Assembly: GCA_965237905.1 (NCBI GenBank)
Contig: OZ250172.1
Span: 832,001-896,000, forward strand
DNA from: Nitrospinaceae bacterium
GTDB lineage: Bacteria > Nitrospinota > Nitrospinia > Nitrospinales > Nitrospinaceae
DNA length: 64,000 nucleotides
Direction of reading: 5' to 3'
Part shown: positions 1 to 64,000 of the stretch, piece after piece
Layout: the number at the start of each line of letters is the position of its first letter
Position numbering within the stretch: position 1 is the stretch's first letter
Made by a program: the position numbers and the translations under genes
Notes under the pieces: generated by a model
Told to the model about the DNA's origin: nothing
The model's database searches: none
The model's input: only the letters and a program-made list of their open reading frames with translations

Positions 1-2
1 AA

Positions 3-731
3 TTCCGCAAAGGCGACGGACTCCGGGCGCGGAGTAAAATCATTCTCCAGATGCTGTTGAGTGTGGTCGTTGCCGTGTTCCTGATTTATTACGATCCGGT
101 AAGAAGCGATTACGCAAGCCAACTGTTTGTTCCCTTCTTCAAGGATTTCACCCCCGACCTCGGCTGGGGGTATCTGGTGTTCATCGTGTTCATCGTCGTC
201 GGCACCTCCAACGCAGTGAACCTGACCGACGGGCTGGACGGGTTGGCCATCGGCCCCATCATCATCGCCACCGTCACGTTTACGGGCATCGTTTATCTGA
301 CCGGGCATTTCAAATTTGCGGGTTACCTGAACATCCAGCACATCCGGGAAGCGGGAGAACTCGCCGTGCTCACCTCCGCCATCATCGGAGCCAGCCTGGG
401 GTTTCTCTGGTACAACAGCTACCCCGCGCAAATATTCATGGGCGATGTTGGCTCCCTTTCTTTAGGCGGTGTCCTCGGCACCATTGCCTGTATCTCCAAA
501 CAGGAACTGTTATTGATTCCCGTCGGTGGAATTTTCGTTATTGAAGCGTTGTCCGTCATCATTCAGGTCGGATATTTCAAATACACCGGAGGCAAGCGTT
601 TTTTCAAAATGGCGCCTCTGCATCACCATTTCGAGCAACTCGGCTGGCCGGAACCGAAAGTGATCGTCCGGTTTTGGATCGTCGCGGCGATTCTGGCCAT
701 CGCCAGCTTGAGTACGCTCAAACTGAGGTAA
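3..731 (+). CDS. mraY: Phospho-N-acetylmuramoyl-pentapeptide transferase (5' part lies outside the window)
   Basis: NAVNLTDGLDGLA, FMGDVGS and MAPLHHHFE motifs; frame open to the window edge; first gene of the dcw order. Confidence 0.97.
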   Translation, partial: FRKGDGLRARSKIILQMLLSVVVAVFLIYYDPVRSDYASQLFVPFFKDFTPDLGWGYLVFIVFIVVGTSNAVNLTDGLDGLAIGPIIIATVTFTGIVYLTGHFKFAGYLNIQHIREAGELAVLTSAIIGASLGFLWYNSYPAQIFMGDVGSLSLGGVLGTIACISKQELLLIPVGGIFVIEALSVIIQVGYFKYTGGKRFFKMAPLHHHFEQLGWPEPKVIVRFWIVAAILAIASLSTLKLR

Positions 732-734
732 CAC

Positions 735-2069
735 GTGAAGTTTAAGGACAAAAATATTTCCATCATCGGCATGGCGCGCACCGGCATCGCCGCCGCCAAT
801 TTCCTGGCGGAACAGGGCGCACGCGTGACCGTGCTGGACGGCAAACCCAAAGAAGTGTTGGGCGATGTGCTAAAGCAACTCGCTTCCGGAGTGAACACTG
901 TTTTCCAATCATCCAAGCCCCTGCCCGATGCGGATCTGGTGATCCTGAGCCCGGGAGTGGACATCGATTCACCGGATTTGGATTCCGCCCGCGAAAGCGG
1001 AACCGAAATTATCAGCGAACTGGAACTGGCGTACCGGGTCAGTGAAACACCGATCATCGCAATCACAGGAACCAACGGTAAGTCCACCACCACTTCCTTG
1101 ATCGGTCACCTGCTGGAACAAGGCGGCAAGGATGTGCGGGTCGGGGGCAACATCGGTGTCCCCTTTGTCTCCCTCGTCAAAGATCCGCCTGAGGATTACA
1201 TGGTTCTGGAAATCAGCAGTTTTCAATTAGAGGGCGCAGTGGAGTTCCATCCCAAAATCAGCGTCATTCTGAACATCACGCCGGACCATCTCGACCGGCA
1301 TAAAACGATCGAGCGCTACGCCGCATTGAAAGAAAGAATCGCCGCCAACCAAACGCACGACGATGTTCTGGTCCTCAACCACGACGATCCCTGGGTGCAT
1401 CGCGTCGCGGTAGGGAAACTGTCGCAGAAATGGACCTTCAGCATGAGCGGGCCGGTGGAGCGGGGTTGTTATTTAAACGGAGACCTCGTCCTGTTTAAAG
1501 ACGGCGGAAAAGAAGAGACGATCTGCCGCATCGGCGAATTGCATCAGGCTCTGCAGTGGCAAGTAGAAAATATTCTGCCTTCGGCACTGGTCGCCCGGCT
1601 GGCGGGAATCGATGCCACTTCCATCGCAAAGACCCTGCGCGAATTTAAAGGACTGGAGCACCGCCTGGAATGGGTACGCTCCCTCAACGGTGTCGATTTT
1701 ATCAATGACTCCAAGGGCACCAACATCGGCGCACTGGAAAAATCGCTCAACAGTTTCGATCGGCCCGTTGTATTGATCGCGGGTGGACAGGATAAAGGCG
1801 GAGATTTTCAATCATTGAAACCGCTGTTCAAAAAGAAGGTCAAGCACATGGTGCTGATCGGGGAAGCCCGTCCCAAGATTCAGGCGGTCCTGAACGGATC
1901 GTTCGGGTACGAGAGTGCGGACGACATGGAAACCGCGGTGCGCCGGGCCTACGCCCAGGCTCAACCGGGAGACGTGGTTCTGCTTTCTCCGGCATGTGCC
2001 AGTTTCGATATGTTCCGGGACTACGCGGACCGGGGCCAACAATTTAAAGGATACGTGCAATCTCTTTGA
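735..2069 (+). CDS. murD: UDP-N-acetylmuramoyl-L-alanine--D-glutamate ligase
   Basis: ITGTNGKSTTT, NDSKGTN and LLSPACASFDMF motifs; follows mraY. Confidence 0.97.
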   Translation: MKFKDKNISIIGMARTGIAAANFLAEQGARVTVLDGKPKEVLGDVLKQLASGVNTVFQSSKPLPDADLVILSPGVDIDSPDLDSARESGTEIISELELAYRVSETPIIAITGTNGKSTTTSLIGHLLEQGGKDVRVGGNIGVPFVSLVKDPPEDYMVLEISSFQLEGAVEFHPKISVILNITPDHLDRHKTIERYAALKERIAANQTHDDVLVLNHDDPWVHRVAVGKLSQKWTFSMSGPVERGCYLNGDLVLFKDGGKEETICRIGELHQALQWQVENILPSALVARLAGIDATSIAKTLREFKGLEHRLEWVRSLNGVDFINDSKGTNIGALEKSLNSFDRPVVLIAGGQDKGGDFQSLKPLFKKKVKHMVLIGEARPKIQAVLNGSFGYESADDMETAVRRAYAQAQPGDVVLLSPACASFDMFRDYADRGQQFKGYVQSL

Positions 2070-2124
2070 GGTTCGTAAACCTTGAGTATCAGAGAAACAC
2101 ATTTGAAGTCATTAGAGGAAATGC

Positions 2125-3237
2125 GTGAGTACTCATCGAAAAAAACAATACGGATGCGATTCCACGTTGGCGTGGACCCTCGCCGCGCTCATTCTGGGGG
2201 GGATCGTCATGGTCTTCAGCTCCAGCGCCGTGCACGCCCAGGAAACGTATCAGGATTCGTTTTACCTGCTGAAGCGCCACATCACGTGGGTCCTGTTGGG
2301 AACCGGACTGCTCATCTTCGCGCGCAAGTTCGATTATCACCGGTGGGAAAAACTGACGCTCCCCATCATGGCGGTAACCTTTCTTTTATTACTGGCGGTC
2401 ATGGTGCCCGCGCTCAGCAAGGAAGTGGGCGGCGCACGGCGGTGGCTGACGCTCGGCGGGTTTTCCCTGCAACCGTCGGAGATTGCCAAGTTCACCGTCA
2501 TCCTGTTCATCGCCAAGTCGATGGTAAAACGCGCCGAGAAACTGAAGAGTTTCGCCTACGGCTATCTGCCCAACCTGATCGTGCTGGGAATTTTTTTCCT
2601 GTTGATCCTTCTGCAACCGGACTTCGGCACCGCCATGATCATTTCCATCGTGGCGTTCGTCATGTTGTATGTCGCCGGGATTCAAAAGAAGTTCCTGTTC
2701 TATTCCGTGCTGGCAGTCATTCCGTTTCTGGTTACCGCGGTGATGGGCGCGCAATACCGCACACGGCGCATCCTTTCATTTCTCGATCCCTGGGCCGACC
2801 CTTCGGATACGGGCTTTCAGGCCATCCAGTCGTTTCTGGCGTTCGGGCGCGGCGGCATCTGGGGACTCGGATTGGGAGACAGCCGGCAAAAACTATTTTA
2901 CCTGCCGGAAGCGCATACCGATTTCATCTTCTCCGTGATCGGGGAAGAGCTGGGAATTATGGGCACGCTGGGAATCATCCTGCTGTTCGGCATATTGATC
3001 TGGCGGGGATTCACCATCGCGTCGCAAGCCAAGGATTTATACGGCACGCATCTGGCCATCGGATTGACTCTGCTGGTCGGCGTGCAGGCCTTCACCAATA
3101 TGGGTGTGGCGGTCGGTGTTCTGCCGACCAAAGGGTTGACGCTTCCATTCATCAGTCTGGGCGGATCGTCCCTGCTGATCACGCTGTTGTGCATGGGAGT
3201 TCTGTTGAACATATCGGACCATTCGGTCCGGCGTTGA
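2125..3237 (+). CDS. ftsW: Peptidoglycan polymerase FtsW (SEDS family)
   Basis: Multi-TM protein with LQPSEIAK, LQPDFGT, YLPEAHTDFIF and LPFISLGGSS. Confidence 0.96.
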   Translation: MSTHRKKQYGCDSTLAWTLAALILGGIVMVFSSSAVHAQETYQDSFYLLKRHITWVLLGTGLLIFARKFDYHRWEKLTLPIMAVTFLLLLAVMVPALSKEVGGARRWLTLGGFSLQPSEIAKFTVILFIAKSMVKRAEKLKSFAYGYLPNLIVLGIFFLLILLQPDFGTAMIISIVAFVMLYVAGIQKKFLFYSVLAVIPFLVTAVMGAQYRTRRILSFLDPWADPSDTGFQAIQSFLAFGRGGIWGLGLGDSRQKLFYLPEAHTDFIFSVIGEELGIMGTLGIILLFGILIWRGFTIASQAKDLYGTHLAIGLTLLVGVQAFTNMGVAVGVLPTKGLTLPFISLGGSSLLITLLCMGVLLNISDHSVRR

Positions 3238-3247
3238 ATTATTAGTA

Positions 3248-4339
3248 ATGGCGAACTCAGTCGTTATAGCGGGCGGCGGGACCGGAGGACATCTCTATCC
3301 CGGCATTGCCCTGGCGAAAGCGCTTATGAAGCACGATGCAGACATTCAAATCACGTTCATCGGTACCCGGCAGGGAATCGAGTCCCACGTCCTGCCGCGC
3401 GAAGGGCTCCCGTTGAAAACAATATTGTCCGGAGGCCTGCTGGGTAAAAAAGGAATCGGACGGCTGGTCAACTGGCTCAAACTGCCGGTCAGCATTCTGC
3501 AATCGACGGGGTATTTGTTAATGAACCGTCCGCGACTTGTGGTGGGAGTCGGCGGTTATGTCTCCGGTCCTGCGGCGCTATCGGCATGGGTGCTCCGCAT
3601 CCCGGTGTTGATTCACGAACAAAACACAGTGCCCGGCGCAACCAACCGCTGGCTGGGCAAAATCGCCGACAAAGTGGCTATCACCTTTGAGATGTCCAAA
3701 AAATACTTTCCCGCCCACAAGGTGGTGGAAACCGGAAACATGATCCGCGAAGAATTCACCGAAGCGAAAGCGGCCAACATCCCCACCTCCGATCATTTCA
3801 CGGTGCTGGTGCTGGGCGGAAGCCAGGGAGCGCAGTCCATCAATCGCGCTCTGCTGGACGCGCTGGATAGGCTGGCGCCGGTGAAGGATCGTCTACACAT
3901 CATCCACCAGACGGGACAAACCGACGAAGCCGAAGTACGGGCGGGTTACGAACGCAAAGGGTTTTCCGCCGACGCACGGGCATTCATCTACGACATGGCG
4001 GAGCAATACCGCAAGGCATCGCTGATCATCTGCCGGTCCGGCGCGACGACCCTGGCAGAAGTGACGGCATTGGGGATCCCCTCGGTGCTGGTGCCCTACC
4101 CTTTCGCGGCACACAACCATCAGGAACACAACGCGCGCGCTTTGGAATCCAACGGCGCGGCGCGGGTCATTCTCGATAAAGACGTCAACGGCGAACAGTT
4201 GGCAGGAATTATTCTGGACGGCATCGAACATCCCGAAGCATTACGGGAGATAGGGAACAAGAGTTTTCAAATGGGACGGCGCGACGCCACCGAACGTGTC
4301 CGCCAATTGTGCATGGAACTGATGCGCAGTCCCAATTGA
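3248..4339 (+). CDS. murG: Lipid I N-acetylglucosaminyltransferase
   Basis: AGGGTGGHLYP, HEQN and GGSQGA motifs. Confidence 0.97.
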   Translation: MANSVVIAGGGTGGHLYPGIALAKALMKHDADIQITFIGTRQGIESHVLPREGLPLKTILSGGLLGKKGIGRLVNWLKLPVSILQSTGYLLMNRPRLVVGVGGYVSGPAALSAWVLRIPVLIHEQNTVPGATNRWLGKIADKVAITFEMSKKYFPAHKVVETGNMIREEFTEAKAANIPTSDHFTVLVLGGSQGAQSINRALLDALDRLAPVKDRLHIIHQTGQTDEAEVRAGYERKGFSADARAFIYDMAEQYRKASLIICRSGATTLAEVTALGIPSVLVPYPFAAHNHQEHNARALESNGAARVILDKDVNGEQLAGIILDGIEHPEALREIGNKSFQMGRRDATERVRQLCMELMRSPN

Positions 4340-4382
4340 GTCATTGAAGCAACACGCAGGACCCAGGAAATTATGAGGCTAT

Positions 4383-5792
4383 ATGTTTTTAGGCAAAACC
4401 AAACGGATTCACTTTATCGGTATCGGAGGTTCCGGCATGAGCGGCATTGCTGAAGTACTGATCAACGAGGGTTACGAAGTCACCGGGTCGGACAAGTCCC
4501 GGTCGAATGTGACCGAGTACCTGGAAAAAATCGGTGCCCGCATCGCCTACGAGCACCACGCAAAGAACGTGGACGGATGCCAGGTAGTGGTGACCTCCAC
4601 AGCCGTCAAACCGGACAACGTGGAAGTGCAATCGGCCCGCAAGCAGACCATCCCCGTAATCCGGCGCGCCGAGATGCTGGCCGAACTGATGCGGATGAAG
4701 CAGGGCATCGCCATCGCCGGCACCCACGGCAAAACCACGACCACCTCGTTGGTCGCGACCGTTCTGGCGGGTGGCAACCTCGATCCCACCGTCATTATCG
4801 GCGGCAAACTTAAAAGTGCGGGAAGCCACGCCAAAATGGGGCAGAGCGAGTTTCTGGTGGCGGAAGCGGATGAAAGCGACGGTTCCTTTTTGAAACTGAC
4901 GCCGACCTTCGCCGTGGTCACCACACTGGATGAAGAACACATGGACTTTTACAAGACGCTCGACAACATGAAGGAAGCGTTTCTGACGTTCCTCAATAAA
5001 ATACCGTTCTACGGCACATCGGTGCTGTGTCTGGACGAACCCAATATCCAGTCTCTTATTCCCAAACTGGAGAAACGGTTTATCACTTATGGACTGGTGA
5101 GCCAGGGGGATTATACGGCACGAAACATCCGGGTGAAGGGATTGGACGCACAGTTCGACGTGTTTTATCTCGGTGATGAGTTGGGAACGATTCACTCCGT
5201 CGCTCCCGGCAAACATAACGTGCTGAACACGCTGGCGGCGGTCGCAGTGGGCATGGAACTCAACCTGACGTTTGACACCATCGCCCAGTCACTCAAACAA
5301 TTTACGGGTGTTCAACGGCGCTTCGAAGTCCACCACAACACCGATTCTCTGGTGGTGGTCGACGATTACGGTCATCACCCGGTTGAAATCGAAGCCACGT
5401 TGAAAACGGCCAAGGAAGTGTGGCCGGACCGGAGACTGGTGGTGGTGTTTCAACCGCACCGCTATTCCCGAACCCAGACCCAGATGGAACACTTCTGGTC
5501 CGCGTTCAACGATTCAGACCATTTGATCATCAACGACATTTTCCCCGCCGGAGAGGAGCCCATTGAGGGCATTCACTCCAAGGGAATCGTGGACGGCATC
5601 CGGAAATTCGGACACAAAAACGCTGAACATGTTGCAACACCTAAGGAAACTTTGAAACGCTTGTCCCAGATTCTGCAACCCGGCGATGTCTTCATGACAC
5701 TCGGCGCGGGTAATGTGTGGGAACTGGGGCGCGATCTGCTTGCCAACCTTCCCGAGCGGCTCCGCGAGGGAAAACCTGGAAAGGATAGTTAA
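4383..5792 (+). CDS. murC: UDP-N-acetylmuramate--L-alanine ligase
   Basis: IGIGGSGMSGIA, GTHGKTTT, EADESD, DDYGHHP and FQPHRYSR motifs. Confidence 0.97.
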   Translation: MFLGKTKRIHFIGIGGSGMSGIAEVLINEGYEVTGSDKSRSNVTEYLEKIGARIAYEHHAKNVDGCQVVVTSTAVKPDNVEVQSARKQTIPVIRRAEMLAELMRMKQGIAIAGTHGKTTTTSLVATVLAGGNLDPTVIIGGKLKSAGSHAKMGQSEFLVAEADESDGSFLKLTPTFAVVTTLDEEHMDFYKTLDNMKEAFLTFLNKIPFYGTSVLCLDEPNIQSLIPKLEKRFITYGLVSQGDYTARNIRVKGLDAQFDVFYLGDELGTIHSVAPGKHNVLNTLAAVAVGMELNLTFDTIAQSLKQFTGVQRRFEVHHNTDSLVVVDDYGHHPVEIEATLKTAKEVWPDRRLVVVFQPHRYSRTQTQMEHFWSAFNDSDHLIINDIFPAGEEPIEGIHSKGIVDGIRKFGHKNAEHVATPKETLKRLSQILQPGDVFMTLGAGNVWELGRDLLANLPERLREGKPGKDS

Positions 5793-5927
5793 TTCATGCT
5801 GAACAATCCTTGGAAAACCCGACTCATACGCTTTGCTCACCTGCATCAGGGACAAAGCGTACCGATGGCAACTTTGACCGGATCGTCTCGCACGATCATG
5901 GGAAGAACAATTCACAAGAGAACCTTT

Positions 5928-6854
5928 ATGAGCCCTTCCACAAACTGGTTGAACCGAATTAAAGGAGAAATCCGGTACGATGAACCTATCTCCAATCATA
6001 CCTCTCTGCGTGTCGGAGGTCCGGCGGATATCTTCATCATCCCCAAGGACGTGTCGGACCTGCAACTCATTTTCAAAAACCACGGGGACATGCCGTTATT
6101 CATCCTGGGAGAAGGCACGAACCTCATCATGAACGACAAAGGTTTCCGGGGCATCGTCATCTCCACCAAAAACCGCTTCAAGTCGATCGAGCCTCCCTTG
6201 TTTTTCAAAAAAACCACAGGGGAAGAAGGCGCCGTGATCACTGCGGGCGCCGCCGCCAAGATGTCTTATCTGGTCAAGAATCTTGCGAAATACTCCCTGA
6301 CCGGAATGGAAAATCTGGTGGGCATTCCTGGTTCTCTCGGCGGCGCGCTGATCATGAACGCGGGCGCGGACGGCACGGAAATCTGCGATGTGATTCGGAG
6401 CGTCACCCGCGTCAATACGGAAGGCGATCTGGAAACTCTGAAAAAATCGGAACTGCAATTCGAGTACCGCAAGACCACCTTCCCCACGAAAGGCGGCATC
6501 ATCGTATCCGCGGAACTGGAATTGAAAAAAGGCGACCACACGAAAATCCAAAACACCATCGACAGTCATCTGGTCCGCCGCAAAAATAAACAACCGCTGT
6601 CTCTGCCCAACTCGGGCTCGGTATTCAAGAATCCAGAAGGCGACGCAGCGGGACGCCTTATCGAGGAAGCGGGATTGAAAGGATTCAGTATCGGTGACGC
6701 CGGCGTATCGATCAAGCACGCCAACTTCATCGTCAATAAAGGGGACGCCCAGGCTTCGGAGGTGATCGAAATCATCGAACATGTCCGGGCCACGGTTCTG
6801 GAAAAAACCGGTGTGGAACTGGAAACCGAAGTGATTATCGTCGGCGAACGGTAA
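5928..6854 (+). CDS. murB: UDP-N-acetylenolpyruvoylglucosamine reductase
   Basis: HTSLRVGGPAD, GIPGSLGGALIMNAGA, SGSVFKNP and HANFIVN motifs; ATG at 5928 preferred over the ORF-track start 5796. Confidence 0.95.
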   Translation: MSPSTNWLNRIKGEIRYDEPISNHTSLRVGGPADIFIIPKDVSDLQLIFKNHGDMPLFILGEGTNLIMNDKGFRGIVISTKNRFKSIEPPLFFKKTTGEEGAVITAGAAAKMSYLVKNLAKYSLTGMENLVGIPGSLGGALIMNAGADGTEICDVIRSVTRVNTEGDLETLKKSELQFEYRKTTFPTKGGIIVSAELELKKGDHTKIQNTIDSHLVRRKNKQPLSLPNSGSVFKNPEGDAAGRLIEEAGLKGFSIGDAGVSIKHANFIVNKGDAQASEVIEIIEHVRATVLEKTGVELETEVIIVGER

Positions 6855-6931
6855 AGGGCGCATTGGAGAGCGCCTGATTGGAAATTTTGATGAACATGGT
6901 CCGTTAACAAAGGTACCCCTCCTTCCTTTGT

Positions 6932-6957
6932 CCCCGGTCCTTGGCCAAGGACCGGGG
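6932..6957. repeat. 26-bp perfect GC-rich palindrome between murB and ddl
   Basis: ccccggtccttggccaaggaccgggg. Confidence 0.7.
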
Positions 6958-6971
6958 GCGGACCGTTAAAT

Positions 6972-7913
6972 TTGAGGGTAAGGAAAAGTTTGTTGGAGCA
7001 ATTGAAACAAAAAACAATCGGTGTGTTGATGGGGGGACTTTCCCCGGAGCGGGAGGTTTCATTAACTTCGGGGCAGGAGATCTTCAACGCCATCCAGAGG
7101 AAAGGATTGAATGCTGAGATGATCGACGTGGACCACAACATCGGCGCCACCCTGGCGGAGCGAAAGATCGACCTGGCCTGCATCGCACTGCACGGCACCT
7201 GGGGTGAGGACGGCACGATTCAGGGGATTCTGGAATATCTCAAAATCCCTTACAGCGGCTCGGACGTTCTGGGGAGTGCCATCGCGTACAACAAGGTGGT
7301 GTCCAAGGAGATATTCATGGAACGCGGCATCCCCACGGCACCGTACCAAGTGGTCACCGCCGAAGACCGAGGCCAAGTGAAGAGAACGCTGGATTTGCCG
7401 GTGGTGGTGAAACCTGCCGACCAGGGATCGAGCATCGGCGTCAGTATTGTCCGCATGGAATCCCAATGGAAAGCGGCACTCGACGAGGCATTCGAGGTTT
7501 CGGAGGAAATTCTTATCGAACAATTCATCGAAGGCAAACTGCTGGCAATAGGGATGAACGGACCATTACCCATGCCGATCGTGGAGATCGTTCCCAAATC
7601 GGGTTTCTATGATTACGAAGCGAAATACACCGAGGGCAAAACGGATTATGTGTGCCCGGCACAATTGACCTCGAAGGAAGCACAACAGTGCCGTGACGCA
7701 TCGGTCCGGGTGTTCAAGGCCCTCAAGGGCCGGGGGTTCCCGCGCGTGGATGTGATTCTGGACAAGGGCACTCCTTACGTTCTCGAAATGAACACCATAC
7801 CGGGTATGACGCCCACCAGCCTGCTTCCCATGGCGGCGCGCCAGGCGGGTCTGGAATTCGATGACCTGGTGATCGAAATTTTAAAAAGCGCACAACTGGA
7901 TTACAAAAACTAG
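6972..7913 (+). CDS. ddl: D-alanine--D-alanine ligase
   Basis: GGLSPEREVSL, ALHGTWGEDG, GSSIGV, FYDYEAKY and EMNTIPGMT motifs. Confidence 0.97.
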   Translation: MRVRKSLLEQLKQKTIGVLMGGLSPEREVSLTSGQEIFNAIQRKGLNAEMIDVDHNIGATLAERKIDLACIALHGTWGEDGTIQGILEYLKIPYSGSDVLGSAIAYNKVVSKEIFMERGIPTAPYQVVTAEDRGQVKRTLDLPVVVKPADQGSSIGVSIVRMESQWKAALDEAFEVSEEILIEQFIEGKLLAIGMNGPLPMPIVEIVPKSGFYDYEAKYTEGKTDYVCPAQLTSKEAQQCRDASVRVFKALKGRGFPRVDVILDKGTPYVLEMNTIPGMTPTSLLPMAARQAGLEFDDLVIEILKSAQLDYKN

Positions 7914-7919
7914 AACACG

Positions 7920-8831
7920 ATGATGAATTATACCTTGAACAAACCCAAAGGATCCCGCCTGAACTGGGGAGAAGTCCATTCGCGCCAGCGGAAAAACCAT
8001 AAACGTCCGAGCAAAGTTCTTAAAGGACGCAAAATCAAAAACCGCCAGACCGGGTTCCGGGATATGGCTAAAACCTGGCTGGATGTGACCGCCAAAGCGG
8101 TCCTGGTCATGATCATGGGTTATGGGGCGTTTCATGGATACCGGTTTGTCACCACCGCACCGCAGTTCGCTGTGGCACAAATCAATTTCTCCGGGAACGA
8201 GAAGGTCAGCCTGTCCACCCTGGAAAACATGGTCCAGCCGCTGATGGGTCAAAACATTTTCCAGCTCAATCTGCAGTCCATCACCGAACGGTTCAAGGCC
8301 AATCCATGGATTGAAAATGTTTCCACAGTTCGGCGATTGCCCAGTGAAATCCGCATTCAGGTTCAGGAACGAACACCGTTCGCACGGATCCAGTTGGATA
8401 AAACTTATTTGATGGATCATTACGGAGTATTGATCGTTCCCGATAATAAAAAATACGATGCCCTGCCCCTGATCACGGGAGTGAAAGTACGCCGGGTAGA
8501 GCTGGGCAACGAAATCCCGGTGGCGGGAATCGTGCCGGGATTACAGGCCATGCATTTCATGAATCAACTGGGCGCGTTCAAGAACGATCCCATACAGAAA
8601 TTTCATATGTCCAGTCCACGCAAGCTGGTATTCACCACCGAGAGCCGGGGAATCGATATCTATCTGGCAGTGGACCGGATTCAGGAAGGTTTTGAAAATT
8701 TGAAAATAATACTCGACGCCATGGATTCCAACCTCTCCGGAATTCATTACATCGACCTGTCCTTCAAGGACAAGGTGGTGGTCAAGCGAAACCGGATGGA
8801 ACCACGGCGCGGGATCGTACACAAGATTTAA
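7920..8831 (+). CDS. ftsQ: Cell division protein FtsQ/DivIB
   Basis: Basic N-terminus, single TM, POTRA-like NPWIENVSTVRRLP, C-terminal YIDLSF; lies between ddl and ftsA. Confidence 0.9.
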   Translation: MMNYTLNKPKGSRLNWGEVHSRQRKNHKRPSKVLKGRKIKNRQTGFRDMAKTWLDVTAKAVLVMIMGYGAFHGYRFVTTAPQFAVAQINFSGNEKVSLSTLENMVQPLMGQNIFQLNLQSITERFKANPWIENVSTVRRLPSEIRIQVQERTPFARIQLDKTYLMDHYGVLIVPDNKKYDALPLITGVKVRRVELGNEIPVAGIVPGLQAMHFMNQLGAFKNDPIQKFHMSSPRKLVFTTESRGIDIYLAVDRIQEGFENLKIILDAMDSNLSGIHYIDLSFKDKVVVKRNRMEPRRGIVHKI

Positions 8832-8855
8832 CCGTTTTTTGAAAAGGGGACACAC

Positions 8856-10088
8856 ATGTCCAAAAAACAAAACTACATTGTCGGCCTGGACATCGGCACA
8901 ACCAAAATCTGTTGCATCATCGCGGAGGTGACGCCTCAGGGCGAGATTGAAATCATCGGTCTCGGCCAGTCGCCCTCCCGCGGCCTGCGCAAGGGAGTCG
9001 TGGTCAATATCGACGGCACGGTCGAATCGATCCGGAGCGCGGTCGAGGAAGCAGAGTTGATGGCGGGAACGGAAATCGATTCCGTCTTCGTGGGCATCGC
9101 CGGCGGCCACATCAAAAGCATGAACAGCCACGGCATCATCGCGGCGAAGCACAAGGAGATCAACCACCACGATGTGGACCGTGTCATCGAAGCGGCCAAG
9201 GCCATCGCCATTCCCCTGGATCGTGAGGTGATCCACGTCCTGCCGCAGGAATATATCGTGGACAACCAGGACGGCATCAAAACGCCTCTCGGCATGGCGG
9301 GGATACGGCTGGAAGCTAAAGTGCACATCGTCACCGCCGCCGTCACCTCGGCGCAGAACATCGTCAAGTGCGTCAACAAGGCGGGGCTGGGCGTGCAGGA
9401 CATCGTACTGGAACAACTCGCTTCCAGTGAAGCGGTGCTCTCCGCCGACGAAAAGGAACTGGGTGTGGCGTTGATCGATATCGGCGGCGGCACTTCCGAC
9501 CTGGCGATCTTCTACCAGGGCGCGATCAAGCACACGTCCGTGCTGGCCATCGCGGGAGCGCAGGTGACCAACGACATTGCCATCGGACTCCGCACTCCCA
9601 ATGCCGAAGCGGAGAAAATCAAACATGCGCACGGATGCGCTTACTCCAACTTGATCAAACACGATGACAACATCGAGGTCTCCACCGTGGGTGGACGGAG
9701 TACGCTCAAGGTGTCCCGGCAAATCCTCAGCGAAATCATCGAAGCGCGCATCCGGGAAATGTTTGAAATGCTCAATCACGAAATTCAGACGTCCGGATTC
9801 CAGGACAGCATTTCCTCCGGCATCGTCATCACCGGAGGATCGGCTTGCGTGGAAGGCATGGCAGATCTGGCAGAGGAAGTCTTCCAGGTGCCCGTCCGCA
9901 TCGGCACGCCCATGGGTCTGGGCGGCCTGGTGGATGTGGTGACCAGCCCGATCTACGCCACCAGCACGGGCCTCATTCATTACGGAGAAAAAAGTTACAA
10001 AGCAGGCCGCAACATGGACCTGCAAGGTAGAAATCTATTTGAAAAAATCTTCAGCCGCATGAAAGGCTGGACGGAAGAATTCTTTTAG
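8856..10088 (+). CDS. ftsA: Cell division protein FtsA
   Basis: [19 protein letters not shown] and C-terminal amphipathic helix ([14 protein letters not shown]). Confidence 0.97.
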
Positions 10089-10105
10089 TCACCAAGGAGG
10101 AAACA

Positions 10106-11290
10106 ATGAGCATGATCGAATTTGAACCAACCAATGATTATTCGGCGAACATCAAGGTCGTCGGCATCGGCGGAGGCGGCGGCAACGCGGTCAACGCCAT
10201 GGTACGTTCCAACATCCAGGGCGTGGAGTTCATCCAGGCCAACACCGATATCCAGACGCTGGACGCTTCTCCCTGCCAGCACAAAATCCGGGTCGGAACG
10301 GAATTGACCCGCGGCCTCGGCGCCGGGTCCAATCCCGAGATTGGGAAGATGGCGGCGGAAGAAAGCCGCGAACATTTGTACGACGTGCTGGAGGGCTCGG
10401 ACATGGTCTTCCTCACCGCCGGCATGGGCGGAGGCACCGGTACCGGCGCCACGCCCGTCATCGCGGAGATCGCCCGGGAAGTGGGTGCGCTCACCGTCGG
10501 CGTGGTCACCAAGCCGTTTATGTTTGAAGGAAGCCGGCGGCAAAAGCAGGCCGAAGACGGGATCGAGGAATTGAAGGAAGCGGTCGATACCCTCATCGTT
10601 ATTCCCAACCAGAAACTGCTGAGCTTCATCGGCAAGCAAACCTCGCTGAGCACCGCGTTCTCACAGGTCGACGACGTCCTGCGTCAGGCGGTGTGCAGTA
10701 TTTCCGATTTGATTGTGATTCCGGGATTGATCAATCTCGACTTCGCGGACGTCAAAACCATCATGTGCGGCATGGGCAAAGCGTTGATGGGCGGCGGCAT
10801 CGCCTCCGGTGAAAACCGGGCCATCGAGGCGGCCCAACGTGCCATCTCCAGCCCTCTGCTGGACGAAGCATCGGTCGAAGGCGCCCGCGGTATTCTCATC
10901 AACATCACCGGAGGTGAAGACCTCACCCTGCACGACGTCAACGAGGCGGCCATGCTGATCCAGAAAAGCGCTCATGAAGATGCGCATATCATCTTCGGTG
11001 CCGTGGTGGATAAAACCATGAAAGAGGACATGCGCGTGACGGTGATTGCCACCGGGTTCGAAAAACAGGAACGCCAACGGCTCTTTCTTGCGCCGCAGGA
11101 GCCCAGTGCCATGCCCATGAAAAAAGTGGTGAACGGGCCAGATGTGGAAGCGGATCTGGAAAATCATCCCGCGTACCAACAGGAAAGTTTGAAGCAACTG
11201 GCGGATATCATCCGGAAAGAGTCTCCGGAAACGATATCCAACAGTTCAAATTTTGATATCCCGACGTTCCTGCGGAAACATGCCGATTGA
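10106..11290 (+). CDS. ftsZ: Cell division protein FtsZ
   Basis: [18 protein letters not shown] tubulin signature and C-terminal DIPTFLRK. Confidence 0.98.
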
Positions 11291-11352
11291 TCCGCAGGTT
11301 CGCCCAGAGAGGAGATGCGGGGCTGTTGAGGCGGCTCCCTCTCCTCCCTCCT

Positions 11353-12126
11353 TTAATTCCTCTTGTTCAAATCCCAGTTGTAATCCAGATAGGAAACATC
11401 GAGGTTCCCCTTTTTCAAGAAAGACCGGTCTTTCTCCGGTACGTAGCGGGAGAGAAACGGCAGGACGCCGCCCTTTGGTTCAAAGTCTTCCTCGAACCAG
11501 TCGAAAATTTTTGAGAGAGTCACCCGCCCTTTGCCACGGTCGACCTGGAGTCCTTTGCTTCTGTTTTCCAGAAACCGTTTGAACTGATCGTCGAGTTGCG
11601 CGTCCAGACGGTCCGCCGTATACGCTTCGGTGCGCAGGTCGGGACAACTCACCGAAGCGCAAACGATGGCGACATGGATGCGTGGGTCTCCCATCTTCCG
11701 TAAAATTTCGTGCTCGATGTCGTTGAGGGTGACCTCCTTACCGCCGACCACGCCCACCTTTTTCTTCCAGACCGATTCAAATACGCCCCCGGCATCCTTG
11801 ATGCTGTCCACCGGGTAATGGTCTACCACCATTTTGACTGCCATGATGTTGTAGACGTTGATCCAGAAGGTCATTTTCTCTTTGGGAGTCTTCAGCGTGG
11901 CGGGAGAAAACGATTTCAGGTCCGCGATCAGTTTCGAATACGCCGGGTCTTTCTTGATACCGGGATAATTGACCCCGGCGAGCCGAACGCCTGCAATCGT
12001 TGTCGGTCCCACGTGTTTTTTCACCAATCCGTCCCATGCTTTGAAATCGAAGGCCCAAGCCGAGGACGGGGCCAGCATGATACAGACGATCAACACCCAG
12101 AACTTTTCAAAGAAAATACGCTTCAT
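11353..12126 (-). CDS. DUF547-domain exported protein
   Basis: Signal peptide, FWINVYN, DPRIHVAIVCASVSCP, LSKIFDWF and YNWDLN; start 12126 chosen from the upstream GAGGA RBS. Confidence 0.85.
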   Translation of the reverse strand: MKRIFFEKFWVLIVCIMLAPSSAWAFDFKAWDGLVKKHVGPTTIAGVRLAGVNYPGIKKDPAYSKLIADLKSFSPATLKTPKEKMTFWINVYNIMAVKMVVDHYPVDSIKDAGGVFESVWKKKVGVVGGKEVTLNDIEHEILRKMGDPRIHVAIVCASVSCPDLRTEAYTADRLDAQLDDQFKRFLENRSKGLQVDRGKGRVTLSKIFDWFEEDFEPKGGVLPFLSRYVPEKDRSFLKKGNLDVSYLDYNWDLNKRN

Positions 12127-12277
12127 GGATATCCTCAAATCCTTTAACTGCATTTTAATATTTAAACGGTATAATGACATGAATGAGTCTCCCAGGGCGA
12201 ACGGTAATTTAATTCATAGAAATGGTTCCCTGTTTAGTCCCTTCCGGAAGAGTTCCCTTACACTTTTTTGATCACGC

Positions 12278-13123
12278 ATGAATCCCGACCCCAAAGAATT
12301 ACTGTACGTTTCCGATCTGGACGGCACCCTGCTGGATATGCACGGCGATTTCCCCCGTCCCTGGGTGGACCGCCTGAACCGCCTGATCGACCGAGGCCTG
12401 AAGTTCACCATCGCCACGGCCCGCAACTACGATTCGGCCCACCCCATTTTACACGAGGTGAACCTGCAACTGCCGGTCATCCTGTTCAACGGGGCGTACC
12501 TGACCCATTTCCGGACCGGGGAGAATCTGGAGCAGTCCAATTATATCGAGCGCGACGTGGTCTATGAACTGCTGGAGTTGACCGCCCCGCTGGAGCAGGA
12601 CCCGTTCGTCTATACCTTCGATGAGCGGCACCGCCTGTATTACCGGAACGCCACCAATGAGGGCTCGCAAGCCTATTTGAAAAGCCTGGAGGGCGACGGC
12701 CGCCTGCACTATGTCGATGAATATCAATTCACCGACGGCGAACAAATTGCCGGCCTTCTGCTGATCGATACCCCGGCGGTGCTGGACCCCGTTCACCGGC
12801 AACTGCGGAAACGGTTCCCGGATAATCTCAACCTGTACTTCGCGAAAGATATCGCCCGACCCAAATTTCACTGGCTGCAAATGTTCCACCACCACGCCGA
12901 CAAGGGCAAAATGCTGCGCACCCTGTCCCAGCATCTGGATACCCCTCTATCCCAAATCGTGGTGTTCGGCGATTACCTCAACGACCTTGAAATGTTTGAG
13001 ATTGCCGGGAAATCGATCGCCGTCGGCAACGCCCTGCCGGAGGTGCAAGCCGTGGCCCATCAGGTGATCGGCACCAACGCCAGGGGCGCGGTGCTGGACT
13101 ATCTGGAATCCCTCGGATTCTGA
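12278..13123 (+). CDS. Cof-type HAD-IIB hydrolase
   Basis: SDLDGTLL, ATAR and FGDYLNDLEMF motifs. Confidence 0.9.
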   Translation: MNPDPKELLYVSDLDGTLLDMHGDFPRPWVDRLNRLIDRGLKFTIATARNYDSAHPILHEVNLQLPVILFNGAYLTHFRTGENLEQSNYIERDVVYELLELTAPLEQDPFVYTFDERHRLYYRNATNEGSQAYLKSLEGDGRLHYVDEYQFTDGEQIAGLLLIDTPAVLDPVHRQLRKRFPDNLNLYFAKDIARPKFHWLQMFHHHADKGKMLRTLSQHLDTPLSQIVVFGDYLNDLEMFEIAGKSIAVGNALPEVQAVAHQVIGTNARGAVLDYLESLGF

Positions 13124-13334
13124 TAATAACTGGACCCTGCGAAGCGTATTGGGGTAGAATTGACAGGAATACAAAATAATTAACCACAGATGAACACAGA
13201 TCAACACAGATAAAAACTCAATACTCCCTCCCTTACCAAGGGGAGGGCTGTTTTGGTCTTCCCTGATCCTTGTTCTCTGTTCAAGGTTTTTCTGATTTTA
13301 TCCTGTTATCCTGTCAAATTTTCAGGTGTTTAAA

Positions 13335-13985
13335 ATGACTGATAAAGACCAACCGCAAGAACCCGAAAAGACCGTCTACGAACGCGACAAAACGGCGAAG
13401 GAACCGAAGGTCGCCGACCGCCCGGAAGGCGAAGCACCGAAGCGTCCCGTCGTCAAGCCGCGCAAAGTGTTCCAGGCGAAGAAGGTCAAAATTCAGTCGA
13501 AGAAACCGCTGGAGCATCGCGTCCGCCATATCCGGGTGTCCAGCGAGGAGGCGGCCAACCTGATCCGGCAAATTCTGGTGGATTTTCAAAATGATCTGGC
13601 CGCGGAACCGACGGACGATCCGGATAAGGAATATCAGGACTACGATAAGATCGAAAAGTTTTTCGCACGCCTGGCGAGAAAATACAGCGTGTGCACCTCC
13701 AAAGCCGTGGGCGGCGATCTGGAATGGATCTACCCCAAGATGCCGAAAATTGAAGGCATGTTGACCACGGACCTGCGCGACGAAATCCTGAAATGCGAAA
13801 AGTTTGTGTTCCTCGAACCCATCAAATCCAAACTCGGCTACCACATCGTGTTGGTGTGTGAAACGCAGATTTGCAAAAAGATCGTGGAAGAACAGGAAAA
13901 ACTCGACCCGCGCTACGAAGCCCTCGCCGCCAAAGACGCCCCCCGTGTCCAGGCCCCTCCATCAAGCATGGATATTCCTTCCTGA
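13335..13985 (+). CDS. Parvulin/PpiC-like peptidyl-prolyl isomerase domain protein
   Basis: RVRHI, FARLARKYS-C-SKAVGGDLEW and PIKSKLGYHIV rotamase motifs. Confidence 0.75.
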   Translation: MTDKDQPQEPEKTVYERDKTAKEPKVADRPEGEAPKRPVVKPRKVFQAKKVKIQSKKPLEHRVRHIRVSSEEAANLIRQILVDFQNDLAAEPTDDPDKEYQDYDKIEKFFARLARKYSVCTSKAVGGDLEWIYPKMPKIEGMLTTDLRDEILKCEKFVFLEPIKSKLGYHIVLVCETQICKKIVEEQEKLDPRYEALAAKDAPRVQAPPSSMDIPS

Positions 13986-14004
13986 CGTAGCAAGACAAAA
14001 CCAA

Positions 14005-14450
14005 TTGACCACAGATGAACACAGATAAACACAGATAAAAACCTGTCACCCTGAGCCTGTCGAAGGGCGGCAGGTTTTGTCATTCTGAGCGTTAGCGAAG
14101 AATCTATGTTTAGGTATGTTTTAAATAGGAAAGGTTATCAACCACCCCTGGCCCCTCCTTGAAAAGGAGGGGAGGAGCATAAAGCATTCATCGATGTTTA
14201 TCTGTGGTTAATTTGGGTCCAGCGTCACGCTGGTCAAGTTTTAAACAGGAAAAGAAGACCGGCGAGGACGATGACCGCCAGCGTTCCGTATCCCATGATC
14301 TTCAGCATCTTGTCGCTTTCCACCTGTCCGCTCCTCTAAAGTTGTTTGCTCCCCCTTCTCCGAAAGCCTGTCCTGAGCTTGCCGAAGGAGGGGCAGGGGG
14401 GCTTCTTTAGTTGCTCCCCTCCTTTTCAAGGAGGGGCTGGGGGTGGTTTT
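14005..14450. repeat. Cluster of REP-like short palindromic modules
   Basis: accacagatgaacacagat (also ~13183), cctgagcctgtcgaaggg, gtcattctgagcgttagcgaagaatct, cccctccttgaaaaggagggg, ccagcgtcacgctgg and cccctccttttcaaggagggg. Confidence 0.7.
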
Positions 14451-14536
14451 CCCTCATCTTTTCTAATTAAATTCTTTTGTAGTTGCTCGATTCATCGAGC
14501 GACTTAAAAACCAACCTCTCATCCGAGTAAAAATAA

Positions 14537-14720
14537 CCATCCCCTCTCCCCTCACGGGAAGCACCCACGGGGTGACGGGCAGGGTGAGGGGTGGTTTGGT
14601 CCATGCCCTTGATAAGGTTTATTTTTTAAAGCCCCCTCACCTTAATCCTCTCCCCCTGGGGAGAGGAGACATCAAGCACGTCACCCTGCCGCCGGAAACG
14701 GCGTCTTATGCAAAGCTCCC
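14537..14720 (+). repeat. ~190-bp REP/MITE-like element, copy 1
   Basis: Near-identical to the reverse complement of 22980-23178; carries cccctctcccctc/gggtgagggg hairpin arms. Confidence 0.8.
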
Positions 14721-14777
14721 CTTACCAAGGGGAGGCCAGGCTAGGCCTGGAGCAAAATTCATCCGGGCGTGGCCCGG

Positions 14778-15107
14778 TTAGAAATTGATCTTCGAATTCA
14801 TCTGGTTTTTGAGGATGAGTTCCGCCGCCGTATAATATTTCTTGTCACTGTTGCATGGCTCGCACGCAACGACCAAATTACCCTTGGTACTCTTGCCGCC
14901 GCGCGACAGGGGCACGATGTGGTCCATCGTGAGATCCTTCTTCGCAAAAGTCTTCGCGCAATAATGACACTCGCCCTTTTCGAGCAGGTTCTGCCACCAC
15001 ACCGACGCCTTGAGCGTCTTCCCCTTTTCCTTTTCCCGCTTGATGCTCTCCGGGCTCGGCGCTGCGGGCTCTCCGCCCTTCTTACTGCGTTGTCGTTTCG
15101 CCATCAT
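14778..15107 (-). CDS. Small HNH endonuclease-domain protein
   Basis: CHYC...TMDHIVPLSRGG...NLVVACEPCNSDK. Confidence 0.9.
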   Translation of the reverse strand: MMAKRQRSKKGGEPAAPSPESIKREKEKGKTLKASVWWQNLLEKGECHYCAKTFAKKDLTMDHIVPLSRGGKSTKGNLVVACEPCNSDKKYYTAAELILKNQMNSKINF

Positions 15108-15178
15108 AAAACCGTTTCAGATCAAAAGGATTCATATTCAGCCAAACCTCATGCACCGTCGCGGAGCGACCGCCCTTC

Positions 15179-15655
15179 TTACTGCGCTGTTTTCTCGTGG
15201 CCATAAGTCCGTATCAGTTTAAAAGGGTTCATATTCAACCGCACCGCCCGCACCGTAGCCGACAAACTGCCCTGCGGAAACCAGAAATTCTCGCCCACGT
15301 CGAAGCCGAAACCCATCGCGCCGGAAAGCCGCGTCTGCCAGGTCCAGAAACAACTGCCGTACCCGATCTCGAAGATGGGATCGATGTGCAAGACATACGT
15401 GCGGCCGCGCGACTCGAACTCATGCTTGAGCTCGTACACGCTTTGCAGTTCCAGCTTGTTGGGCAAACGCCAGTCGGTATGCCCGCCCAGTTGTTTGCGG
15501 TTGAGTTCCTCGACATATTTCCCGGCGTCGTACCAGTTGACGTAGTTCCCCGTCTCGGAGTAGCCGTAGCTCTCCTGCCACATCAACCCGGTCACAGAAT
15601 CGGTCAGCGTGCCGTCGCCGTTGTCGGTATAACGCTCAATGCTGCGCTCGGTCAT
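15179..15655 (-). CDS. DUF1566 (Lcl C-terminal-like) domain protein
   Basis: RYTDNGDGTLTDSVTGLMWQ, DWRLPNKLEL and VRAVR; start overlaps the stop of the upstream gene. Confidence 0.85.
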   Translation of the reverse strand: MTERSIERYTDNGDGTLTDSVTGLMWQESYGYSETGNYVNWYDAGKYVEELNRKQLGGHTDWRLPNKLELQSVYELKHEFESRGRTYVLHIDPIFEIGYGSCFWTWQTRLSGAMGFGFDVGENFWFPQGSLSATVRAVRLNMNPFKLIRTYGHEKTAQ

Positions 15656-15996
15656 GCCAGGCGTTCCAGCGGGGATTGACGCTCGAAGGTGTAGCCGCAG
15701 GTGTCGATATCGCTCGGCGCATCCGGGTACTTGAGGCACAGCAGGGGTTTTTCGGGCGAGTTGTGGACCTTGCATTGATTATCTTCCGTCAATTGACTGC
15801 ACGGGATATCGACCGCGTAAAACAGCGCGTTGCCCGCCACGTCCTCCCCCACCACCCGGATGCCCCGGTAGCCGAGGTAACGCTCCAGTTCCTCCCGATT
15901 GCCATGCTGGCGCAGAGTCACATCCCGCACCACCGTTAGATTCACCGTCCTGCAACACTCGCCGCATTGATGACATTCACCTGTTCGATTGAGCAT
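15652..15996 (-). CDS. YkgJ-family cysteine-cluster protein
   Basis: CHQCGECC...CSQL...CKVH...KPLLCLKYP pattern. Confidence 0.85.
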   Translation of the reverse strand: MLNRTGECHQCGECCRTVNLTVVRDVTLRQHGNREELERYLGYRGIRVVGEDVAGNALFYAVDIPCSQLTEDNQCKVHNSPEKPLLCLKYPDAPSDIDTCGYTFERQSPLERLA

Positions 15997-16235
15997 ACTA
16001 TTGTTCCTGTTAGGGTTTCCCGAGATCATATCCTAGCATAACTTACAGGAGAAACAGCGGGAGACCAGGCGCTAGTAGTGTCTCAGCTTGAAATCGAATG
16101 TCCCCGAACGGCCAAAAGCGGATATTCTGCTCGGGTTGAAATACTTTCCTGCTCATATCCGACTTCCATGTATCAAGTTTTAGGCCCAAATCCTAACACA
16201 ACACCTGGACCGGTTTTTGGGGGGCGGGTCAGTCA

Positions 16236-17186
16236 TCAGATAAATGTACCGCCAGCGGAATGAAACAGAGCGCTCGCCTTGTTGAGTCGGTCCAGCTGAT
16301 CGGAAGTAAGCGTAATTTCCCCGGCAGCACAAAATTCCTTCACCTGATCCACTTTGCGTGACCCTACCACAGCGGTGGTGATATTCTTTTGCTGGATCAC
16401 CCATGCGAGTGCAACGTTGATGGGGGCCGTATTGATTTCTTGTGCAATTTCCTGAACAGTGTGGCGCACGGTTTGCGAATCACCTAAATGAGGCTGCCAA
16501 TACAGGTAATATTCCTTGCGGGAGGGTGCCTTTAGGGCCTCTTCATCGAGTCGACCGGCTAGTAGACCACGGGCACTGGGCGAACACGCCATGTAACCGA
16601 TACCGGCTCTTTCACATTTTTTTAAATGCTCTCCTTCGTACTCGCGCTGAAGCAGGTTATAAGGAACCTGATTGACGGTGAACAACGAGGCGGCGCCTGC
16701 CATCAGGCCAATGTCTATCGCCCGGAAATTCGAGATACCTACGGTACGGGCCTTGCCACTTTCTTTGAGGGCAGCCATGATGTCGCACATCTTCCCGGTC
16801 TTTAGCATGGTGTCTAAATACATGCCCGGCCAGTGGACCAGATACACATCGACATAATCCCGCCCAAGCGCTTTCAACGTACCCTCAAGACGCGACTGGT
16901 AAGCCTCGAGTGTCAATCCGGCATCGGGCCAGATTTTGGAAACGATGAGGACATCGTTTTTGCGGGAGCCCAGGGCTTTGCCGAGGCGGCGCTCGGATTC
17001 CCCGTCGCCAAAACCCTCGGCGGTATCAAACGCCATGATGCCGCCCTCCAGGGCGGTCTTCACCACCCGGTCGGCCTCTTCTACCGAACACACGTCCCCC
17101 CAACCTTCGCTGGGGGCAATCTGCCAGCAGCCAAAGGTGAGGGCCGTCCAGGGGATATCAAGTCCTTCGACTTTTATTGAACGCAT
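16236..17186 (-). CDS. Aldo/keto reductase
   Basis: FGCWQI, FDTAEGFG, SKIW, DVYLVHWP and GISNF motifs; ATG at 17186. Confidence 0.9.
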   Translation of the reverse strand: MRSIKVEGLDIPWTALTFGCWQIAPSEGWGDVCSVEEADRVVKTALEGGIMAFDTAEGFGDGESERRLGKALGSRKNDVLIVSKIWPDAGLTLEAYQSRLEGTLKALGRDYVDVYLVHWPGMYLDTMLKTGKMCDIMAALKESGKARTVGISNFRAIDIGLMAGAASLFTVNQVPYNLLQREYEGEHLKKCERAGIGYMACSPSARGLLAGRLDEEALKAPSRKEYYLYWQPHLGDSQTVRHTVQEIAQEINTAPINVALAWVIQQKNITTAVVGSRKVDQVKEFCAAGEITLTSDQLDRLNKASALFHSAGGTFI

Positions 17187-17341
17187 TATTTCACAATCAG
17201 CGTAAAACGCCGGTAGCTGAGGTAACGTTCCAACTCCTCCCGATTGCCGTGCTGACGCAGAGTCACATCCCGCACCACCGTCATATTTACCGTCCTGCAG
17301 CACTCGCCACACCCGTGGCACTCACCTGTTCTATTTAACAT
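17186..17341 (-). pseudogene. Truncated 5' duplicate of the ykgJ-like gene (51 aa)
   Basis: MLNRTGECHGCGECCRTVNMTVVRDVTLRQHGNREELERYLSYRRFTLIVK* is nearly identical to the first ~44 aa encoded at 15652-15996. Confidence 0.8.
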
Positions 17342-17405
17342 CATATCCTCGAATAGTTTAAAAAATAGATAAATTTAAAAGACCGCCAAGGTTTAATAGA
17401 AACCC

Positions 17406-20400
17406 CTATATAGACCACCAAGCCTCTTGTTCTTCATCTTCATCGCGGGCAGCAGCTTTTTCAAGGCCCAGTTGATGAAGGATTTGTTGCGCCCATATAC
17501 GTACACGTTTAACCGGATGGTTTTCTAATTCTTTGAAAGGAAGTTCATAAAGCTCAAAGTATTTTGTGCGCGAACCAGACCAACCGTATGAGTATATATT
17601 TCTATTTATTCCATTTAATACATTTTCCCTATCACCAAATTCATCTAACAGGCGGCGAGTAACAGGATGAATCGTTCGATCAGGAGCATCGGGATCCCTT
17701 GAAGAGAGAACCGGGGCTACAACAGAAACAAAAGCCGGGGCTTTTTCAGGGTTGGCATGGCACCAGGCAAATAGAGTGTCTTCCGGTAAGTTCAAAATTG
17801 CGGGATTAGGTTGTTTACTGAACGAATGCTTGTCTCCAAGGAGATACTCAAACTTCCATATAAATTTTTTGTTGGAAATTATAGCTTGGCCTATGAGCGG
17901 CCATGAAATTTCAGGAAAGTCGGCTAGCAATTGTGGAATAAGAGGTTTAATCAATTCTTCTCCGCCAGAATCAACTGAATGAATGAGTTGACGTGTTAGA
18001 GATAGGGCTATTTTTCGAGCTGTTGAATTTCCCCGCCCTTTATCCAAAACCCATTTCATTATTTCTTCGAAATGGTGACCATCCATGTGTGACCGACCAC
18101 CATTTTCAGCCTTAGTACTTGCTTTTTCCGCAGCAAGAAAAATTTGAGGTGTAAGGTCCTCCAACACATGTTTTCGTGAAAAAGCATACATCCCCATAAG
18201 ATTTATGCCTACTAAATAAGCGTCCTTTCCCATTTCAAATAAAATTTCAAAAAGTGGAGCAACATGTGGTGCTGGGAGCTCAGCAAGCTTTCCACCGCCA
18301 CTCCATACCATAAGGTGCCAAGGATTTATTAGCCTTGAAATTAGCGCCTTTAAAACTAGAGGAATATCGCTTGGTTTTATATCAATTTGCCAACAAATGG
18401 AAGGAAGGGCAACCGCGAGGTCAGATGACACGGAAGCTTTTTGTTTAAAATCTTCTACAACATCAGGGTTTGTTTTAACAAGGCTTGATAAATAACCTGA
18501 TAAAAATTCAAAATTTCTTTCTTCTTTATTAATGGATGTTAGGGCAGCGATTATAGAATCAAGAAAAGATACAGGATCATCAATTTTTTCTGAAATAGCA
18601 TACCCAAATACCGCTGCCATACGTTGTTGGCCTTTGATCACCTGGGGGAGGCATGTTCTTAAATCTTCAATATTTTTCGAAAGTTCTCCGGCTAGAACTT
18701 CCACATCCTCTTTTTGCCGTTTGTTTTGTTCTTCATAAGAAAGCTTTTTGTCACATGGATAGTCCCACGGCATTTCTGTGACAAGGGAGCGCACACGATC
18801 AATCAATGCTTCCGGTTGTAGCCTGCTGATTAACTCCTGTACTTTCTGAATAATTTCCTTTTCTAATCCCTCTTTATCATAAACTAAAACATGACCCAGA
18901 CTTTCATAAGCCTCTGGCCAATATGTACCATGAATGGAACTAACATCTTTGATAGCTTTCTCGACAATATGCATCAAATTCCGTGTTGCTAGCGACCTGA
19001 ACTTATGGCCCAAGCCTTTTCCTGCTAATCTCCCCACTTCATCTTTTCTTTGGGCAAGTGTGATTAGTCGATTGCAACATTCTTCAATATAATTCCAAAC
19101 TTCGCCCCAAGTTTCAGGTTGCCATGGCTCCAGCGCAGGACGGCTGCCGTGTGTTTCAGAACCTACGGATCGGGAGAAATGATCCATTTGTGCGCCTTGG
19201 AGTAAAGCTTCGACAATAATCAATAGCCGTCCTTCTTCCTCTGTGTTCAATGCATCTCCAATAAACCTTAGGCGTCTTTCACCATCAGCAGCAGTATCAC
19301 CTAAATATACAGGAAAAAGTGATTTGAATTGTCCCGTTGCATTATTAGAATAATTTTCGTTTTCCGCAACGGCAAGGTCCAGCATCAACTTGGCTCCTCG
19401 TTCAAACGTATCAGGATCAAAACATACTTTATCTAAAGCCCAGACGATGTGACGCCTAGTATCATTGTCAATACTGATTAATTTTTCGCAAGAAAGATTT
19501 CCAATAATCCTCTCAAGCAATGTTACAGCTGCTTCAGTATCTATTTCTGCCAAATTGGAAAAAAATTCTGAATGCCCCGGCTTGGCTAGACTTTCAAGAG
19601 AATCAAAGGGACCACCTCTTCTTAATAAATGCCTACCAATCGTACTACCAAGGTCAGTGGTGTTTAGCAGTTTAAGTTGTGACGCGGCTCTCTTTTTAAG
19701 CCCTTCTGGCAAAGATCCTTCAATGATATTATCCCAATCATCCTTCCCCCACTCACCCCAAAGTTTTTCAGCTAAGTTCAAAGCTACAGGACGGGGCTGA
19801 ATCATAAAGCTCTTTCCTTTGGTTTGCACGATCCCACGATCTACCAACCTTCTTATTGCTGAACGCATTGCTTCAGGGCTCAAATTACGACCAAGTTTTG
19901 AGACCGTTCCGATTTCGCTATCATAGATAATTCCAAAAATACTTAAGATCTGGGCACCCCGAAAAAGAATATCCGCTTCCACTTGATCACGTCCTATGAT
20001 AATTGCTTTTGCAATGTCTTCAGGAGCGTAAGCAACTGGAATATTCTGAACCCCAACCTGCCCCAATAAAACCGCGATTTTTGGAAAACCTTGGGAGAAT
20101 CGTACAAGCCGCCTAAAATCCTCATCAGGTTGACCGCTATTGATGGCTTTTAAGATTCCCTCGATTACGGCTTGGTCAGCTAGCCCTACAATAACTCTGC
20201 CTTCACCCTCTAAAAAAGGAGGCTCATTATCAATAGTAACAAGCGACAGAAGACTTTCCTGCCTTTGGACAACATTGGATAGATCTAAATGGGTTTGTGC
20301 ATCACAATGATCGACAACAATGATAACCTCTGTAGGAGAGTCGGCAAGATTCTGAACCGCGAGTTTTACCGCAATGCTCCCGGCCATCTGTTCATCAATA

Positions 20401-21455
20401 TAAAGTGCCCGTTCACTTAACTGGAATGAAGAATCACTGCTGGATTCTTTAGTGTCCAAGGTCTCTAAGACAAGACGTGATTTACCTACTCCTGGAGGGC
20501 CAAGAACACGTGCAACACCTTTTGGGTGGTCAATAATAGGAAGCAATTTTTGGCGCAGATCTATACGGCGAGGATCTTCAACCCAGGGAGTGCTGTGCTC
20601 AGGACTGGTTTTCCAGTAGGACCAAGTTTTAAATTTACCAATAGCGCCATGCTCGGTTTGTTCCAAGAGCCAAACTGCAACAGAAGTATGAGTATTGACC
20701 CACTCAGCAATTTGGCTTGAATCCCAAAAAGCCACTTGCCAATCGTCAATCTTTAGCCCAGCTTCCTTTAGGGAAGCACGAATGGACTTCTCCTTTTTTA
20801 TAATTTCTTCCTTAGTGTAAGAGTGGGCGCAAAGCAGAGTGTAACTTCCTCCAGCCTCTAGCATGGAGAGCACCATGGGTTTTATTTTCCCATCAGGTTT
20901 CAGAATTTCCTTGCCAACTTTTTTATTGTCAACTTTACCTGATTTCAGTTGAAACTGATTTAAGCGATGACGCAAATAACGAGTTTTTTCCGGGCCCCCT
21001 GTCCATACAATTCTCCCATCTTCTCCACCATCAGGCGCTGTTATATTTTCAGCCACGTGAATACCATCTCCTGGAATAGAGTGGGCATAGGCTTCTGCCG
21101 CTAATAGTCGTCTCATGAGCAGAGGAAACTTGTCTGCAGATAGCTCAGCAACATGTTTTCCGCTGACTTCAAAAGGTGACCTCCCTCCTTTTGTTGTAGA
21201 TTCCCTTGTTTTTCCAGTTAGGATTTTAAGTGACGCTGGGTTTGTTTCCAGAATTTTTAAAAGGTTTATTACGGCAGCAGCCGGCTTAATAGCCCCAGAC
21301 TCATATTTTGTGAATGCCCGCGGACCACCGCCAATCAATTCTCCAGCCTCAACTTGGGAAAGGCCAAGGCCTTCCCGAATTGTTTTAATACGTTTCGGAG
21401 ACAAATTTTCCTTTTTATTGTTTTCTAAATCACTTTTTCCGTTTTTCATAACCAT
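17406..21455 (-). CDS. MqsA-type HTH + PD-(D/E)xK-like nuclease + P-loop NTPase + helical-repeat fusion (candidate STAND/Avs-like defence protein)
   Basis: LGLSQVEAGELIGGGPRAFTKYESG HTH; APDGGEDG...FQLKS; Walker A GPPGVGKS; Walker B-like VIIVVD; long helical C-terminus; visibly AT-richer than its flanks. Confidence 0.7.
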   Translation of the reverse strand: MVMKNGKSDLENNKKENLSPKRIKTIREGLGLSQVEAGELIGGGPRAFTKYESGAIKPAAAVINLLKILETNPASLKILTGKTRESTTKGGRSPFEVSGKHVAELSADKFPLLMRRLLAAEAYAHSIPGDGIHVAENITAPDGGEDGRIVWTGGPEKTRYLRHRLNQFQLKSGKVDNKKVGKEILKPDGKIKPMVLSMLEAGGSYTLLCAHSYTKEEIIKKEKSIRASLKEAGLKIDDWQVAFWDSSQIAEWVNTHTSVAVWLLEQTEHGAIGKFKTWSYWKTSPEHSTPWVEDPRRIDLRQKLLPIIDHPKGVARVLGPPGVGKSRLVLETLDTKESSSDSSFQLSERALYIDEQMAGSIAVKLAVQNLADSPTEVIIVVDHCDAQTHLDLSNVVQRQESLLSLVTIDNEPPFLEGEGRVIVGLADQAVIEGILKAINSGQPDEDFRRLVRFSQGFPKIAVLLGQVGVQNIPVAYAPEDIAKAIIIGRDQVEADILFRGAQILSIFGIIYDSEIGTVSKLGRNLSPEAMRSAIRRLVDRGIVQTKGKSFMIQPRPVALNLAEKLWGEWGKDDWDNIIEGSLPEGLKKRAASQLKLLNTTDLGSTIGRHLLRRGGPFDSLESLAKPGHSEFFSNLAEIDTEAAVTLLERIIGNLSCEKLISIDNDTRRHIVWALDKVCFDPDTFERGAKLMLDLAVAENENYSNNATGQFKSLFPVYLGDTAADGERRLRFIGDALNTEEEGRLLIIVEALLQGAQMDHFSRSVGSETHGSRPALEPWQPETWGEVWNYIEECCNRLITLAQRKDEVGRLAGKGLGHKFRSLATRNLMHIVEKAIKDVSSIHGTYWPEAYESLGHVLVYDKEGLEKEIIQKVQELISRLQPEALIDRVRSLVTEMPWDYPCDKKLSYEEQNKRQKEDVEVLAGELSKNIEDLRTCLPQVIKGQQRMAAVFGYAISEKIDDPVSFLDSIIAALTSINKEERNFEFLSGYLSSLVKTNPDVVEDFKQKASVSSDLAVALPSICWQIDIKPSDIPLVLKALISRLINPWHLMVWSGGGKLAELPAPHVAPLFEILFEMGKDAYLVGINLMGMYAFSRKHVLEDLTPQIFLAAEKASTKAENGGRSHMDGHHFEEIMKWVLDKGRGNSTARKIALSLTRQLIHSVDSGGEELIKPLIPQLLADFPEISWPLIGQAIISNKKFIWKFEYLLGDKHSFSKQPNPAILNLPEDTLFAWCHANPEKAPAFVSVVAPVLSSRDPDAPDRTIHPVTRRLLDEFGDRENVLNGINRNIYSYGWSGSRTKYFELYELPFKELENHPVKRVRIWAQQILHQLGLEKAAARDEDEEQEAWWSI

Positions 21456-21494
21456 AGTGACCCTATTTTGAATTTCTTTCTCACGTCAGTATTT

Positions 21495-21692
21495 CTAGTG
21501 TCGCAGTGCTGTTTCCAGAATCATTAACCGGCGTTTTAAGGCAGAGTCCGGCTTGGTGACCCCGGATTCATATTCTTCGAACGCTCGAGGAGCACAGTTA
21601 AATAATTCCTCAGCTTTAACTTGGGAAAGACCAAGGCTTTCCCGAATTATGCGGATTCGTTGTGGTGAAAATTTATCTTTATAAATAACCAT
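21495..21692 (-). CDS. Small XRE/MqsA-type HTH protein, paralogue of the N-terminus of the adjacent 1349-aa protein
   Basis: FSPQRIRIIRESLGLSQVKAEELF...AFEEYESGVTKP aligns with LSPKRIKTIREGLGLSQVEAGELI...AFTKYESGAIKP. Confidence 0.75.
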   Translation of the reverse strand: MVIYKDKFSPQRIRIIRESLGLSQVKAEELFNCAPRAFEEYESGVTKPDSALKRRLMILETALRH

Positions 21693-21832
21693 AGTGGTCC
21701 TTAGTCTAAATCTATACCATTATGGTCACAAGTCGACTGAGATGTCAACGGTGGGATATAATTTTTTTGGTTTGGGGGGTTTAAGCCCTCTCGCAGGCTA
21801 TATTTCCGTTTTCCTGAAGATGCAATCGGACG

Positions 21833-22852
21833 TTACACACAATAGGGCGGGATACCCTCTTCGACGGGTGTGCCGGGTTTGCCGTTCTTGATGTTCTGGA
21901 TGTTTTTGGCGGTGCCGGTGATCATTTTCTGGCGGGAGATTTCGATCTGCCGCATGATCTCGTCGGGTGAATCGGTGAGCAGGTTGCCGAACTTGGGCTG
22001 GCATTTCAAATTGCCGACGTCACAGCACGGGGTCATCTCCCCGGTTTGCTGGACGGTCATGATCTCGATGGTACCGCGCGGGATGGTGCACTCCAGCGTG
22101 TTGACGTCTTTCGGGAACGGTTGCGACACCATGGCCCGCTCTCCCCGCTCGTCGACATAAAACCCCAGGATCATATTGACCCCAAAGGTGAAGCCGCCGA
22201 CGGTGGTGTAGCTCTCGATATCTGCCATCGCGTTGTTGAATTCCGCTTCCGTGCATCCCGGCTTTTCTTTCACCAGTTGTTCGATCCGCTCGCGGTGGGC
22301 CTCCAGCAGGGTGAGGGTGGGATGAAACTTCGCCCCCTGCTCGCCAAAAAATTGCTTCATCGTTTCCAACTGAGTCAGCAGGTCCGGCACCTTTTCGAAA
22401 ATCATGTTCACGATCAATTCGTTCTGCAGTCCCAGGATTTCTTTCAGCAGAGGTTTTTGCCGTGATTCCCACACGGTGGGGTACAGGGTGAAATCGACCC
22501 GCCCGTGCAGTTTCATGATTTCCACCAGCCGCAACCAGCGTGAGTGCGTGTTCGATTGGATGTCGAGGTTGGTGTGCAGGCGGACGTTGGGCGAAATCCT
22601 GCGGAAGATGTTGAAAATTTCGACGAGGTGCGGATTCTGCGAAGGCTCGCCGCCGGTGAAGTTGATTTCCTGTTGGGCCAGCTGGTTGAACAGGTCGATC
22701 TGCTTGATCTTGTCCACCATCACCTGCGCCTGCTCCGGCAGGAGATGCCAGTCGCTCCGGTCGATCTTCGACAACGGCTCGTAGACGTGGCAGTACGTGC
22801 ACTCATCGCGCACGTAGCGGTTGCAATTGGCTTCGACAAATATATTCAGCAT
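21833..22852 (-). CDS. Radical SAM protein with C-terminal SPASM/twitch-like cysteines
   Basis: CNRYVRDECTYC (CX7CX2C), FTGGEP, LHTN and C-terminal GEMTPCC...FGNL. Confidence 0.8.
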   Translation of the reverse strand: MLNIFVEANCNRYVRDECTYCHVYEPLSKIDRSDWHLLPEQAQVMVDKIKQIDLFNQLAQQEINFTGGEPSQNPHLVEIFNIFRRISPNVRLHTNLDIQSNTHSRWLRLVEIMKLHGRVDFTLYPTVWESRQKPLLKEILGLQNELIVNMIFEKVPDLLTQLETMKQFFGEQGAKFHPTLTLLEAHRERIEQLVKEKPGCTEAEFNNAMADIESYTTVGGFTFGVNMILGFYVDERGERAMVSQPFPKDVNTLECTIPRGTIEIMTVQQTGEMTPCCDVGNLKCQPKFGNLLTDSPDEIMRQIEISRQKMITGTAKNIQNIKNGKPGTPVEEGIPPYCV

Positions 22853-22979
22853 GGCCTGAACCCGGCAAAACGGGGATTAACGATATCCCATTCTATAATC
22901 CGCTGTGCCGGTTCTTAAAGCAAAATCCACCTGAACGGGAGCGATTCCCAAAATACGCACCGGCTTGAGGCCCGTTCCG

Positions 22980-23178
22980 GGGAGGGCTTTGCATAAGTCG
23001 CTGGTTCAAACGTCAGGATAACGTGCTTGATATCTCCTCTCCCCAAGGGAGCACCCGCGGGGTGACGGATTAAGGTGAGGGGGCTTTAAAAACCAAACAA
23101 TTTCAAGGGCATGAAGCAGACCACCCCTCACCCTGCCTGTCACCCTGTGGGTGCTCCCCATGAGGGGAGAGGGGATGG
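22980..23178 (-). repeat. ~190-bp REP/MITE-like element, copy 2 (inverted)
   Basis: Reverse complement matches 14537-14720 with scattered substitutions and small indels. Confidence 0.8.
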
Positions 23179-23346
23179 GGGTTTTCATCGAGCTGGGGAA
23201 AACCGGATTATGCAAATGTCTCATTCCGGGGAGCCGGGCAAGGCCCGGAGCAAATTTAAAACCTTTCAGGTGTGCCCAATGACTGTCGTCCGCAGGCATC
23301 GGTCAACCCGTTGCCCCCCTCGCTAGAGGGGCCAGCGTCACGCTGG

Positions 23347-23733
23347 TTACTTCTTGCGTTTGGCCTTGGCCTTCCGGGGTTTGCCGTGGTGTTCGGCGCT
23401 GACGGTGGTGTAGATGCCGCCGCGCACGAAGAACTCACCCTCCACCTGCATCCATCGTGGCTGGCAGGCGGCCACCAGGTCGTCCAGAATCTTGTTGACC
23501 ACCGCCTCGTGGAACGCGCCCTCGTTGCGATACGACCAAAGATACAGCTTGAGCGACTTCAACTCGATGCATTCGTGGTCGGGCACATAATGGATATCGA
23601 TATGGGCGAAATCCGGCTGGCCGGTGCGCGGGCACAGGCAGGTGAACTCCGGGCACTCCATATGGATCTCATAATCCCGGTCCGGATAGGGGTTCAGGAA
23701 CACTTCCAGCTCTTGAGCGGCTTGTTTTTTCAT
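23347..23733 (-). CDS. queF: 7-cyano-7-deazaguanine reductase (preQ1 synthase)
   Basis: [28 protein letters not shown] and RGGI motifs. Confidence 0.96.
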
Positions 23734-23820
23734 AATTTTCAGTTTTTTCAGGTTTTTTGAGTTTTTTTTCGGTCCCGGCCTTGCTTTTTGGTTCTGGGAT
23801 TTTATTTATGATAGTATCTA

Positions 23821-23847
23821 TTAGCACTTGCGGCCGAGGAGTGCTAA
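23821..23847 (+). promoter_or_regulatory. CIRCE operator (HrcA binding site)
   Basis: TTAGCACTT-N9-GAGTGCTAA, one mismatch to consensus, upstream of groES. Confidence 0.93.
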
Positions 23848-24000
23848 TTTCCGGTACCCCCAACTGGCCAAAACCACATAACTTGTTATTTTAAAAGGAT
23901 TTGCAAATCCATCGCCGTCATTATCGTTTTGATTCAAAACGTTTATTGAATAGGTTTTAACTCAGAATTTGAATTCTATCACTATTTATAAGGAGTTGTT

Positions 24001-25987
<1,987 letters not shown>

Positions 25988-26016
25988 TTCCGTTTTACCT
26001 TAAGTATGAAACACCG

Positions 26017-26047
26017 ACCCCCGGTCCTCGGACCGGGGGTTTTTTTT
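26017..26047 (+). terminator. Rho-independent terminator after groEL
   Basis: acccccggtc-ctcg-gaccgggggt followed by a T-run. Confidence 0.9.
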
Positions 26048-26368
26048 ATAAATTTGACTTTTCGGCGATAACCATATAATATCTTATAAATCAATTAGTT
26101 GGATGGTATCCGAATTCGGTTTTCGGATGAATGAATCGCACTGGAGAGGAGCTTCACCCGACCCGGTAAGGGACACCCCCGCCTTTTTCATCCCCTCTAA
26201 ACTTTTTTCTCCAGTTGTGTTAAATTCAGGGGCTCGATGTGGCCAAGCATTACTGTTTGCTCTTCATCTGATAACCATTTTTTAAACATCAACCTCCCCT
26301 GCTGGGTTCTATTGAACTGTCTGCCCCCCACTCACCGATACCGCAATCCCCGACGCCGACTGTTTGCA

Positions 26369-27499
26369 GTGAGGTTTTTGATTCTGCTTCTTGGGTCCGT
26401 ATTCCCGGCAAGTCCCGCTGGAGCGGAATCTCCGCTGTCGCTGGTGATCGAAAACCAGACCTACGTTTACAACCAGGAACGCGCCAGGGAAGTGGATTTG
26501 AGTTTGCAGACCGAAGGGTTCACTTTGATCGGAAACCTGTCCAGGGCATTCTTCCGGTACGAGATCAAAAAGGGATTGCGGGTCGAGGCGGGGGTTCTGT
26601 GGAATTTCGAGTTTGGCGAGGACAATGTCCCCGACGAGGTGGACCCAATTATTTCCCTGCACTATGCCTTTGCCCAGGATTGGTTGTTCACCGCCGGAAC
26701 CATTGACCGGAACCATCCCCTGCACGACGCGTTTTTCAACGATAACCTGCGCTATATCGAACCCATCGAGCAGGGGTTTCAAATCAAGGCCGATTCCCGG
26801 CATATCCGGCAGGACCTGTGGCTGAGCTGGGAGGAACGGGAAACCGACACTCAGCGCGAAAAATTTTCTATCGGCAATGTCACTCAATTGAAGGCGGAAG
26901 GTTTCATGCTGGAGGGGCAGCTCTACTGGGTACATCTGGGTGGCCAGAGAAACTCCGGTCCCGGAGTGTTCAACAATTTAAGTGTGGGCGTGGGCGGCGG
27001 CTACACTTATCGTCCGGAAAAACCCGGCGGCAGTCTCGATTGGCTCGATGAAATCGGGTTCACCGTTCATTACCTGCAAAATACCGACAGTCCGCCGGCA
27101 TTACCAGAGGTGGACGATGAGGGCATGGCCTACCGCGGTTTTTTGACCGTCTGGGATACGTATGTTTATTATCAGCATTGGCGGGGGGGCAGTCTCAATT
27201 TCAATTCGCCCCGCGGAGATATCACCCTACCGGGCATAGCGCTGGCCAAGGGCGATCCCCTGTACCGTGCGCGGATTTATGATGAGGTGGGCATCATCAA
27301 AACCTGGGAACTGGCGGATGAAGTGATCGCGACTCTGGATGTCCGGGGACAGTTTACGTTGGGACGGTTTCAACCCATCGTGGCGGTTAACATCACCTGG
27401 AGGCCGAAGTTTCCACTGTTTGAGGAATATTTTAAAACCCGCACGCCGCCCCAATCCGAAACGATCGAGCCTCCCATCGGTCGGCCTTACGGTTTTTGA
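26369..27499 (+). CDS. Exported protein, probable outer-membrane beta-barrel
   Basis: Signal-peptide-like N-terminus from GTG 26369; alternating aromatic/hydrophobic strands; start uncertain. Confidence 0.55.
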   Translation: MRFLILLLGSVFPASPAGAESPLSLVIENQTYVYNQERAREVDLSLQTEGFTLIGNLSRAFFRYEIKKGLRVEAGVLWNFEFGEDNVPDEVDPIISLHYAFAQDWLFTAGTIDRNHPLHDAFFNDNLRYIEPIEQGFQIKADSRHIRQDLWLSWEERETDTQREKFSIGNVTQLKAEGFMLEGQLYWVHLGGQRNSGPGVFNNLSVGVGGGYTYRPEKPGGSLDWLDEIGFTVHYLQNTDSPPALPEVDDEGMAYRGFLTVWDTYVYYQHWRGGSLNFNSPRGDITLPGIALAKGDPLYRARIYDEVGIIKTWELADEVIATLDVRGQFTLGRFQPIVAVNITWRPKFPLFEEYFKTRTPPQSETIEPPIGRPYGF

Positions 27500-27538
27500 A
27501 TGGGGCCCGATTTGCCGTCGGAGCTCCTGCCCTCCAAG

Positions 27539-28318
27539 TCATTCATACTTTTCCGGCGAGGAGGTTCCCCGAATCTGATCATATATCCCGCGCAGGTGGC
27601 CCCGGGCGCTTTTTAAAGTCTCATAAACCCACCCACGGTCGTAATAATAAATAATCATCAACGTGTTCCGGGGTTTGTCATCCGGCCGCATTAGACGAAC
27701 GCTGTGCCAACTGTCGGGTGTCACGCCAAAGGCATAGCCGGAATTGGGCGCAAACGACATCACCTTCCCTTCGTCGAACGAACCATCCGGCTGTTTCTCA
27801 TGAAAAAGTGTGCCGAGATGAACCTGAGATTCATCGGCAGGAAAATAGAACTGAGTCGTGATCGCCTTGCGGTGGGAGTCGGGGTGTATCGTGATTTTGT
27901 AACCGGGAGTATCCCGGAACAAGACCGGGAAAGAATTGATTTTTATTTTTTCAATAGGTCGTCCCGTGGCCCTTTGAAGAACTTCTGCGAATTTTTGTTT
28001 GTACGCGAAGTTAACGGGTGAGGACTTCATTTGATGGGCGATTTCATGCCAGAAGGTCCTCTGGCTCCCCGGCAACCGGTTGATATTGGCGGGCAACAGA
28101 TCAAACTTCAAGCGGGCGCTTCGGCCATCCGGAAGCAGGGCGTCATGGTGCCGCAATTCACGATATAATTCTGAGCCAGGGAGATTCTCCAGTATTTCGG
28201 GATAGAGTGCCGGGTCGAACGGGGAAACCAGCTCCAGATGTCCAAAAGGACACCTGCTGAGAGGGGTGTCGTGAACTCGCTCACTCAGGTATTGGCCAGC
28301 CTGCTCGAGAGTACCCAT
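27539..28318 (-). CDS. 2OG-Fe(II) oxygenase-like protein
   Basis: HPD...WHSV facial-triad pattern and a late Arg (PRNTL). Confidence 0.65.
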   Translation of the reverse strand: MGTLEQAGQYLSERVHDTPLSRCPFGHLELVSPFDPALYPEILENLPGSELYRELRHHDALLPDGRSARLKFDLLPANINRLPGSQRTFWHEIAHQMKSSPVNFAYKQKFAEVLQRATGRPIEKIKINSFPVLFRDTPGYKITIHPDSHRKAITTQFYFPADESQVHLGTLFHEKQPDGSFDEGKVMSFAPNSGYAFGVTPDSWHSVRLMRPDDKPRNTLMIIYYYDRGWVYETLKSARGHLRGIYDQIRGTSSPEKYE

Positions 28319-28462
28319 GGGTAAATTGGAGGGTCTGGTAAAAAATAGTTATTAACATCCAAGCGGATCATCCGCTCAAACCAAGCCTGTGGAATTCATG
28401 TTGAACGTCGTGGTTTTGAACCCCATACGTCTTCGATGGGAAGCATCGTATGCCATTCAATT

Positions 28463-29482
28463 TTACGACAGAGAATTCCGATCTATTTTTTCCATCAGAT
28501 GATCCAGAATTTCCTTGCCACTGGCAAATCGGTTCGAGGCTCCTTTTTCTCTGAACCATCGGCGCATTTTGTTCAGAATCTGGTAATAGGGGTAGCGGGA
28601 AAAATAATGCTTTAAAGTGGTTCTTCGGGCCACTATATTTTTGATCCGCTCAAAATTCCCATCTATTTCAGCCTGGACTTCCCGGGGTGCCGCGCCATTT
28701 TTTTTGAAAATCTGACGGATATTGCCCCCGTCTCCGGGTATTGCTTTCTCGACCACTGTAAATCCCGCCCGCTCAGCCATTCGGCTCAATGTGGATTGAT
28801 TGAAATTATACAAATGCGCCGTATGGAAAGTATTGTTGGGCGATTGGCAGGTGGCCTCAACGTTCGGCACCTCAATGACCAGTAACCCATCGGTGGCCAG
28901 AAAAGAATGAATTCTTTTCAGGATGTCCGCCGGGTTGTCCATGTGCTCAAAAACATGCCACAGAGTGACCATCTCGAATGAGTTCTCTTCGAATTGAGTA
29001 TTTTGAAGAAAGCCGACTTTAATATTCAGCTGATATTCACTCTTCGCGTATTCCGCGTAACCTTCATTGGGCTCGATGCCGAAGGCGTTATAACCCAATT
29101 TATTCAGCAGATATAAAAACTCGCCTCCTCCCGAACCCACCTCCAGAACCCTCCAGCGGGGCTTTAACAAATGCTTGAGCAGATTGAAACGGCCCAAGGC
29201 CGCATGGGCGGATCTGAAAATATGTTTTTTCTTTGGGGTATACGTCCCTTTATATCGAATGCGATAGTGCTTTTGATAATAATTATAGGGATCAATGAGA
29301 AAAGGATGGCTCCAAACTAACCCGCATTTTTTGCAAATGACGGTATTGAGGGGTTGGTTTCCTCTTCCAATAGCGCACAAAACATCGTATTCCGTTGAAC
29401 CGCACAGGTTGCATTGACTGGAGAGACTTATGGTTGGGGGGGGTTCCAGGGAATCCGGCTTTGAGTGATCGAGAGCGGGCAT
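28463..29482 (-). CDS. Class I SAM-dependent methyltransferase with N-terminal Cys4 motif
   Basis: CNLC...CKKCGL, VLEVGSGGG, WHVFEH and IEVPN motifs. Confidence 0.88.
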   Translation of the reverse strand: MPALDHSKPDSLEPPPTISLSSQCNLCGSTEYDVLCAIGRGNQPLNTVICKKCGLVWSHPFLIDPYNYYQKHYRIRYKGTYTPKKKHIFRSAHAALGRFNLLKHLLKPRWRVLEVGSGGGEFLYLLNKLGYNAFGIEPNEGYAEYAKSEYQLNIKVGFLQNTQFEENSFEMVTLWHVFEHMDNPADILKRIHSFLATDGLLVIEVPNVEATCQSPNNTFHTAHLYNFNQSTLSRMAERAGFTVVEKAIPGDGGNIRQIFKKNGAAPREVQAEIDGNFERIKNIVARRTTLKHYFSRYPYYQILNKMRRWFREKGASNRFASGKEILDHLMEKIDRNSLS

Positions 29483-29659
29483 AAGGGCATCGGGAACGAA
29501 ACTTCTATTTATGAAATGACGTTTTTATTCTCAGGGTGTCCAAAATCCAATCTAAAACAGGGAATTCACTTTATCGACAGCTCCAAGATTTTCCATAGAC
29601 ACCAGTATTATATTATAACACGATGATAGCCGCGGCAACCACGAATCCGCTGGATCGCC

Positions 29660-30388
29660 CTACGGTTTTTGAGTGAGGTCCGGTTTGCCGTCGAAGTTCC
29701 GGTCCTTTTCCACGCGAGTGGTTTTTCCGTTTTTATCCAGAAATTCCCAATAGTCAGCTTTGTCATCGTGGTTGGTGTCATAGGCCACGCGCTCCAATTT
29801 TTCCGAAGCATTGAAATACTGCCACTGATCGGGTTTTTGGTCGCCGTTGGTATCGAACGCGGCCTCCGCTATTGTTTTCTGACGAAACCGGTCCCAACGA
29901 TCCACCTTCCCATTATGGTCAACGTCATACTCCGCCCTTTCCAAGACACCCTGATCGTTATAAAACTTCCAGGCATTGATCTTGCCGTCGTGGTTGTCGT
30001 CGATTTCCCCGCGCACTAATTTTCCTGCCGGGTTGTAAAATTCCTTCCAATCGATTTCACCATCGTTGTCGGAATCTTTTTCGATGCGGTCCACCTGATT
30101 CTTCCCGGAATAATACTGGATCTGATCGAACGTCCCATTGTGATCCGTATCAAATTCGATGCGGTCCAGTTTCTTGTCCGACTTGAAGAACTGCACCTGG
30201 TCGACTGCGCCGTTGTAGTTCAGATCATACTCCACCTTAAGAATCTGACCGGAGGCGGAGACATGATGCCATTGATCGACCTTACCGTCGAAATTGGAGT
30301 CCACCTCCATCCTGCCGGCGAACAGGAGAGTGGGACAGACCAGGCACCACCCCACAATTGCGAATATCCAAAACAATTTTTTGCGCAC
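29660..30388 (-). CDS. Exported protein with nine Dx[DN]x[DN]G-type repeats
   Basis: Signal peptide followed by ~23-aa repeats such as DSNFDGKVDQW, DTDHNGTFDQI and DVDHNGKVDRW. Confidence 0.75.
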   Translation of the reverse strand: MRKKLFWIFAIVGWCLVCPTLLFAGRMEVDSNFDGKVDQWHHVSASGQILKVEYDLNYNGAVDQVQFFKSDKKLDRIEFDTDHNGTFDQIQYYSGKNQVDRIEKDSDNDGEIDWKEFYNPAGKLVRGEIDDNHDGKINAWKFYNDQGVLERAEYDVDHNGKVDRWDRFRQKTIAEAAFDTNGDQKPDQWQYFNASEKLERVAYDTNHDDKADYWEFLDKNGKTTRVEKDRNFDGKPDLTQKP

Positions 30389-30478
30389 GGTCACTCCCGA
30401 AAGGAAACAATGCGCAAATTGTAGCATGACCCACCGGAGGACAAATGACTTTTATCGAAAGGAGATGAGGATGGTTTT

Positions 30479-30979
30479 TTAACTCAACTGATTGATTTTG
30501 GCCTCAATCATTTTTTGAGTGATACCGCCGCCGAATATTTTTTCCCGTATAACACCATCGGGTGTAATGAAATAGGTAACCGGCAGGTGGAGCACCTCAT
30601 ATTCCTGGGAGACATCTCCATAGCCGTCCAGCAAAATAGGAAAACTCAAACGATTGATCTGCACAAATTCACCAATCTTTTCCTTGGATTCGGCAAGGTT
30701 GATTCCAATGATTTTAACTTTGGGATTTAAAGACTCATGGGCCTTTTGGAATTCAGGCAATTCTTTGATACATGGAACGCACCAGGTAGACCAAAAATTA
30801 AGGACAACGAATTGTCCTTTCAAATCGGACATTTTTACAATTTGACCATCCACGGCTTCCAACTTGAAAGTCGGGGCCGGCCCGCCCACCAGGGGCGGGG
30901 ACGCAGCCATTCCGACTAAAAAGAGACTTAAAAACACCACCCGAGCGCATCGGGATTTTGCAAACGATTTAGAAGCCAT
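30479..30979 (-). CDS. TlpA-family thiol-disulfide reductase
   Basis: LNFWSTWCVPCIKELP and LPVTYFI motifs; N-terminal anchor. Confidence 0.9.
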   Translation of the reverse strand: MASKSFAKSRCARVVFLSLFLVGMAASPPLVGGPAPTFKLEAVDGQIVKMSDLKGQFVVLNFWSTWCVPCIKELPEFQKAHESLNPKVKIIGINLAESKEKIGEFVQINRLSFPILLDGYGDVSQEYEVLHLPVTYFITPDGVIREKIFGGGITQKMIEAKINQLS

Positions 30980-31967
30980 AAGAAATCCCCGCCATTAATC
31001 CAAAATTCGGAACCAGATTCACCTCGTTGACTCTCTGGTAGATCGGAATTTGGACATGAGTGTATAAAGAAACATTTTCCGAGGCGGTTAACACCACGCC
31101 CGGCGTAACATTTATAAAGGTGACCCCGGTATTCGGCACGTCCATACCCAAAAACTCGTCGCGCCGGGAAATCCTCGTATTGATTTGGGTGATCAGATTA
31201 ATTTTCTCGTTTAACTGGTAACTGACCCCTCCATCAATAAAGGTGCTGTCCCCAAATTCATAATCCAGGGAATTTTCAGTGGTGAACCGGTGGGACGCCG
31301 ATGCAAAAAAGCCCAACTTATTGGGAATGAGGGAAAAATTATAAAGCGCCGAGATGATCGGGTCGGTCGAGCCCGTGCCCGGCATGATGGTCGGCTCGTT
31401 GATTTCCCCTTCCGAGTTTAATAATTTGAAATCCCCGGTGGCAAATTTGACCCCGGCACCCGCGATCACCAAGTGCTTGGTCGTCTGCAACACGGCATAT
31501 TTTGCCATTAACGTAATGTCGCCAAAACCACTGGTCCCGTCCTGATTGGTGAATTCTGGTGGGGGCACAGGACCAGGCAAACCATCAATATGCTCATGCT
31601 TCCGGTCATTCAAAAAGGGCACGTTCACAGAAATAGTGAAACGCTCTGTCACGCCATAGCTGATATCGAGTTGGGCGAGTTCATTAATCGTTCTAAACTC
31701 CCTGTGGTGCTCCGGCTCAATCGCCCCGTCTTCAAATTCCACTTTGGCCACGTCCACATTCCCGTCAAAATCACTAGAGCCTTTTTTTCTGTCATCCTGA
31801 CGGATATAGCGATACGACAAATCCACCACGAACCGTCCTTCGTTGGCCAGGCCCGACTGGGATCCTCTGATCAAAGTACAATTGGAGGACCCACAACTGG
31901 CTTCAGCCAGTGAAATCAAATTCATCGTAAGAAAAATAGAAGTAATAACCATGCACAGCTTTTTCAT
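30969..31967 (-). CDS. Outer-membrane channel/transporter-family beta-barrel with Cys/His motifs
   Basis: Signal peptide, CGSSNC, HHRE, HEH, GFGDITL, GTGSTD and C-terminal ISYGF. Confidence 0.7.
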   Translation of the reverse strand: MKKLCMVITSIFLTMNLISLAEASCGSSNCTLIRGSQSGLANEGRFVVDLSYRYIRQDDRKKGSSDFDGNVDVAKVEFEDGAIEPEHHREFRTINELAQLDISYGVTERFTISVNVPFLNDRKHEHIDGLPGPVPPPEFTNQDGTSGFGDITLMAKYAVLQTTKHLVIAGAGVKFATGDFKLLNSEGEINEPTIMPGTGSTDPIISALYNFSLIPNKLGFFASASHRFTTENSLDYEFGDSTFIDGGVSYQLNEKINLITQINTRISRRDEFLGMDVPNTGVTFINVTPGVVLTASENVSLYTHVQIPIYQRVNEVNLVPNFGLMAGISYGF

Positions 31968-32118
31968 TATTGCGTTTCCTTTCTAAAAATAGAGCGGGGC
32001 AACCGTCCGATGAATGCGCCTTGTCCTTCTTAAAGGAGAAAACTCAGGCCACAAGAAATTGAAGTACAACGGACTGGCAATGATTACGAACTAGAGTTTG
32101 AAATACTAAAAGGTGGGA

Positions 32119-32580
32119 TTAGAGAACCCGGGGCGGGCGGTCGAGGGAATGGGAATAGAAAGGATCGTAAAAAACAGCCGGGCTTATGGGGATCACAGCC
32201 ATCTGCAAGTCATCTTCTACCGAAGCCACCGGAATCAGAAACCGGAGGGAATCCCCAACGGACCGGGAAGATGGCGCCTGGAAGGGCCCGCCACCGCATT
32301 CGTTGGTTAAATAGCCGTTGTCTTTCCCCTCTGCAGGAATCTTATGGTGTGGACAGGGAAGCAGAGGATTGTGCCCCAGCAATTCACAATGCAGACGTTT
32401 ATCCCCCAGTTTGACCTCAAAGGGAGAAACGGCTTTGGGGGCTTGAGAATAAAAGGGCGCTCCATCAGTGACTATCGCAGGGTGTGCGTGGCTGTGAGAG
32501 TGCATCGACCCCGCCGTAGCGGTCGACGCCATCAGGATCACCCAGAAACAGGCCAACAATATGATTCGTCTGGCATTCAT
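32119..32580 (-). CDS. His/Cys-rich exported protein with C-terminal RPPR (DUF2946/CruR/CutF-like)
   Basis: Signal peptide, HSHSHAH, HC...CPHH and terminal SLDRPPRVL. Confidence 0.6.
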   Translation of the reverse strand: MNARRIILLACFWVILMASTATAGSMHSHSHAHPAIVTDGAPFYSQAPKAVSPFEVKLGDKRLHCELLGHNPLLPCPHHKIPAEGKDNGYLTNECGGGPFQAPSSRSVGDSLRFLIPVASVEDDLQMAVIPISPAVFYDPFYSHSLDRPPRVL

Positions 32581-32724
32581 GTGCTCATCTTATCAATCCC
32601 GTGAATTTTTGCAAGATTTTTGTATTTTTCCAGTCATTGAACCCCACGGGTACTATATGAGACACTAAGATGTATTGTTTTATTCCCACTTACCCGGAAA
32701 AACCGGGCGTCCCAAACAGGAATT

Positions 32725-33966
32725 ATGAATATACTGGGCATGATCATGGCCGGCGGCGAAGGCAGCCGCCTCTATCCTCTCACCATGGACCGGGCCAAAC
32801 CGGCCGTTCCTTTCGGGGGTAAGTACCGTCTGATCGACTTCGTACTCAGCAACTTTCTCAATTCCAAAATCTATTCCATTTATGTGCTGACCCAGTTCAA
32901 GTCGCAATCGCTGGCCGAGCACCTGCAGGAAGGTTGGCGGTTCAGCTCGATCCTGGCCGATCACTTCATTCTGCCCGTCCCCGCCCAGCAACGGACCGGA
33001 CAGAGTTGGTACCGGGGCACTGCTGACGCTATTCATCAGAACATCAATTTGATCCAGGATAAGGAATACGATCTGGTCGCCATTTTCGGAGCGGACCATA
33101 TTTACCGGATGGATATCCAGCAGATGATCAACTTTCACATTTCCAATGTAGCGAAGGTGACCATCGCCGCGATTCCTGTCCCGATTAAAGAAGCCCGGCA
33201 TTTTGGAATCATCCAGGTGGATGCCACCGGTCGCGTCGTCGGCTTCCAGGAAAAGCCGGAAAACCCGCAACCCATTCCCGGCCGACCGGACGAAGCCTTT
33301 GCCTCCATGGGAAATTACATTTTCAACGGCCCGTTTCTGACTGATGTCCTTCACGCTGATGCCAAAAACAAGGATTCTTCGCACGATTTCGGCAAGGACA
33401 TCCTTCCCTCCTTATATAAGCAACATCCGGTCTTTGCCTACGATTTCGCAAGAAACCGGGTACCGGACATTACTCAGGAGGAAATCGGGTACTGGCGCGA
33501 CGTGGGGAACATCGGCAGTTACTGGGAGGCCAACATGGATCTCAGAAACGTGAAACCGATTTTTAACCTCTATAATCTGAAATGGCCGATCAAAGCTTCC
33601 GCATTGGGACTGCCGCCCGCCAAGTTCGTATTCAACCAGGACGGACGGCGCGGACAAGCCATCAACAGCCTGGTATCCGAGGGCAGTATCATCAGCGGCG
33701 GCATCGTGCAGGATTCCGTAGTGGGCCGAAGTGTCAAGATCGACACCGGTGCCGCCATCATCAATTCCATTCTCATGGACCGGGTCCACGTGGGAGCCAA
33801 CTGCAAAATCAATATGGCCATCATCGACAAGGATGTGATCATTCCGCCCGGCACGGAGATCGGGTACGACCCGGAAGCCGATAAAAAAAGGTTTCATGTC
33901 GATACCGAATCCAATATCGTAGTCATCCACAAAGGTTATAAATTTCCCGAAACTTCACCTCAATGA
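32725..33966 (+). CDS. glgC: Glucose-1-phosphate adenylyltransferase
   Basis: AGGEGSRLYPLT, RAKPAVPFGG, WYRGTADA, SMGNYIF and YWRDVG motifs. Confidence 0.97.
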   Translation: MNILGMIMAGGEGSRLYPLTMDRAKPAVPFGGKYRLIDFVLSNFLNSKIYSIYVLTQFKSQSLAEHLQEGWRFSSILADHFILPVPAQQRTGQSWYRGTADAIHQNINLIQDKEYDLVAIFGADHIYRMDIQQMINFHISNVAKVTIAAIPVPIKEARHFGIIQVDATGRVVGFQEKPENPQPIPGRPDEAFASMGNYIFNGPFLTDVLHADAKNKDSSHDFGKDILPSLYKQHPVFAYDFARNRVPDITQEEIGYWRDVGNIGSYWEANMDLRNVKPIFNLYNLKWPIKASALGLPPAKFVFNQDGRRGQAINSLVSEGSIISGGIVQDSVVGRSVKIDTGAAIINSILMDRVHVGANCKINMAIIDKDVIIPPGTEIGYDPEADKKRFHVDTESNIVVIHKGYKFPETSPQ

Positions 33967-33985
33967 ACCTCAGCCCTTATCAAAT

Positions 33986-35167
33986 ATGAAGAAGGTCACC
34001 ACCGGACTGGAACGGCTGTTAGCCAAACCTAAAAAATACCTTAAAGGGAAACGCATCGGCCTGTTGGTCAACCATACCAGCGTGGCCGGAGACGGCCTCC
34101 CCTCCTTCGTCCATTTCCACCAGCACAAGGATTTTGAATTGATCAAACTGTTCGCCCCGGAACACGGTTTGTACGGAGTGGATCAGGACATGGTGAACGT
34201 CGACCACAGCAGTGAGCCCGCCACTGGAGTCCCCATCGTCAGCTTGTACGGGAAGAACCACGCCTCGCTCACCCCGGAGGCCGGGTTGATGAAGAATATC
34301 GACACGTTGGTGTTCGACATCCAGGATATCGGCTCACGTTATTACACGTTCATTTATACGCTGGCCAATTGCATGCAAACCTGCAAGCAGGCGGGCGTGC
34401 CCATTGTGGTGTGCGACCGGCCCAATCCGATCAATGGCGTGCAGGTGGAAGGCAACCTGGTGCGGGAGGGTTGGCACTCCTTCGTCGGCCAGTACTCTCT
34501 GCCCAACCGCCACGGCATGACGGTCGGCGAACTCGCAAAATGGTTCAACGATGAAATCGGCATCGCCTGCGACCTCACGGTGGTACCAATGCAGGGCTGG
34601 AAGCGGGAGATGTGGTACGACCAGACGGGTCTGTTATGGGTGTCCCCTTCCCCCAACATGCCGATGGTATCAACCGCGACGGTGTATCCCGGCATGTGCC
34701 TGATCGAAGGCACTCAGTTGTCGGAAGGACGCGGCACCACCCTGCCGTTCGAGTTATGCGGCGCACCGGGAATCGATGCCCATCGCCTGGCGGAAGCGCT
34801 GACGGACAAGAAGCTGCCGGGAGTGCTGTTTCGGCCTCAGTATTTCAAACCCACGTTTCAGAAATGCGCGGGCGACATTTGCGGCGGAGTGCAGTTGCAT
34901 GTGACCAACCGCAACGCCTTTAAACCCTTCATCACCGGAATCGCCCTAATCCAGGCCATCGTCCACCTGTTTCCCAAGGTATTCAAGTGGCGCACGGAGC
35001 CCTATGAGTTCGTCAGCGACCGGCCGGCCATCGACCTGCTTTACGGTCATCCCGAATTCCGTGAGACCCTCCTGCCTGAAAATCGCGATCTGAAGGAAAT
35101 TGAGGCGTCCTGGCAAACCGATCTGGCCAGTTTTCTGGCCATCCGCGAAAACTATCTGTCTTATTGA
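33986..35167 (+). CDS. namZ: Exo-beta-N-acetylmuramidase NamZ-like (DUF1343)
   Basis: FAPEHG, FDIQDIGSRYYTFI, DRPNP, SPNMP and SEGRGT motifs. Confidence 0.9.
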   Translation: MKKVTTGLERLLAKPKKYLKGKRIGLLVNHTSVAGDGLPSFVHFHQHKDFELIKLFAPEHGLYGVDQDMVNVDHSSEPATGVPIVSLYGKNHASLTPEAGLMKNIDTLVFDIQDIGSRYYTFIYTLANCMQTCKQAGVPIVVCDRPNPINGVQVEGNLVREGWHSFVGQYSLPNRHGMTVGELAKWFNDEIGIACDLTVVPMQGWKREMWYDQTGLLWVSPSPNMPMVSTATVYPGMCLIEGTQLSEGRGTTLPFELCGAPGIDAHRLAEALTDKKLPGVLFRPQYFKPTFQKCAGDICGGVQLHVTNRNAFKPFITGIALIQAIVHLFPKVFKWRTEPYEFVSDRPAIDLLYGHPEFRETLLPENRDLKEIEASWQTDLASFLAIRENYLSY

Positions 35168-35526
35168 GCACTTCCCTCAGACAGCTAAGAGTGTCCAAAG
35201 TCCTTGCAAAATAATGAGTTGTAATCAATTGCCAATAATGATACATTTAATAACGATGTAAATTAATTAGAATATCATCATTGTGTCTTCCCAAAACAAT
35301 GCCAAAAAAACATCAGGGGCGTACCCACTGCCAATTTTATATTCGCCAGGGTGTCCGCCTATGAAAATGTCCGCTCGAAAGGATTCACTGTCAAAGCCCT
35401 CAAGATTAACGGGACCCGTCATGGCAACTAAAAGTACCTTCTGCAGTAGCCGGACCATGAGGCATTCAACGAGGGGCCGATGTCACGGAAAATATCAACA
35501 GACCCTTTCAGGCTTTAGAGGATAAT

Positions 35527-37215
35527 ATGCATTCATTATTTTTGCGTCTGCCGATTCGGCTCAAATTGATTCTCTTTTTCGCCATTGTTCTCGTATCAAT
35601 ATCAGCTTTTATCTCTTATTATTTTCCCAACCTGACCAAAGAAAATTCCTTGAACTACATGAAGGTTCAGGCACGCGCCACGATGAATCTGGTCGCTTTG
35701 AACGCCGGGGTTGGCCTGGGAACTGGAAATCATAGAGCGATCAAAGAAGCCTTTAAGCTGGCCGAGAACGACTATCACCTGAGCTTCCTGGCGGTCTACG
35801 ACATCAGAAACAGGGAAATTTCCTCTTTTAATCCCAACGAAATGAAGTTGGACCTGACCCAACTTTTCGCTGATAGCGACATGGTGGTTGTGGGCGACAA
35901 TCTGTTTGCCACAGTCCCTATCAAATATCAAGGCACCACTCGTGGAAAGTTGGTATTGGGAAACACCTTGGAGGAAGTCAATGCCCAGATCCAAAACTAC
36001 CGTTTTATAATCATCATGGTCAGTTTAGGGTGTGCCGTGGTCGGTATCATCCTTTTAATGCTCTTCAGTGACGCCATCACCAAACCCCTGAAAGATCTGC
36101 GGCAAGCCACCAACCAACTGGCCCAGGGTAATACCGATGTTCAAATCCAAGTGAAATCGATGGATGAAATCGGGAATCTGAGCGAGGATTTCAACAAAAT
36201 GGTCCTCAATCTCAAAGAGAGCAAGCAAAAGGCTTTGGTGGCGGAACAAACCACCCTTCGATTGGCAGAAGAATTCCAAGGTGTGGTCCAAGCCGCCATA
36301 GGAGGGGATTTGACCCAGGAGATCCGTCAAACCGTTACCGGCGCCAACGGCCATGAAGCGGTTGGCAAAATGCAGGATATCCTGGACAAATTCTTTGCAC
36401 AACTGCGCGAAAATATGGCCACCATCGGTGGTAGCGCCAGCACCCTGACCGATTCTTCCGAAAAGTTGATGGGTGTGAGTGAAAAACTGAAAAGCAACGC
36501 GGAAATGACTTCCGAGCAGGCCAACCAGGCTTCCGTAGCGGCTGAAGAGATCAATTCCATCGTTCAAACAGTGGCCAGCGGCACCGAAGAAATGTCTACC
36601 AGTATCAAGGAAATTTCAAGGAGCACCCACAGCGCAATGGACATCGCTAAAAACGCTGTGGAACTGGCTAAGACGACCAACACCACCATCACGAAACTCG
36701 GCCAAAGTAGCGGGGAAATCGGTGAAATCATCAAAGTGATCGACGATATCTCCGATCAAACCAACCTGCTGGCTCTGAACGCCACTATCGAAGCCGCCCG
36801 GGCAGGAGAGGCCGGCAAAGGGTTCGCCGTGGTCGCAAATGAAGTCAAAGAACTGGCGAAGCAAACCGGCAAAGCCACCGAAGACATCATTAAAAAAGTC
36901 GAAGCCAATCAAAAAGATACGGAAGAAGCCATCAACGTCATTGGTGAAATTTCCAAAACCATCGAGCAAGTCAGTGAAATCATCACCTCCATTGCGGGTT
37001 CGGTGGTTGAGCAGACCGCAACGACGAATGAAATTTCCCTACAGGTTGGAGAAGTCGCTAAAGGCAGTAACGAAATTTCCCAGAACATCACCAACGTGGC
37101 GGAATACGCGAAAAGCACCACCAATGAATCTTTGGAAGCTCAAAACGCCGCCCGCAAGGTGGCGGGCATGGCCGAAGACCTGCACAAACTCGTCAGCTAT
37201 TTCAAATACGCCTGA
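35527..37215 (+). CDS. Methyl-accepting chemotaxis protein
   Basis: Two TMs, HAMP domain and [34 protein letters not shown] hairpin. Confidence 0.95.
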
Positions 37216-37272
37216 TCTTCGAGAGCACCCAAGGAAACCTCGAGCTGGCGCACTTTTCCTTTCTTACCTTAG

Positions 37273-38712
37273 TTATCTTTTATATGACCCTGCCCTGCCC
37301 CCTTCCCGTAGTGAAAAATCGGGAGAAATTTTGGAAAGCTTGTAGCGGAAAGTGGAACGGGTAAGGCCCAACAGGTGAGCCGCTTTGGTTTTGTTGTTGC
37401 TACACTTCTGGAGTGCTTTAAGGATGAGCTCCCGCTCGACTTCGTGGACGGAGTCCTCCAGTGAAATCCCTCTCGCCAAATTCCCCGCGGATTTCCACTG
37501 AACCGGTTTCGTCCCTGCCGAATCCACCAGGTATCCCGGCAGGTCGGACACTTCGACCCGATCTCCTTTGGAGAGAATCATCATCCGTTCAATAACGTTC
37601 TGCAATTCCCGCACATTGCCCGGCCAGTGATATTGCATCAACACCTCCAGTGCTTCCAGAGATATTCCCCGAACACTTTTGCCCATGGCATGATGAAATT
37701 TTTTCAAAAGAGTGTCAATCAGCGTCGGAAGGTCGCCGACGCGTTCCCGTAGCGGAGGCAGGGTGATGGGATAAACAAATAACCGGTAATAGAGATCCTC
37801 CCGGAAAGAACCTTCCCTGACCAGCGGTCCCAGATCCTTGTTGGTGGCGGCGATGATGCGGATATCCGCGCTTTTGGACCGAACCGCCCCTAACGGTTCA
37901 TATTCCCGCTCCTGAATCACGCGCAAAATTTTGGCCTGGGTGGGGGCACTCATCGATGTGACCTCATCCAAAAATAAGGTACCGCCCGAAGCCAAAGCGA
38001 TTTTCCCCGGCTTGGCTTTATCCGCCCCGGTAAACGCTCCTTTTTCATAGCCGAAGAGTTCGCTTTCGAACAATGTATCTGGAAACGCCGAGCAGTTGAG
38101 TGCCACGAACGGCCGGGATACACGTGGGCTGTTGTAATGAATGGCTTTGGCCAATAGCTCCTTGCCGGTGCCACTCTCCCCCACCAGCATGACGGTGGTG
38201 CTCTGCGGTGCCACTTGGGACGCCAATTTTAAAGCCTGAAGAATCTGCGGAGAATTTCCCACGATGGTGGAAAAATCGTATTTGGATTCCAGCTCGCTTC
38301 GGATAGCGATCAACTCTTTCTGTAAACGTTCCTTTTCATCCTCTGCTTGTTTGAGCTCGGTGATGTCCTTGATCACTCCCATGACATAGGCGATTTCGCC
38401 GGTCTCCTTGTCGAAGATGGGGGTGTAGATGGTCTCCACCCAAACCTGTCTGCCCTCCTTATGGTTCAACACCATGCGCTCTTTTTTGGCGCCCAGTTCT
38501 CCGTAGGAAATTTTGCCACCCCTTTTGGAAATGATATCCCAGGATTGCTGGAAATCGGACAGCTTCCAGCAGGTCTTATCCACCACATCTTTGCGGGAAA
38601 TATTGTAAAGTTCTTCGCAGGCGCGGTTAAAAAGCACTAACCGGTGGTCTCTCGCTACGATGAAAACACCGTCTAACGCGCTGTCCAGAACATATTCGAG
38701 TTCGTATTTCAT
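37273..38712 (-). CDS. PAS-domain sigma-54-dependent transcriptional activator
   Basis: N-terminal PAS, GESGTGKE, GAFTGA, LFLDE, WPGNVREL and Fis-type HTH. Confidence 0.95.
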   Translation of the reverse strand: MKYELEYVLDSALDGVFIVARDHRLVLFNRACEELYNISRKDVVDKTCWKLSDFQQSWDIISKRGGKISYGELGAKKERMVLNHKEGRQVWVETIYTPIFDKETGEIAYVMGVIKDITELKQAEDEKERLQKELIAIRSELESKYDFSTIVGNSPQILQALKLASQVAPQSTTVMLVGESGTGKELLAKAIHYNSPRVSRPFVALNCSAFPDTLFESELFGYEKGAFTGADKAKPGKIALASGGTLFLDEVTSMSAPTQAKILRVIQEREYEPLGAVRSKSADIRIIAATNKDLGPLVREGSFREDLYYRLFVYPITLPPLRERVGDLPTLIDTLLKKFHHAMGKSVRGISLEALEVLMQYHWPGNVRELQNVIERMMILSKGDRVEVSDLPGYLVDSAGTKPVQWKSAGNLARGISLEDSVHEVERELILKALQKCSNNKTKAAHLLGLTRSTFRYKLSKISPDFSLREGGRAGSYKR

Positions 38713-38805
38713 GGGAGTGGAAACTACAAAAAGATTTCTCTCGGGAAAAGTTTACTCCTTTTTCGCGAAGAGGATTTATAGGACTTTTAGATTAATATTT
38801 GCCAC

Positions 38806-38888
38806 CCGGTGAATTTTCGCCACTAAATTTTTCTCAATATAAATGAGAGAGTTGCCTGATCCCCCGGCCCAACCGGCGAATTTTAGCC
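38806..38888. promoter_or_regulatory. Pair of imperfect palindromes, candidate enhancer (UAS) sites
   Basis: ccggtgaattttcgcc at 38806-38821 and ccggcgaattttagcc at 38873-38888. Confidence 0.6.
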
Positions 38889-38964
38889 GCTTTCAGGATT
38901 CCCTCCCCTTAGGTTGCTAAAAAATTTCTTCTTCAAAAACAATTAGTTGCCCTGAAAAACCCTT

Positions 38965-38980
38965 TGGCATCAATCTTGTA
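38965..38980 (+). promoter_or_regulatory. Sigma-54 (-24/-12) promoter
   Basis: TGGCAT-N5-TTGTA vs consensus TGGCAC-N5-TTGCW; IHF-like aaacaattagttg at 38937-38949. Confidence 0.7.
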
Positions 38981-39102
38981 TGTATGAAGACCATAAAGGA
39001 GTGATGTATTTGTCTCAAGGCGGGAAAGGCTTTCCGCCTCACTTCCCACAGTTAATACACAAATAGAATCAAAGGAGGAAAGCGATAAAAGGAAGAAATT
39101 TA

Positions 39103-39483
39103 ATGTTAATGGGGTTGGCGGCTCTGACTGCCGGCATTTTATGGGCGGTTCCGGTTTGGGCCGCAGATGAAGTTACGGTGGATCCCTGGTTTGTTGAAAC
39201 CATGAAGAACAACCAGGCTGTTTTGGAACCCGGCACAACGACTTACTGTAACAAGAATTTCCAAATCGAAAATATGGGCAAGGATATGGCCGAGGTGCAC
39301 ATCATCCGGGGAAACGGGGACAACTATGATATAGACCAGATCCCCTCCGGAGGCAAGTTGGGTTACAAACTGCAAGGCCGATCCGTTTTCGCCACTGGCG
39401 CCAGTAAGGGCAACTGGGTTGACGAAGCACGGATCGTGAATTCCACACTGGGCGATTCGAAACTCAAGGTCCATTGCAAATAA
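39103..39483 (+). CDS. Small exported protein of unknown function
   Basis: Signal peptide ending VWA; two Cys; strong GGAGG RBS upstream. Confidence 0.75.
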   Translation: MLMGLAALTAGILWAVPVWAADEVTVDPWFVETMKNNQAVLEPGTTTYCNKNFQIENMGKDMAEVHIIRGNGDNYDIDQIPSGGKLGYKLQGRSVFATGASKGNWVDEARIVNSTLGDSKLKVHCK

Positions 39484-39633
39484 TCCCGCCAGATCACCGG
39501 TCTATTTCAAACCCTATTGTCAACATTGGGTTTTAAACCGAAACCAAAGGTATTCTAGCCGGGTTTGGGATAGACCGGTTTCAGGATCAAGAGGGTTGGA
39601 ATTTCTTAAGGGACGAGCCTTATGAGGTAGTTC

Positions 39634-41331
39634 CTAACGAGTGGAAGAAGCTACTGCCGGTGGAGCCAAAATCGGTCGGCGGACATGCGGCTGGTGGGAA
39701 GCCTGCAATTCCACTTCGCTCAAAAGTACGCTGGGAGTGATGCTGGCCACTGGCAGGACTCCCGATTCCGCTGTGCAAAATCCGTTAATAACGGTAGTGT
39801 CGTTGCCCGTAATTAGAATCTTGCTGATCATGGAAAGCGGCGTCCCGACAAAATCCACTCCACGGACCAGCTCCTCCCTGCCATCCGGAAACACCTTGTA
39901 CAGGTACAGAGGTTTGCCCTTGAACACCTGGAACTGGTGGGTGTCGGTCTGGGTTTCCCCTCCTACGATTTTCTTGACGAACAACCCGTAGGGTTTGTTC
40001 TGCTTTTTAACTTCCTCGATCAACCTTTGCTTCAATGCGGCCGCGTCCAGGGTAAGATCGGATTTCACCACAAAATTACTCATGCGCGACATGGGGGCAT
40101 GGGAGCCATCGCTTCGGGCATGCCCGTTGGTCCGGTTGAACCCCAGGACCGGCATCCGGGAAAGCAGAAAACTTTTCAGCACACCATGATCAATCAGCAC
40201 TACTTCCCGGCTTTGCTGGCCCTGATCGTCGGTGCGATAATTCCCGATCAGAGGAGTTCCCTCGAAACTCTCCAGGACCGGGTTGTCCACCACCGTGACA
40301 AATTCCGGAAGAATGCGCTGACCGATTTTTTTCAAAAAGGTCTTGCCGTCCTCGTCCCCTCTCAGCCGGTCGCCTTCCAACCGGTGCCCGATGGCTTCGT
40401 GGAACAGAACCGCCGCCGCATCCGGGCTGAAGATGGCGGGGCCCACATAGGGATCCATTTGGGGAGCCGCCTTGAGCTCCTTCAGGGAAGCGATCAACTC
40501 CCGGGTGGCCCGGACCAATTCTGTCTTGGGTGGAATCTGATCGATCTTTCTAAAATAAAGAGTCTTTTGGTCGTGGATTTGGGACCCCTCTACTGTTTTG
40601 GTCCAAGCCTCCAGGCTCAACCCATATTGCAGATGGGCATCGCGGATTTTGTTGCCTTCCGAATCGTAGTAATATCGGATAACGCGGTCGGAAAAAATCT
40701 TGACTCGCGATTTTTCAATTTCCGGAGCTTCTTTAAACAAACCGGATACCTCACGGGCCAGCCTTTCCCATCGGGGCATATCCAGCTTCCATTCCGGAAT
40801 CGAATCAATCTGCTCACGGGTCGGTTTTCCTTTGGAAAAATCCGGGAGATCATGACTTTCCACCCCGCTGATGAAGCGGCCTTTTTTCCGCAGAAAACTG
40901 ACGATCGCCTGTTTGTACCGCAGATCGGTCTCATACCACAACGCTCGCCTGAGGGAATCCAGGTGATTGTCTACCGGTATAAGCTGTTCCACGGAATACC
41001 GGTGACTTTGCGGAGTGGAACTGTCAAATTGAGGGTCTCCCACTTTCACATCCACAAACAAAGTGCGGTGCTGTTGGGTGTCGGAATGAACCAGAGCGCC
41101 AAAACTCGCCGCCACCTCCGCCCGATCATGGTGCCGAATTTGATAATTGACGAAGTACGGAGGCCCAAATACATCCACCTTCAATTCGGAAAGCGAGCGG
41201 GCCATCTCTTCTTCCATGGCCTGGAAGATGACAGCATCTTCATTCAGGGAAGCGGCATGAACCGAACCCGCCGTTACCAGAATGCTCAACAGGATTACGT
41301 TAAGTTTTCTTAAAACCATTTCCAAATTCAC
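39634..41331 (-). CDS. TldD/PmbA-family metalloprotease-like protein, exported
   Basis: LFHEAIGHRLEG, NGHARS, SRMSN and GFC motifs; N-terminal signal peptide. Confidence 0.85.
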   Translation of the reverse strand: MNLEMVLRKLNVILLSILVTAGSVHAASLNEDAVIFQAMEEEMARSLSELKVDVFGPPYFVNYQIRHHDRAEVAASFGALVHSDTQQHRTLFVDVKVGDPQFDSSTPQSHRYSVEQLIPVDNHLDSLRRALWYETDLRYKQAIVSFLRKKGRFISGVESHDLPDFSKGKPTREQIDSIPEWKLDMPRWERLAREVSGLFKEAPEIEKSRVKIFSDRVIRYYYDSEGNKIRDAHLQYGLSLEAWTKTVEGSQIHDQKTLYFRKIDQIPPKTELVRATRELIASLKELKAAPQMDPYVGPAIFSPDAAAVLFHEAIGHRLEGDRLRGDEDGKTFLKKIGQRILPEFVTVVDNPVLESFEGTPLIGNYRTDDQGQQSREVVLIDHGVLKSFLLSRMPVLGFNRTNGHARSDGSHAPMSRMSNFVVKSDLTLDAAALKQRLIEEVKKQNKPYGLFVKKIVGGETQTDTHQFQVFKGKPLYLYKVFPDGREELVRGVDFVGTPLSMISKILITGNDTTVINGFCTAESGVLPVASITPSVLLSEVELQASHQPHVRRPILAPPAVASSTR

Positions 41332-41585
41332 CAGAAGTTAAGAGTAAGAACTTTCTCATATAGATTAACATAAACTTTCAATTATAATCTATACGTATTA
41401 TAATAGGTTCAGGCTTAAAAGCGCAAAAAATCGTATCATTATATACGTTTCTCTATAAACCAAGAACCAAAAACGCTCCAATCGTCCTTGCGAGCCTAAA
41501 AAATCTTTTAAATTCAATAATTTATGTAGAACCCTGTAGAAAATGTCTTTAAAATGATTATTTCCAACTTAATTGCCCCAAACTA

Positions 41586-41614
41586 TTGACAAAACGGGGT
41601 CAGGTTCCTATATT
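41586..41614 (+). promoter_or_regulatory. Sigma-70 promoter for yqeY-dnaG-rpoD
   Basis: TTGACA-N17-TATATT. Confidence 0.7.
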
Positions 41615-41641
41615 TGCCTTTTGGTTGGTTAAAGAAAGCCT

Positions 41642-42088
41642 ATGGAATTAAAACAAACGCTCCTGTCAGACTTGAAAGGGGCCATGAAGTCCAAGGACTC
41701 CTTAAAGGTCGACACCCTTCGGTTAATTGTTTCCGAAATCAAAAACAGAGAAATTGACCTCCGCGAAGAACTGGGAGACGAGGCTATCATCGCTCTCCTG
41801 ACCACCCAGATCAAAAAAAGAAAAGAGGCCGCCGGGATGTTTGAAAAAGGCGGCCGGACCGACCTGAAAGAAAAAGAAGAAAAGGAAGGCGCCATCATCC
41901 AGGTTTATCTCCCCGAGCAGGTGGGGGAAGAGGAACTGAAACAGCGTATTCAGGCAGTCATCGTAGAAACGGATGCTCAAGGCCCCAAAGACATGGGCAA
42001 AGTGATGAAAGTGGTGGTTCCCGAATTCAAAGGTAAAGCGGAAGGCGACCAAATCCGTAAAATTGTCACGGAATTGCTGGCTCCCTAA
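41642..42088 (+). CDS. yqeY: GatB/YqeY domain protein
   Basis: LKGAMKSKD, KKRKEA, YLPEQ and KDMGKVM motifs; upstream of dnaG. Confidence 0.9.
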   Translation: MELKQTLLSDLKGAMKSKDSLKVDTLRLIVSEIKNREIDLREELGDEAIIALLTTQIKKRKEAAGMFEKGGRTDLKEKEEKEGAIIQVYLPEQVGEEELKQRIQAVIVETDAQGPKDMGKVMKVVVPEFKGKAEGDQIRKIVTELLAP

Positions 42089-42124
42089 ATCGTCAACAGA
42101 ATTTTTCGGCATATACCCAATAAA

Positions 42125-43915
42125 TTGAAAAAAACGATTCCTGACAGCATCATTGAGGAAATTCGGTCACGCGCGGATATTTACGAAGTCGTTTCCGAAT
42201 TTGTTCCTCTCAAGAAAGCGGGCAAAAACTACAAAGGTTTGTGCCCCTTTCACTCCGAGAAAACCCCCTCTTTCAGTGTCAGTCCCGAAAAACAGATTTA
42301 CCATTGCTTCGGTTGCGGAGCCGGGGGCAATGTATTCAAGTTTCTCATGGAAAAAGAGGACCTGCCGTTTGTCGACGCGGTGAAGCGGTTGGCGCTCCGC
42401 TATCAGGTATCGATCCCGGAATCCGCTTACAAATCTCAGGGAGGTGCCTCCCGCAACGAACGGGAAGCCCTGTTGAATTACAACACCCTGACGGCGCAAT
42501 ACTTCGCTTCCCAGCTGAAGAATCCGCAAGCGGGGAAAACCGCCCGCGAATATTTAGTTTCGAGAGGTTTTGACGAACAGACTATTGAGGATTATCAAAT
42601 GGGTTGGGCTCCCCCGGGATGGCGGAATTTACTGACCCATCTTGAGAGCCAGGCCAAATGCTCCCGCGACACCCTGGCGAAATACGGGTTGGTTTCCAAA
42701 AAGGAGGCCGCCGAGACCAGGGATAAGAAGGACTCTTATTACGACCGGTTTCGCGAACGCCTTATATTCCCGATTCAGGATTCCCACGGCAACATCATCG
42801 CATTCGGGGGACGTGTGGTGGGCGACGGCGAGCCCAAATACCTGAACTCCCCAGAGACTCTGGTCTACAAGAAAGGCCAACAGCTATTCGGCCTCAACAA
42901 AGCTAAAGAAGCCATCCGCCGGGAAGACCGGGTATTGATTGTCGAGGGTTATTTCGACCAGATTCGCGCCTGGGAAAGCGGCGTGCAGAATGTTGTTGCC
43001 ACCTGCGGTACGGCCCTGACCGCCCAGCAGGCATTGCTGTTAAAACCGTTCACCCAGAAGGCCGTGTTGGTTTTCGATTCAGACCCAGCAGGACACGCCG
43101 CTGCTGAGCGCGGGTTCGAAGTGTTGCAGGAGCACGGATTATCGGTATTCGTCGCCGTCCTCCCCGAGGGGCACGATCCTGATTCCCTGATCCGGGATCA
43201 GGGAAAAGACGGCTTCCTCAAATTGATTCAGGACGCCCAACCGTTTGTCCATTATTTGTTGGGCCGCATCCTGCGTTCGGCGGAAACCCGGACCACGGAG
43301 GATAAAATCGGCGCCATCAACCGGGTGCTCCCGGTGCTGGCCAAAATCAAAAACAGCGTGGAGCGGAGCGAACATATCCGTTATGTCGCGGAAAAAGTAG
43401 GGGTCGAAGATCGGGCCTTTCTTGAGGAAATGAGGAAATCGCTGGCGCAAAACAAGAACCGGGTGGACGCACCGATCTCTTCCAAAAAGGGCAACCACGA
43501 TCCGGAATGGTATCTGATCCATCTGATGCTGGCTGATACGGAAGCGGCTCGGGACATTGCTTCCAACGTGGCGCTGACCGAATATGAGAATCCCCTCTAT
43601 CAGGAAACCGCAAATCTGCTGTATGGCCTGATCGAACGCGATCAACCGCTACGGGTGGACCGGCTGATCGACCGTACGGACCAGCCAGAGGTGAAATCAG
43701 TTTTGACGCAGGTGGGTATGGAGCCCATATTATTTGATAACGTGAAGAAAGCGGTCGCTGACTGTATTAATGAAATTCGGAAGCGCACTATTGATAAGAA
43801 AATCAATGACTTAAAGAAACAACGGAACGAAGCGGAGCGGGCCGGCCAAACTGACCGGTCGCGGGAACTGCACCAGCAAATGCGCGAAATGCAAGTCTCC
43901 CTGCATCCACAATAA
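42125..43915 (+). CDS. dnaG: DNA primase
   Basis: CPFHSEKTPSF...CFGC zinc finger, KYLNSPET, VEGYFD, FDSD and DPD. Confidence 0.97.
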   Translation: MKKTIPDSIIEEIRSRADIYEVVSEFVPLKKAGKNYKGLCPFHSEKTPSFSVSPEKQIYHCFGCGAGGNVFKFLMEKEDLPFVDAVKRLALRYQVSIPESAYKSQGGASRNEREALLNYNTLTAQYFASQLKNPQAGKTAREYLVSRGFDEQTIEDYQMGWAPPGWRNLLTHLESQAKCSRDTLAKYGLVSKKEAAETRDKKDSYYDRFRERLIFPIQDSHGNIIAFGGRVVGDGEPKYLNSPETLVYKKGQQLFGLNKAKEAIRREDRVLIVEGYFDQIRAWESGVQNVVATCGTALTAQQALLLKPFTQKAVLVFDSDPAGHAAAERGFEVLQEHGLSVFVAVLPEGHDPDSLIRDQGKDGFLKLIQDAQPFVHYLLGRILRSAETRTTEDKIGAINRVLPVLAKIKNSVERSEHIRYVAEKVGVEDRAFLEEMRKSLAQNKNRVDAPISSKKGNHDPEWYLIHLMLADTEAARDIASNVALTEYENPLYQETANLLYGLIERDQPLRVDRLIDRTDQPEVKSVLTQVGMEPILFDNVKKAVADCINEIRKRTIDKKINDLKKQRNEAERAGQTDRSRELHQQMREMQVSLHPQ

Positions 43916-43978
43916 GGTTTTTGCATCTAAATATATGAAATCTATCAATTTATTTTTCCAGCAGGAGAATACTCACTG

Positions 43979-45742
43979 ATGTCTAATGTCGAAAAAATCG
44001 CTGATGTAACTGAAGTCAACCAATTGATTTCCTTAGGTAAGGAAAAAGGATATCTCACTTACGAGGAAGTCAACGACGTCCTTCCCGCCAATCTGGTCGC
44101 TCCGGAGCAAATTGACGATCTGATGCACATTTTCGGGGAAAACGAAATCGATATCGTGGACACCGCCGTTAAAAACGATAAACCGGTCGATTTGGAAACG
44201 GAAAAAGAGGAAGAAGTCGCGCCCGAAGAACCCACGCCCGCGGCAGTCAAACCGGACAACGTCACTATTGATGATCCCGTACGGATGTATCTGCGGGAAA
44301 TGGGTACCATTTCGCTTTTGACCCGGGAAGGGGAAGTGGAAATCGCCAAGCGCATCGAATCGGGACAAAACGAGGTTCTTGCCGCCGTGGCCAACTGCAC
44401 CGTCACCCTCCAGGAACTTGCCTACTTGGCGGACTTGGTGAAAAAGTCCGAGCTCACCGTATTCGATTTTATCGTACAGGTAGATTCCGAAGATAAAAAG
44501 GAAGTGTCCGAAAAAGAGGAAACCAAGCGGGTGATGAAAGCCATCCGCGTTCTGACTGCTCAATTTAAAAAAGTGGACAAGCTCCAAAAGCGGGGCGAGA
44601 CCAAACTTTCGGAAAAAATGCAAGCCAAGATAACCAAGGAGTTGGAGGCGCAACGAAGCATTCTTGAAAAAATGGTTCGCGACTTGAATATCCATTCCGA
44701 TGTCATGGATGGCATCATTGAAAATATTTATGAGATCGCCGCCTCAATCCGCGAAGCGGGAAAAGAAGAGCGTCTGCTGGAAAAAGAATTAAAGATGTCG
44801 TTGGCGGACATCAAAAAACTGGCCAAGAACTGGACCAGCCAGAAGAGCGTCAAACTACCAGGAAGCAAGGTGGTGACTAAAAAACAATTCGACACCTATA
44901 CTAAAATGGCTCAAGCATGCCGTCGCAGAGTCCGAAAAATTGAAAATGAAACAAATACCTCCAAGGATTCATTGCTGTCGACGGTTCGCACTATCGCGCG
45001 AGGCCGGGTGAAGGACAAAACCGCCAAACGCGAGCTGGCCGAAGCCAACCTGCGGCTGGTGGTGAGCATCGCCAAAAAATATACCAATCGCGGCCTGCAG
45101 TTTCTGGACCTCATTCAGGAAGGCAATATCGGGCTGATGAAGGCGGTGGACAAATTCGAGTACCAGCGCGGATACAAGTTCAGTACCTACGCCACCTGGT
45201 GGATCCGCCAAGCCATCACCCGCGCCATTGCGGACCAGGCCCGCACCATCCGTATCCCGGTTCACATGATCGAAACGATCAACAAATTGATCCGGGTTTC
45301 GCGACACTTGGTGCAGGAATTGGGACGGGAACCGGCTCCGGAGGAAATCGCCACCAAAATGAGCCTGCCGGTCGACAAGGTCCGCAAAGTTCTAAAAATC
45401 GCCAAAGAACCTATTTCTCTGGAAACACCCATCGGGGAAGAGGAAAACAGCCATCTCGGTGATTTCATCGAGGACAAGAAAGTGCTGTCACCGATCGATT
45501 CGGTAGTCAAAAAGAACCTCAAGGAACAAACCATGAAGGTTCTGGGAACGCTGGCCAGCCGGGAGGAAAAAGTGCTACGAAAGCGGTTCGGGATCGGGCT
45601 CGATTCCGAACACACGTTGGAGGAAGTGGGCCAGGATTTCGCCGTCACCCGGGAACGTATACGGCAGATCGAGGCGAAGGCACTGCGCAAACTGCGGCAC
45701 CCCAGCCGCTCCAAGAAACTGCGCAGTTTCATCGAAAACTAG
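43979..45742 (+). CDS. rpoD: RNA polymerase primary sigma factor
   Basis: [42 protein letters not shown] and [19 protein letters not shown]. Confidence 0.98.
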
Positions 45743-45755
45743 CCGCACGATGTGC

Positions 45756-45832
45756 GGGCCCATAGCTCAGCTGGTTAGAGCTCCCGGCTCATAACCGGGC
45801 GGTCCCAGGTTCGAATCCTGGTGGGCCCACCA
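45756..45832 (+). tRNA. ileX: tRNA with CAT anticodon, probably tRNA-Ile2 (lysidine type)
   Basis: GGGCCCA/TGGGCCC acceptor stem, CTCATAA loop, GGTTCGAATCC, encoded CCA; C4:G69 and C5:G68 pairs and the position after rpoD favour Ile2 over Met. Confidence 0.9.
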
Positions 45833-45900
45833 TATTTATCAATGGCTTATGGTTTTAACTGTAAGTCATTTTTCTTTATGGGTAGCGTTTTGGGTAGCAA
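45833..45900. mobile_element. att-like junction downstream of the tRNA
   Basis: IHF consensus match TATCAATGGCTTA, hairpin, and direct repeat tgggtagc-gttt-tgggtagc. Confidence 0.5.
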
Positions 45901-46059
45901 GGGTTCTTTCGATGGCGCAATTCACAAAAATTTTACAAAACTTTCCAACTTGTCTGACCCTTGGGGTCGCCGGATTTTGTAGATTGGATAAAAGACATGG
46001 GCGATGCATTTGAACCCACCCTTTTGCCCAAATTATCTACTTAATAAGGAGTCAGGCCA

Positions 46060-47397
46060 ATGATCCAGTCCAAATTAAAATCAATTGTTTTACTGATTGT
46101 GGTGTCAGTATTTTTGACGACCAGCGCGGGAGCGCGAACGATCGACCTGCAGGTGAACCTGGGAACCCCCGTGATGGAGGCGGGAAAGAACCAGAAAACG
46201 TTTTTGAAGATCGGCTTGAGGGGTTTCGACCTGCCTGAAGAATCCGACCGGGCACCGGTCAACCTGGCGATTGTTCTGGATCGGTCCGGGTCCATGGCAG
46301 GTGAAAAACTGGCTCGCGCCCGAGAGGCCGCGATCAAGGCGATCGGTCTTTTGCAATCCGGGGATATCGTCTCGGTGGTCACTTACGACAGCGTGGTGAA
46401 CGTGGTGGTTCCCGCGACACGGGTCAGTGACAAGCAATCCATTTATGCGTCGATCCGCCGTATCAGGGATGGCGGCCGCACGGCCTTGTTTGCAGGTGTC
46501 AGCAAGGGGGCCTCCGAAGTGAGAAAATTTTTGGATAAAACCCGTGTCAACCGCGTGATCCTGCTCTCGGACGGGTTAGCCAATATTGGGCCGAGTACTC
46601 CCAGTGAATTGGGCCAATTAGGAGCGTCTCTGGGTAAGGAAGGCATCAGCGTGACCACCATCGGTTTGGGACTCGGTTACAACGAGGACCTGATGACTCA
46701 ACTGGCCGGAATGAGCGACGGCCACCACGCTTTTGTTCAGAATTCCGCCGACCTGAACCGAATCTTTGCGGCCGAATTCAATACCGCGCTGACCGTTGTG
46801 GCAAACCAGTTCACCATCATCATTAAATGCGCCAACTCCATTCGGCCGATCCGGGTTCTGGGACGACATGCTGAGATTATCGGCCAGGATGTGCATGTGA
46901 AACTCAATCAATTGTCCAGTAATCAGGAAAAATATGTGATGCTGGAAGTTGAGGTTCCTCCTGGAATCGCGGGAGAAACACGGGATCTCGCTTTGGTCGA
47001 TGTTTCCTATCTCGATCTTCGGGCCAAGAAGAGAGATTCACTGCAGAGTTCGGTTTCCGTCAACTTCAGTAAGACACGCGAAGACGTGAAGAAGTCGGTC
47101 AACCAACCGGTCATGGATTCGGCGGCGGAACAGATCGTAAATCAATTGAGTAAGGAAGCTGTTGAACTGCGCGATCAGGGTAAACCGGAAGCCGCAAAGG
47201 ATCATTTGAATCTGGGTCTTGATTCCCTGAAAGGAAGCTTGAGCAGTAGCGGCGCCGCTTCTTCCCCCCGCTTTGAGGCATTGGAAGAGGAAGTCCACCA
47301 GGATGCAGATGAACTGGACGACAATCGAAACTGGAACAAGAAACGCAAGTCCATGAGACAACGCCAGTTCAAGTACGATAACCAGCAGAAGTATTGA
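46060..47397 (+). CDS. Exported von Willebrand factor A domain protein
   Basis: Signal peptide; MIDAS DRSGSM, GGRTAL and LLSDGLAN. Confidence 0.9.
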   Translation: MIQSKLKSIVLLIVVSVFLTTSAGARTIDLQVNLGTPVMEAGKNQKTFLKIGLRGFDLPEESDRAPVNLAIVLDRSGSMAGEKLARAREAAIKAIGLLQSGDIVSVVTYDSVVNVVVPATRVSDKQSIYASIRRIRDGGRTALFAGVSKGASEVRKFLDKTRVNRVILLSDGLANIGPSTPSELGQLGASLGKEGISVTTIGLGLGYNEDLMTQLAGMSDGHHAFVQNSADLNRIFAAEFNTALTVVANQFTIIIKCANSIRPIRVLGRHAEIIGQDVHVKLNQLSSNQEKYVMLEVEVPPGIAGETRDLALVDVSYLDLRAKKRDSLQSSVSVNFSKTREDVKKSVNQPVMDSAAEQIVNQLSKEAVELRDQGKPEAAKDHLNLGLDSLKGSLSSSGAASSPRFEALEEEVHQDADELDDNRNWNKKRKSMRQRQFKYDNQQKY

Positions 47398-47470
47398 AAA
47401 AAGATTCTCCCTTTGGGAGGCACGGGCTGTCTCCCGGAGGGGGATCTGACTTAGAAGGCAAAACTGAATC

Positions 47471-49093
47471 TTGAAAACCAAAGCTCTGGCTGTACTTCTA
47501 CTGATTGTGATGATCCCACTCGTCCTCCTCGGATGGATGGGAATTCGCGTTTTACGGGATGAGCAGAGACTGCACGATCACCAGATCCAGATGTTGATCA
47601 CATCACAACTCAAAGCGGTGGACCAATCCATTGGGCAATATTTCAAAACATTGGAAACTGAATTCCCCAAAGAGGCCGCGGCCCTTTCCAAAAACCCGAC
47701 GGCGGTGCGTGCTTTCCTGCGCGGAAAACCGAATGTCCGGCAGATGCTGATTTTCGACAGCAGTTATCAACGGGTGTTTCCCCCCGGCGACTCACCGCTG
47801 ACCCGGATGGAAGGCCGGTTTCTGGAACGGGCTGGAGCGGTTTTGTCCCAGCTGGAGCCAGCGGCATTCGGCGCGATGGAGTCCGGCGTAACCCCAGTCC
47901 CCGGCAGTAGCCCCGCTCTGTCGCAAAAGGCAGCTTCGGCCCGACCTGGGGATGAAGGGCAGAATTTACAGGGATGGCATGTCTGGTATTCCGATGCGGA
48001 AATGAATCATTTATTCTGGTGGCGAGACAAAACCCGCCATTTGATTGGATTCGAGCTGGACCCCATTCGTTTGCAAGCCAATATCATCGGACTGCTTCCC
48101 GCAACCGGAGGATCGGAGGACCGTCTTGGAGATGCCCGTATCCGGCTGATCGATTCCGCGGGAACGGTGGTCTATCAGTGGGGCCGGTTTGAACCGGTGG
48201 ACGGCCCCGTGCATCAATTATCCCTCAGTCATCCGCTGGGAAGCTGGAAGCTGGAATATTTCGGCTCCGGACTTGGGCAAGGCGCGGATTTGAAATGGTT
48301 CAACGTGGCAGGAGCCTTGACCGCAGTCGGTGCGGCTTTGTTCGGCCTGGCCTTCTACCTGTATCGGGAGCATACGCGCGAGATGAAACTCGCCGAACAG
48401 CGGGTGAATTTCGTAAACCAGGTTTCCCACGAGTTGAAAACCCCTTTGACCAACATCCGGCTCTATGCCGAGTTATTGGGAGAGAACCAACGGGAAGATG
48501 ACTCGGCAGAGGCCGGTCAGTTCCGGCGTTATCTGGAAGTGATCACTTCCGAAAGCCATCGCCTTTCCCGGCTCATCGCGAATGTTCTCAACTTTGCCCG
48601 GTCTAAAAAGGACCGTATGGTTCTGCGCCTCGAGGCGGGCCATGTCGATGAAATCATCAAAGCCGCCCTCAACATGTTTGCTCCTTCGCTGAAAGCCAAG
48701 GGAGTGCGGATTCATTTTCAGGCGGGAGCGGGAGACCGGGTCGAAGTCGATCCGGACGCGCTTGAGCAGATCCTCAATAACATTTTCAGCAACACGGAAA
48801 AATACGGGACTTCCGGTAACCGGCTGGATATCCAAAGCGGCCGCAAAGCCGACCGCACTTTCATTACCGTGCGGGATTATGGCCCCGGAATTTCCAAGAG
48901 GGACGCCGACCGCATTTTCCACCCGTTTTACAGAACCCGCTCCCACATCACCGACGGGGTGACCGGCACCGGGATCGGGTTGAGCATCGCCAGAGATCTG
49001 GCCCGACTGCACGGAGGCGACCTCACCCTGGTGCCCACGGACCAAGGAGCCTGTTTTAAAATTGAGTTACACACACCTGTGAGGCCAGCATGA
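47471..49093 (+). CDS. Sensor histidine kinase
   Basis: Two TMs; VSHELKTPL, N box, DYGPGI and GTGIGLSI. Confidence 0.93.
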   Translation: MKTKALAVLLLIVMIPLVLLGWMGIRVLRDEQRLHDHQIQMLITSQLKAVDQSIGQYFKTLETEFPKEAAALSKNPTAVRAFLRGKPNVRQMLIFDSSYQRVFPPGDSPLTRMEGRFLERAGAVLSQLEPAAFGAMESGVTPVPGSSPALSQKAASARPGDEGQNLQGWHVWYSDAEMNHLFWWRDKTRHLIGFELDPIRLQANIIGLLPATGGSEDRLGDARIRLIDSAGTVVYQWGRFEPVDGPVHQLSLSHPLGSWKLEYFGSGLGQGADLKWFNVAGALTAVGAALFGLAFYLYREHTREMKLAEQRVNFVNQVSHELKTPLTNIRLYAELLGENQREDDSAEAGQFRRYLEVITSESHRLSRLIANVLNFARSKKDRMVLRLEAGHVDEIIKAALNMFAPSLKAKGVRIHFQAGAGDRVEVDPDALEQILNNIFSNTEKYGTSGNRLDIQSGRKADRTFITVRDYGPGISKRDADRIFHPFYRTRSHITDGVTGTGIGLSIARDLARLHGGDLTLVPTDQGACFKIELHTPVRPA

Positions 49094-49776
49094 AAATTTT
49101 AATCGCGGAAGATGATCAATATATCCGCGAAGGATTGCGCGATCTTCTCGAAGCCGAAGGCTACCAAACCATTTTGGCGGTGGATGGCGCCGAAGCGGTG
49201 ACGAAATATCATGAAGAGTCACCGCACTTCGTTCTGCTCGATATCATGATGCCGGGTAAAGACGGTTACACAGTGTGTCGGGAGATTCGCGGCCACAGCA
49301 GTCAGGTACCGGTTATTTTCCTAAGCGCGAAATCGGAGGAGATCGACCGGGTGATCGGGCTGGAACTCGGCGCAGACGACTACATCATGAAACCCTTCGG
49401 CACCCGCGAAGTGGTCGCGAGGATCCGCGCGGTCACCCGGCGGTGCCTGGCCAATCAACCCCGGGAGGGCAAGGCGCGTGTGTTGAAGCTGGGCGACCTG
49501 GAAGTTTATCCGGAAGAGTTGCGGGCCAGAAGAGAGGAGCTCCGGATCGATCTCAGTCTCAGGGACGTGAGTATTCTCGAGCTGCTGCACGACAACCGGG
49601 GCAAGGTGGTGGACCGCAACACCCTGTTCGACCACTGCTGGGGACAAAATTACCTGCCCAACAGCCGCACCCTCGATCAACACATTTCCAAACTCCGCAA
49701 GCTGATCGAAAAGGACCCGCAAAACCCCGAAATCATCCTTACTGTTCACGGCGTCGGTTACCGCTACGACTCCTGA
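49090..49776 (+). CDS. OmpR-family response regulator
   Basis: LLDIMMP, GADDYIMKPF and winged helix SRTLDQHISKLR...GVGYR. Confidence 0.95.
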   Translation: MKILIAEDDQYIREGLRDLLEAEGYQTILAVDGAEAVTKYHEESPHFVLLDIMMPGKDGYTVCREIRGHSSQVPVIFLSAKSEEIDRVIGLELGADDYIMKPFGTREVVARIRAVTRRCLANQPREGKARVLKLGDLEVYPEELRARREELRIDLSLRDVSILELLHDNRGKVVDRNTLFDHCWGQNYLPNSRTLDQHISKLRKLIEKDPQNPEIILTVHGVGYRYDS

Positions 49777-49852
49777 CCAGCGTGCCGCTGGACCCAAGAT
49801 TATTCTTCTCTTTACCCGGGGAAGGATACAGGAGGGGTTATTTCTCTCATTC

Positions 49853-51391
49853 TCAATTTTGCTTTTCGGGTAGCTCTACAATATATAAAGTACCCTTCCC
49901 TAAAGAGCTCTTTACCACAATTTTTCCGTGGTGGCGCGTCACTACTTTCAAACATATCGCCAACCCCATCCCGGTACCGGGGAATTCCGAGGTCCCATGA
50001 AGACGCTCAAAGGGTTTAAAAATGCGTTTAATATGTTCCTCTTTCATTCCAATGCCATTATCACGGATTAAAATCTTCCAATATCCATTATCGTTGTAAA
50101 TGCTATCAATCTCTATCTTAGGCGGTTCAGTTTTGTTGTGAAATTTTAAGGCATTGCTGATTAAATTTTGAAACAACTGCCGCATTTGGGTTTTGTCCGC
50201 TTCAATTTTTGGAAGATGTTTTATTTCAATTACTCCCTTTGATCGTTCAATACTCACTTCGAGATCAAGAAGCACCTCATTGACGACCTCCTTCAAATCA
50301 GCAGGTCCCATTTCCGGAGGTAAAGAAGAGATTCTCGAATATCGAAGGAGATCTTCGATAAGCTTTTGCATTCTAACGGAAGAGTTTTCTAATCGATGAA
50401 AGTATTCTTTTTCTTTACTATCCAACTTATCTCCCATAGAAGTTCGCAATCGATCACTAAATGAAATAATTTTCCGCACAGGCTCTTGCAGATCGTGAGA
50501 TGCTGTGCGGGTAAAATCTTCTAAATTTTGATTGGCCTCAGCCAAATCCTTGACTAGATTTTGAAGCATTTCTTCGATTTCTCTTCTTTTTGTTATGTCC
50601 TCTATGAATAGTATGAAGTACAGGGGCTCACCGGATGGCGAAGAAACTGGTGAAATCGTAACGTTCACCCAAACCGGAAGACCATCTTTTCGCAGGTATT
50701 GAGTTTCCCGGGGAAAATATTGGACATTTGCCGTTAAAAGTTCATCAATCATCTTTCGGGTATTAGGGACTTCATCCGGATGGCTAATATCAAAAACGGA
50801 TATCTTTAGTAATTCCTCTTGCTCATAACCAACGATTTGGCAAAATTTATTATTGCATGTGAGCCACTCTCCCTTTAAAGACAAGTGAGCAATACCTATT
50901 GCCGCTTGATTAAAAGAAGCTTTAATCTGCTGTTCGATTTCACTTAAGGTCCCTTGCATCACCTGCTTTTCTTTAACCAGGCGAATCTGCTCAAAACCTC
51001 TACGCAGCGTCGCCAACAATTCTCCCGGATTGACCGGCTTCCTGAGGTAGTCATAGGCTCCATTATTAAGGGCTTGGACAGCTGTCTCTACAGACCCAAA
51101 CCCCGTGACCATGACACATAGAATATTGGGCTGTATCTTTTTTAACTTGGGAAGCAACTCAATCCCGTTGTCCTGGCCCAAACGGATATCAATCAATGCC
51201 AAATCCACAGCATTCTTTCCAATAGACTCCAGCGCTTCTTCCTCACTATGGGCCAACAACGGCTTGTAATTCTCGTTCTCAAGAATTAGCTTCAAACTGG
51301 TTGCAAAATCCAGATCATCGTCAATGATCAGAATTTGACAGTCCGAATGGTTAGCGTTTGAAATCTTTGTTTCTTCCAGCATGTCACTCAT
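49853..51391 (-). CDS. Hybrid REC-PAS-histidine kinase
   Basis: REC (IIDDD, LIDIRL, LRKP), PAS/PAC, ASHDLQEP, QNLISNALKF and GTGMGLAI. Confidence 0.92.
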   Translation of the reverse strand: MSDMLEETKISNANHSDCQILIIDDDLDFATSLKLILENENYKPLLAHSEEEALESIGKNAVDLALIDIRLGQDNGIELLPKLKKIQPNILCVMVTGFGSVETAVQALNNGAYDYLRKPVNPGELLATLRRGFEQIRLVKEKQVMQGTLSEIEQQIKASFNQAAIGIAHLSLKGEWLTCNNKFCQIVGYEQEELLKISVFDISHPDEVPNTRKMIDELLTANVQYFPRETQYLRKDGLPVWVNVTISPVSSPSGEPLYFILFIEDITKRREIEEMLQNLVKDLAEANQNLEDFTRTASHDLQEPVRKIISFSDRLRTSMGDKLDSKEKEYFHRLENSSVRMQKLIEDLLRYSRISSLPPEMGPADLKEVVNEVLLDLEVSIERSKGVIEIKHLPKIEADKTQMRQLFQNLISNALKFHNKTEPPKIEIDSIYNDNGYWKILIRDNGIGMKEEHIKRIFKPFERLHGTSEFPGTGMGLAICLKVVTRHHGKIVVKSSLGKGTLYIVELPEKQN

Positions 51392-51467
51392 TTCCTTTTT
51401 CGCAGGCCGCCATAAAGCGACCTTTGTTCCTATCTATCTTGATGGAGGCGGCTTTTTACCGTCAGCC

Positions 51468-51920
51468 TCATATCTCTTTGTTCTGGTCTCCAGCCTGCTT
51501 TTCTCTGGCCCGGCGAATTTTTTCACAACCTCTATTTAATGAAACTATCAGTTCTTCAGGGTTGACAGGTTTCCTGAGGTAGTCATAAGCTCCATATTTA
51601 AGAGCTTGGATGGCAGTCTCCATGGACCCAAACCCCGTGACCATGACACACAGAATACCGGGCTGTATCTTTTTTAACTTAAAAAGCAAATCAATCCCAT
51701 TGTCCTTGCCCAACCGGATATCAATTAATGCCAAATCCACAGCATTATTTTCAATAGACTCCAATGCTTCTTCCTCACTGTGGGCCAACAACGGTTGGTA
51801 ATTCGCATTCTCGAGAATTAGCTTCAAGCTGGCCGCAAAATCCAGATCATCGTCAATGATCAGAATTCGATAATCCGACCGGCTGGCATTTGAAATCTTT
51901 TCTTCCGGCATGTCACTCAT
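51468..51920 (-). CDS. Stand-alone receiver-domain protein (repeat copy 2)
   Basis: REC motifs; near-identical to 51998-52441. Confidence 0.9.
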   Translation of the reverse strand: MSDMPEEKISNASRSDYRILIIDDDLDFAASLKLILENANYQPLLAHSEEEALESIENNAVDLALIDIRLGKDNGIDLLFKLKKIQPGILCVMVTGFGSMETAIQALKYGAYDYLRKPVNPEELIVSLNRGCEKIRRAREKQAGDQNKEI

Positions 51921-51997
51921 TTCCTTTTTTAGTAGACCGCTATAAAGTAACTCTCATTCCTATCTATCTTAATGGGAACAACTTTTTACCGTCAGCC

Positions 51998-52441
51998 TCA
52001 TATCTCTTTGCTCTGGTCTCCAGCTTGCCTTTCTTTAACCAGGCGAATCTTTTCAAAACCTCTGCGTAGCGTCGCCAACAATTCTCCCGGATTGAGCGGT
52101 TTCCTGAGGTAATCATAGGCTCCATTTCTAAGGGCTTGGACGGCTGTCTCCATGGACCCGAACCCCGTGACCATGACACATAGAATATTAGGCTGGATCT
52201 CTTTTAACTTAAGAAGCAAATCAACTCCATTATCCTGGCCCAAACGGATATCAATCAATGCCAAATCCACAACATTCCTCTCAATCGACTCCAACGCTTC
52301 TTCCTCGCTATAGGCCAACAACGGCTTGTAATTCTCGTTCTCAAGAATTAGCTTTAAACTGGCTGCAAAATCCAGATCATCGTCGATGATCAGAATTCGA
52401 TAATCCGACCGGCTGGCATTTGAAATCTTTTCTTCCAACAT
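51998..52441 (-). CDS. Stand-alone receiver-domain protein (repeat copy 1)
   Basis: IIDDD, LIDIRL, VTGFG and YLRKP motifs. Confidence 0.9.
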   Translation of the reverse strand: MLEEKISNASRSDYRILIIDDDLDFAASLKLILENENYKPLLAYSEEEALESIERNVVDLALIDIRLGQDNGVDLLLKLKEIQPNILCVMVTGFGSMETAVQALRNGAYDYLRKPLNPGELLATLRRGFEKIRLVKERQAGDQSKEI

Positions 52442-52445
52442 ATCA

Positions 52446-53933
52446 TCAACTCCCTTTTTTCATGGGCAGCCATAAAGTAACTTTTGTCCTTATGCCGACT
52501 TGACTATCGATGTCAATCCCGCCTAAATGTTGTTCCATGATTCCTTTTACAATTGGCAGACCCAGTCCAACCCCAAAACTTTTTGTGCTGTACAACGGTT
52601 CATAAATTTTCTCTAAACTTGCCTGTGGTATTCCTTCACCGCTATCGGTAATGACCACTTCCACTCTATCTTGATCGACGCGACTTTCTATCGTCAGTCT
52701 CATATCTTTTTGCTCTGACTGCTCTGGTTTTTTACCGGGTTTGACTTTAGTCATAGCCTGAATTCCATTTTGGATAACATTGATAACAGCCCGGCGAAAA
52801 CTTTCATTGTCGATATAAACAACGGCCTGTGACTTTAAGTTTGTTGTGACAGTCATTGCTTCAGGTATGGATTGTTCATCAATCAACTCATTTAGCCACG
52901 GGTCCATCTTAACAGGCTCAAGGCTTTTTTCCTGAAGCCGGGTAAAATCCAAAAGCTCCTCAATAATATGGTCACAGCGAACCACGTTTCTTTCAATCCT
53001 GTCTAACTCGGGTTCCAGAGCGTAGTTGTTTTTACTGACCAATTGCTTGATATTAAAAATAGTATTGCGAATTGTTCCCAAAGGGTTCCGAATTTCGTGA
53101 CTTACCATCGCAGACAGGGTGCCCATAACCGCCAGTTTTTCCTTACTCACAAGTTCCTTTTGAGCCGCCTCCAGCTCTCTGGTTCGCTCATTAACTAATT
53201 CTTCAAGGTTAGAACGGTATTGAGCCAATGTTTGATCTCTACTCTGAATTTGCGTCAGCATTTCGTTAAATCCGGTGTATAGAACCCCCAGCTCATCCTT
53301 CCCCTCATAAGTCGCCCTTAACGAATAGTCCGTGAGCTGGGATACTTTTTGAGCCGTTTGAGCTAAAGATAATATAGGCTCCGAGATAAACCTTTGCAAT
53401 AGAACGGAAAGAGGGATAGAAACTAATAAAATGATGGAGAAAATTCCAACCACCAATATCAATTGGTTTTCAATCTTGGCTTCCATTTCATTTAAATTTG
53501 CTTTGATATAAATCTTTCCCAAGACTTCGTCTTCCAAAACAATATTTTTAATAATTTCAATCCCTCGTTTCGTAATCTCTTGTCCTTCATGGTCGAACGG
53601 TGGCGGTCCGAATTGTGCGTTTTTATTCCTGGAATAGGTCGCAAAAATCTGGCCATCTGTTAAATAAATGACGGCAAAGTCAATCTGCTTTTCATCCTCC
53701 AAAGAGGAAAGAATCCTTCTCCCTGTCCTTGCGTCCTCAAAAAGAATGGCCGCTCGACTCATGGATCCAATGGCCGACGCAAGCACTGAGAGACTTTCCA
53801 CTATATTCGTTTTCAGGGTCTTGATATCGTTATAGACTAATATACTCCCTTGCAAAAGCAACGTAAACGTCACCAACGCAACCAGCAACAGGACCAACTT
53901 CCTTTTAATGGAATAGGCGCTAAAAGGTTTCAC
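52446..53933 (-). CDS. Membrane sensor histidine kinase (periplasmic sensor, HAMP)
   Basis: Two TMs, DELGVLYTGFNEML HAMP, VSHEIRNPL and GVGLGL. Confidence 0.92.
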   Translation of the reverse strand: MKPFSAYSIKRKLVLLLVALVTFTLLLQGSILVYNDIKTLKTNIVESLSVLASAIGSMSRAAILFEDARTGRRILSSLEDEKQIDFAVIYLTDGQIFATYSRNKNAQFGPPPFDHEGQEITKRGIEIIKNIVLEDEVLGKIYIKANLNEMEAKIENQLILVVGIFSIILLVSIPLSVLLQRFISEPILSLAQTAQKVSQLTDYSLRATYEGKDELGVLYTGFNEMLTQIQSRDQTLAQYRSNLEELVNERTRELEAAQKELVSKEKLAVMGTLSAMVSHEIRNPLGTIRNTIFNIKQLVSKNNYALEPELDRIERNVVRCDHIIEELLDFTRLQEKSLEPVKMDPWLNELIDEQSIPEAMTVTTNLKSQAVVYIDNESFRRAVINVIQNGIQAMTKVKPGKKPEQSEQKDMRLTIESRVDQDRVEVVITDSGEGIPQASLEKIYEPLYSTKSFGVGLGLPIVKGIMEQHLGGIDIDSQVGIRTKVTLWLPMKKGS

Positions 53934-54592
53934 TGGCAGGCCCCTCCCCGAACAAGGGTTGCCAGGTCCAACAGCTCGGAGCTCGCCTTGAATCTCTTAG
54001 CATCCAAACATTGCTTGTTGATCTCAAGTTTGACCCTGTTTTCAACCACCAGGAGATTAATGTCTATTCCCCGCTCGGCAAAACCTTCCGTATCCCCAAC
54101 GGTTAGAATTGGAAGAGCTTTTGTTTGCCTGACAATTCGCTCAACATCGAATCTTTCAGAAAAACTGACAAAAAGAATATCGCATCCCTGAAAATCACTT
54201 CGGGATACATCGAGTTCGATTTCCAGAGGATGTTCTTTAGAGCGGTGCTTTTTCTCAAGACGGTGCAGAATAGAGCCAAAGGGGTTGTCTCCTACAACGC
54301 AAATTTTATATTCATTGTTATTTTTGTAAACATCTGATTGGGGCGGCCATTTGACAAACCGGGTGAATTGGTAAATAAAACCCGCCTTGATCGCATAGGC
54401 CCGCGAGCTCGTTTCCTGGGCAATGGCTTGTGAAGAGAGAAGATGGCTTGATATGACAAAGGACAGCGCTAATACAAGAAAATAACCAGGGAGGGATTTG
54501 AATAATTTACGGGGAAGGGGTTTTGACATGAGATTACCATCAATTTCAGTAGACCGGTCCAATAGGTTTGTTCCTGGGTAATTTTCTGTCAA
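53930..54592 (-). CDS. YfiR/DUF4154-family periplasmic protein
   Basis: IKAGFIYQFTRFVKWP, ICVVGDNPF, CDILFVS, ILTVGD and SSELLDLA; start may be 54529. Confidence 0.88.
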   Translation of the reverse strand: MTENYPGTNLLDRSTEIDGNLMSKPLPRKLFKSLPGYFLVLALSFVISSHLLSSQAIAQETSSRAYAIKAGFIYQFTRFVKWPPQSDVYKNNNEYKICVVGDNPFGSILHRLEKKHRSKEHPLEIELDVSRSDFQGCDILFVSFSERFDVERIVRQTKALPILTVGDTEGFAERGIDINLLVVENRVKLEINKQCLDAKRFKASSELLDLATLVRGGACQ

Positions 54593-54672
54593 ATACTCCT
54601 GCTTGTTTCGATTAAAAATCTAATGGAATCAACCGCCATTTCTATGAACCGTGGAAATATAAGTTACTTACC

Positions 54673-57003
54673 CTAAAACTTAAGGGTGGCCTTCAGGTAA
54701 TAACTGCGCTGGGTTTCCGATTCCACTTCAAGCAACTCATTGAGTTCCGGATGAGACGGATCCAGTAAATTCTGGGCGACAAAAGACAGGTCGACATCTT
54801 TCATGGGCTGCCAGCCCAAACGCACATCCAACCGGCCGTATTCTGGAATGGACCGAGACTTGTTTTTACTCACATAATAATAAAAAGTATCCAGCTCTAA
54901 ATTGTAGGGCAGGTTAAGGTAAGAACGGATATTAAAAATATGGCTCGGCTCCCCTTCGGCCTCCAGATCCCCTTCGGTGTTGAAAGCATTCGGATCAATG
55001 ACAGCATTGGGTAAGGTATGAAGTTGAATCTCAGCGAATGTATAACTCCCGGAAAGCCGCCAGTTCGGAAGAATCTCCCATTGTCCGCTCAATTCCACAC
55101 CGTAAACTTCACCCTCCAAAGAATTATCATTAAGAATGGGGATAATGTCGTGAAAGCCTGTTGGAACCGGTGGGCCGGGTTGGAAAAACAAGGGCGTCCC
55201 GTTGTTAAGCTCAATGAGGTTGTCGTAATCGAAATAATAGGCGGTGATATCAAAATTCAATTTTTTACTGGCTTTCAACCGGTAACCCAACTCGTAAGCC
55301 AGCAACACTTCCGCATCCGTCCGGCCATCATTGTTTTCTTGAATTAGTGTTGGATTTCCGGTACCAAAGACACCCGGTGCAGGAATGAGGATTCGATTAA
55401 CCCTGAAATCCTCTTCCGAGAGATTCGGTAATCGAACCGCCCGGGAGAAGGCCGCCCATACCGTGTGATCCGGATGCGGGTTCCAGGCCGTGCGGACACT
55501 GGGTTGGAATTCAAATCCGGTAAAAACATTATACTCAACCTTGGTTCCTAAAATCAGGCTTAATTCATCGGGAATCAATTGAATTTCATCATGCAAAAAC
55601 AGGCTCGCCAGATGACTCTCCTGCCTCGAAATTTGAACAATATTTGATGGCTCCCGGTCGAAGTGTACATACCGGTAATTCAAACCCCAGGAGAAATTAT
55701 GACTCTTTTGAAATGTTTGAAATGCAAGATTGTGCTGAAATTCGATGTCGTACTGGTCAACAACCGTGTCAGTAGGAATTCCTGATTTCCGTTTTAAGCG
55801 ATCGTAATAAAGCTGTAGTTGATAAGAAGAGGAATCATCCAGGGTGCGATTCCACCGAGTCAGGAAATTGGCGCCTTCCTGAATCTGGGTACCTTGGAAT
55901 GGAGTCGACCCGGCCGATAAAGAAACAAACCGGCTGGTGAAGTCCAGATCGGCATTCAACCGGTAATAATCGCCCTGCAGGGTGAGAAGGTCCTGCTTGT
56001 TGATCTGCCAATCGGATCTAAACCCTCCCTGGCCTATTTGCTTGTCATCAAAAGAGTCACTTCCATCAGGGTTTTTACCGTCATCCCGGTTTCTGTATTT
56101 GCCATACACCCGGTAATTGAGTTCATTTTTCAGTTTTCCATCCACCATTTTTCCACCCAGTTTTCCACCATAGCGTAGCGTGCCAAATCCTTCTTCTTCG
56201 GTACCCACTCCTCCCGCAACCAATCCGCCCTGGGTTTCCCCGGCGCTTTTGGTGATAATATTGATCACCCCGGCTACCGCGTTAGAACCCCAGAGCGCCG
56301 CTCCCGGACCGCGGATCACTTCAATCCGATCGATATCTTCCAAAACCGTGTCCTGGCCAATCCAAAAAACACCCGAACTTACCGGGCTGTAAATGGATCG
56401 TCCATCCATCAGAACGAGCAGTTTATCCGAACCCAGCCGCCGGTTGAATCCCCGGATGGAAATGGCGTATCGGTTTTGATTGATTTTAGAAACCAACACC
56501 CCGGGCACCATGCGCAGGGCTTCCATAATGTTGACGGCGCCCGATCTGCGGATATCCTCACCCGTCACCACATAGATTGCGGAAGCCGCCTTGTGAACCA
56601 GTTCCGGCCTTTTATTGACGATGGTGGTAGTGAGATCCACTTGCATACGCCCCAGTCCTTGAAGACTTATTTCTCCTCCAAGAGCTTTTTCTTCGTCAGG
56701 GGATAATTTCTCTTCATCTGAAAAAACCGGGCTGGGACCAATGAAAGCCAGGAAAATAATAAAACCACTCAAACAAATGATTCGGAAATCGGATGGTTTC
56801 AAATTCCAGAAGCTTGCGGAAATATTCTGTCTGGGATTTTCAGAGGGAGGGGATGTTGGCTTTTGTTTTTTTTGTGAGTGGACCCGACAAGGGCCACCTT
56901 GTAAAGCCAGCCTGCGAGCGCTTTTAAAAATTCTACCCAATTCGAGAAAATCTTTAATTCCAGTCATCCGAGCCTGACCTTTTGAATGATTGATTTTCTC
57001 CAT
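54673..57003 (-). CDS. TonB-dependent receptor
   Basis: Plug motifs EALRMVPGV, LVLMDGR and DIDRIEVIRGPGAALWGSNAVAGVINIITK; C-terminal QNLLD...LKF; start uncertain. Confidence 0.93.
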   Translation of the reverse strand: MEKINHSKGQARMTGIKDFLELGRIFKSARRLALQGGPCRVHSQKKQKPTSPPSENPRQNISASFWNLKPSDFRIICLSGFIIFLAFIGPSPVFSDEEKLSPDEEKALGGEISLQGLGRMQVDLTTTIVNKRPELVHKAASAIYVVTGEDIRRSGAVNIMEALRMVPGVLVSKINQNRYAISIRGFNRRLGSDKLLVLMDGRSIYSPVSSGVFWIGQDTVLEDIDRIEVIRGPGAALWGSNAVAGVINIITKSAGETQGGLVAGGVGTEEEGFGTLRYGGKLGGKMVDGKLKNELNYRVYGKYRNRDDGKNPDGSDSFDDKQIGQGGFRSDWQINKQDLLTLQGDYYRLNADLDFTSRFVSLSAGSTPFQGTQIQEGANFLTRWNRTLDDSSSYQLQLYYDRLKRKSGIPTDTVVDQYDIEFQHNLAFQTFQKSHNFSWGLNYRYVHFDREPSNIVQISRQESHLASLFLHDEIQLIPDELSLILGTKVEYNVFTGFEFQPSVRTAWNPHPDHTVWAAFSRAVRLPNLSEEDFRVNRILIPAPGVFGTGNPTLIQENNDGRTDAEVLLAYELGYRLKASKKLNFDITAYYFDYDNLIELNNGTPLFFQPGPPVPTGFHDIIPILNDNSLEGEVYGVELSGQWEILPNWRLSGSYTFAEIQLHTLPNAVIDPNAFNTEGDLEAEGEPSHIFNIRSYLNLPYNLELDTFYYYVSKNKSRSIPEYGRLDVRLGWQPMKDVDLSFVAQNLLDPSHPELNELLEVESETQRSYYLKATLKF

Positions 57004-57344
57004 TTCCCAAGGTATTGAGGAAATTGGAGTTGGTTTGATTGTTTTACATTATCTTTCTGAATAAATTTATTATAAGGATTGAACCTGCCTTTTAAAAGGA
57101 TAAAAAGGGCTAAATCAACAATTTTTCTCAAAACCGATATTATATTTACACCGATGCCTATATCTTATTATAAATAAAGCCTTTATTGGATATCGGAAAA
57201 ATAGAGTTACAATTACACTTTTTTGTAGACAAAGATTTCTATTTTTGATACAAAGGTGGAAATTCGACTTACCGTAATTGTGGTGCTTTTCCCAGATAGG
57301 CTCTTTTTACCAAGTATTTTAACTTTAAAATAGAGGGGGAAATT

Positions 57345-57530
57345 ATGGTCCATAAAAACTTTCAAGAAGCCATTGAGCAACTTTCTACAAATGAAGATGT
57401 GAATTCCGAAGAAATCAAAAACCAATTCGGTTTGAATGAGGAAGATATGCGGGCCATGAATTCCGATACCCTCATTCAGGGTGCAACTCAACCAGCACCT
57501 GTGTGGTGTTTGTTCCTGTTGTTAAAGTGA
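57345..57530 (+). CDS. RiPP precursor peptide (acidic helical leader); Cys-rich core lies in the +1 frame
   Basis: GAGGGGG RBS; 61-aa ORF directly upstream of the YcaO genes; +1 frame 57502-57525 reads CGVCSCC*. Confidence 0.75.
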   Translation: MVHKNFQEAIEQLSTNEDVNSEEIKNQFGLNEEDMRAMNSDTLIQGATQPAPVWCLFLLLK

Positions 57531-57551
57531 CACTAACGAAAAGTTTTAATG

Positions 57552-57589
57552 AAAAAGGCATTACTCAAATTTGAGTAATGCCTTTTTTT
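57552..57589 (+). terminator. Strong hairpin/terminator between the precursor and the modification genes
   Basis: aaaaaggcattactcaa-at-ttgagtaatgccttttt perfect inverted repeat with T-run. Confidence 0.85.
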
Positions 57590-57668
57590 ATTTCTAAAAA
57601 ATAATCGAAAATCGATGTTTGATATTCGATAATCATTTTCCAAAGGCAATTGGAAGGAATCAGGGATC

Positions 57669-58748
57669 ATGACTAATCCAGGGATCATGGCTGAAGATAC
57701 CTCGGTAACGGTAGATTACGTCACCGTTCCACTACCCAGAAAACCTCGATTGGCTCCCTGGGTTACTTTAGTGGATCTGGGTGACAATCGCATGCAATTG
57801 CGTGGGGCGGAGTTTTCTTTTACCTTACAGCATCCCTTGTTCATTGAAACCTTCCAATCCGTCCACCCCTTGCTGGACGGTCAGCGCACCGTCGAGGAAA
57901 TCGTCGCTTCCCGCGACCCCAAATATCTGCCCACCACGATTACTTTTTTGCTCAAAATGTTGCGCGCCAACGGTGTTTTGCAGGAAGGAGTGGTTTCCCC
58001 TCCGCCGCCACTGGCTCCGGAAAATCTTAAAGAAAATGAAAACATGGTCCAGTTCTTTTCTCATTTTGTGCTGGATCCGGTGGGCACACTGGCTCTTCTG
58101 CATCAAGCGCGGGTGGCCTTGATCGGTTCCGATTCGATAACAAGCCGGGTTCGCAAGGGTCTCCTGAGCATGGGTTTTGGCTCCCTGGTAGCAATTGAGG
58201 GCCTCAGCAAAAAGACTGCGTATGATCCGTCCCAACTGCATAAGGAAGTCACCGGCCAACTGAAAGAAGTGGATTTCCTCATCGCCTGCCAGGATACAGC
58301 GGATTACCGGTTCTTTCAGACCCTGAACACGGTTTGCCTCGAAACCCAAACCCGCTGGATGCATGTCGCTATTTCCGGAACCAAAGGCCTCATGGGACCC
58401 ACGATCGTACCCCATCAGTCGGCCTGTTATGTCTGTTACGACAAACGAATGGCTTCCAATGCATCGGAACTTCAAGGTTATCTGGCCTACCAAAAACAAA
58501 CTGAACCCTCTAAAAGCGAAGGGTTCTTAAGCCCCTTATGGTCGACCCTGGCGGAGCAGGTCACTTTGGAAGTGGCGCGGATTATTTCGGGATTTGCGCC
58601 GCCCAAAACGATCGGGCGGCTCTATGAGTTTGAGGCGACGACTCCTGTGGTAGAAGGACACGATGTCCTGCGACTACCGCGTTGCCCCGCCTGCAATTTA
58701 AAAGAACCGAAGCGCGAGGCGTGGGATCTGCTCTCATTAAACCAATGA
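57669..58748 (+). CDS. TOMM leader-peptide-binding protein (RRE + ThiF/E1-like YcaO partner)
   Basis: LLDGQRTVEEI...LRANGVL RRE-like segment; MGPTIVPHQSACYVC and HDVLRLPRCPAC motifs. Confidence 0.85.
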   Translation: MTNPGIMAEDTSVTVDYVTVPLPRKPRLAPWVTLVDLGDNRMQLRGAEFSFTLQHPLFIETFQSVHPLLDGQRTVEEIVASRDPKYLPTTITFLLKMLRANGVLQEGVVSPPPPLAPENLKENENMVQFFSHFVLDPVGTLALLHQARVALIGSDSITSRVRKGLLSMGFGSLVAIEGLSKKTAYDPSQLHKEVTGQLKEVDFLIACQDTADYRFFQTLNTVCLETQTRWMHVAISGTKGLMGPTIVPHQSACYVCYDKRMASNASELQGYLAYQKQTEPSKSEGFLSPLWSTLAEQVTLEVARIISGFAPPKTIGRLYEFEATTPVVEGHDVLRLPRCPACNLKEPKREAWDLLSLNQ

Positions 58749-60124
58749 TCGCCTTGAACAATGCTCACCTGTCTCTCAACAACCTGCAAAATGGCTCTCC
58801 CCGAACCCTGTCCGATGCTATCCAAGCCTCCAAAAAATTAATCAGCAAGCGCACCGGTATTATTTCAACGGTGGAATTTGAAAATTTGGCATCCGGCGAG
58901 CCGTCGTTCTATTTAGCTCGAAGTACTCCTGCAAGCAATATCGCCTTAAATGGGATGGAAACGATGAATCAAGGAACTGCCGCCTCTATCGATCCCAAAC
59001 GAGCCATTATGAAATCGGTGGGAGAAAGTATCGAACGGTATTGCCCTGCCCATTTCAAATACGAAGATTTTGTTTTAGCTACTTACAGCGATTTAGACTG
59101 CGAAGCCGTTCACCCGGCGGATTTTGCGCTTTTCAGCGAAAAACAGTATGCCGAGCCCGATTTTCCTTACTCCCGGCTGACGGCATCCACACCTTTGCGT
59201 TGGGTTTCAGCTTATTCTTTAAGCCATGATCGGCCTATCCTGGTTCCAGCCTCCTTTGTTTATATTCCCTATCATTTTGATCCGTTGTATGAAACTTCCT
59301 CTCACAACCCCATTTCAACGGGATTGGCCTGCGGCTCCAATCTGGCGCCGGCTATTTACAAGGGGATCCTTGAAGTCATTGAACGGGATGCCTTCATGAT
59401 CATGTGGCAAAATCAATTGCCCTGCTCAAGAATAGACCTCTCCACTGTCAACGACCCTTTTATTCAATCCATGCTAAATGAGTTGGAAGTGCTACCACTT
59501 GAGTGTGAGGCTTTTCTCATCCCGTCGGATATCGAAGTCCCTGTGGTTATGGTGCTACTCAGAGGCATTTCAGGCCATCTCCCTCATACGGTAGTTGGAG
59601 TATCAGCAGACCTGAATCCCAACAAAGCCCTCACATTGGCCCTGGAAGAAGTGAGTCTGGGTTGGGTGGGAATGGGACGGCATGCTTTGTCTCAAAAAGA
59701 TTATCAACCCTCAGAGAATTACCAAAATGTCAATACCGTAATCCTTCATGGAATAGCCCATGCGGTGGACCCGGATCTCGGCAAGTCTTTGGAATTCATC
59801 AATGCCTCTGGCAAGCCGATTGCCATTCAAGACATACAAAACAGATATGATGAAAATATGGTAAATAATGTACGGCACCTGGTAAATAAGCTGGATGAAA
59901 AAAATTTAAATGTGGTCGTTAAAGACCTGACCACAATCGACGTGGATGAAGTGGGATTCAAAGTGGTCCGTGTAGTGGTGCCCGGGATGCAGCCCCTGGA
60001 TGTCAAACATGCGTACAGATATTTGGGAGGAACCCGGCTCTATGAAGTTCCCTGCCAAATGGGACTGAGAAGCCATCCTCTCACTGAAGAAGAGGTCAAC
60101 CCTTATCCACATATATTTCCTTAA
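58745..60124 (+). CDS. YcaO cyclodehydratase (azoline-forming type)
   Basis: KSVGESIERY, STGLACG, LEVIERDA, RVVVPG and C-terminal Pro-rich NPYPHIFP; ATGA overlap with the partner gene. Confidence 0.93.
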   Translation: MIALNNAHLSLNNLQNGSPRTLSDAIQASKKLISKRTGIISTVEFENLASGEPSFYLARSTPASNIALNGMETMNQGTAASIDPKRAIMKSVGESIERYCPAHFKYEDFVLATYSDLDCEAVHPADFALFSEKQYAEPDFPYSRLTASTPLRWVSAYSLSHDRPILVPASFVYIPYHFDPLYETSSHNPISTGLACGSNLAPAIYKGILEVIERDAFMIMWQNQLPCSRIDLSTVNDPFIQSMLNELEVLPLECEAFLIPSDIEVPVVMVLLRGISGHLPHTVVGVSADLNPNKALTLALEEVSLGWVGMGRHALSQKDYQPSENYQNVNTVILHGIAHAVDPDLGKSLEFINASGKPIAIQDIQNRYDENMVNNVRHLVNKLDEKNLNVVVKDLTTIDVDEVGFKVVRVVVPGMQPLDVKHAYRYLGGTRLYEVPCQMGLRSHPLTEEEVNPYPHIFP

Positions 60125-60142
60125 TCGTAAAGAGATTGGGCC

Positions 60143-60976
60143 ATGTCAAAAATAAGAGCAAATACAGTCCCGGCTTTGGAATCCCAACTGGATCCGCCAC
60201 CTCTTTCCCTGTCCGAGCTTTACCACGAAAACACCAAGTTACATCCCCTGACCGCTCAGGATCTAGGGATAGCACCTTTGAGTGATTTTTCCGCCGCCGA
60301 CCTGCAAGCCATGTCAAGGGCCTACAAACAATATCCCAACGCACCGCGCGTCAAGTTGCCTGCCATTGAAGGCATTCCTCAAAACGGCCGCACGTTTGAT
60401 GAGGTAATTTCATCCCGGAGAAGCTTACGGGATTTTGCCGATCTGGATTTAGACCTGGATGATTTGTCCAAGATCCTGCACCAAAGTTATGGGATCACCG
60501 GAGAAGTTCCAAGCAACAGGGGATTCCGCCAGGATTTGAGATCCGCTCCCTCGGCGGGAGCCCTCTACCCGGCTGAAATCTATATTGCCGTCCGGAAAGT
60601 TGCCGATGTCGAGCCTGGAATCTATCATTACAATGTGCCGAATCATGAACTGGAATTAATGATGCCGGGCGACCCCACCGAAAAAATCCACGAAGTTTGT
60701 GTTGGGCAAGAACATGTTCTTAAGTCCTCTGTCGTGGTTCTGATCTCCGGAGTCCTGGAGCGGATCAAACTCAAGTATGGCGAACGTGGGTACCGCTATG
60801 TCTTACTCGATATTGGACATCTCGGCCAGAATATTTATCTCGCCTGCACCTCTTTGGACCTGGCCGTCATGACCACCTGCGGCTTTTTTGACGACGAAGC
60901 CAATAAACTCCTGCGCATCGATGGAGTGGACGAAACCGCCATGTACGTGGCCTTCATCGGAAAACGGCAAGCCTAG
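60143..60976 (+). CDS. SagB/ThcOx-family FMN-dependent azoline dehydrogenase
   Basis: RRSLRDF, RSAPSAGALYP and KYGERGYRYVLLDIGHLGQN motifs. Confidence 0.92.
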   Translation: MSKIRANTVPALESQLDPPPLSLSELYHENTKLHPLTAQDLGIAPLSDFSAADLQAMSRAYKQYPNAPRVKLPAIEGIPQNGRTFDEVISSRRSLRDFADLDLDLDDLSKILHQSYGITGEVPSNRGFRQDLRSAPSAGALYPAEIYIAVRKVADVEPGIYHYNVPNHELELMMPGDPTEKIHEVCVGQEHVLKSSVVVLISGVLERIKLKYGERGYRYVLLDIGHLGQNIYLACTSLDLAVMTTCGFFDDEANKLLRIDGVDETAMYVAFIGKRQA

Positions 60977-61078
60977 TCCAACGGGAATCTGTCGGAGTTC
61001 AAAAACCCTGCACAATCTGCAACCTCTCGCCACCAACCATCCATCAACGGCCACACGCCGCATTTTTTATCACCCACC

Positions 61079-61107
61079 TTGACACGCCCTACCCACGATT
61101 TTATTTA
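61079..61107 (+). promoter_or_regulatory. Candidate sigma-70-type promoter of hsp20
   Basis: TTGACA-N17-TATTTA. Confidence 0.45.
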
Positions 61108-61179
61108 TAGATCAGGAAAGATGGTTCGGTACCGAACTGGAATATCTGCAACTTTAAAACTTATTTCAGGAGGATCATC

Positions 61180-61623
61180 ATGAACATCGTCAAATATGCA
61201 CCTAAAACCTATGCGGATCGATTTTTTGATACCGATCAATTTTTCAACGATTTCTGGCCGTGGGCTCCGGTTGAAGGCCGGCGTGGTTTCGGCGGGGACC
61301 TGAAAGTCAACATCGTTGAGAACGAGGATAACTACACCCTGACGGCTGAGGTTCCTGGCATGAAGGAAAAGGATATCGACCTCGAGATTAAAGACGGTCA
61401 GATGACCCTGAAAGGCCATGTCGAGGAATCGCAGGAGAAGGAAGAGAACCATTACCGGATGCGGGAATTCAGCCGCAGAAGCTTTGAGCGCTCTTTCAGG
61501 ATCAGCGAAGGGATCGACCCGGATCATATTTCCGCCAAACTGGAAAATGGCGTCCTGACGGTGGTTTTGCCCAGGAAGGAAGAAGCCAAACCAAAAACCG
61601 TCAAAGTGGAAATTGGTTCCTAA
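61180..61623 (+). CDS. Hsp20/alpha-crystallin small heat-shock protein
   Basis: AEVPGM, FERSFRI and AKLENGVLTVVLP motifs; AGGAGG RBS. Confidence 0.95.
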   Translation: MNIVKYAPKTYADRFFDTDQFFNDFWPWAPVEGRRGFGGDLKVNIVENEDNYTLTAEVPGMKEKDIDLEIKDGQMTLKGHVEESQEKEENHYRMREFSRRSFERSFRISEGIDPDHISAKLENGVLTVVLPRKEEAKPKTVKVEIGS

Positions 61624-61636
61624 TCTCGTAAAAACC

Positions 61637-61672
61637 AACCCGCGTTTTCTTTGGAAACGCGGGTTTTTTTTA
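61637..61672 (+). terminator. Rho-independent terminator after hsp20
   Basis: aacccgcgtttt...aaacgcgggtt followed by a T-run. Confidence 0.85.
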
Positions 61673-61784
61673 TTATTTTCTGTTATATAATATAAAATTG
61701 ACTTTTAAATCATTAACCCGGCATTTTCACCCATAGGCCGGATGGAAATCTCTTTTAGCCCTGCATCATCAGGAAGGAAAAACA

Positions 61785-62135
61785 ATGAAGTCTCTCGCGT
61801 CGATCAATGCAAAAGATATCGAAACCATCAAAATGGCTCTGAACGACGCTATTTCGGATATCAACATGGAACTCAAGAATGCTCTTTCGGAAACCAAAAT
61901 GAAAGAGGTCATGGAATATAAAACCCGGTACACCCGAGTCTATGACAAACTGAGAACCAACCCCTCCATTTACGCCCTGGCTGAATATGAGCTGGATATC
62001 GCGGCCGGCGGCCTCAACGACGCCATTGAAATGCTTGAAGAAAATATGGCGGACGATCTGGACGACCAGGAAAAATCCGATATCCTGACCTATAAAAACG
62101 ATTGTCAGAGAGTCATCGACATCCTCGCCGGCTAA
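61785..62135 (+). CDS. Hypothetical acidic helical protein with an internal duplication
   Basis: LNDAI motif occurs twice; AGGAAGGA RBS. Confidence 0.75.
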   Translation: MKSLASINAKDIETIKMALNDAISDINMELKNALSETKMKEVMEYKTRYTRVYDKLRTNPSIYALAEYELDIAAGGLNDAIEMLEENMADDLDDQEKSDILTYKNDCQRVIDILAG

Positions 62136-62393
62136 CCCTCTAGCGAGGGAGGTAATTGGCTAACGGTTAACGGCAATCGACGAATCCCGTGCGCCATTGA
62201 CACATTGGGTCCAGCGTCACGCTGGCCGGCTAACCGGGCAAGGCCCGGAGCAAATTTAGCAGGAGCGTTAGGGCAGGATCCTTCAGTGATTTTCGCCAGC
62301 CGGGTTTTTAGAGTTACCTGCTACGATTTGCGCCCAGTGACATTCTCTTGAGAGTAGCGGTCAGCAAGTTCCCCCTCCGGGTAGGAGCCCGGC

Positions 62394-62612
62394 TTAGAAG
62401 TTGACGTAATATCCGTAGGCAAACAACCACCCCGTCACACCCGTTCCCGCCGCCATACACAAGACCCAAGCGATCCGACTGTTCCGTTTCATTTTAGGGT
62501 GATCGTCATACATCCAGGCGGCGTGGATCATCATCCCCATAAAATACGAGATGACCAAAAAAGCCAGAAACAGCACTACGAACATGAAAGGTGTAAATTC
62601 CAGCGTCTCCAA
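62394..62612 (-). CDS. Small two-TM membrane protein
   Basis: TTG start after GGAGG; two hydrophobic segments. Confidence 0.6.
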   Translation of the reverse strand: METLEFTPFMFVVLFLAFLVISYFMGMMIHAAWMYDDHPKMKRNSRIAWVLCMAAGTGVTGWLFAYGYYVNF

Positions 62613-62644
62613 CCGTATACCTCCACCCGGAACGAGGGTAGGAT

Positions 62645-62854
62645 TTAAAAAATAAAACCGGATTTTGAGATTCCCAAGGCGACCAACAGATTGGAAAGAC
62701 CCCACAGGGCGAAGACGGTCCCGATAAACCCCAGGGTCACCTTGAGCAAAATTATGAAAAATTCCTTACGCGTCCGGGTTTGTTTGACCCAACTGATGAG
62801 TAAGGTCAATCCCATGACAACCAGAAAACTGATCCAATAAAATCTCACAGACAT
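62645..62854 (-). CDS. Small two-TM membrane protein
   Basis: Two hydrophobic segments separated by a basic loop. Confidence 0.6.
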   Translation of the reverse strand: MSVRFYWISFLVVMGLTLLISWVKQTRTRKEFFIILLKVTLGFIGTVFALWGLSNLLVALGISKSGFIF

Positions 62855-62919
62855 CTGTGCATTTTATCAATCTTTGCAGGAATTGGGTAAAAATCCGCTT
62901 CTATCTTAGAGAAATAAGG

Positions 62920-63708
62920 TTAACGCGTGCTTCGAAAGGGCATGATAACCAGCTTGAGCAGGGACACCTGCTCTGGCGTGCGGAATTGGGGCACGCCGAT
63001 GACGATCTCCGGCTGAGGTCTGAGGGCATCCGCGATATACGTCCCCAGCAGGCGGTCCCAGAGGGACAGATTGAACCCGTAATTGGAATTGGTCTCCGTC
63101 ACCTCGACGGAATGATGAATGCGGTGCATATCCGGCGTCACGAACAGCCACCGCAGGGTGTGGTCCAGCCCCAGCGGCAATTTGATATTGGAATGGGTAA
63201 ACTGCGCCATTCCGCTGAGGATCGCCTCAAATACCACCACCGTCATCACTGATGGCCCCAGTGCCGCCACCAGCCCCAGCTTGTAAATCATGGAGCCCAA
63301 AATCTCCAGCGGATGAAAGCGGAAGCCGGAGGACACGTCCAAATCCAAATCGGAATGATGCACTTTGTGGAACCTCCAGAAAAATGGAATCATATGGAGC
63401 ACCACATGCTGGAGATAAATCATCAGGTCCAGAAAGACGACCCCCACCGCCATTTCCACCGCAACGGGCCAATCGAGATAATTGAGCAGGCCCCAGCCCT
63501 GTTGTCCGGCGAAATGCGCCATGCCCACCGCCGCCCCGCCCAGTAACCAGCGGATCAGAAGCACATTGAAACCGGTGAGGGAAAAATTGATCGCCAGGCG
63601 CCGGGGTTTGGAGTCCACTGTGGGGTGCCGGGGAATGAGGCTTTCCAACACAAGCATCGACACCAACACTCCCAGAAAAATCGAAATCCGGATTTGATCG
63701 ACGGTCAT
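62920..63708 (-). CDS. Sterol desaturase/fatty-acid hydroxylase family protein
   Basis: His boxes HVVLH, HKVHH, FHPLE and HRIHH; NYGFNLSLWDRLLGT. Confidence 0.92.
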   Translation of the reverse strand: MTVDQIRISIFLGVLVSMLVLESLIPRHPTVDSKPRRLAINFSLTGFNVLLIRWLLGGAAVGMAHFAGQQGWGLLNYLDWPVAVEMAVGVVFLDLMIYLQHVVLHMIPFFWRFHKVHHSDLDLDVSSGFRFHPLEILGSMIYKLGLVAALGPSVMTVVVFEAILSGMAQFTHSNIKLPLGLDHTLRWLFVTPDMHRIHHSVEVTETNSNYGFNLSLWDRLLGTYIADALRPQPEIVIGVPQFRTPEQVSLLKLVIMPFRSTR

Positions 63709-63729
63709 GAAAACTCGCAGTGAATGAGG

Positions 63730-63999
63730 TTATCTTAAATCGGGCTTCTGGCGTACCAGGTTCACCACACCCTGGGTCATGAGTCCCAGAAACCAGATAG
63801 TCGTGAAACAGATAAACCAGAGAAAAATCGCGTTAAACCAGTATTGAGCCGGCCGGTAATCGACGGAATTATGAATTTGCGTGTTGATCTCTTCCTTCTC
63901 ATTTTCCGAAGCCCGTATATAGGTTTTATAAAAGGGGTGCGTCTGACGAGCCGCAAATGCCTCCATTTCCTCACGCGGCAATTTGATGAATGTCGTGAC
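63730..63999 (-). CDS. Hypothetical membrane protein (5' part outside the window)
   Basis: Frame open to the window edge; C-terminal TM segment. Confidence 0.55.
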   Translation of the reverse strand, partial: VTTFIKLPREEMEAFAARQTHPFYKTYIRASENEKEEINTQIHNSVDYRPAQYWFNAIFLWFICFTTIWFLGLMTQGVVNLVRQKPDLR

Positions 64000-64000
64000 C

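Follow-up and report, generated by a model that had tools for sequence, protein, structure and literature searches.

Background

The closest described relative of the gene analysed here is Avs8A, or PD-lambda-4A (WP_000963924.1; bioRxiv 10.1101/2025.07.02.662641; PMC13581612), which combines an Mrr nuclease, a STAND NTPase and a helical sensor and occurs mainly in Gammaproteobacteria. In the available portion of its description, the E. coli protein is triggered by the HK97-fold major capsid protein and binds both lambda gpE and the Bas21 capsid protein, its DNase requires Mg and ATP, and Avs8B is dispensable (bioRxiv 10.1101/2025.07.02.662641). The capsid proteins it binds share less than 15% identity among themselves. 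Avs7 likewise senses a capsid protein, and Avs3, Avs4 and Avs7, all nuclease-STAND-TPR receptors, follow the same effector-STAND-solenoid plan.

Operator control of a toxic defence gene is known from CapH/CapP, BrxR/CapW and the C proteins of restriction-modification systems, which are separate small repressors. The toxin-antitoxin locus mqsRA is controlled by MqsA, which represses through ACCT-N3-AGGT over its promoter and reads DNA with N97 and R101, according to the part of the study available (PMC5422877). Here we describe a gene in a 64,000-nucleotide window of a Nitrospinaceae genome (GCA_965237905.1, contig OZ250172.1, positions 832,001 to 896,000; Table 1) for which operator control is likewise predicted, with the regulator, in contrast to the small repressors above, forming part of the receptor-effector chain. 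We found no description of a fusion of an MqsA-type HTH to Avs8 in the literature searched on Avs8/PD-lambda-4 and MqsA/STAND.

Table 1. Coordinates of the gene, its domains and the upstream elements (window positions).
Feature	Position	Strand	Basis
HTH-Avs8A gene, 1349 aa, single intact ORF	17406..21455	-	ORF; PADLOC; alignment
MqsA-type HTH domain, aa 15-80	21216..21413	-	Pfam PF15731; MqsA alignment; structure match
Mrr-family PD-(D/E)xK nuclease domain, aa 95-270 (D142, D146, Q169, K171)	20646..21173	-	hhalign 99.4%
STAND NTPase domain, aa 290-470 (Walker A G319-S326, Walker B D382)	20046..20588	-	hhalign 99.5%
Predicted winged-helix domain, ~aa 490-570	19746..19988	-	model; hhalign 98.9% for aa 470-700
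Alpha-solenoid sensor, ~aa 571-1349	17409..19745	-	model; hhalign halves 99.0% + 98.2%
Degenerate repeat of palindrome 2 with two mismatches, at main gene start codon	21451..21461	.	sequence; repeat D4
Decayed HTH duplicate, 65 aa	21495..21692	-	Pfam PF15731 E 5e-8
Operator-like palindrome 2, 28 nt downstream of palindrome 1, over small HTH ORF start codon	21688..21698	.	conservation
Operator-like palindrome 1 (ACCA-N3-TGGT), over predicted -10 hexamer	21716..21726	.	conservation
Predicted sigma-70 promoter TTGACA-18-CATAAT, 11/12 matches	21719..21748	-	top site of 7 in 17200-22000

An Avs8A core headed by an MqsA-type HTH

Residues 95-1349 were homologous to Avs8A from end to end. The PADLOC PD-Lambda-4_A model matched aa 95-1344 on profile positions 4-1279 of 1283 (E 1e-70), and all five segments lay in Avs8A order in an hhalign profile comparison with the E. 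coli Avs8A group (crossed controls for the sensor halves, 0.2-0.3%). No other PADLOC STAND model, including AVAST, matched the protein at E 0.1; this distinguishes it from Avs3, Avs4 and Avs7, which have other sensors and whose descriptions, in their available parts, mention no fused repressor. These results support the STAND-type defence protein proposed in a sequence-only reading. That reading had not recognised the arrangement among Avs types. By homology the core is the already known Avs8A type, so this part of the claim fell; what stands as new is confined to the fused HTH and its candidate DNA sites. Unlike the tested E. coli Avs8A (WP_000963924.1; 21% identity over 1045 columns), the protein carries an extra N-terminal MqsA-type HTH, its gene is preceded by twin palindromes that the E. 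coli gene lacks, and no Avs8B was found in the genome by tblastn with WP_000443183.1, nor in any of the loci except L031.

The Mrr-type nuclease segment, the Walker motifs and the long helical C-terminus of the sequence-only reading were all borne out. The nuclease residues D142 and D146 (motif DGGED) and Q169 and K171 (FQLK) aligned with D51, D55, Q78 and K80 of E. coli Avs8A, where Q78 and K80 are catalytic and are the residues altered in the published mutant. D142, D146, Q169 and K325 of the Walker A motif (GPPGVGKS) were kept in all 119 aligned homologues, K171 in 118 and D382 of the Walker B-like VIIVVD in 117. The nuclease domain was modelled at pLDDT ~90-97; in three structure searches with a 622-aa multi-domain model, NTPase and HTH matches filled the lists and the nuclease fold was not among them. 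Top Foldseek matches were SAMD9, Avs4, Avs3 and plant NLRs, interspersed with Cdc6/Orc1. Where the sequence-only reading had left a winged helix to be looked for, the model has three helices followed by a beta hairpin (pLDDT >89), so that the protein has the STAND NTPase with Walker A and B motifs, helical domain and winged helix expected of Avs8. Residues 570-1349 were mostly helical (mean pLDDT 90.7 over aa 421-1349), and the Foldseek matches of this sensor were HEAT-repeat-like with low TM-scores.

The HTH, too, had been placed correctly. Residues 16-76 matched the Pfam family MqsA_antitoxin (PF15731) above its cut-off (E 7e-13), and the modelled domain superposed on the C-terminal domain of E. 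coli MqsA (3fmy_A) with Z 11.3 and an rmsd of 1.4 Å over 66 residues. R46 and K50 occupy the positions of MqsA N97 and R101. Conservation of the HTH (0.80) was the highest of the segments, compared with 0.71 for the nuclease, in a homologue set whose ranking query included the HTH. The domain shares its fold and recognition-helix pattern with MqsA of mqsRA (E. coli, P. putida), and in both cases an ACC(A/T)-N3-(T/A)GGT palindrome spans the gene's own promoter, here a predicted one. Unlike MqsA, it heads a 1349-aa receptor and lacks the N-terminal toxin-binding (zinc) domain, as only 14 residues precede the HTH and three N-domain queries matched no fused locus. The sequence-only reading had noted no adjacent MqsR-type toxin, and tblastn with five MqsR-like queries, three of them confirmed as PF15723, matched neither the genome nor any fused locus.

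A conserved palindrome pair upstream

An unbiased search of the sequences upstream of HTH-bearing genes ranked ACCA-N3-TGGT first among all gapped palindromes. It was exact in 38 of 51 HTH-bearing loci and present with at most one mismatch in 49 (shuffle maximum 4), leaving only L014 and L045 without it. None of the 10 HTH-less relatives had it upstream, and control windows contained it in 1/45 and 0/48 cases. A second palindrome lay 27-31 nt from the first in 39 of the 49 loci (shuffled mean 1.9, maximum 6). These loci are related, and the counts overstate their independence. Spacer identity was 0.31 and flank identity 0.27; therefore the palindromes alone are conserved. The autoregulation guessed at in the sequence-only reading gains support from this operator-like pair. 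Among 71 sites in the genome, the pair at the gene is the only one with both members exact and 27-31 nt apart; thus no regulon is evident. A looser threshold yielded 8.2 promoter sites in shuffled sequence, so the number of predicted promoters is no evidence by itself.

A palindromic operator over its own promoter is a feature of MqsR/MqsA, present here, as judged by conservation, in the variant ACCA-N3-TGGT, with the half-site ACCA in place of ACCT. The two sites, spaced 28-30 nt apart (16 nt in L100 and L102), are a further difference from MqsA. Among stand-alone MqsA-type antitoxins, ACCA-N3-TGGT was found upstream in 9 of 13 rows (about four lineages) with Lys at the R101 position and in none of 12 with Arg; L090 has the same recognition helix but ACCT-N3-AGGT.

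Distribution and genomic context

In a tree of 118 rows, the 47 with an HTH all fell into one clade of 50 (FastTree support 1.0), with E. coli Avs8A distant from it on a long branch. The HTH was present in 44 of 108 full-length representatives retrieved with an HTH-free query, and the 16 named genome loci span six phyla, compared with the mainly gammaproteobacterial Avs8A. A tree of the HTH alone left 30 of 50 inner branches unresolved and did not support a single HTH origin; the HTHs of P0226 and P0250 clustered there with stand-alone antitoxins. Proteins of this clade are filed in databases as 'MqsA antitoxin' or 'YiaG regulator'.

The full-length gene was found in one of 60 relatives and in none of 10 from the same genus. 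The AT-richness relative to its flanks that had been reported was confirmed (GC 0.423 versus 0.538 and 0.551; genome-wide 0.505), with 8 of 762 genome tiles equally low. Of 26 loci scanned, 18 had PADLOC matches close to the gene, 11 of these strong, as raw counts uncorrected for background; the window itself held no defence neighbours of the gene. No conserved partner gene emerged from 82 nearest-neighbour ORFs, which gave only five pairwise matches. Among 50,697 phage records there was no match, and a scan of viral contigs returned 14 HTH-only loci. Contigs of run X1, which may be the source sample, were identical over 16800-21932.

Proposed mechanism and alternatives

We consider it probable (about 0.62) that the gene is a one-gene Avs8 variant that represses its own transcription and serves as a predicted capsid sensor and DNA cutter. 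This reading builds on the domain order, the end-to-end homology to Avs8A, the intact catalytic motifs, the grouping of all HTH-bearing rows in one clade and the conservation of the palindrome pair alongside the HTH. The fused HTH would bind both palindromes over the predicted promoter and the gene would repress itself, with HTH dimers on each palindrome obstructing the -10 box and the region where translation begins, as modelled on MqsA. The amount of the lethal nuclease would thereby stay low and constant, and expression from a freshly acquired copy would run free until the repressor sufficed. By analogy with E. coli Avs8A, the solenoid would bind a capsid monomer of the HK97 fold, the STAND core would form oligomers with ATP, and the Mrr domains would digest the DNA of both phage and host and so end the infection. 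An mqsRA-type toxin-antitoxin locus is the likely source of both HTH and operator, minus the toxin and the toxin-binding domain.

In such a gene, a toxin-antitoxin system would have supplied an immune receptor with its repressor half and the matching operator. The case bears on how cells limit lethal STAND nucleases to safe amounts, especially right after horizontal transfer, and the clade offers a direct test, with its domain and operator named and its promoter predicted. Capsid-sensing Avs8-like immunity would extend to at least six phyla. More tentatively, the receptor may be its own phage-inducible switch: two resting dimers would sit on the operators, 29 nt apart, and capsid binding and tetramer formation would re-pair the HTHs and lift repression, as MqsR lifts that of MqsA. 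A single polypeptide would in that case act as sensor and nuclease and, at the level of transcription, amplify an NLR-like immune response.

In an unlikely variant of this reading, the STAND nuclease would still repress itself, but its sensor would have shifted from the major capsid protein to another phage protein. The sensor shares 16-17% identity with that of E. coli Avs8A, overall identity is low, and the long E. coli branch lies far from the clade; therefore the ligand may differ. A capsid sensor would also have to tolerate the HK97-type capsid gene that the host carries (contig C1, 1731828-1733018), common to 13 of 30 relatives. However, each half of the sensor aligns in order with its Avs8A counterpart, no other PADLOC STAND model matched at E 0.1, and Avs8A itself binds a set of capsid proteins as diverse as noted above. 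We regard it as improbable that the HTH mainly tethers or pre-assembles the nuclease on DNA, with activation cutting the host chromosome or locus first and repression a side effect. The short flexible linker (aa 85-90) that joins HTH to nuclease in the model favours this, as does the fixed site spacing of 28-30 nt, which suggests one large complex across two sites; yet, in the manner of repressor operators, the palindromes overlap the predicted -10 box and frequently (14 of 39 loci) the start codon, and Avs8A, in its available description, gives defence without such a domain.

A non-defence STAND transcription regulator with a vestigial nuclease, comparable to MalT, GutR or AfsR, would account for a DNA-binding-type domain fused to a STAND core, and Lee et al. 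note that STANDs have switched function between defence and regulation. It is made very improbable by nuclease residues that are invariant or nearly so, by a patchy, AT-rich gene that frequently adjoins defence genes, and by the single exact operator pair. Scarcely credible is an MqsA antitoxin neutralising an MqsR toxin, the function implied by the RefSeq name of WP_315806360.1 (MqsA antitoxin) and by a TIGR03830 (MqsA) score barely above its cut-off. That match covers only profile positions 55-126 of 127, the HTH half, and this identity is already contradicted, as neither the MqsA N-terminal domain nor an MqsR-like toxin was found in the genome or in a fused locus.

A decayed copy of the HTH

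A decayed duplicate of the HTH lies between the gene and the palindrome pair; both it and the pair had been overlooked in the sequence-only reading. It shares 72% DNA identity with the HTH over 171 nt, its recognition helix is altered (T49E and K50E equivalents) and its frame is shifted near the end. No second HTH copy was present in any other fetched locus. In the HTH tree the duplicate sits on a long branch beside P0001/P0002. It counts against the proposed reading that the operator pair here precedes this duplicate and lies 237 nt away from where the main gene starts.

The gene core is homologous to Avs8A

All of the motifs named by an earlier sequence-only reading are present in the 1349-aa protein. 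That reading recognised the arrangement among no described Avs types; for the core this view did not survive, as it is a homologue of Avs8A, the E. coli capsid-sensing Mrr nuclease-STAND receptor. PADLOC, one of the checks it had proposed, matched aa 95–1344 to PD-Lambda-4_A (profile positions 4–1279 of 1283, E = 1e-70), with no match to any other STAND model at E 0.1. The tested E. coli protein, WP_000963924.1, shares 21% identity with the window protein (1045 columns, E = 2e-28). In a comparison with a four-sequence E. coli-group profile, scores were 99.4% for the nuclease, 99.5% for the NTPase, 98.9% for the winged-helix region, and 99.0% and 98.2% for the sensor halves (crossed controls, 0.2–0.3%). 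Q169 and K171 correspond in the alignment to Q78 and K80 of E. coli Avs8A, the residues of a published EcAvs8 mutant. Structural models were confident, with pLDDT 89.3 (aa 1–622) and 90.7 (aa 421–1349); the C-terminal half is modelled as an alpha-solenoid, and fold neighbours of the N-terminal half include Cdc6/Orc1 interspersed among SAMD9, Avs4, Avs3 and NLRs. The suggested STAND defence-type architecture is supported. Judged by sequence, the gene core is Avs8A: the core is shared, and the window protein passed the sequence tests for Avs8.

According to bioRxiv 10.1101/2025.07.02.662641, Avs8 is the new name of PD-lambda-4, and the E. coli Avs8A protein binds capsid proteins of the HK97 fold, breaks down DNA in the presence of Mg and ATP, and protects against lambda and several BASEL phages, its downstream partner Avs8B being dispensable. 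Lee et al. (bioRxiv 10.64898/2026.01.04.697583; Nature version PMC13581612) give the same trigger. By analogy, the window protein would work like Avs8, sensing capsid protein, oligomerising in an ATP-driven manner and destroying DNA. Avs8B was not found in the host genome, nor in any fetched locus except its own.

The host carries an HK97-type capsid gene cluster outside the window, beside an ORF which we take from its sequence to be dnaA. Matches to its capsid protein, 58–91% identical, occur in 13 of 30 relatives, and in one relative (G012) the HTH-Avs8 gene lies ~18 kb from this capsid gene. In a host with such a gene, a capsid-sensing receptor risks self-activation.

Coordinates of features in the window and in other loci
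Feature	Position	Strand	Remark
HTH-Avs8A gene	17406–21455	minus	single intact ORF, 1349 aa
65-aa HTH copy	21495–21692		small upstream ORF
Site 1	21716–21726		covers -10 box of predicted promoter TTGACA-18-CATAAT
Site 2	21688–21698		covers start codon
Direct repeat	15865–16001 and 17210–17346		137 nt, 84% identical
AT-rich stretch	50001–58000		GC 0.39–0.49, strong negative GC skew
Capsid gene cluster (L133)	G000:C1:1725431–1740328		host genome, HK97-type
Second large nuclease-NTPase gene	L005:10176–14813		1545 aa
NERD nuclease-UvrD helicase gene	L127:11506–13344		same-genus genome G001

HTH-bearing proteins form one clade

PF15731 was found in all of the best 120 of 747 homologues, and the helix motif in 118 of 119 in an alignment of the best homologues (partial P0008 left out). 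As the HTH was part of the first query, the search was repeated without it: of 150 representatives, 108 were kept (at least 1200 aa plus the nuclease motif) and 42 dropped, and 44 of these 108 full-length proteins had the HTH. A tree built with FastTree from 118 HTH-free cores (P0003 dropped) placed all 47 HTH rows inside a single clade of 50 (support 1.0), whose remaining three rows have short or cut N-termini; E. coli Avs8A lies outside it on a long branch. Sixteen named genome loci represent Pseudomonadota, Chloroflexota, Gemmatimonadota, Nitrospinota, Cyanobacteriota and Acidobacteriota. No description of an MqsA-HTH/Avs8 fusion was found in the searched literature: 'MqsA' and 'HTH' have no match in the main texts of two Avs8 papers, and 'MqsA' is absent from seven supplements, while three large supplements and those on bioRxiv, outside the search, may list it.

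Three HTH-Avs8 copies (L018, L020, L009) are broken into several reading-frame pieces by tblastn, being either pseudogenes or sequencing errors. An Avs8-like protein outside the clade, P0175, has a different, Xre-type N-terminal HTH, which suggests an independent repressor fusion.

A conserved operator-like palindrome pair

We counted all gapped palindromes in the 210 nt upstream of 51 loci (67 with HTH and core, 66 with enough upstream DNA, 51 after near-copy removal). The top palindrome, ACCA-N3-TGGT, was exact in 38 of 51 (best of 20 shuffles, 4) and present at up to one mismatch in 49; kinship among loci makes these and the following counts optimistic. Exact matches occurred in 1/45 and 0/48 control windows; ten HTH-less relatives had none, and one at one mismatch. 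A second palindrome lay 27–31 nt away in 39 of 49 (shuffled flanks: mean 1.9, maximum 6), with an in-frame ATG inside it in 14 of the 39, and TTG-type -35 boxes peaked 20–24 nt before the first site (raw count). General promoter homology is excluded as the source of the pair because spacer and flank conservation are near random (0.31 and 0.27). The window pair is the only exact one at such spacing among 71 sites genome-wide.

As had been proposed, the HTH resembles MqsA, on which it superposes with Z 11.3 and rmsd 1.4 Å. According to PMC5422877 and PMC4894380, MqsA represses via ACCT-N3-AGGT, reading DNA with N97 and R101, positions occupied by R46 and K50 in the window protein; the half-site here is ACCA, whereas that of MqsA is ACCT. 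Stand-alone MqsA-type antitoxins for which at least 600 nt of upstream sequence was available were compared (three short-flank rows and rows lacking the N-domain left out): those with Lys at the R101 position had ACCA-N3-TGGT in 9 of 13 rows, from about four lineages, the others comprising one ACCT exception, one mixed and two with neither; Arg-type antitoxins had it in 0/12, and ACCT in four. The MqsR identity of the upstream gene was confirmed for four antitoxins and not for L137. Since the palindrome is shared with Lys-type antitoxins, HTH and operator were likely acquired together from such a locus. The HTH tree identifies no donor. An MqsRA module was rejected, as neither MqsR nor the MqsA N-domain was found in the host genome or fused loci, in line with the missing toxin noted earlier. 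From MqsA and the site positions, we infer that the HTH would repress its own gene. On starred branches of this tree, the HTHs of P0226 and P0250 join the stand-alone antitoxins L156/L157, which hints at a later, second HTH swap within the clade.

The 65-aa HTH copy lies between the predicted promoter and the main gene, with no terminator-like site between copy and gene. It has acidic changes in the recognition helix and a frame-shifted end, and no other fetched locus has a copy of this kind. Most simply it is a decayed tandem duplicate; it may instead be an anti-repressor.

Genomic setting

The AT-richness noted earlier holds: the gene has GC 0.423 between flanks of 0.538 and 0.551, and GC this low occurs in 8 of 762 genome tiles. 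Its neighbours are a radical SAM gene on one side and an aldo-keto reductase gene on the other; both flanks are also present in G001, separated there by ~7.5 kb of unrelated genes. Among 60 relatives, several with incomplete genomes, one (G012) has a full-length homologue, 57% identical and at a different site; none was found among the ten of the same genus. At E 1e-15 (118 of 136 ORFs submitted), PADLOC matches lay close to the gene in 18 of 26 scanned loci, 11 of them strong (raw count): restriction-modification, DISARM, AbiE, retron, ThsB, HEC-09 and PD-lambda-3B. No recurrent partner gene was found near HTH-Avs8 genes.

In one locus (L005), the second large nuclease-NTPase gene comes immediately after HTH-Avs8 and is itself followed by PD-lambda-3B. 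The 137-nt repeat represents a remnant copy of the start of the CxxCxxCC gene, lying beyond the aldo-keto reductase gene. The further AT-rich stretch is possibly a second acquired island, and the NERD nuclease-UvrD helicase gene, inside the same variable region of G001, is a possible defence gene.

What the first reader, a model, noticed from the sequence alone, without database searches (positions are those of the whole stretch)
57345..60976. Compact azole-type RiPP cluster with an unfamiliar precursor
Seen: a small acidic ORF, a hairpin, then overlapping genes for an RRE/ThiF-like partner and a YcaO with a Pro-rich C-terminus (NPYPHIFP), followed by a SagB-type dehydrogenase. Established: this trio converts Cys/Ser/Thr to thiazoles/oxazoles in linear azol(in)e-containing peptides. 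Inference: the leader (FQEAIEQLSTNED...FGLNEEDMRAM) loosely resembles NHLP/Nif11-clan helical leaders but is not one I recognise as characterised. No protease, exporter or immunity gene is in the cluster, so the product may not be a classical bacteriocin.
Basis: partly seen in the sequence, partly recalled or inferred. Interest (0 to 1): 0.85.

Follow-up and report, generated by a model that had tools for sequence, protein, structure and literature searches.

The report
Thiazole-peptide cluster wired to receptor relay
Nitrite-oxidising bacteria of the Nitrospinales carry a gene set that likely turns a peptide's cysteine-rich tail into a chain of thiazole rings, and all 24 copies found sit beside one particular clade of outer-membrane receptor, mostly with its sensor relay, so the peptide is probably a signal; in this genome the tail is shifted out of frame, so this strain likely cannot make it.

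Summary
The cluster is real: precursor, terminator-like hairpin, RRE/E1-like C protein, YcaO (D) and SagB (B). (1) The precursor is frameshifted in this genome. All 15 homologues found with it, and 23 of 24 cluster precursors in the phylum, carry a Cys-rich core (CC[CTS]C-like). Here that core (CGVCSCC*, then a remnant of the QSDN follower) lies in the +1 frame, and contigs of related strains appear one base shorter at that spot. (2) The unit extends upstream. In 120 Nitrospinota genomes the cluster occurs in 22 (24 copies), each within about 3 kb of one clade of TonB-dependent receptor, mostly followed by a YfiR-like protein and a sensor kinase. That clade occurs in only 1 of the other 98 genomes. 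Two paralogous receptors have a different helical-leader peptide upstream. The chemistry resembles the sponge srp system. The leader belongs to the Os1348/NHLP clan but scores below every family cut-off. Best reading: a polythiazole signal peptide sensed through a receptor-YfiR-kinase relay (about 0.5). Rivals are a metallophore or an intracellular peptide regulated by the relay. No exporter or protease was found, and nothing was tested in the lab.

The parts
57345..57530 (+). Precursor gene, frameshifted allele: helical Os1348/NHLP-clan-like leader (about residues 1-50), then an out-of-frame tail ending WCLFLLLK
57502..57531 (+). Family-type Cys-rich core in the +1 frame (CGVCSCC, stop, then SD, a remnant of the QSDN follower of homologues)
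   Evidence: (10 of 149,673 stops in the genome have 4 or more Cys in the 7 preceding residues)
57496..57509 (+). Interval holding the frameshift (one base more than related strains, inferred)
   Evidence: depth dip of 13/14 in two runs; one contig lays 147 letters on 148 places with 1 gap; best X-bridged profile score at codons 53-55
57226..57254 (+). Candidate promoter: TAGACA, 17 nt, then a -10-like hexamer; a TTACA direct repeat lies just upstream (conserved in the genus)
   Evidence: T[AG]GAC[AT] in 19 of 24 upstream regions vs 18% of shuffles; motif was chosen by eye from the same sequences
57551..57588 (+). Intrinsic-terminator-like hairpin between precursor and enzymes
57669..58748 (+). 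C protein: N-terminal three-strand/three-helix (RRE-like) domain plus E1/ThiF-like domain with two CxxC motifs
   Evidence: LynD/TruD top structural hits, E 8e-18
58745..60124 (+). YcaO cyclodehydratase (D protein) with Pro-rich C-terminus
60143..60976 (+). SagB-type FMN azoline dehydrogenase (B protein); KYGERGYR motif in 23 of the 24 other cluster loci scanned (the miss is a contig that ends before the gene)
54673..57003 (-). TonB-dependent receptor, TOL_0244-like (563 bits, cut-off 645); member of the clade that tracks the cluster
53930..54592 (-). YfiR-like (DUF4154) periplasmic protein
52446..53933 (-). Sensor histidine kinase of the YfiR-associated type (NF053592, 187 bits, cut-off 194)
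49853..52441 (-). Two stand-alone receiver proteins and a receiver-PAS-kinase, likely outputs of the relay (this arrangement seen in the window's genus)

Best explanation
This is an inherited Nitrospinales module in which a C/D/B enzyme trio likely converts a short Cys-rich core on a helical-leader precursor into three to five adjacent thiazole/oxazole rings, and the product is probably the ligand of the neighbouring TonB receptor, which would signal through a YfiR-like protein to a sensor kinase; in this genome the core is out of frame, so the strain likely cannot make the peptide. Steps. (1) Shown: gene content, conservation, the Cys core of the family, the frameshift, and the tight pairing with one receptor clade. 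(2) From established TOMM chemistry: C binds the leader, YcaO cyclodehydrates Cys/Thr/Ser (-18 Da each), SagB oxidises (-2 Da each); the hairpin would favour precursor over enzyme message. (3) Inferred: the peptide leaves the cell by an unidentified route, binds the receptor, and the receptor takes the place of YfiB in shifting YfiR off the kinase. (4) Inferred: genus-specific cores and a second peptide type beside paralogous receptors act as dialects. (5) Inferred: this strain keeps an intact receptor relay and intact enzymes after a recent loss of the signal.
For: Frameshift: 15 of 15 homologues found with the window's own peptide end in Cys runs; 23 of 24 cluster precursors have the core and only the window's lacks it; the +1 frame holds CGVCSCC*SD; chance rate 10 of 149,673 stops; contigs from the same sample show no indel against the window; three low-depth contigs of related strains in two runs appear one base shorter there. 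Enzymes: intact, with dN/dS 0.12-0.18, like pairs of relatives (0.10-0.16). Linkage: C protein and precursor in the same 22 of 120 genomes. Receptors scoring 664 bits or more number 32 in 23 genomes, the 22 plus G028; the next score is 552. All 24 clusters have one within about 3 kb: 23 head-to-head, and one (G051, L062) with receptor, YfiR and kinase downstream of SagB on the same strand. These receptors form one clade (33 rows, SH-aLRT 100); 0 of 24 out-group receptors tested (of 65 listed) have a C protein or leader-like ORF in their fetched loci. G020 (one contig, 96% complete) lacks both cluster and clade receptor, whereas its three genus-mates have both. G070 (family f2) groups with G011/G015 (f1) in both the enzyme and the receptor tree. 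Two extra clade receptors have a different helical-leader peptide just upstream and no azole enzymes. YfiR-YfiN[PAS] is a modular sensing core with kinase outputs and variable inputs (PMC3375315, section 12).
Against: No export or leader-removal route: the NHLP peptidase-transporter TIGR03796 passes its cut-off in 1 of 120 genomes (1 of 22 cluster carriers); no TldD found in this genome; the only C39 hit is a 317-aa stand-alone protein; Gly-Gly appears near the core in only 3 of 24 precursors. Physical linkage alone explains correlated trees, and the enzyme tree mostly follows RpoB (12 of 14 splits). Head-to-head order fits 'the relay regulates the cluster' just as well. Six of the 8 extra clade receptors have no recognisable peptide nearby. 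A distant relative (L121) has precursor and C protein but no receptor in the 6.3 kb upstream, and an actinomycete cluster (L053) has none, so the chemistry does not need the receptor. Contigs hide rare alleles, so an intact minority in the sample is not excluded. No ligand of TOL_0244-type receptors is known to me.
Confidence: 0.5

Rival explanations
1. The polyazole product is a metallophore (Cu, Zn or Fe): it is released, loaded with metal and taken back by the receptor, and the YfiR-kinase relay reports that uptake, as cell-surface signalling does for siderophores and methanobactin (recalled).
For: TonB receptors typically import chelates (general knowledge; Plug and barrel domains). Adjacent thiazoles offer N/S donors (inference). 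The same co-occurrence data apply.
Against: No ABC uptake system or binding protein is conserved nearby. Best matches to a recalled Fur-box consensus were 11-13 of 19 in all 23 upstream regions tested (weak, because Fur boxes of this phylum are unknown to me). Cores and followers vary by genus. The second peptide type beside paralogous receptors has no Cys. The same export gap applies.
Confidence: 0.2
2. The peptide stays inside with its leader (for example a thiazole-tailed metal or oxidant buffer), and the receptor-YfiR-kinase relay senses some other outside ligand and switches the cluster on from the shared intergenic region.
For: No exporter or protease tracks the cluster. 23 of 24 clusters are head-to-head with the relay. 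A TTACA direct repeat precedes the candidate promoter in the window's genus. One precursor carries a Lys-rich N-terminal extension (L062).
Against: One cluster lies in a single orientation with the relay downstream. A different peptide sits beside two paralogous receptors. The output modules next to the relay differ between genera, while the peptide link is kept.
Confidence: 0.17
3. An ordinary antibacterial LAP whose neighbour is just inherited along with it.
For: Same enzyme trio as microcin B17/streptolysin-type clusters (PMC2887384 passages); mostly vertical inheritance; one homologue weakly matches the streptolysin S model (E 0.005).
Against: No exporter or immunity gene in 15 of 15 relatives' loci; joint absence of cluster and receptor clade in 97 of 98 other genomes; linkage kept through a rearrangement and in duplicated copies.
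Confidence: 0.08
4. The window's gene is not broken: either a programmed +1 shift restores the Cys core, or the hydrophobic WCLFLLLK tail is a new functional core.
For: Leader and enzymes look intact and under purifying selection.
Against: The other 23 cluster precursors are in frame; related strains appear one base shorter at this place; the old stop and follower remnant persist in the +1 frame. The tail has a single Cys and no Ser/Thr.
Confidence: 0.05

Closest known systems
srp (sponge-derived RiPP proteusins; SrpE core LCCCW, YcaO SrpC, brominase SrpI) - PMC10286304 and bioRxiv 10.1101/2023.06.09.544420, passages read
   Same: NHLP-type leader followed by a short Cys run that a YcaO converts to adjacent thiazolines; some homologues here read LCCCCW or LCSCCW before a follower; ecological role unknown in both.
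   Different: Leader here is shorter (about 50 aa), scores below the NHLP model (18 vs 50.9 bits) and mostly lacks Gly-Gly near the core; separate C and D genes; no halogenase in the core cluster; a follower after the core; fixed link to a TonB receptor-YfiR-kinase. The srp gene order was not seen (original paper not held).
TOMM/LAP BCD synthetases (SagBCD, McbBCD; LynD/TruD) - PMC2887384 passages
   Same: C, D and B all pass their curated cut-offs (TIGR03882, TIGR03604, TIGR03605); LynD/TruD are the top sequence and fold matches.
   Different: No exporter, immunity gene or leader peptidase; precursor family not covered by any LAP model.
Os1348 / Franean1_4349 NHLP-clan precursors (NF038399, PF14407) - PMC7726476, abstract and section 15 read
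   Same: Short three-helix leader; 9 of 22 members hit NF038399 (best E 1.8e-6); predicted-structure neighbours include Os1348-family and Frankia-peptide clusters (TM about 0.6).
   Different: Below the cut-off (28 vs 40 bits); the Os17 cluster has a GNAT, a HExxH protein and a SagB-domain protein but no SagC/SagD homologue.
YfiBNR of Pseudomonas aeruginosa - PMC3375315, abstract and section 12 read
   Same: YfiR-like periplasmic protein beside a membrane sensor whose N-terminal part matches DgcN/YfiN (E 6e-24); kinase outputs are known variants.
   Different: A TonB receptor stands where YfiB would be ('TonB' occurs 0 times in that paper's main text); no peptide ligand described.
agr / ComQXPA peptide quorum sensing and the methanobactin MbnIRT relay (recalled, not read here)
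   Same: Modified ribosomal peptide encoded beside its own sensor or receptor, with lineage-specific variants.
   Different: Gram-negative envelope with an outer-membrane receptor and YfiR coupling; azole chemistry; no cognate exporter found.

Membership tests
TOMM / linear azol(in)e peptide cluster | YcaO cyclodehydratase (D) with Pro-rich C-terminus and E1-like partner (C) | tested here: met
   TIGR03604 311 vs 219 bits; TIGR03882 55 vs 36.9; LynD/TruD matches
TOMM / linear azol(in)e peptide cluster | FMN dehydrogenase (B) | tested here: met
   TIGR03605 144 vs 78 bits; KYGERGYR motif kept
TOMM / linear azol(in)e peptide cluster | Adjacent precursor with Cys/Ser/Thr-rich core (family as a whole) | tested here: met
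   23 of 24 cluster precursors
TOMM / linear azol(in)e peptide cluster | In-frame Cys-rich core in this genome's own precursor | tested here: not met
   core lies in the +1 frame
TOMM / linear azol(in)e peptide cluster | Azole formation on the precursor | not testable with these tools
   needs co-expression and MS
NHLP proteusins (TIGR03793), including srp | Leader scores over the TIGR03793 cut-off | tested here: not met
   best 17.8 vs 50.9 bits
NHLP proteusins (TIGR03793), including srp | Gly-Gly cleavage motif before the core | tested here: not met
   GG within the last 35 residues in 3 of 24 precursors, and not next to the core
NHLP proteusins (TIGR03793), including srp | Co-distributed peptidase-containing ABC exporter (TIGR03796) | tested here: not met
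   over cut-off in 1 of 120 genomes, 1 of 22 carriers
srp | Terminal Trp core and flavin-dependent brominase in the cluster | tested here: not met
   no halogenase conserved in the cluster; a halogenase/LodB-like flavoprotein lies near clade receptors in G010 and G034 only
Os1348 family (NF038399) | Score over curated cut-off 40 | tested here: not met
   best 28 bits for Nitrospinota members, 35.7 for a distant poly-Cys relative; clan-level likeness only
TOL_0244 receptor / TOL_0243 YfiR-like / NF053592 kinase module | All three models over cut-off, genes adjacent | tested here: inconclusive
   adjacent, each the best hit but just under the cut-off: 563/645, 106/125, 187/194 bits
Peptide signalling system | Peptide is exported and activates the co-encoded sensor | not testable with these tools
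   co-occurrence only; no exporter found

The most novel reading that the evidence does not exclude
Nitrospinales use polythiazole ribosomal peptides as cell-to-cell signals read by a TonB receptor-YfiR-histidine kinase relay. This would be a Gram-negative counterpart of peptide quorum sensing with genus-specific dialects and a second, Cys-free peptide class on paralogous receptors. It would give the first ligand for TOL_0244-type receptors, and this strain would be a natural signal-mute mutant that still listens.
Probability: 0.35. Interest if true: 0.82.

Novelty: new variant of a known kind. Interest (0 to 1): 0.63.

Why it matters
Nitrospinales are major marine nitrite oxidisers (general knowledge), and I found no RiPP described for them (searches). 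The ligands and input side of TonB receptor-YfiR-kinase modules were not described in the papers my searches returned. The module names a candidate ligand, receptor and relay that can be tested by heterologous expression. It also comes with natural controls: strains lacking the whole unit, and this strain with only the core out of frame. The finding corrects the experiment first proposed, since the window's own precursor is the wrong substrate.

Tried and rejected
Assembly error: rejected for the dominant form, because contigs of two runs of the same sample (depth 204 and 266) match the window with no indel. A third run from another study matches through 57516 at depth 2, but with under 31 letters beyond the site, so it is not counted as a bridge. 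No RNA holder was listed, which is no evidence on expression. Selenocysteine read-through of the TGA, and the hairpin as a recoding element: rejected, because the Cys core ends at an earlier TAA in another frame and the hairpin with T-run follows in-frame precursors too. A two-base slip in the short TG repeat was considered; favours one extra base. A second precursor copy: none found in the genome (a weak leader-like hit at G000 2815730-2816053, E 0.18, has no modifying genes beside it). Fur box: best matches 11-13 of 19. Fold search of the precursor model (pLDDT 64) gave nothing at E <= 0.001; PDB profile hits to SonA/LigA-domain and nitrile hydratase alpha chains were weak (E 0.01-0.1). Plasmids: 16 distant C-protein matches, all under 30% identity. 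Metagenome scan with a distant poly-Cys precursor: 1 of 25 loci was a true relative (L121); the others that matched the leader profile were Cys-poor leader-like proteins without azole enzymes. The second peptide type was found in only 2 of 120 genomes at strong E-values. The receptor tree is the quick IQ-TREE result; the careful search did not finish. Fisher tests of co-occurrence are not relied on, because kin are not independent. Earlier scan notes held nothing on this locus.
Full report
Observation. The C, D and B proteins pass the curated TOMM cut-offs. Their closest solved relatives are LynD/TruD/MusD and the cyanobactin oxidases. The AlphaFold model of C (pLDDT 73) opens with three strands and three helices, the RRE layout (the name of the fold is my knowledge). 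All four genes are single-copy in the 3.09-Mb genome. Record titles of related loci name Nitrospinaceae, Nitrospinales and Nitrospina in 16 of 18 cases; the other two are one gammaproteobacterial MAG and one actinomycete MAG.

The precursor is frameshifted here. The ORF ends PAPVWCLFLLLK, but the +1 frame reads CGVCSCC, stop, SD. A search with the window's peptide, which lacks the core and so cannot select for it, returned 15 homologues; all 15 end in Cys runs, many with a QSDN follower. Of 24 cluster precursors in the phylum, 23 carry the core in frame and only the window's does not. Of 103 small proteins gathered by all searches, 96 have a Cys cluster, though most were found with a profile that includes the core. 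Four or more Cys in the seven residues before a stop occurs at 10 of 149,673 stops in this genome. Contigs from two runs of the same sample match the window exactly, so this is not an assembly slip of the dominant form; contigs do hide rare alleles. Three low-depth contigs of related strains, in two runs from other studies, cross the site and appear one base shorter in 57496-57509. This is inferred from a 13/14 depth dip and a gap count; the indel row itself was among those not shown. The enzymes, receptor and kinase are intact, with dN/dS against three genus-mates of 0.12-0.18 (enzymes), 0.15-0.17 (receptor) and 0.06-0.11 (kinase), like the relatives among themselves. The lesion therefore looks recent.

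The leader. It is predicted as three helices. Nine of 22 members hit the Os1348 NHLP-clan model, all below cut-off. Predicted-structure neighbours include Os1348-family, Frankia-peptide and LigA-domain clusters. An HMMER scan of 1.84 billion representatives gave 62 hits at E <= 0.001, including a more distant group of helical leaders with poly-Cys tails. One such locus that I could fetch has the same type of C protein next to it but no receptor upstream.

The conserved unit is larger than the finding. In 15 of 15 relatives' loci a TonB receptor lies head-to-head with the precursor, mostly followed by a YfiR-like gene and a sensor kinase; nothing downstream of SagB is conserved beyond a genus. 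Across 120 genomes of the phylum, C protein and precursor occur in the same 22 genomes, in 24 clusters. The receptor search shows a score gap: 32 genes at 664 bits or more in 23 genomes, then 65 matches at 552 or less. The 23 genomes are the 22 carriers plus G028, whose receptor lies under 600 bases from a contig end. Each cluster has such a receptor within about 3 kb. In G051's second cluster the order is rearranged into one direction: precursor, C, D, B, receptor, YfiR, kinase. On a quick tree of 57 receptors these form one clade (33 rows, SH-aLRT 100). YfiR lies within 1.3 kb for 23 of the 25 cluster-adjacent rows, and none of 24 out-group receptors tested has a C protein or leader-like ORF in its fetched locus. 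G020, closed and 96% complete, lacks both parts although its three genus-mates have both; many other non-carriers are incomplete, so absence there is weaker. The enzyme tree shares 12 of 14 supported splits with RpoB, so the module is old and often lost. Enzyme and receptor distances correlate at 0.86 (0.82 after removing RpoB), which linkage alone could give.

A second peptide. Of the 8 clade receptors without azole enzymes, two (G040, G050; one genus) have a 75-82 aa ORF just upstream that ends PP(F/W)(Y/H)WPG. One of them hits the leader profile at E 4e-4, and the two align at 42%. A halogenase/LodB-like flavoprotein lies near clade receptors in G010 and G034. The remaining orphans show no recognisable peptide.

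How it likely works. By established TOMM chemistry (PMC2887384, passages), C and D cyclodehydrate the core and B oxidises it, giving three to five adjacent azoles. The nearest worked example is SrpE, whose LCCCW core becomes three thiazolines (PMC10286304, passages). YfiR with a YfiN-type sensor is a modular signalling core whose inputs vary (PMC3375315, section 12). I infer that the receptor is the input here and the peptide its ligand, because the two are kept, lost, duplicated and rearranged together, the cores differ by genus, and paralogous receptors carry another peptide. The weak point is export. The NHLP exporter passes its cut-off in 1 of 22 carriers, no TldD was found in this genome, and two CPBP-family proteases lie elsewhere with no link shown. 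That keeps the metallophore reading (0.2) and the intracellular, relay-regulated reading (0.17) alive.

What is known. Literature searches found no paper holding both Nitrospina and YcaO, one unrelated paper for YfiR with TonB receptor and kinase, and nothing on this module in the listings (listings only). The library lacks most subscription papers, including the original srp paper, and I opened no supplements, where cluster tables could list these loci. Also read: PMC7726476 (abstract, section 15) and bioRxiv 10.1101/2022.04.01.486688 and 10.1101/2023.06.09.544420 (passages). Earlier scan notes describe other YcaO-plus-kinase cassettes in other phyla; these are leads, not support.

Verdict. 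A real azole-RiPP cluster with an unclassified Os1348-clan precursor family and an undescribed, tight link to a receptor-YfiR-kinase relay; the copy in this window is most likely mute. New variant of a known kind; interest 0.63.

Noticed in passing
L058:7008-7232 (G040) and L057:7252-7497 (G050): A second helical-leader peptide type ending PP(F/W)(Y/H)WPG, directly upstream of paralogous clade receptors, with no azole enzymes; a small HExxH-motif protein lies just upstream in L057 (6576-7094).
   Followed up: partly
L062:6702-7262 (G051, second cluster): Precursor frame carries about 90 Lys-rich, histone-H1-like residues before the leader and ends CCCTCS; the whole module is co-directional. 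An internal start may be the real one.
   Followed up: partly
L054:1890-3101 (G010), L031:1327-3547 (G034): Halogenase/LodB-like flavoprotein (plus a methyltransferase in G034) near clade receptors; a possible tailoring enzyme, as in srp.
   Followed up: partly
L034:7691-9012 (G019), L029:3118-5229 (G031), proteins P0041 and P0066: Other apparent breaks in the module: a split YcaO, a split receptor and two precursors whose tails diverge from near-identical relatives. Could be real decay or sequencing error.
   Followed up: no
L029-L031, gene after SagB (e.g. L030:9896-10417): A GNAT acetyltransferase follows SagB in genus g9 only; a possible extra tailoring or self-protection step.
   Followed up: no
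L121:6291-7593; proteins P0044-P0077: A wider family of Os1348-clan leaders with poly-Cys tails outside Nitrospinota; one locus shows the same C protein but no receptor; one member is named from Variovorax.
   Followed up: partly
L053 (actinomycete MAG): Related C/D/B trio with two leader-like ORFs, a RiPP radical-SAM methyltransferase and a TauD-like dioxygenase; the adjacent leader ORF has no Cys core as assembled.
   Followed up: no
G000:C1:1802937-1805553 (L069): A second TonB receptor-YfiR pair in this genome, outside the clade, with no peptide genes nearby.
   Followed up: yes
window:49853-52441: Three tandem, closely similar receiver domains (two stand-alone, one fused to PAS and kinase), apparently from local duplication.
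   Followed up: no
L048 (gammaproteobacterial MAG contig, 11.5 kb): Holds the full receptor-linked cluster, most like that of G070/G011/G015; transfer or mis-binning.
   Followed up: no

Follow-up and report, generated by a model that had tools for sequence, protein, structure and literature searches.

The window analyzed here, a 64,000-nucleotide stretch of the forward strand of a Nitrospinaceae genome (G000; contig OZ250172.1, positions 832,001 to 896,000), carries a short open reading frame (57345-57530, forward strand) that lies upstream of genes for an E1/ThiF-like scaffold, a YcaO protein and a SagB-family dehydrogenase, and divergently from genes for a TonB-dependent receptor, a YfiR-like protein and a sensor histidine kinase (Table 1). 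The YcaO and C-protein scaffold of TOMM/LAP systems are both encoded, as is the FMN dehydrogenase for azole formation, with each match over the cut-off of its model (TIGR03604, TIGR03882 and TIGR03605, respectively), and the adjacent Cys/Ser/Thr-rich core is present in 23 of 23 relatives' clusters and out of frame in the window. We class the Nitrospinales cluster as a predicted TOMM/LAP-like linear azole peptide system, with a very short, C-terminal precursor core and with the precursor broken in the window genome. The columns GESxERYC, STGLAC and ExxERD of the YcaO ATP site are invariant, and its Pro-rich C-terminus is like that of its relatives; the nearest solved structures are MusD, LynD and TruD, and the nearest named loci are titled Nitrospinaceae (74-76% identity). 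Among 101 genomes of the order, 22 contain the cluster YcaO (20 of 51 when only high-quality genomes are counted), and all four of the sampled families are represented.

Table 1. Features of the peptide locus and its neighborhood, with positions numbered within the window
Feature	Position	Strand	Basis
Sensor histidine kinase, YfiR-like-associated type	52446..53933	-	NF053592, 187 bits, below cut-off 194
YfiR-like periplasmic protein (TOL_0243-like)	53930..54592	-	NF053591, 105.7 bits, below cut-off 125
TonB-dependent receptor (TOL_0244-like), divergent from peptide operon	54673..57003	-	NF053590, 562.7 bits, below cut-off 645
Predicted sigma-70-type promoter, TAGACA-17-TACAAA, extended TG	57226..57254	+	Largely invariant columns in 11 aligned intergenic regions
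Precursor ribosome-binding site, AGAGGGGG	57332..57339	+	Ends 5 nt before ATG; G-rich in relatives
Precursor, ancestral frame: NHLP-clan-like leader with L-x-E-E-D-M motif, through Pro-Ala-Pro-Val-Trp-Cys	57345..57509	+	
Net +1 frameshift site, TTT within the TGTT-TGTT repeat 57507-57514	57509..57511	+	Gap-placement minimum in 6/6 relatives
Frame-0 tail, LFLLLK-stop	57510..57530	+	Shadow reading of Cys codons; TGA formed from old Ser-Asp codons
Stranded core end, Cys-Ser-Cys-Cys-stop	57511..57525	+	+1 frame; colinear with TGT TGC TGT TGT TAA of L075
Remnant of Q-S-D-N-stop tail, still translated in many relatives	57526..57536	+	
Intrinsic terminator-like hairpin, gap between precursor and enzyme genes	57551..57588	+	17 pairs and T run
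E1/ThiF-like TOMM leader-binding scaffold (C protein)	57669..58748	+	TIGR03882, 55.1 bits, over cut-off 36.9; PF00899
YcaO cyclodehydratase (D protein), intact	58745..60124	+	TIGR03604, 311 bits, over cut-off 219
SagB-family azoline dehydrogenase (B protein), intact	60143..60976	+	TIGR03605, 144.5 bits, over cut-off 78.4

The predicted promoter of the precursor is not listed by the consensus promoter scan, which requires T at position 6. Conserved blocks are present on either side of it, with TTACAATTACA upstream and TTCG-nn-TTACCGTAAT downstream (57205-57279 in the window, and 11 close relatives), and these are possible operator sites. The region of the terminator-like hairpin gave a fold z of -4.67 (57480-57600), with hairpin arms conserved in all five same-genus sequences, and its location after the precursor would favor peptide transcripts over enzyme transcripts. 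On the opposite strand, the true start of the receptor is probably downstream of the first ATG.

The called precursor ends in PAPVWCLFLLLK-stop. Reading one base over, as in the initial annotation, gives tgt ggt gtt tgt tcc tgt tgt taa at 57502-57525, i.e., CGVCSCC-stop, and direct reading of the letters bears this out. This +1 frame is open from about 57460, with a stop just upstream, so that it has no start of its own, and none of the Shine-Dalgarno-like words GGAG, GAGG and AGGA occurs within 57441-57512, in agreement with the annotation's description of a frame with stops upstream and no convincing ribosome-binding site. Endings of this kind are rare: of 205,322 stop codons counted over all six reading frames of the whole genome, only 10 are preceded by at least four Cys within seven codons. 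Because of this rarity genome-wide, and because orthologues read the same run in frame, we consider the Cys-rich +1 frame to be beyond chance.

Comparison with relatives was based on 23 strong-scoring orthologous clusters fetched from 21 relatives, together with 15 protein homologues and 9 metagenome loci, the three sets partly overlapping. An in-frame Cys run was present as a stand-alone precursor in 22 of the 23 clusters (with endings such as RPVAWCCTCY, RPAELCCCCCL and RPTQYCCTCTQADN) and as two fused open reading frames in the remaining one, and it was also in frame in all 15 protein homologues and all 9 metagenome loci, with every intact relative carrying a run of three to six Cys/Ser/Thr. 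The WCLFLLLK ending, whose conservation in orthologues in place of the Cys pattern had been named as the outcome that would speak against a hidden core, occurs in none of these 23 clusters, 15 homologues and 9 loci. When the codons of the Cys run were read in the shifted frame in 10 intact relatives, the result was a Leu-rich string in nine (LLLLSLK and LLLLAK, for example) and LYLHSS in one; the LFLLLK tail of the window is therefore a shadow of the Cys run. On this comparison, the Cys-rich +1 frame is the ancestral frame, and the proposal that it encodes the true core is upheld. In the wider set of 91 profile matches, the Nitrospinales-like P0039 and P0081 have no Cys core and P0082 ends at 32 residues; these were neither counted as recurrent frameshifts nor excluded as such.

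AGT GAC, still present in the window after the stop of the +1 frame, is a leftover of the QSDN tail of the relatives. The Gln codon of this tail has become a stop in L075, L078, L080, L081 and G002 as well as in the window (57523-57536 and the corresponding region of the relatives), and the tail looks dispensable.

We located the break using L075, the closest relative at the DNA level, which is colinear with the window apart from one gap, and five further relatives of the same layout. A single alignment gap was slid along 52 bases, and mismatches were summed over the six relatives. The sum was 119 with the gap at 57509-57511, versus 132 at 57505-57506 and 140-145 at 57501-57503, and this minimum was found in six of six relatives (57512 ties in two), which are not independent of one another, and with L075 alone giving the late gap a margin of one to three mismatches (one over 57505-57506). 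Placing an X at the break in a profile test gave 105.3, 106.4 and 105.9 bits for codons 53, 54 and 55, versus 93.4 bits for frame 0; these scores are too close to separate the three codons, and the late junction therefore rests on the DNA. It is likely that frame 0 is correct through Trp-Cys and that the +1 frame takes over from Cys-Ser-Cys-Cys, i.e., after the Cys encoded in frame 0 at 57507-57509, a residue shared by all 20 aligned rows (P0042, outside this alignment, has Ser there). A 1-base gain, a 4-base TGTT duplication and a 2-base loss at 57509-57511 would all fit equally well.

The initial annotation had placed the junction in the GT-rich tract, likely three codons too early, and had read the peptide as ending PAP-x-GVCSCC. 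Of its CGVCSCC core, the part C-S-C-C-stop (57511-57525) is likely ancestral, and the part C-G-V (57502-57510) likely arises from reading the Val-Trp-Cys codons out of frame. An earlier break, such as one caused by (TG)n losing a single TG, would give an ancestral core with Gly-Val before CSCC, and two points are compatible with it: the X-at-break scores for codons 53 to 55 lie only about 1 bit apart, and in many relatives CSCC follows a pair of hydrophobic residues (ILCSCC). We consider it unlikely, since the DNA gap test prefers the later site in all six relatives, Val would occupy the invariant Cys column, and none of the 36 intact precursors opens its core with C-x-x-C. Trp-Cys-Cys, by comparison, is found naturally, with Trp directly before the Cys run in the homologue P0024 (PAP-G-W) and in L025 and L063.

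Four causes had been put forward for the shift: a sequencing error, an inactivating indel, slipped-strand phase variation, or recoding. Contigs from two runs of one sample (X1 and X2, probably the source of the assembly) show no other letters and no gaps relative to the window over 57000-57581, at depths of 204 and 266, and are unbroken over 5.2 kb and identical to the window, with the only nearby break at the terminator palindrome (57552-57584). These ungapped contigs make an assembly error unlikely, and the TTT at the break is no long homopolymer. Run X3 gave an identical 151-base piece at depth 2 (57366-57516) that extends only 5 bases past the TTT and was not counted as bridging; in run X4, the contig of a relative has 147 letters over 148 positions at depth 3, i.e., one gap somewhere, which fits a missing surplus base. 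A sequencing or consensus error, or a mixed population that holds an intact allele, is in our judgment quite unlikely against two such runs at a depth above 200, although neither X1 nor X2 is independent of the assembly, contigs show majority alleles and drop rare variants, and the platform is not on record. Also in favor of an error, the genome has other single-base lesions known from assembly letters, one of them in a G run, and assemblies of relatives are also broken, in the YcaO of L026 (genome G019; interrupted by a frameshift at about residue 384, 8191-9512, with an intact precursor, and either a lesion or a sequencing error) and in the precursor of L102 (several indels on a chimeric-looking contig, which we treated as assembly noise).

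Phase variation, programmed ribosomal frameshifting or transcriptional slippage would yield two cores on one leader, and the GT-rich tract does contain (TG)3 at 57500-57505, TGTT twice at 57507-57514, and a weak hairpin over 57495-57509, beside intact enzymes. Our scan of this tract for slippery sites and long repeats found (TG)3 to be the longest dinucleotide repeat and a homopolymer of 3 nt to be the longest, with no Shine-Dalgarno-like word upstream, and inspection of the frame-0 codons Pro52 to Phe57 revealed none whose tRNA could re-pair after moving forward by one base. In addition, the same break is absent from the intact-looking relatives (23 clusters, 15 proteins and 9 metagenome loci; P0039, P0081 and the noisy L102 are possible exceptions), although programmed frameshifts are normally conserved, and the X1 and X2 contigs, in which minor alleles are invisible, show no length variant. 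We regard this explanation as extremely unlikely and rejected both slipped-strand phase variation and recoding, for which we found no support.

A further alternative is that the frameshift made a new useful core, with one Cys after Trp and a hydrophobic tail, that is still processed; the leader, promoter, ribosome-binding site and enzymes are intact, and one Cys is left at the conserved first position. This is very unlikely, as the tail is a predictable shadow of the Cys codons, the frame-0 peptide of the window forms a cluster of one member, its tail having been seen once only, and all intact relatives retain their Cys/Ser/Thr run.

The net one-base surplus is likely a real and recent loss-of-function frameshift, which moves the last four core codons out of frame and would deprive an otherwise intact YcaO pathway of its usual substrate. 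From the present allele, ribosomes would produce a peptide of 61 residues that has a single Cys and ends in a Leu-rich tail, and this product is probably useless. Of the causes proposed at the outset, the inactivating indel is the one favored by the conserved in-frame core, the intact enzymes and the ungapped contigs. The frameshift is taken to be recent because the promoter, ribosome-binding site, terminator and the genes encoding E1, YcaO and SagB are all intact. The promoter-like and ribosome-binding sequences of the window match those of its relatives, and the rest of the unit is without decay: pairwise dN/dS for E1, YcaO and SagB is 0.12-0.18 between this genome and four same-genus genomes and 0.08-0.17 among those four, with no excess of private substitutions in the three genes. 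Our search found no second strain of the same species and, in the six frames of the genome, no other profile match to the precursor below E 0.085. The genome does contain a second NHLP-like open reading frame of 108 amino acids (G000:C1:2815727-2816053, reverse strand), which has no Cys run and no YcaO neighbor.

For the background of such lesions, 295 open reading frames were compared with the same-genus genome G008, and 28 were flagged, of which 26 were scanned with Pfam, 14 viewed as protein and 3 as DNA. Two were real, the rest apparently being shadow open reading frames, false N-terminal extensions and tandem paralogues, and 6 of 263 were flagged in the reverse direction. The two real cases are comEC and surE, each broken by a one-base deletion relative to G008 (G000:C1, about 724,826 and 573,196, respectively; from assembly letters only), with that in surE located in a G run. 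One-nucleotide frameshifts of this kind are thus background in this genome.

The closest described system appears to be the srp cluster of marine sponge microbiomes, to which bioRxiv 2022.04.01.486688 points in its available text; the likeness is set by the published description of SrpE and SrpC and not by sequence comparison. In the available part of PMC10858898, SrpE is a proteusin with an LXXXXL motif in its leader and a core, LCCCW, that is cyclized by the YcaO protein SrpC. Both systems have an NHLP-type leader with this motif (NLTEEQL in SrpE versus L-x-E-E-D-M here, with the homologue P0030 carrying NLTEEQL itself) and a short contiguous-Cys core after a hydrophobic residue that is cyclodehydrated by YcaO (predicted here). 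The L-x4-L/M motif occurs in 26 of 37 leaders, alongside contiguous Cys runs, and several relatives end in LCCCCW or LCSCCW followed by QSDN. Three differences stand against these likenesses: the brominase SrpI is clustered there, whereas no halogenase is among the gene families shared here (PF04820 gave only weak unlinked matches, in two of five genomes); the leader here is shorter, about 55 residues, with no Gly-Gly before the core; and a TonB receptor, a YfiR-like protein and a kinase are linked here. We rejected filing the cluster as an srp cluster because there is no clustered brominase.

Likeness to the NHLP/Os1348 clan (TIGR03793, TIGR04509 and NF038399) is suggested by 15 of 21 orthologues that match NF038399 (best E, 3.2e-06) and 12 of 21 that match TIGR04509, all of these matches being sub-threshold; the first member scores 12 bits against NHLP model cut-offs of 34-40, and the window's own precursor matched none of the profile families. 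In the portion of PMC2887384 available, NHLPs are described with a Gly-Gly cleavage motif and an ABC exporter, neither of which is present here, Gly-Gly being found within 8 residues of the core in 0 of 37 distinct precursors. The absence of Gly-Gly led us to reject a classical NHLP precursor. Streptolysin S-type systems share the contiguous Cys run and SagBCD-like enzymes, and differ in having a run of 9-10 or more residues, versus at most 6 Cys/Ser/Thr in the 37 precursors here, a different leader, and a clustered ABC transporter and CaaX protease. The definition in the available text of PMC4603692 is Gly followed by at least 10 contiguous heterocyclizable residues, and a streptolysin S-type cytolysin was rejected since the longest run is 6 and the transporter and protease are absent from the cluster (PMC4513790 and PMC4603692, as far as the available text of each goes). 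Two genes matching PF02517 (CaaX-like) lie elsewhere in the genome, and none is among the shared cluster families.

The combination of leader and poly-Cys core extends to other phyla. Six loci from Nannocystis, Nannocystaceae, Acidobacteriota and Actinomycetota (L103 to L107 and L110) encode precursors ending in VSCCSCCCCCCGE(D)T along with SagB, E1 and YcaO, with, in L105 and L110, a further gene that is radical-SAM-like at its start, and these clusters appear to form a related, unstudied family. Within the order, the second cluster of genome G047 (L060) contains two divergent fused precursors. The first (4241-5119, reverse strand) joins the leader and Cys run to a heme-binding beta-barrel (PF08768 and NF040572), and the second (5702-6265, forward strand) has a Lys-rich N-terminal stretch, the leader and CCCTCS. 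These fusions suggest that azoles may be installed inside larger proteins.

In intact relatives, based on established TOMM chemistry (as covered in the available text of PMC4603692), the E1 scaffold would bind the leader, YcaO would cyclize four to five adjacent Cys/Ser/Thr residues to azolines, and SagB would oxidize these to give four to five linked azoles. The genes around the enzymes point to a possible use for such a product. A TonB receptor adjoins the cluster in 24 of 24 loci (in L060 it lies downstream on the same strand), the YfiR-like gene was found by tblastn in 21 of 23 relatives' clusters, and the kinase family, which also includes other kinase domains, is present in 22 of 24; no other flanking family is common to more than 6 of the 24 loci. 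Directly downstream of the YfiR-associated kinase, the window carries three tandem, closely similar response-regulator receiver domains (49853-52441, reverse strand), two of them stand-alone open reading frames and the third forming the N-terminus of a kinase, and G008 also has two such open reading frames.

From the constant presence of the receptor and the scarcity of other shared flanking families, we infer that the product may be its ligand: the mature poly-thiazole, probably complexed with a metal, would bind the divergently encoded TonB receptor and signal through the YfiR-like protein and the kinase. We put this forward as a possibility that falls somewhat short of probable, as several observations run against it. 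No exporter, transporter or peptidase is common to the clusters of the 24 loci, and viewing the intergenic alignments by eye revealed no evident Fur box. Elsewhere in the genome, another pair of TonB receptor and YfiR-like genes (G000:C1:1802775-1805571, forward strand) has no kinase or peptide genes alongside; a receptor match was found in 0 of 36 further clusters beyond the 23, each covering at most 6 kb; and the related poly-Cys clusters outside the order have no receptor. An antimicrobial role, with the synteny being inherited, is about as likely as the ligand role. As to leader removal, the genome (96% complete) has no TldD by PF01523 and a single, unlinked C39 peptidase match. A search of the ESM Atlas returned only matches under 0.9.

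As it stands, the frameshift is an ordinary broken gene, and its recognition removes a false lead on recoding and serves as a warning that gene calls can conceal a RiPP core. The cluster carries more weight than the lesion, being an order-wide linear azole peptide system always beside a TonB receptor, and in the openly accessible articles searched, we found no published description of it. Members of the Nitrospinaceae are major marine nitrite oxidizers, and to our knowledge their metal uptake and cell-to-cell signaling have been little studied. Our broadest interpretation, which is tentative and on balance doubtful, is that of an undescribed system across the Nitrospinales in which a short ribosomal poly-thiazole would be the ligand, as metal carrier or signal, of a dedicated relay of TonB receptor, YfiR-like protein and kinase, with the present genome as a natural non-producer; if this is true, the strain would be a candidate cheater whose loss is confined to the peptide core, with the receptor retained. 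The pathway of four genes with its fixed receptor neighbor could easily be reconstituted from an intact relative, and this would show directly whether a poly-thiazole of ribosomal origin can serve as a metallophore or a signal.
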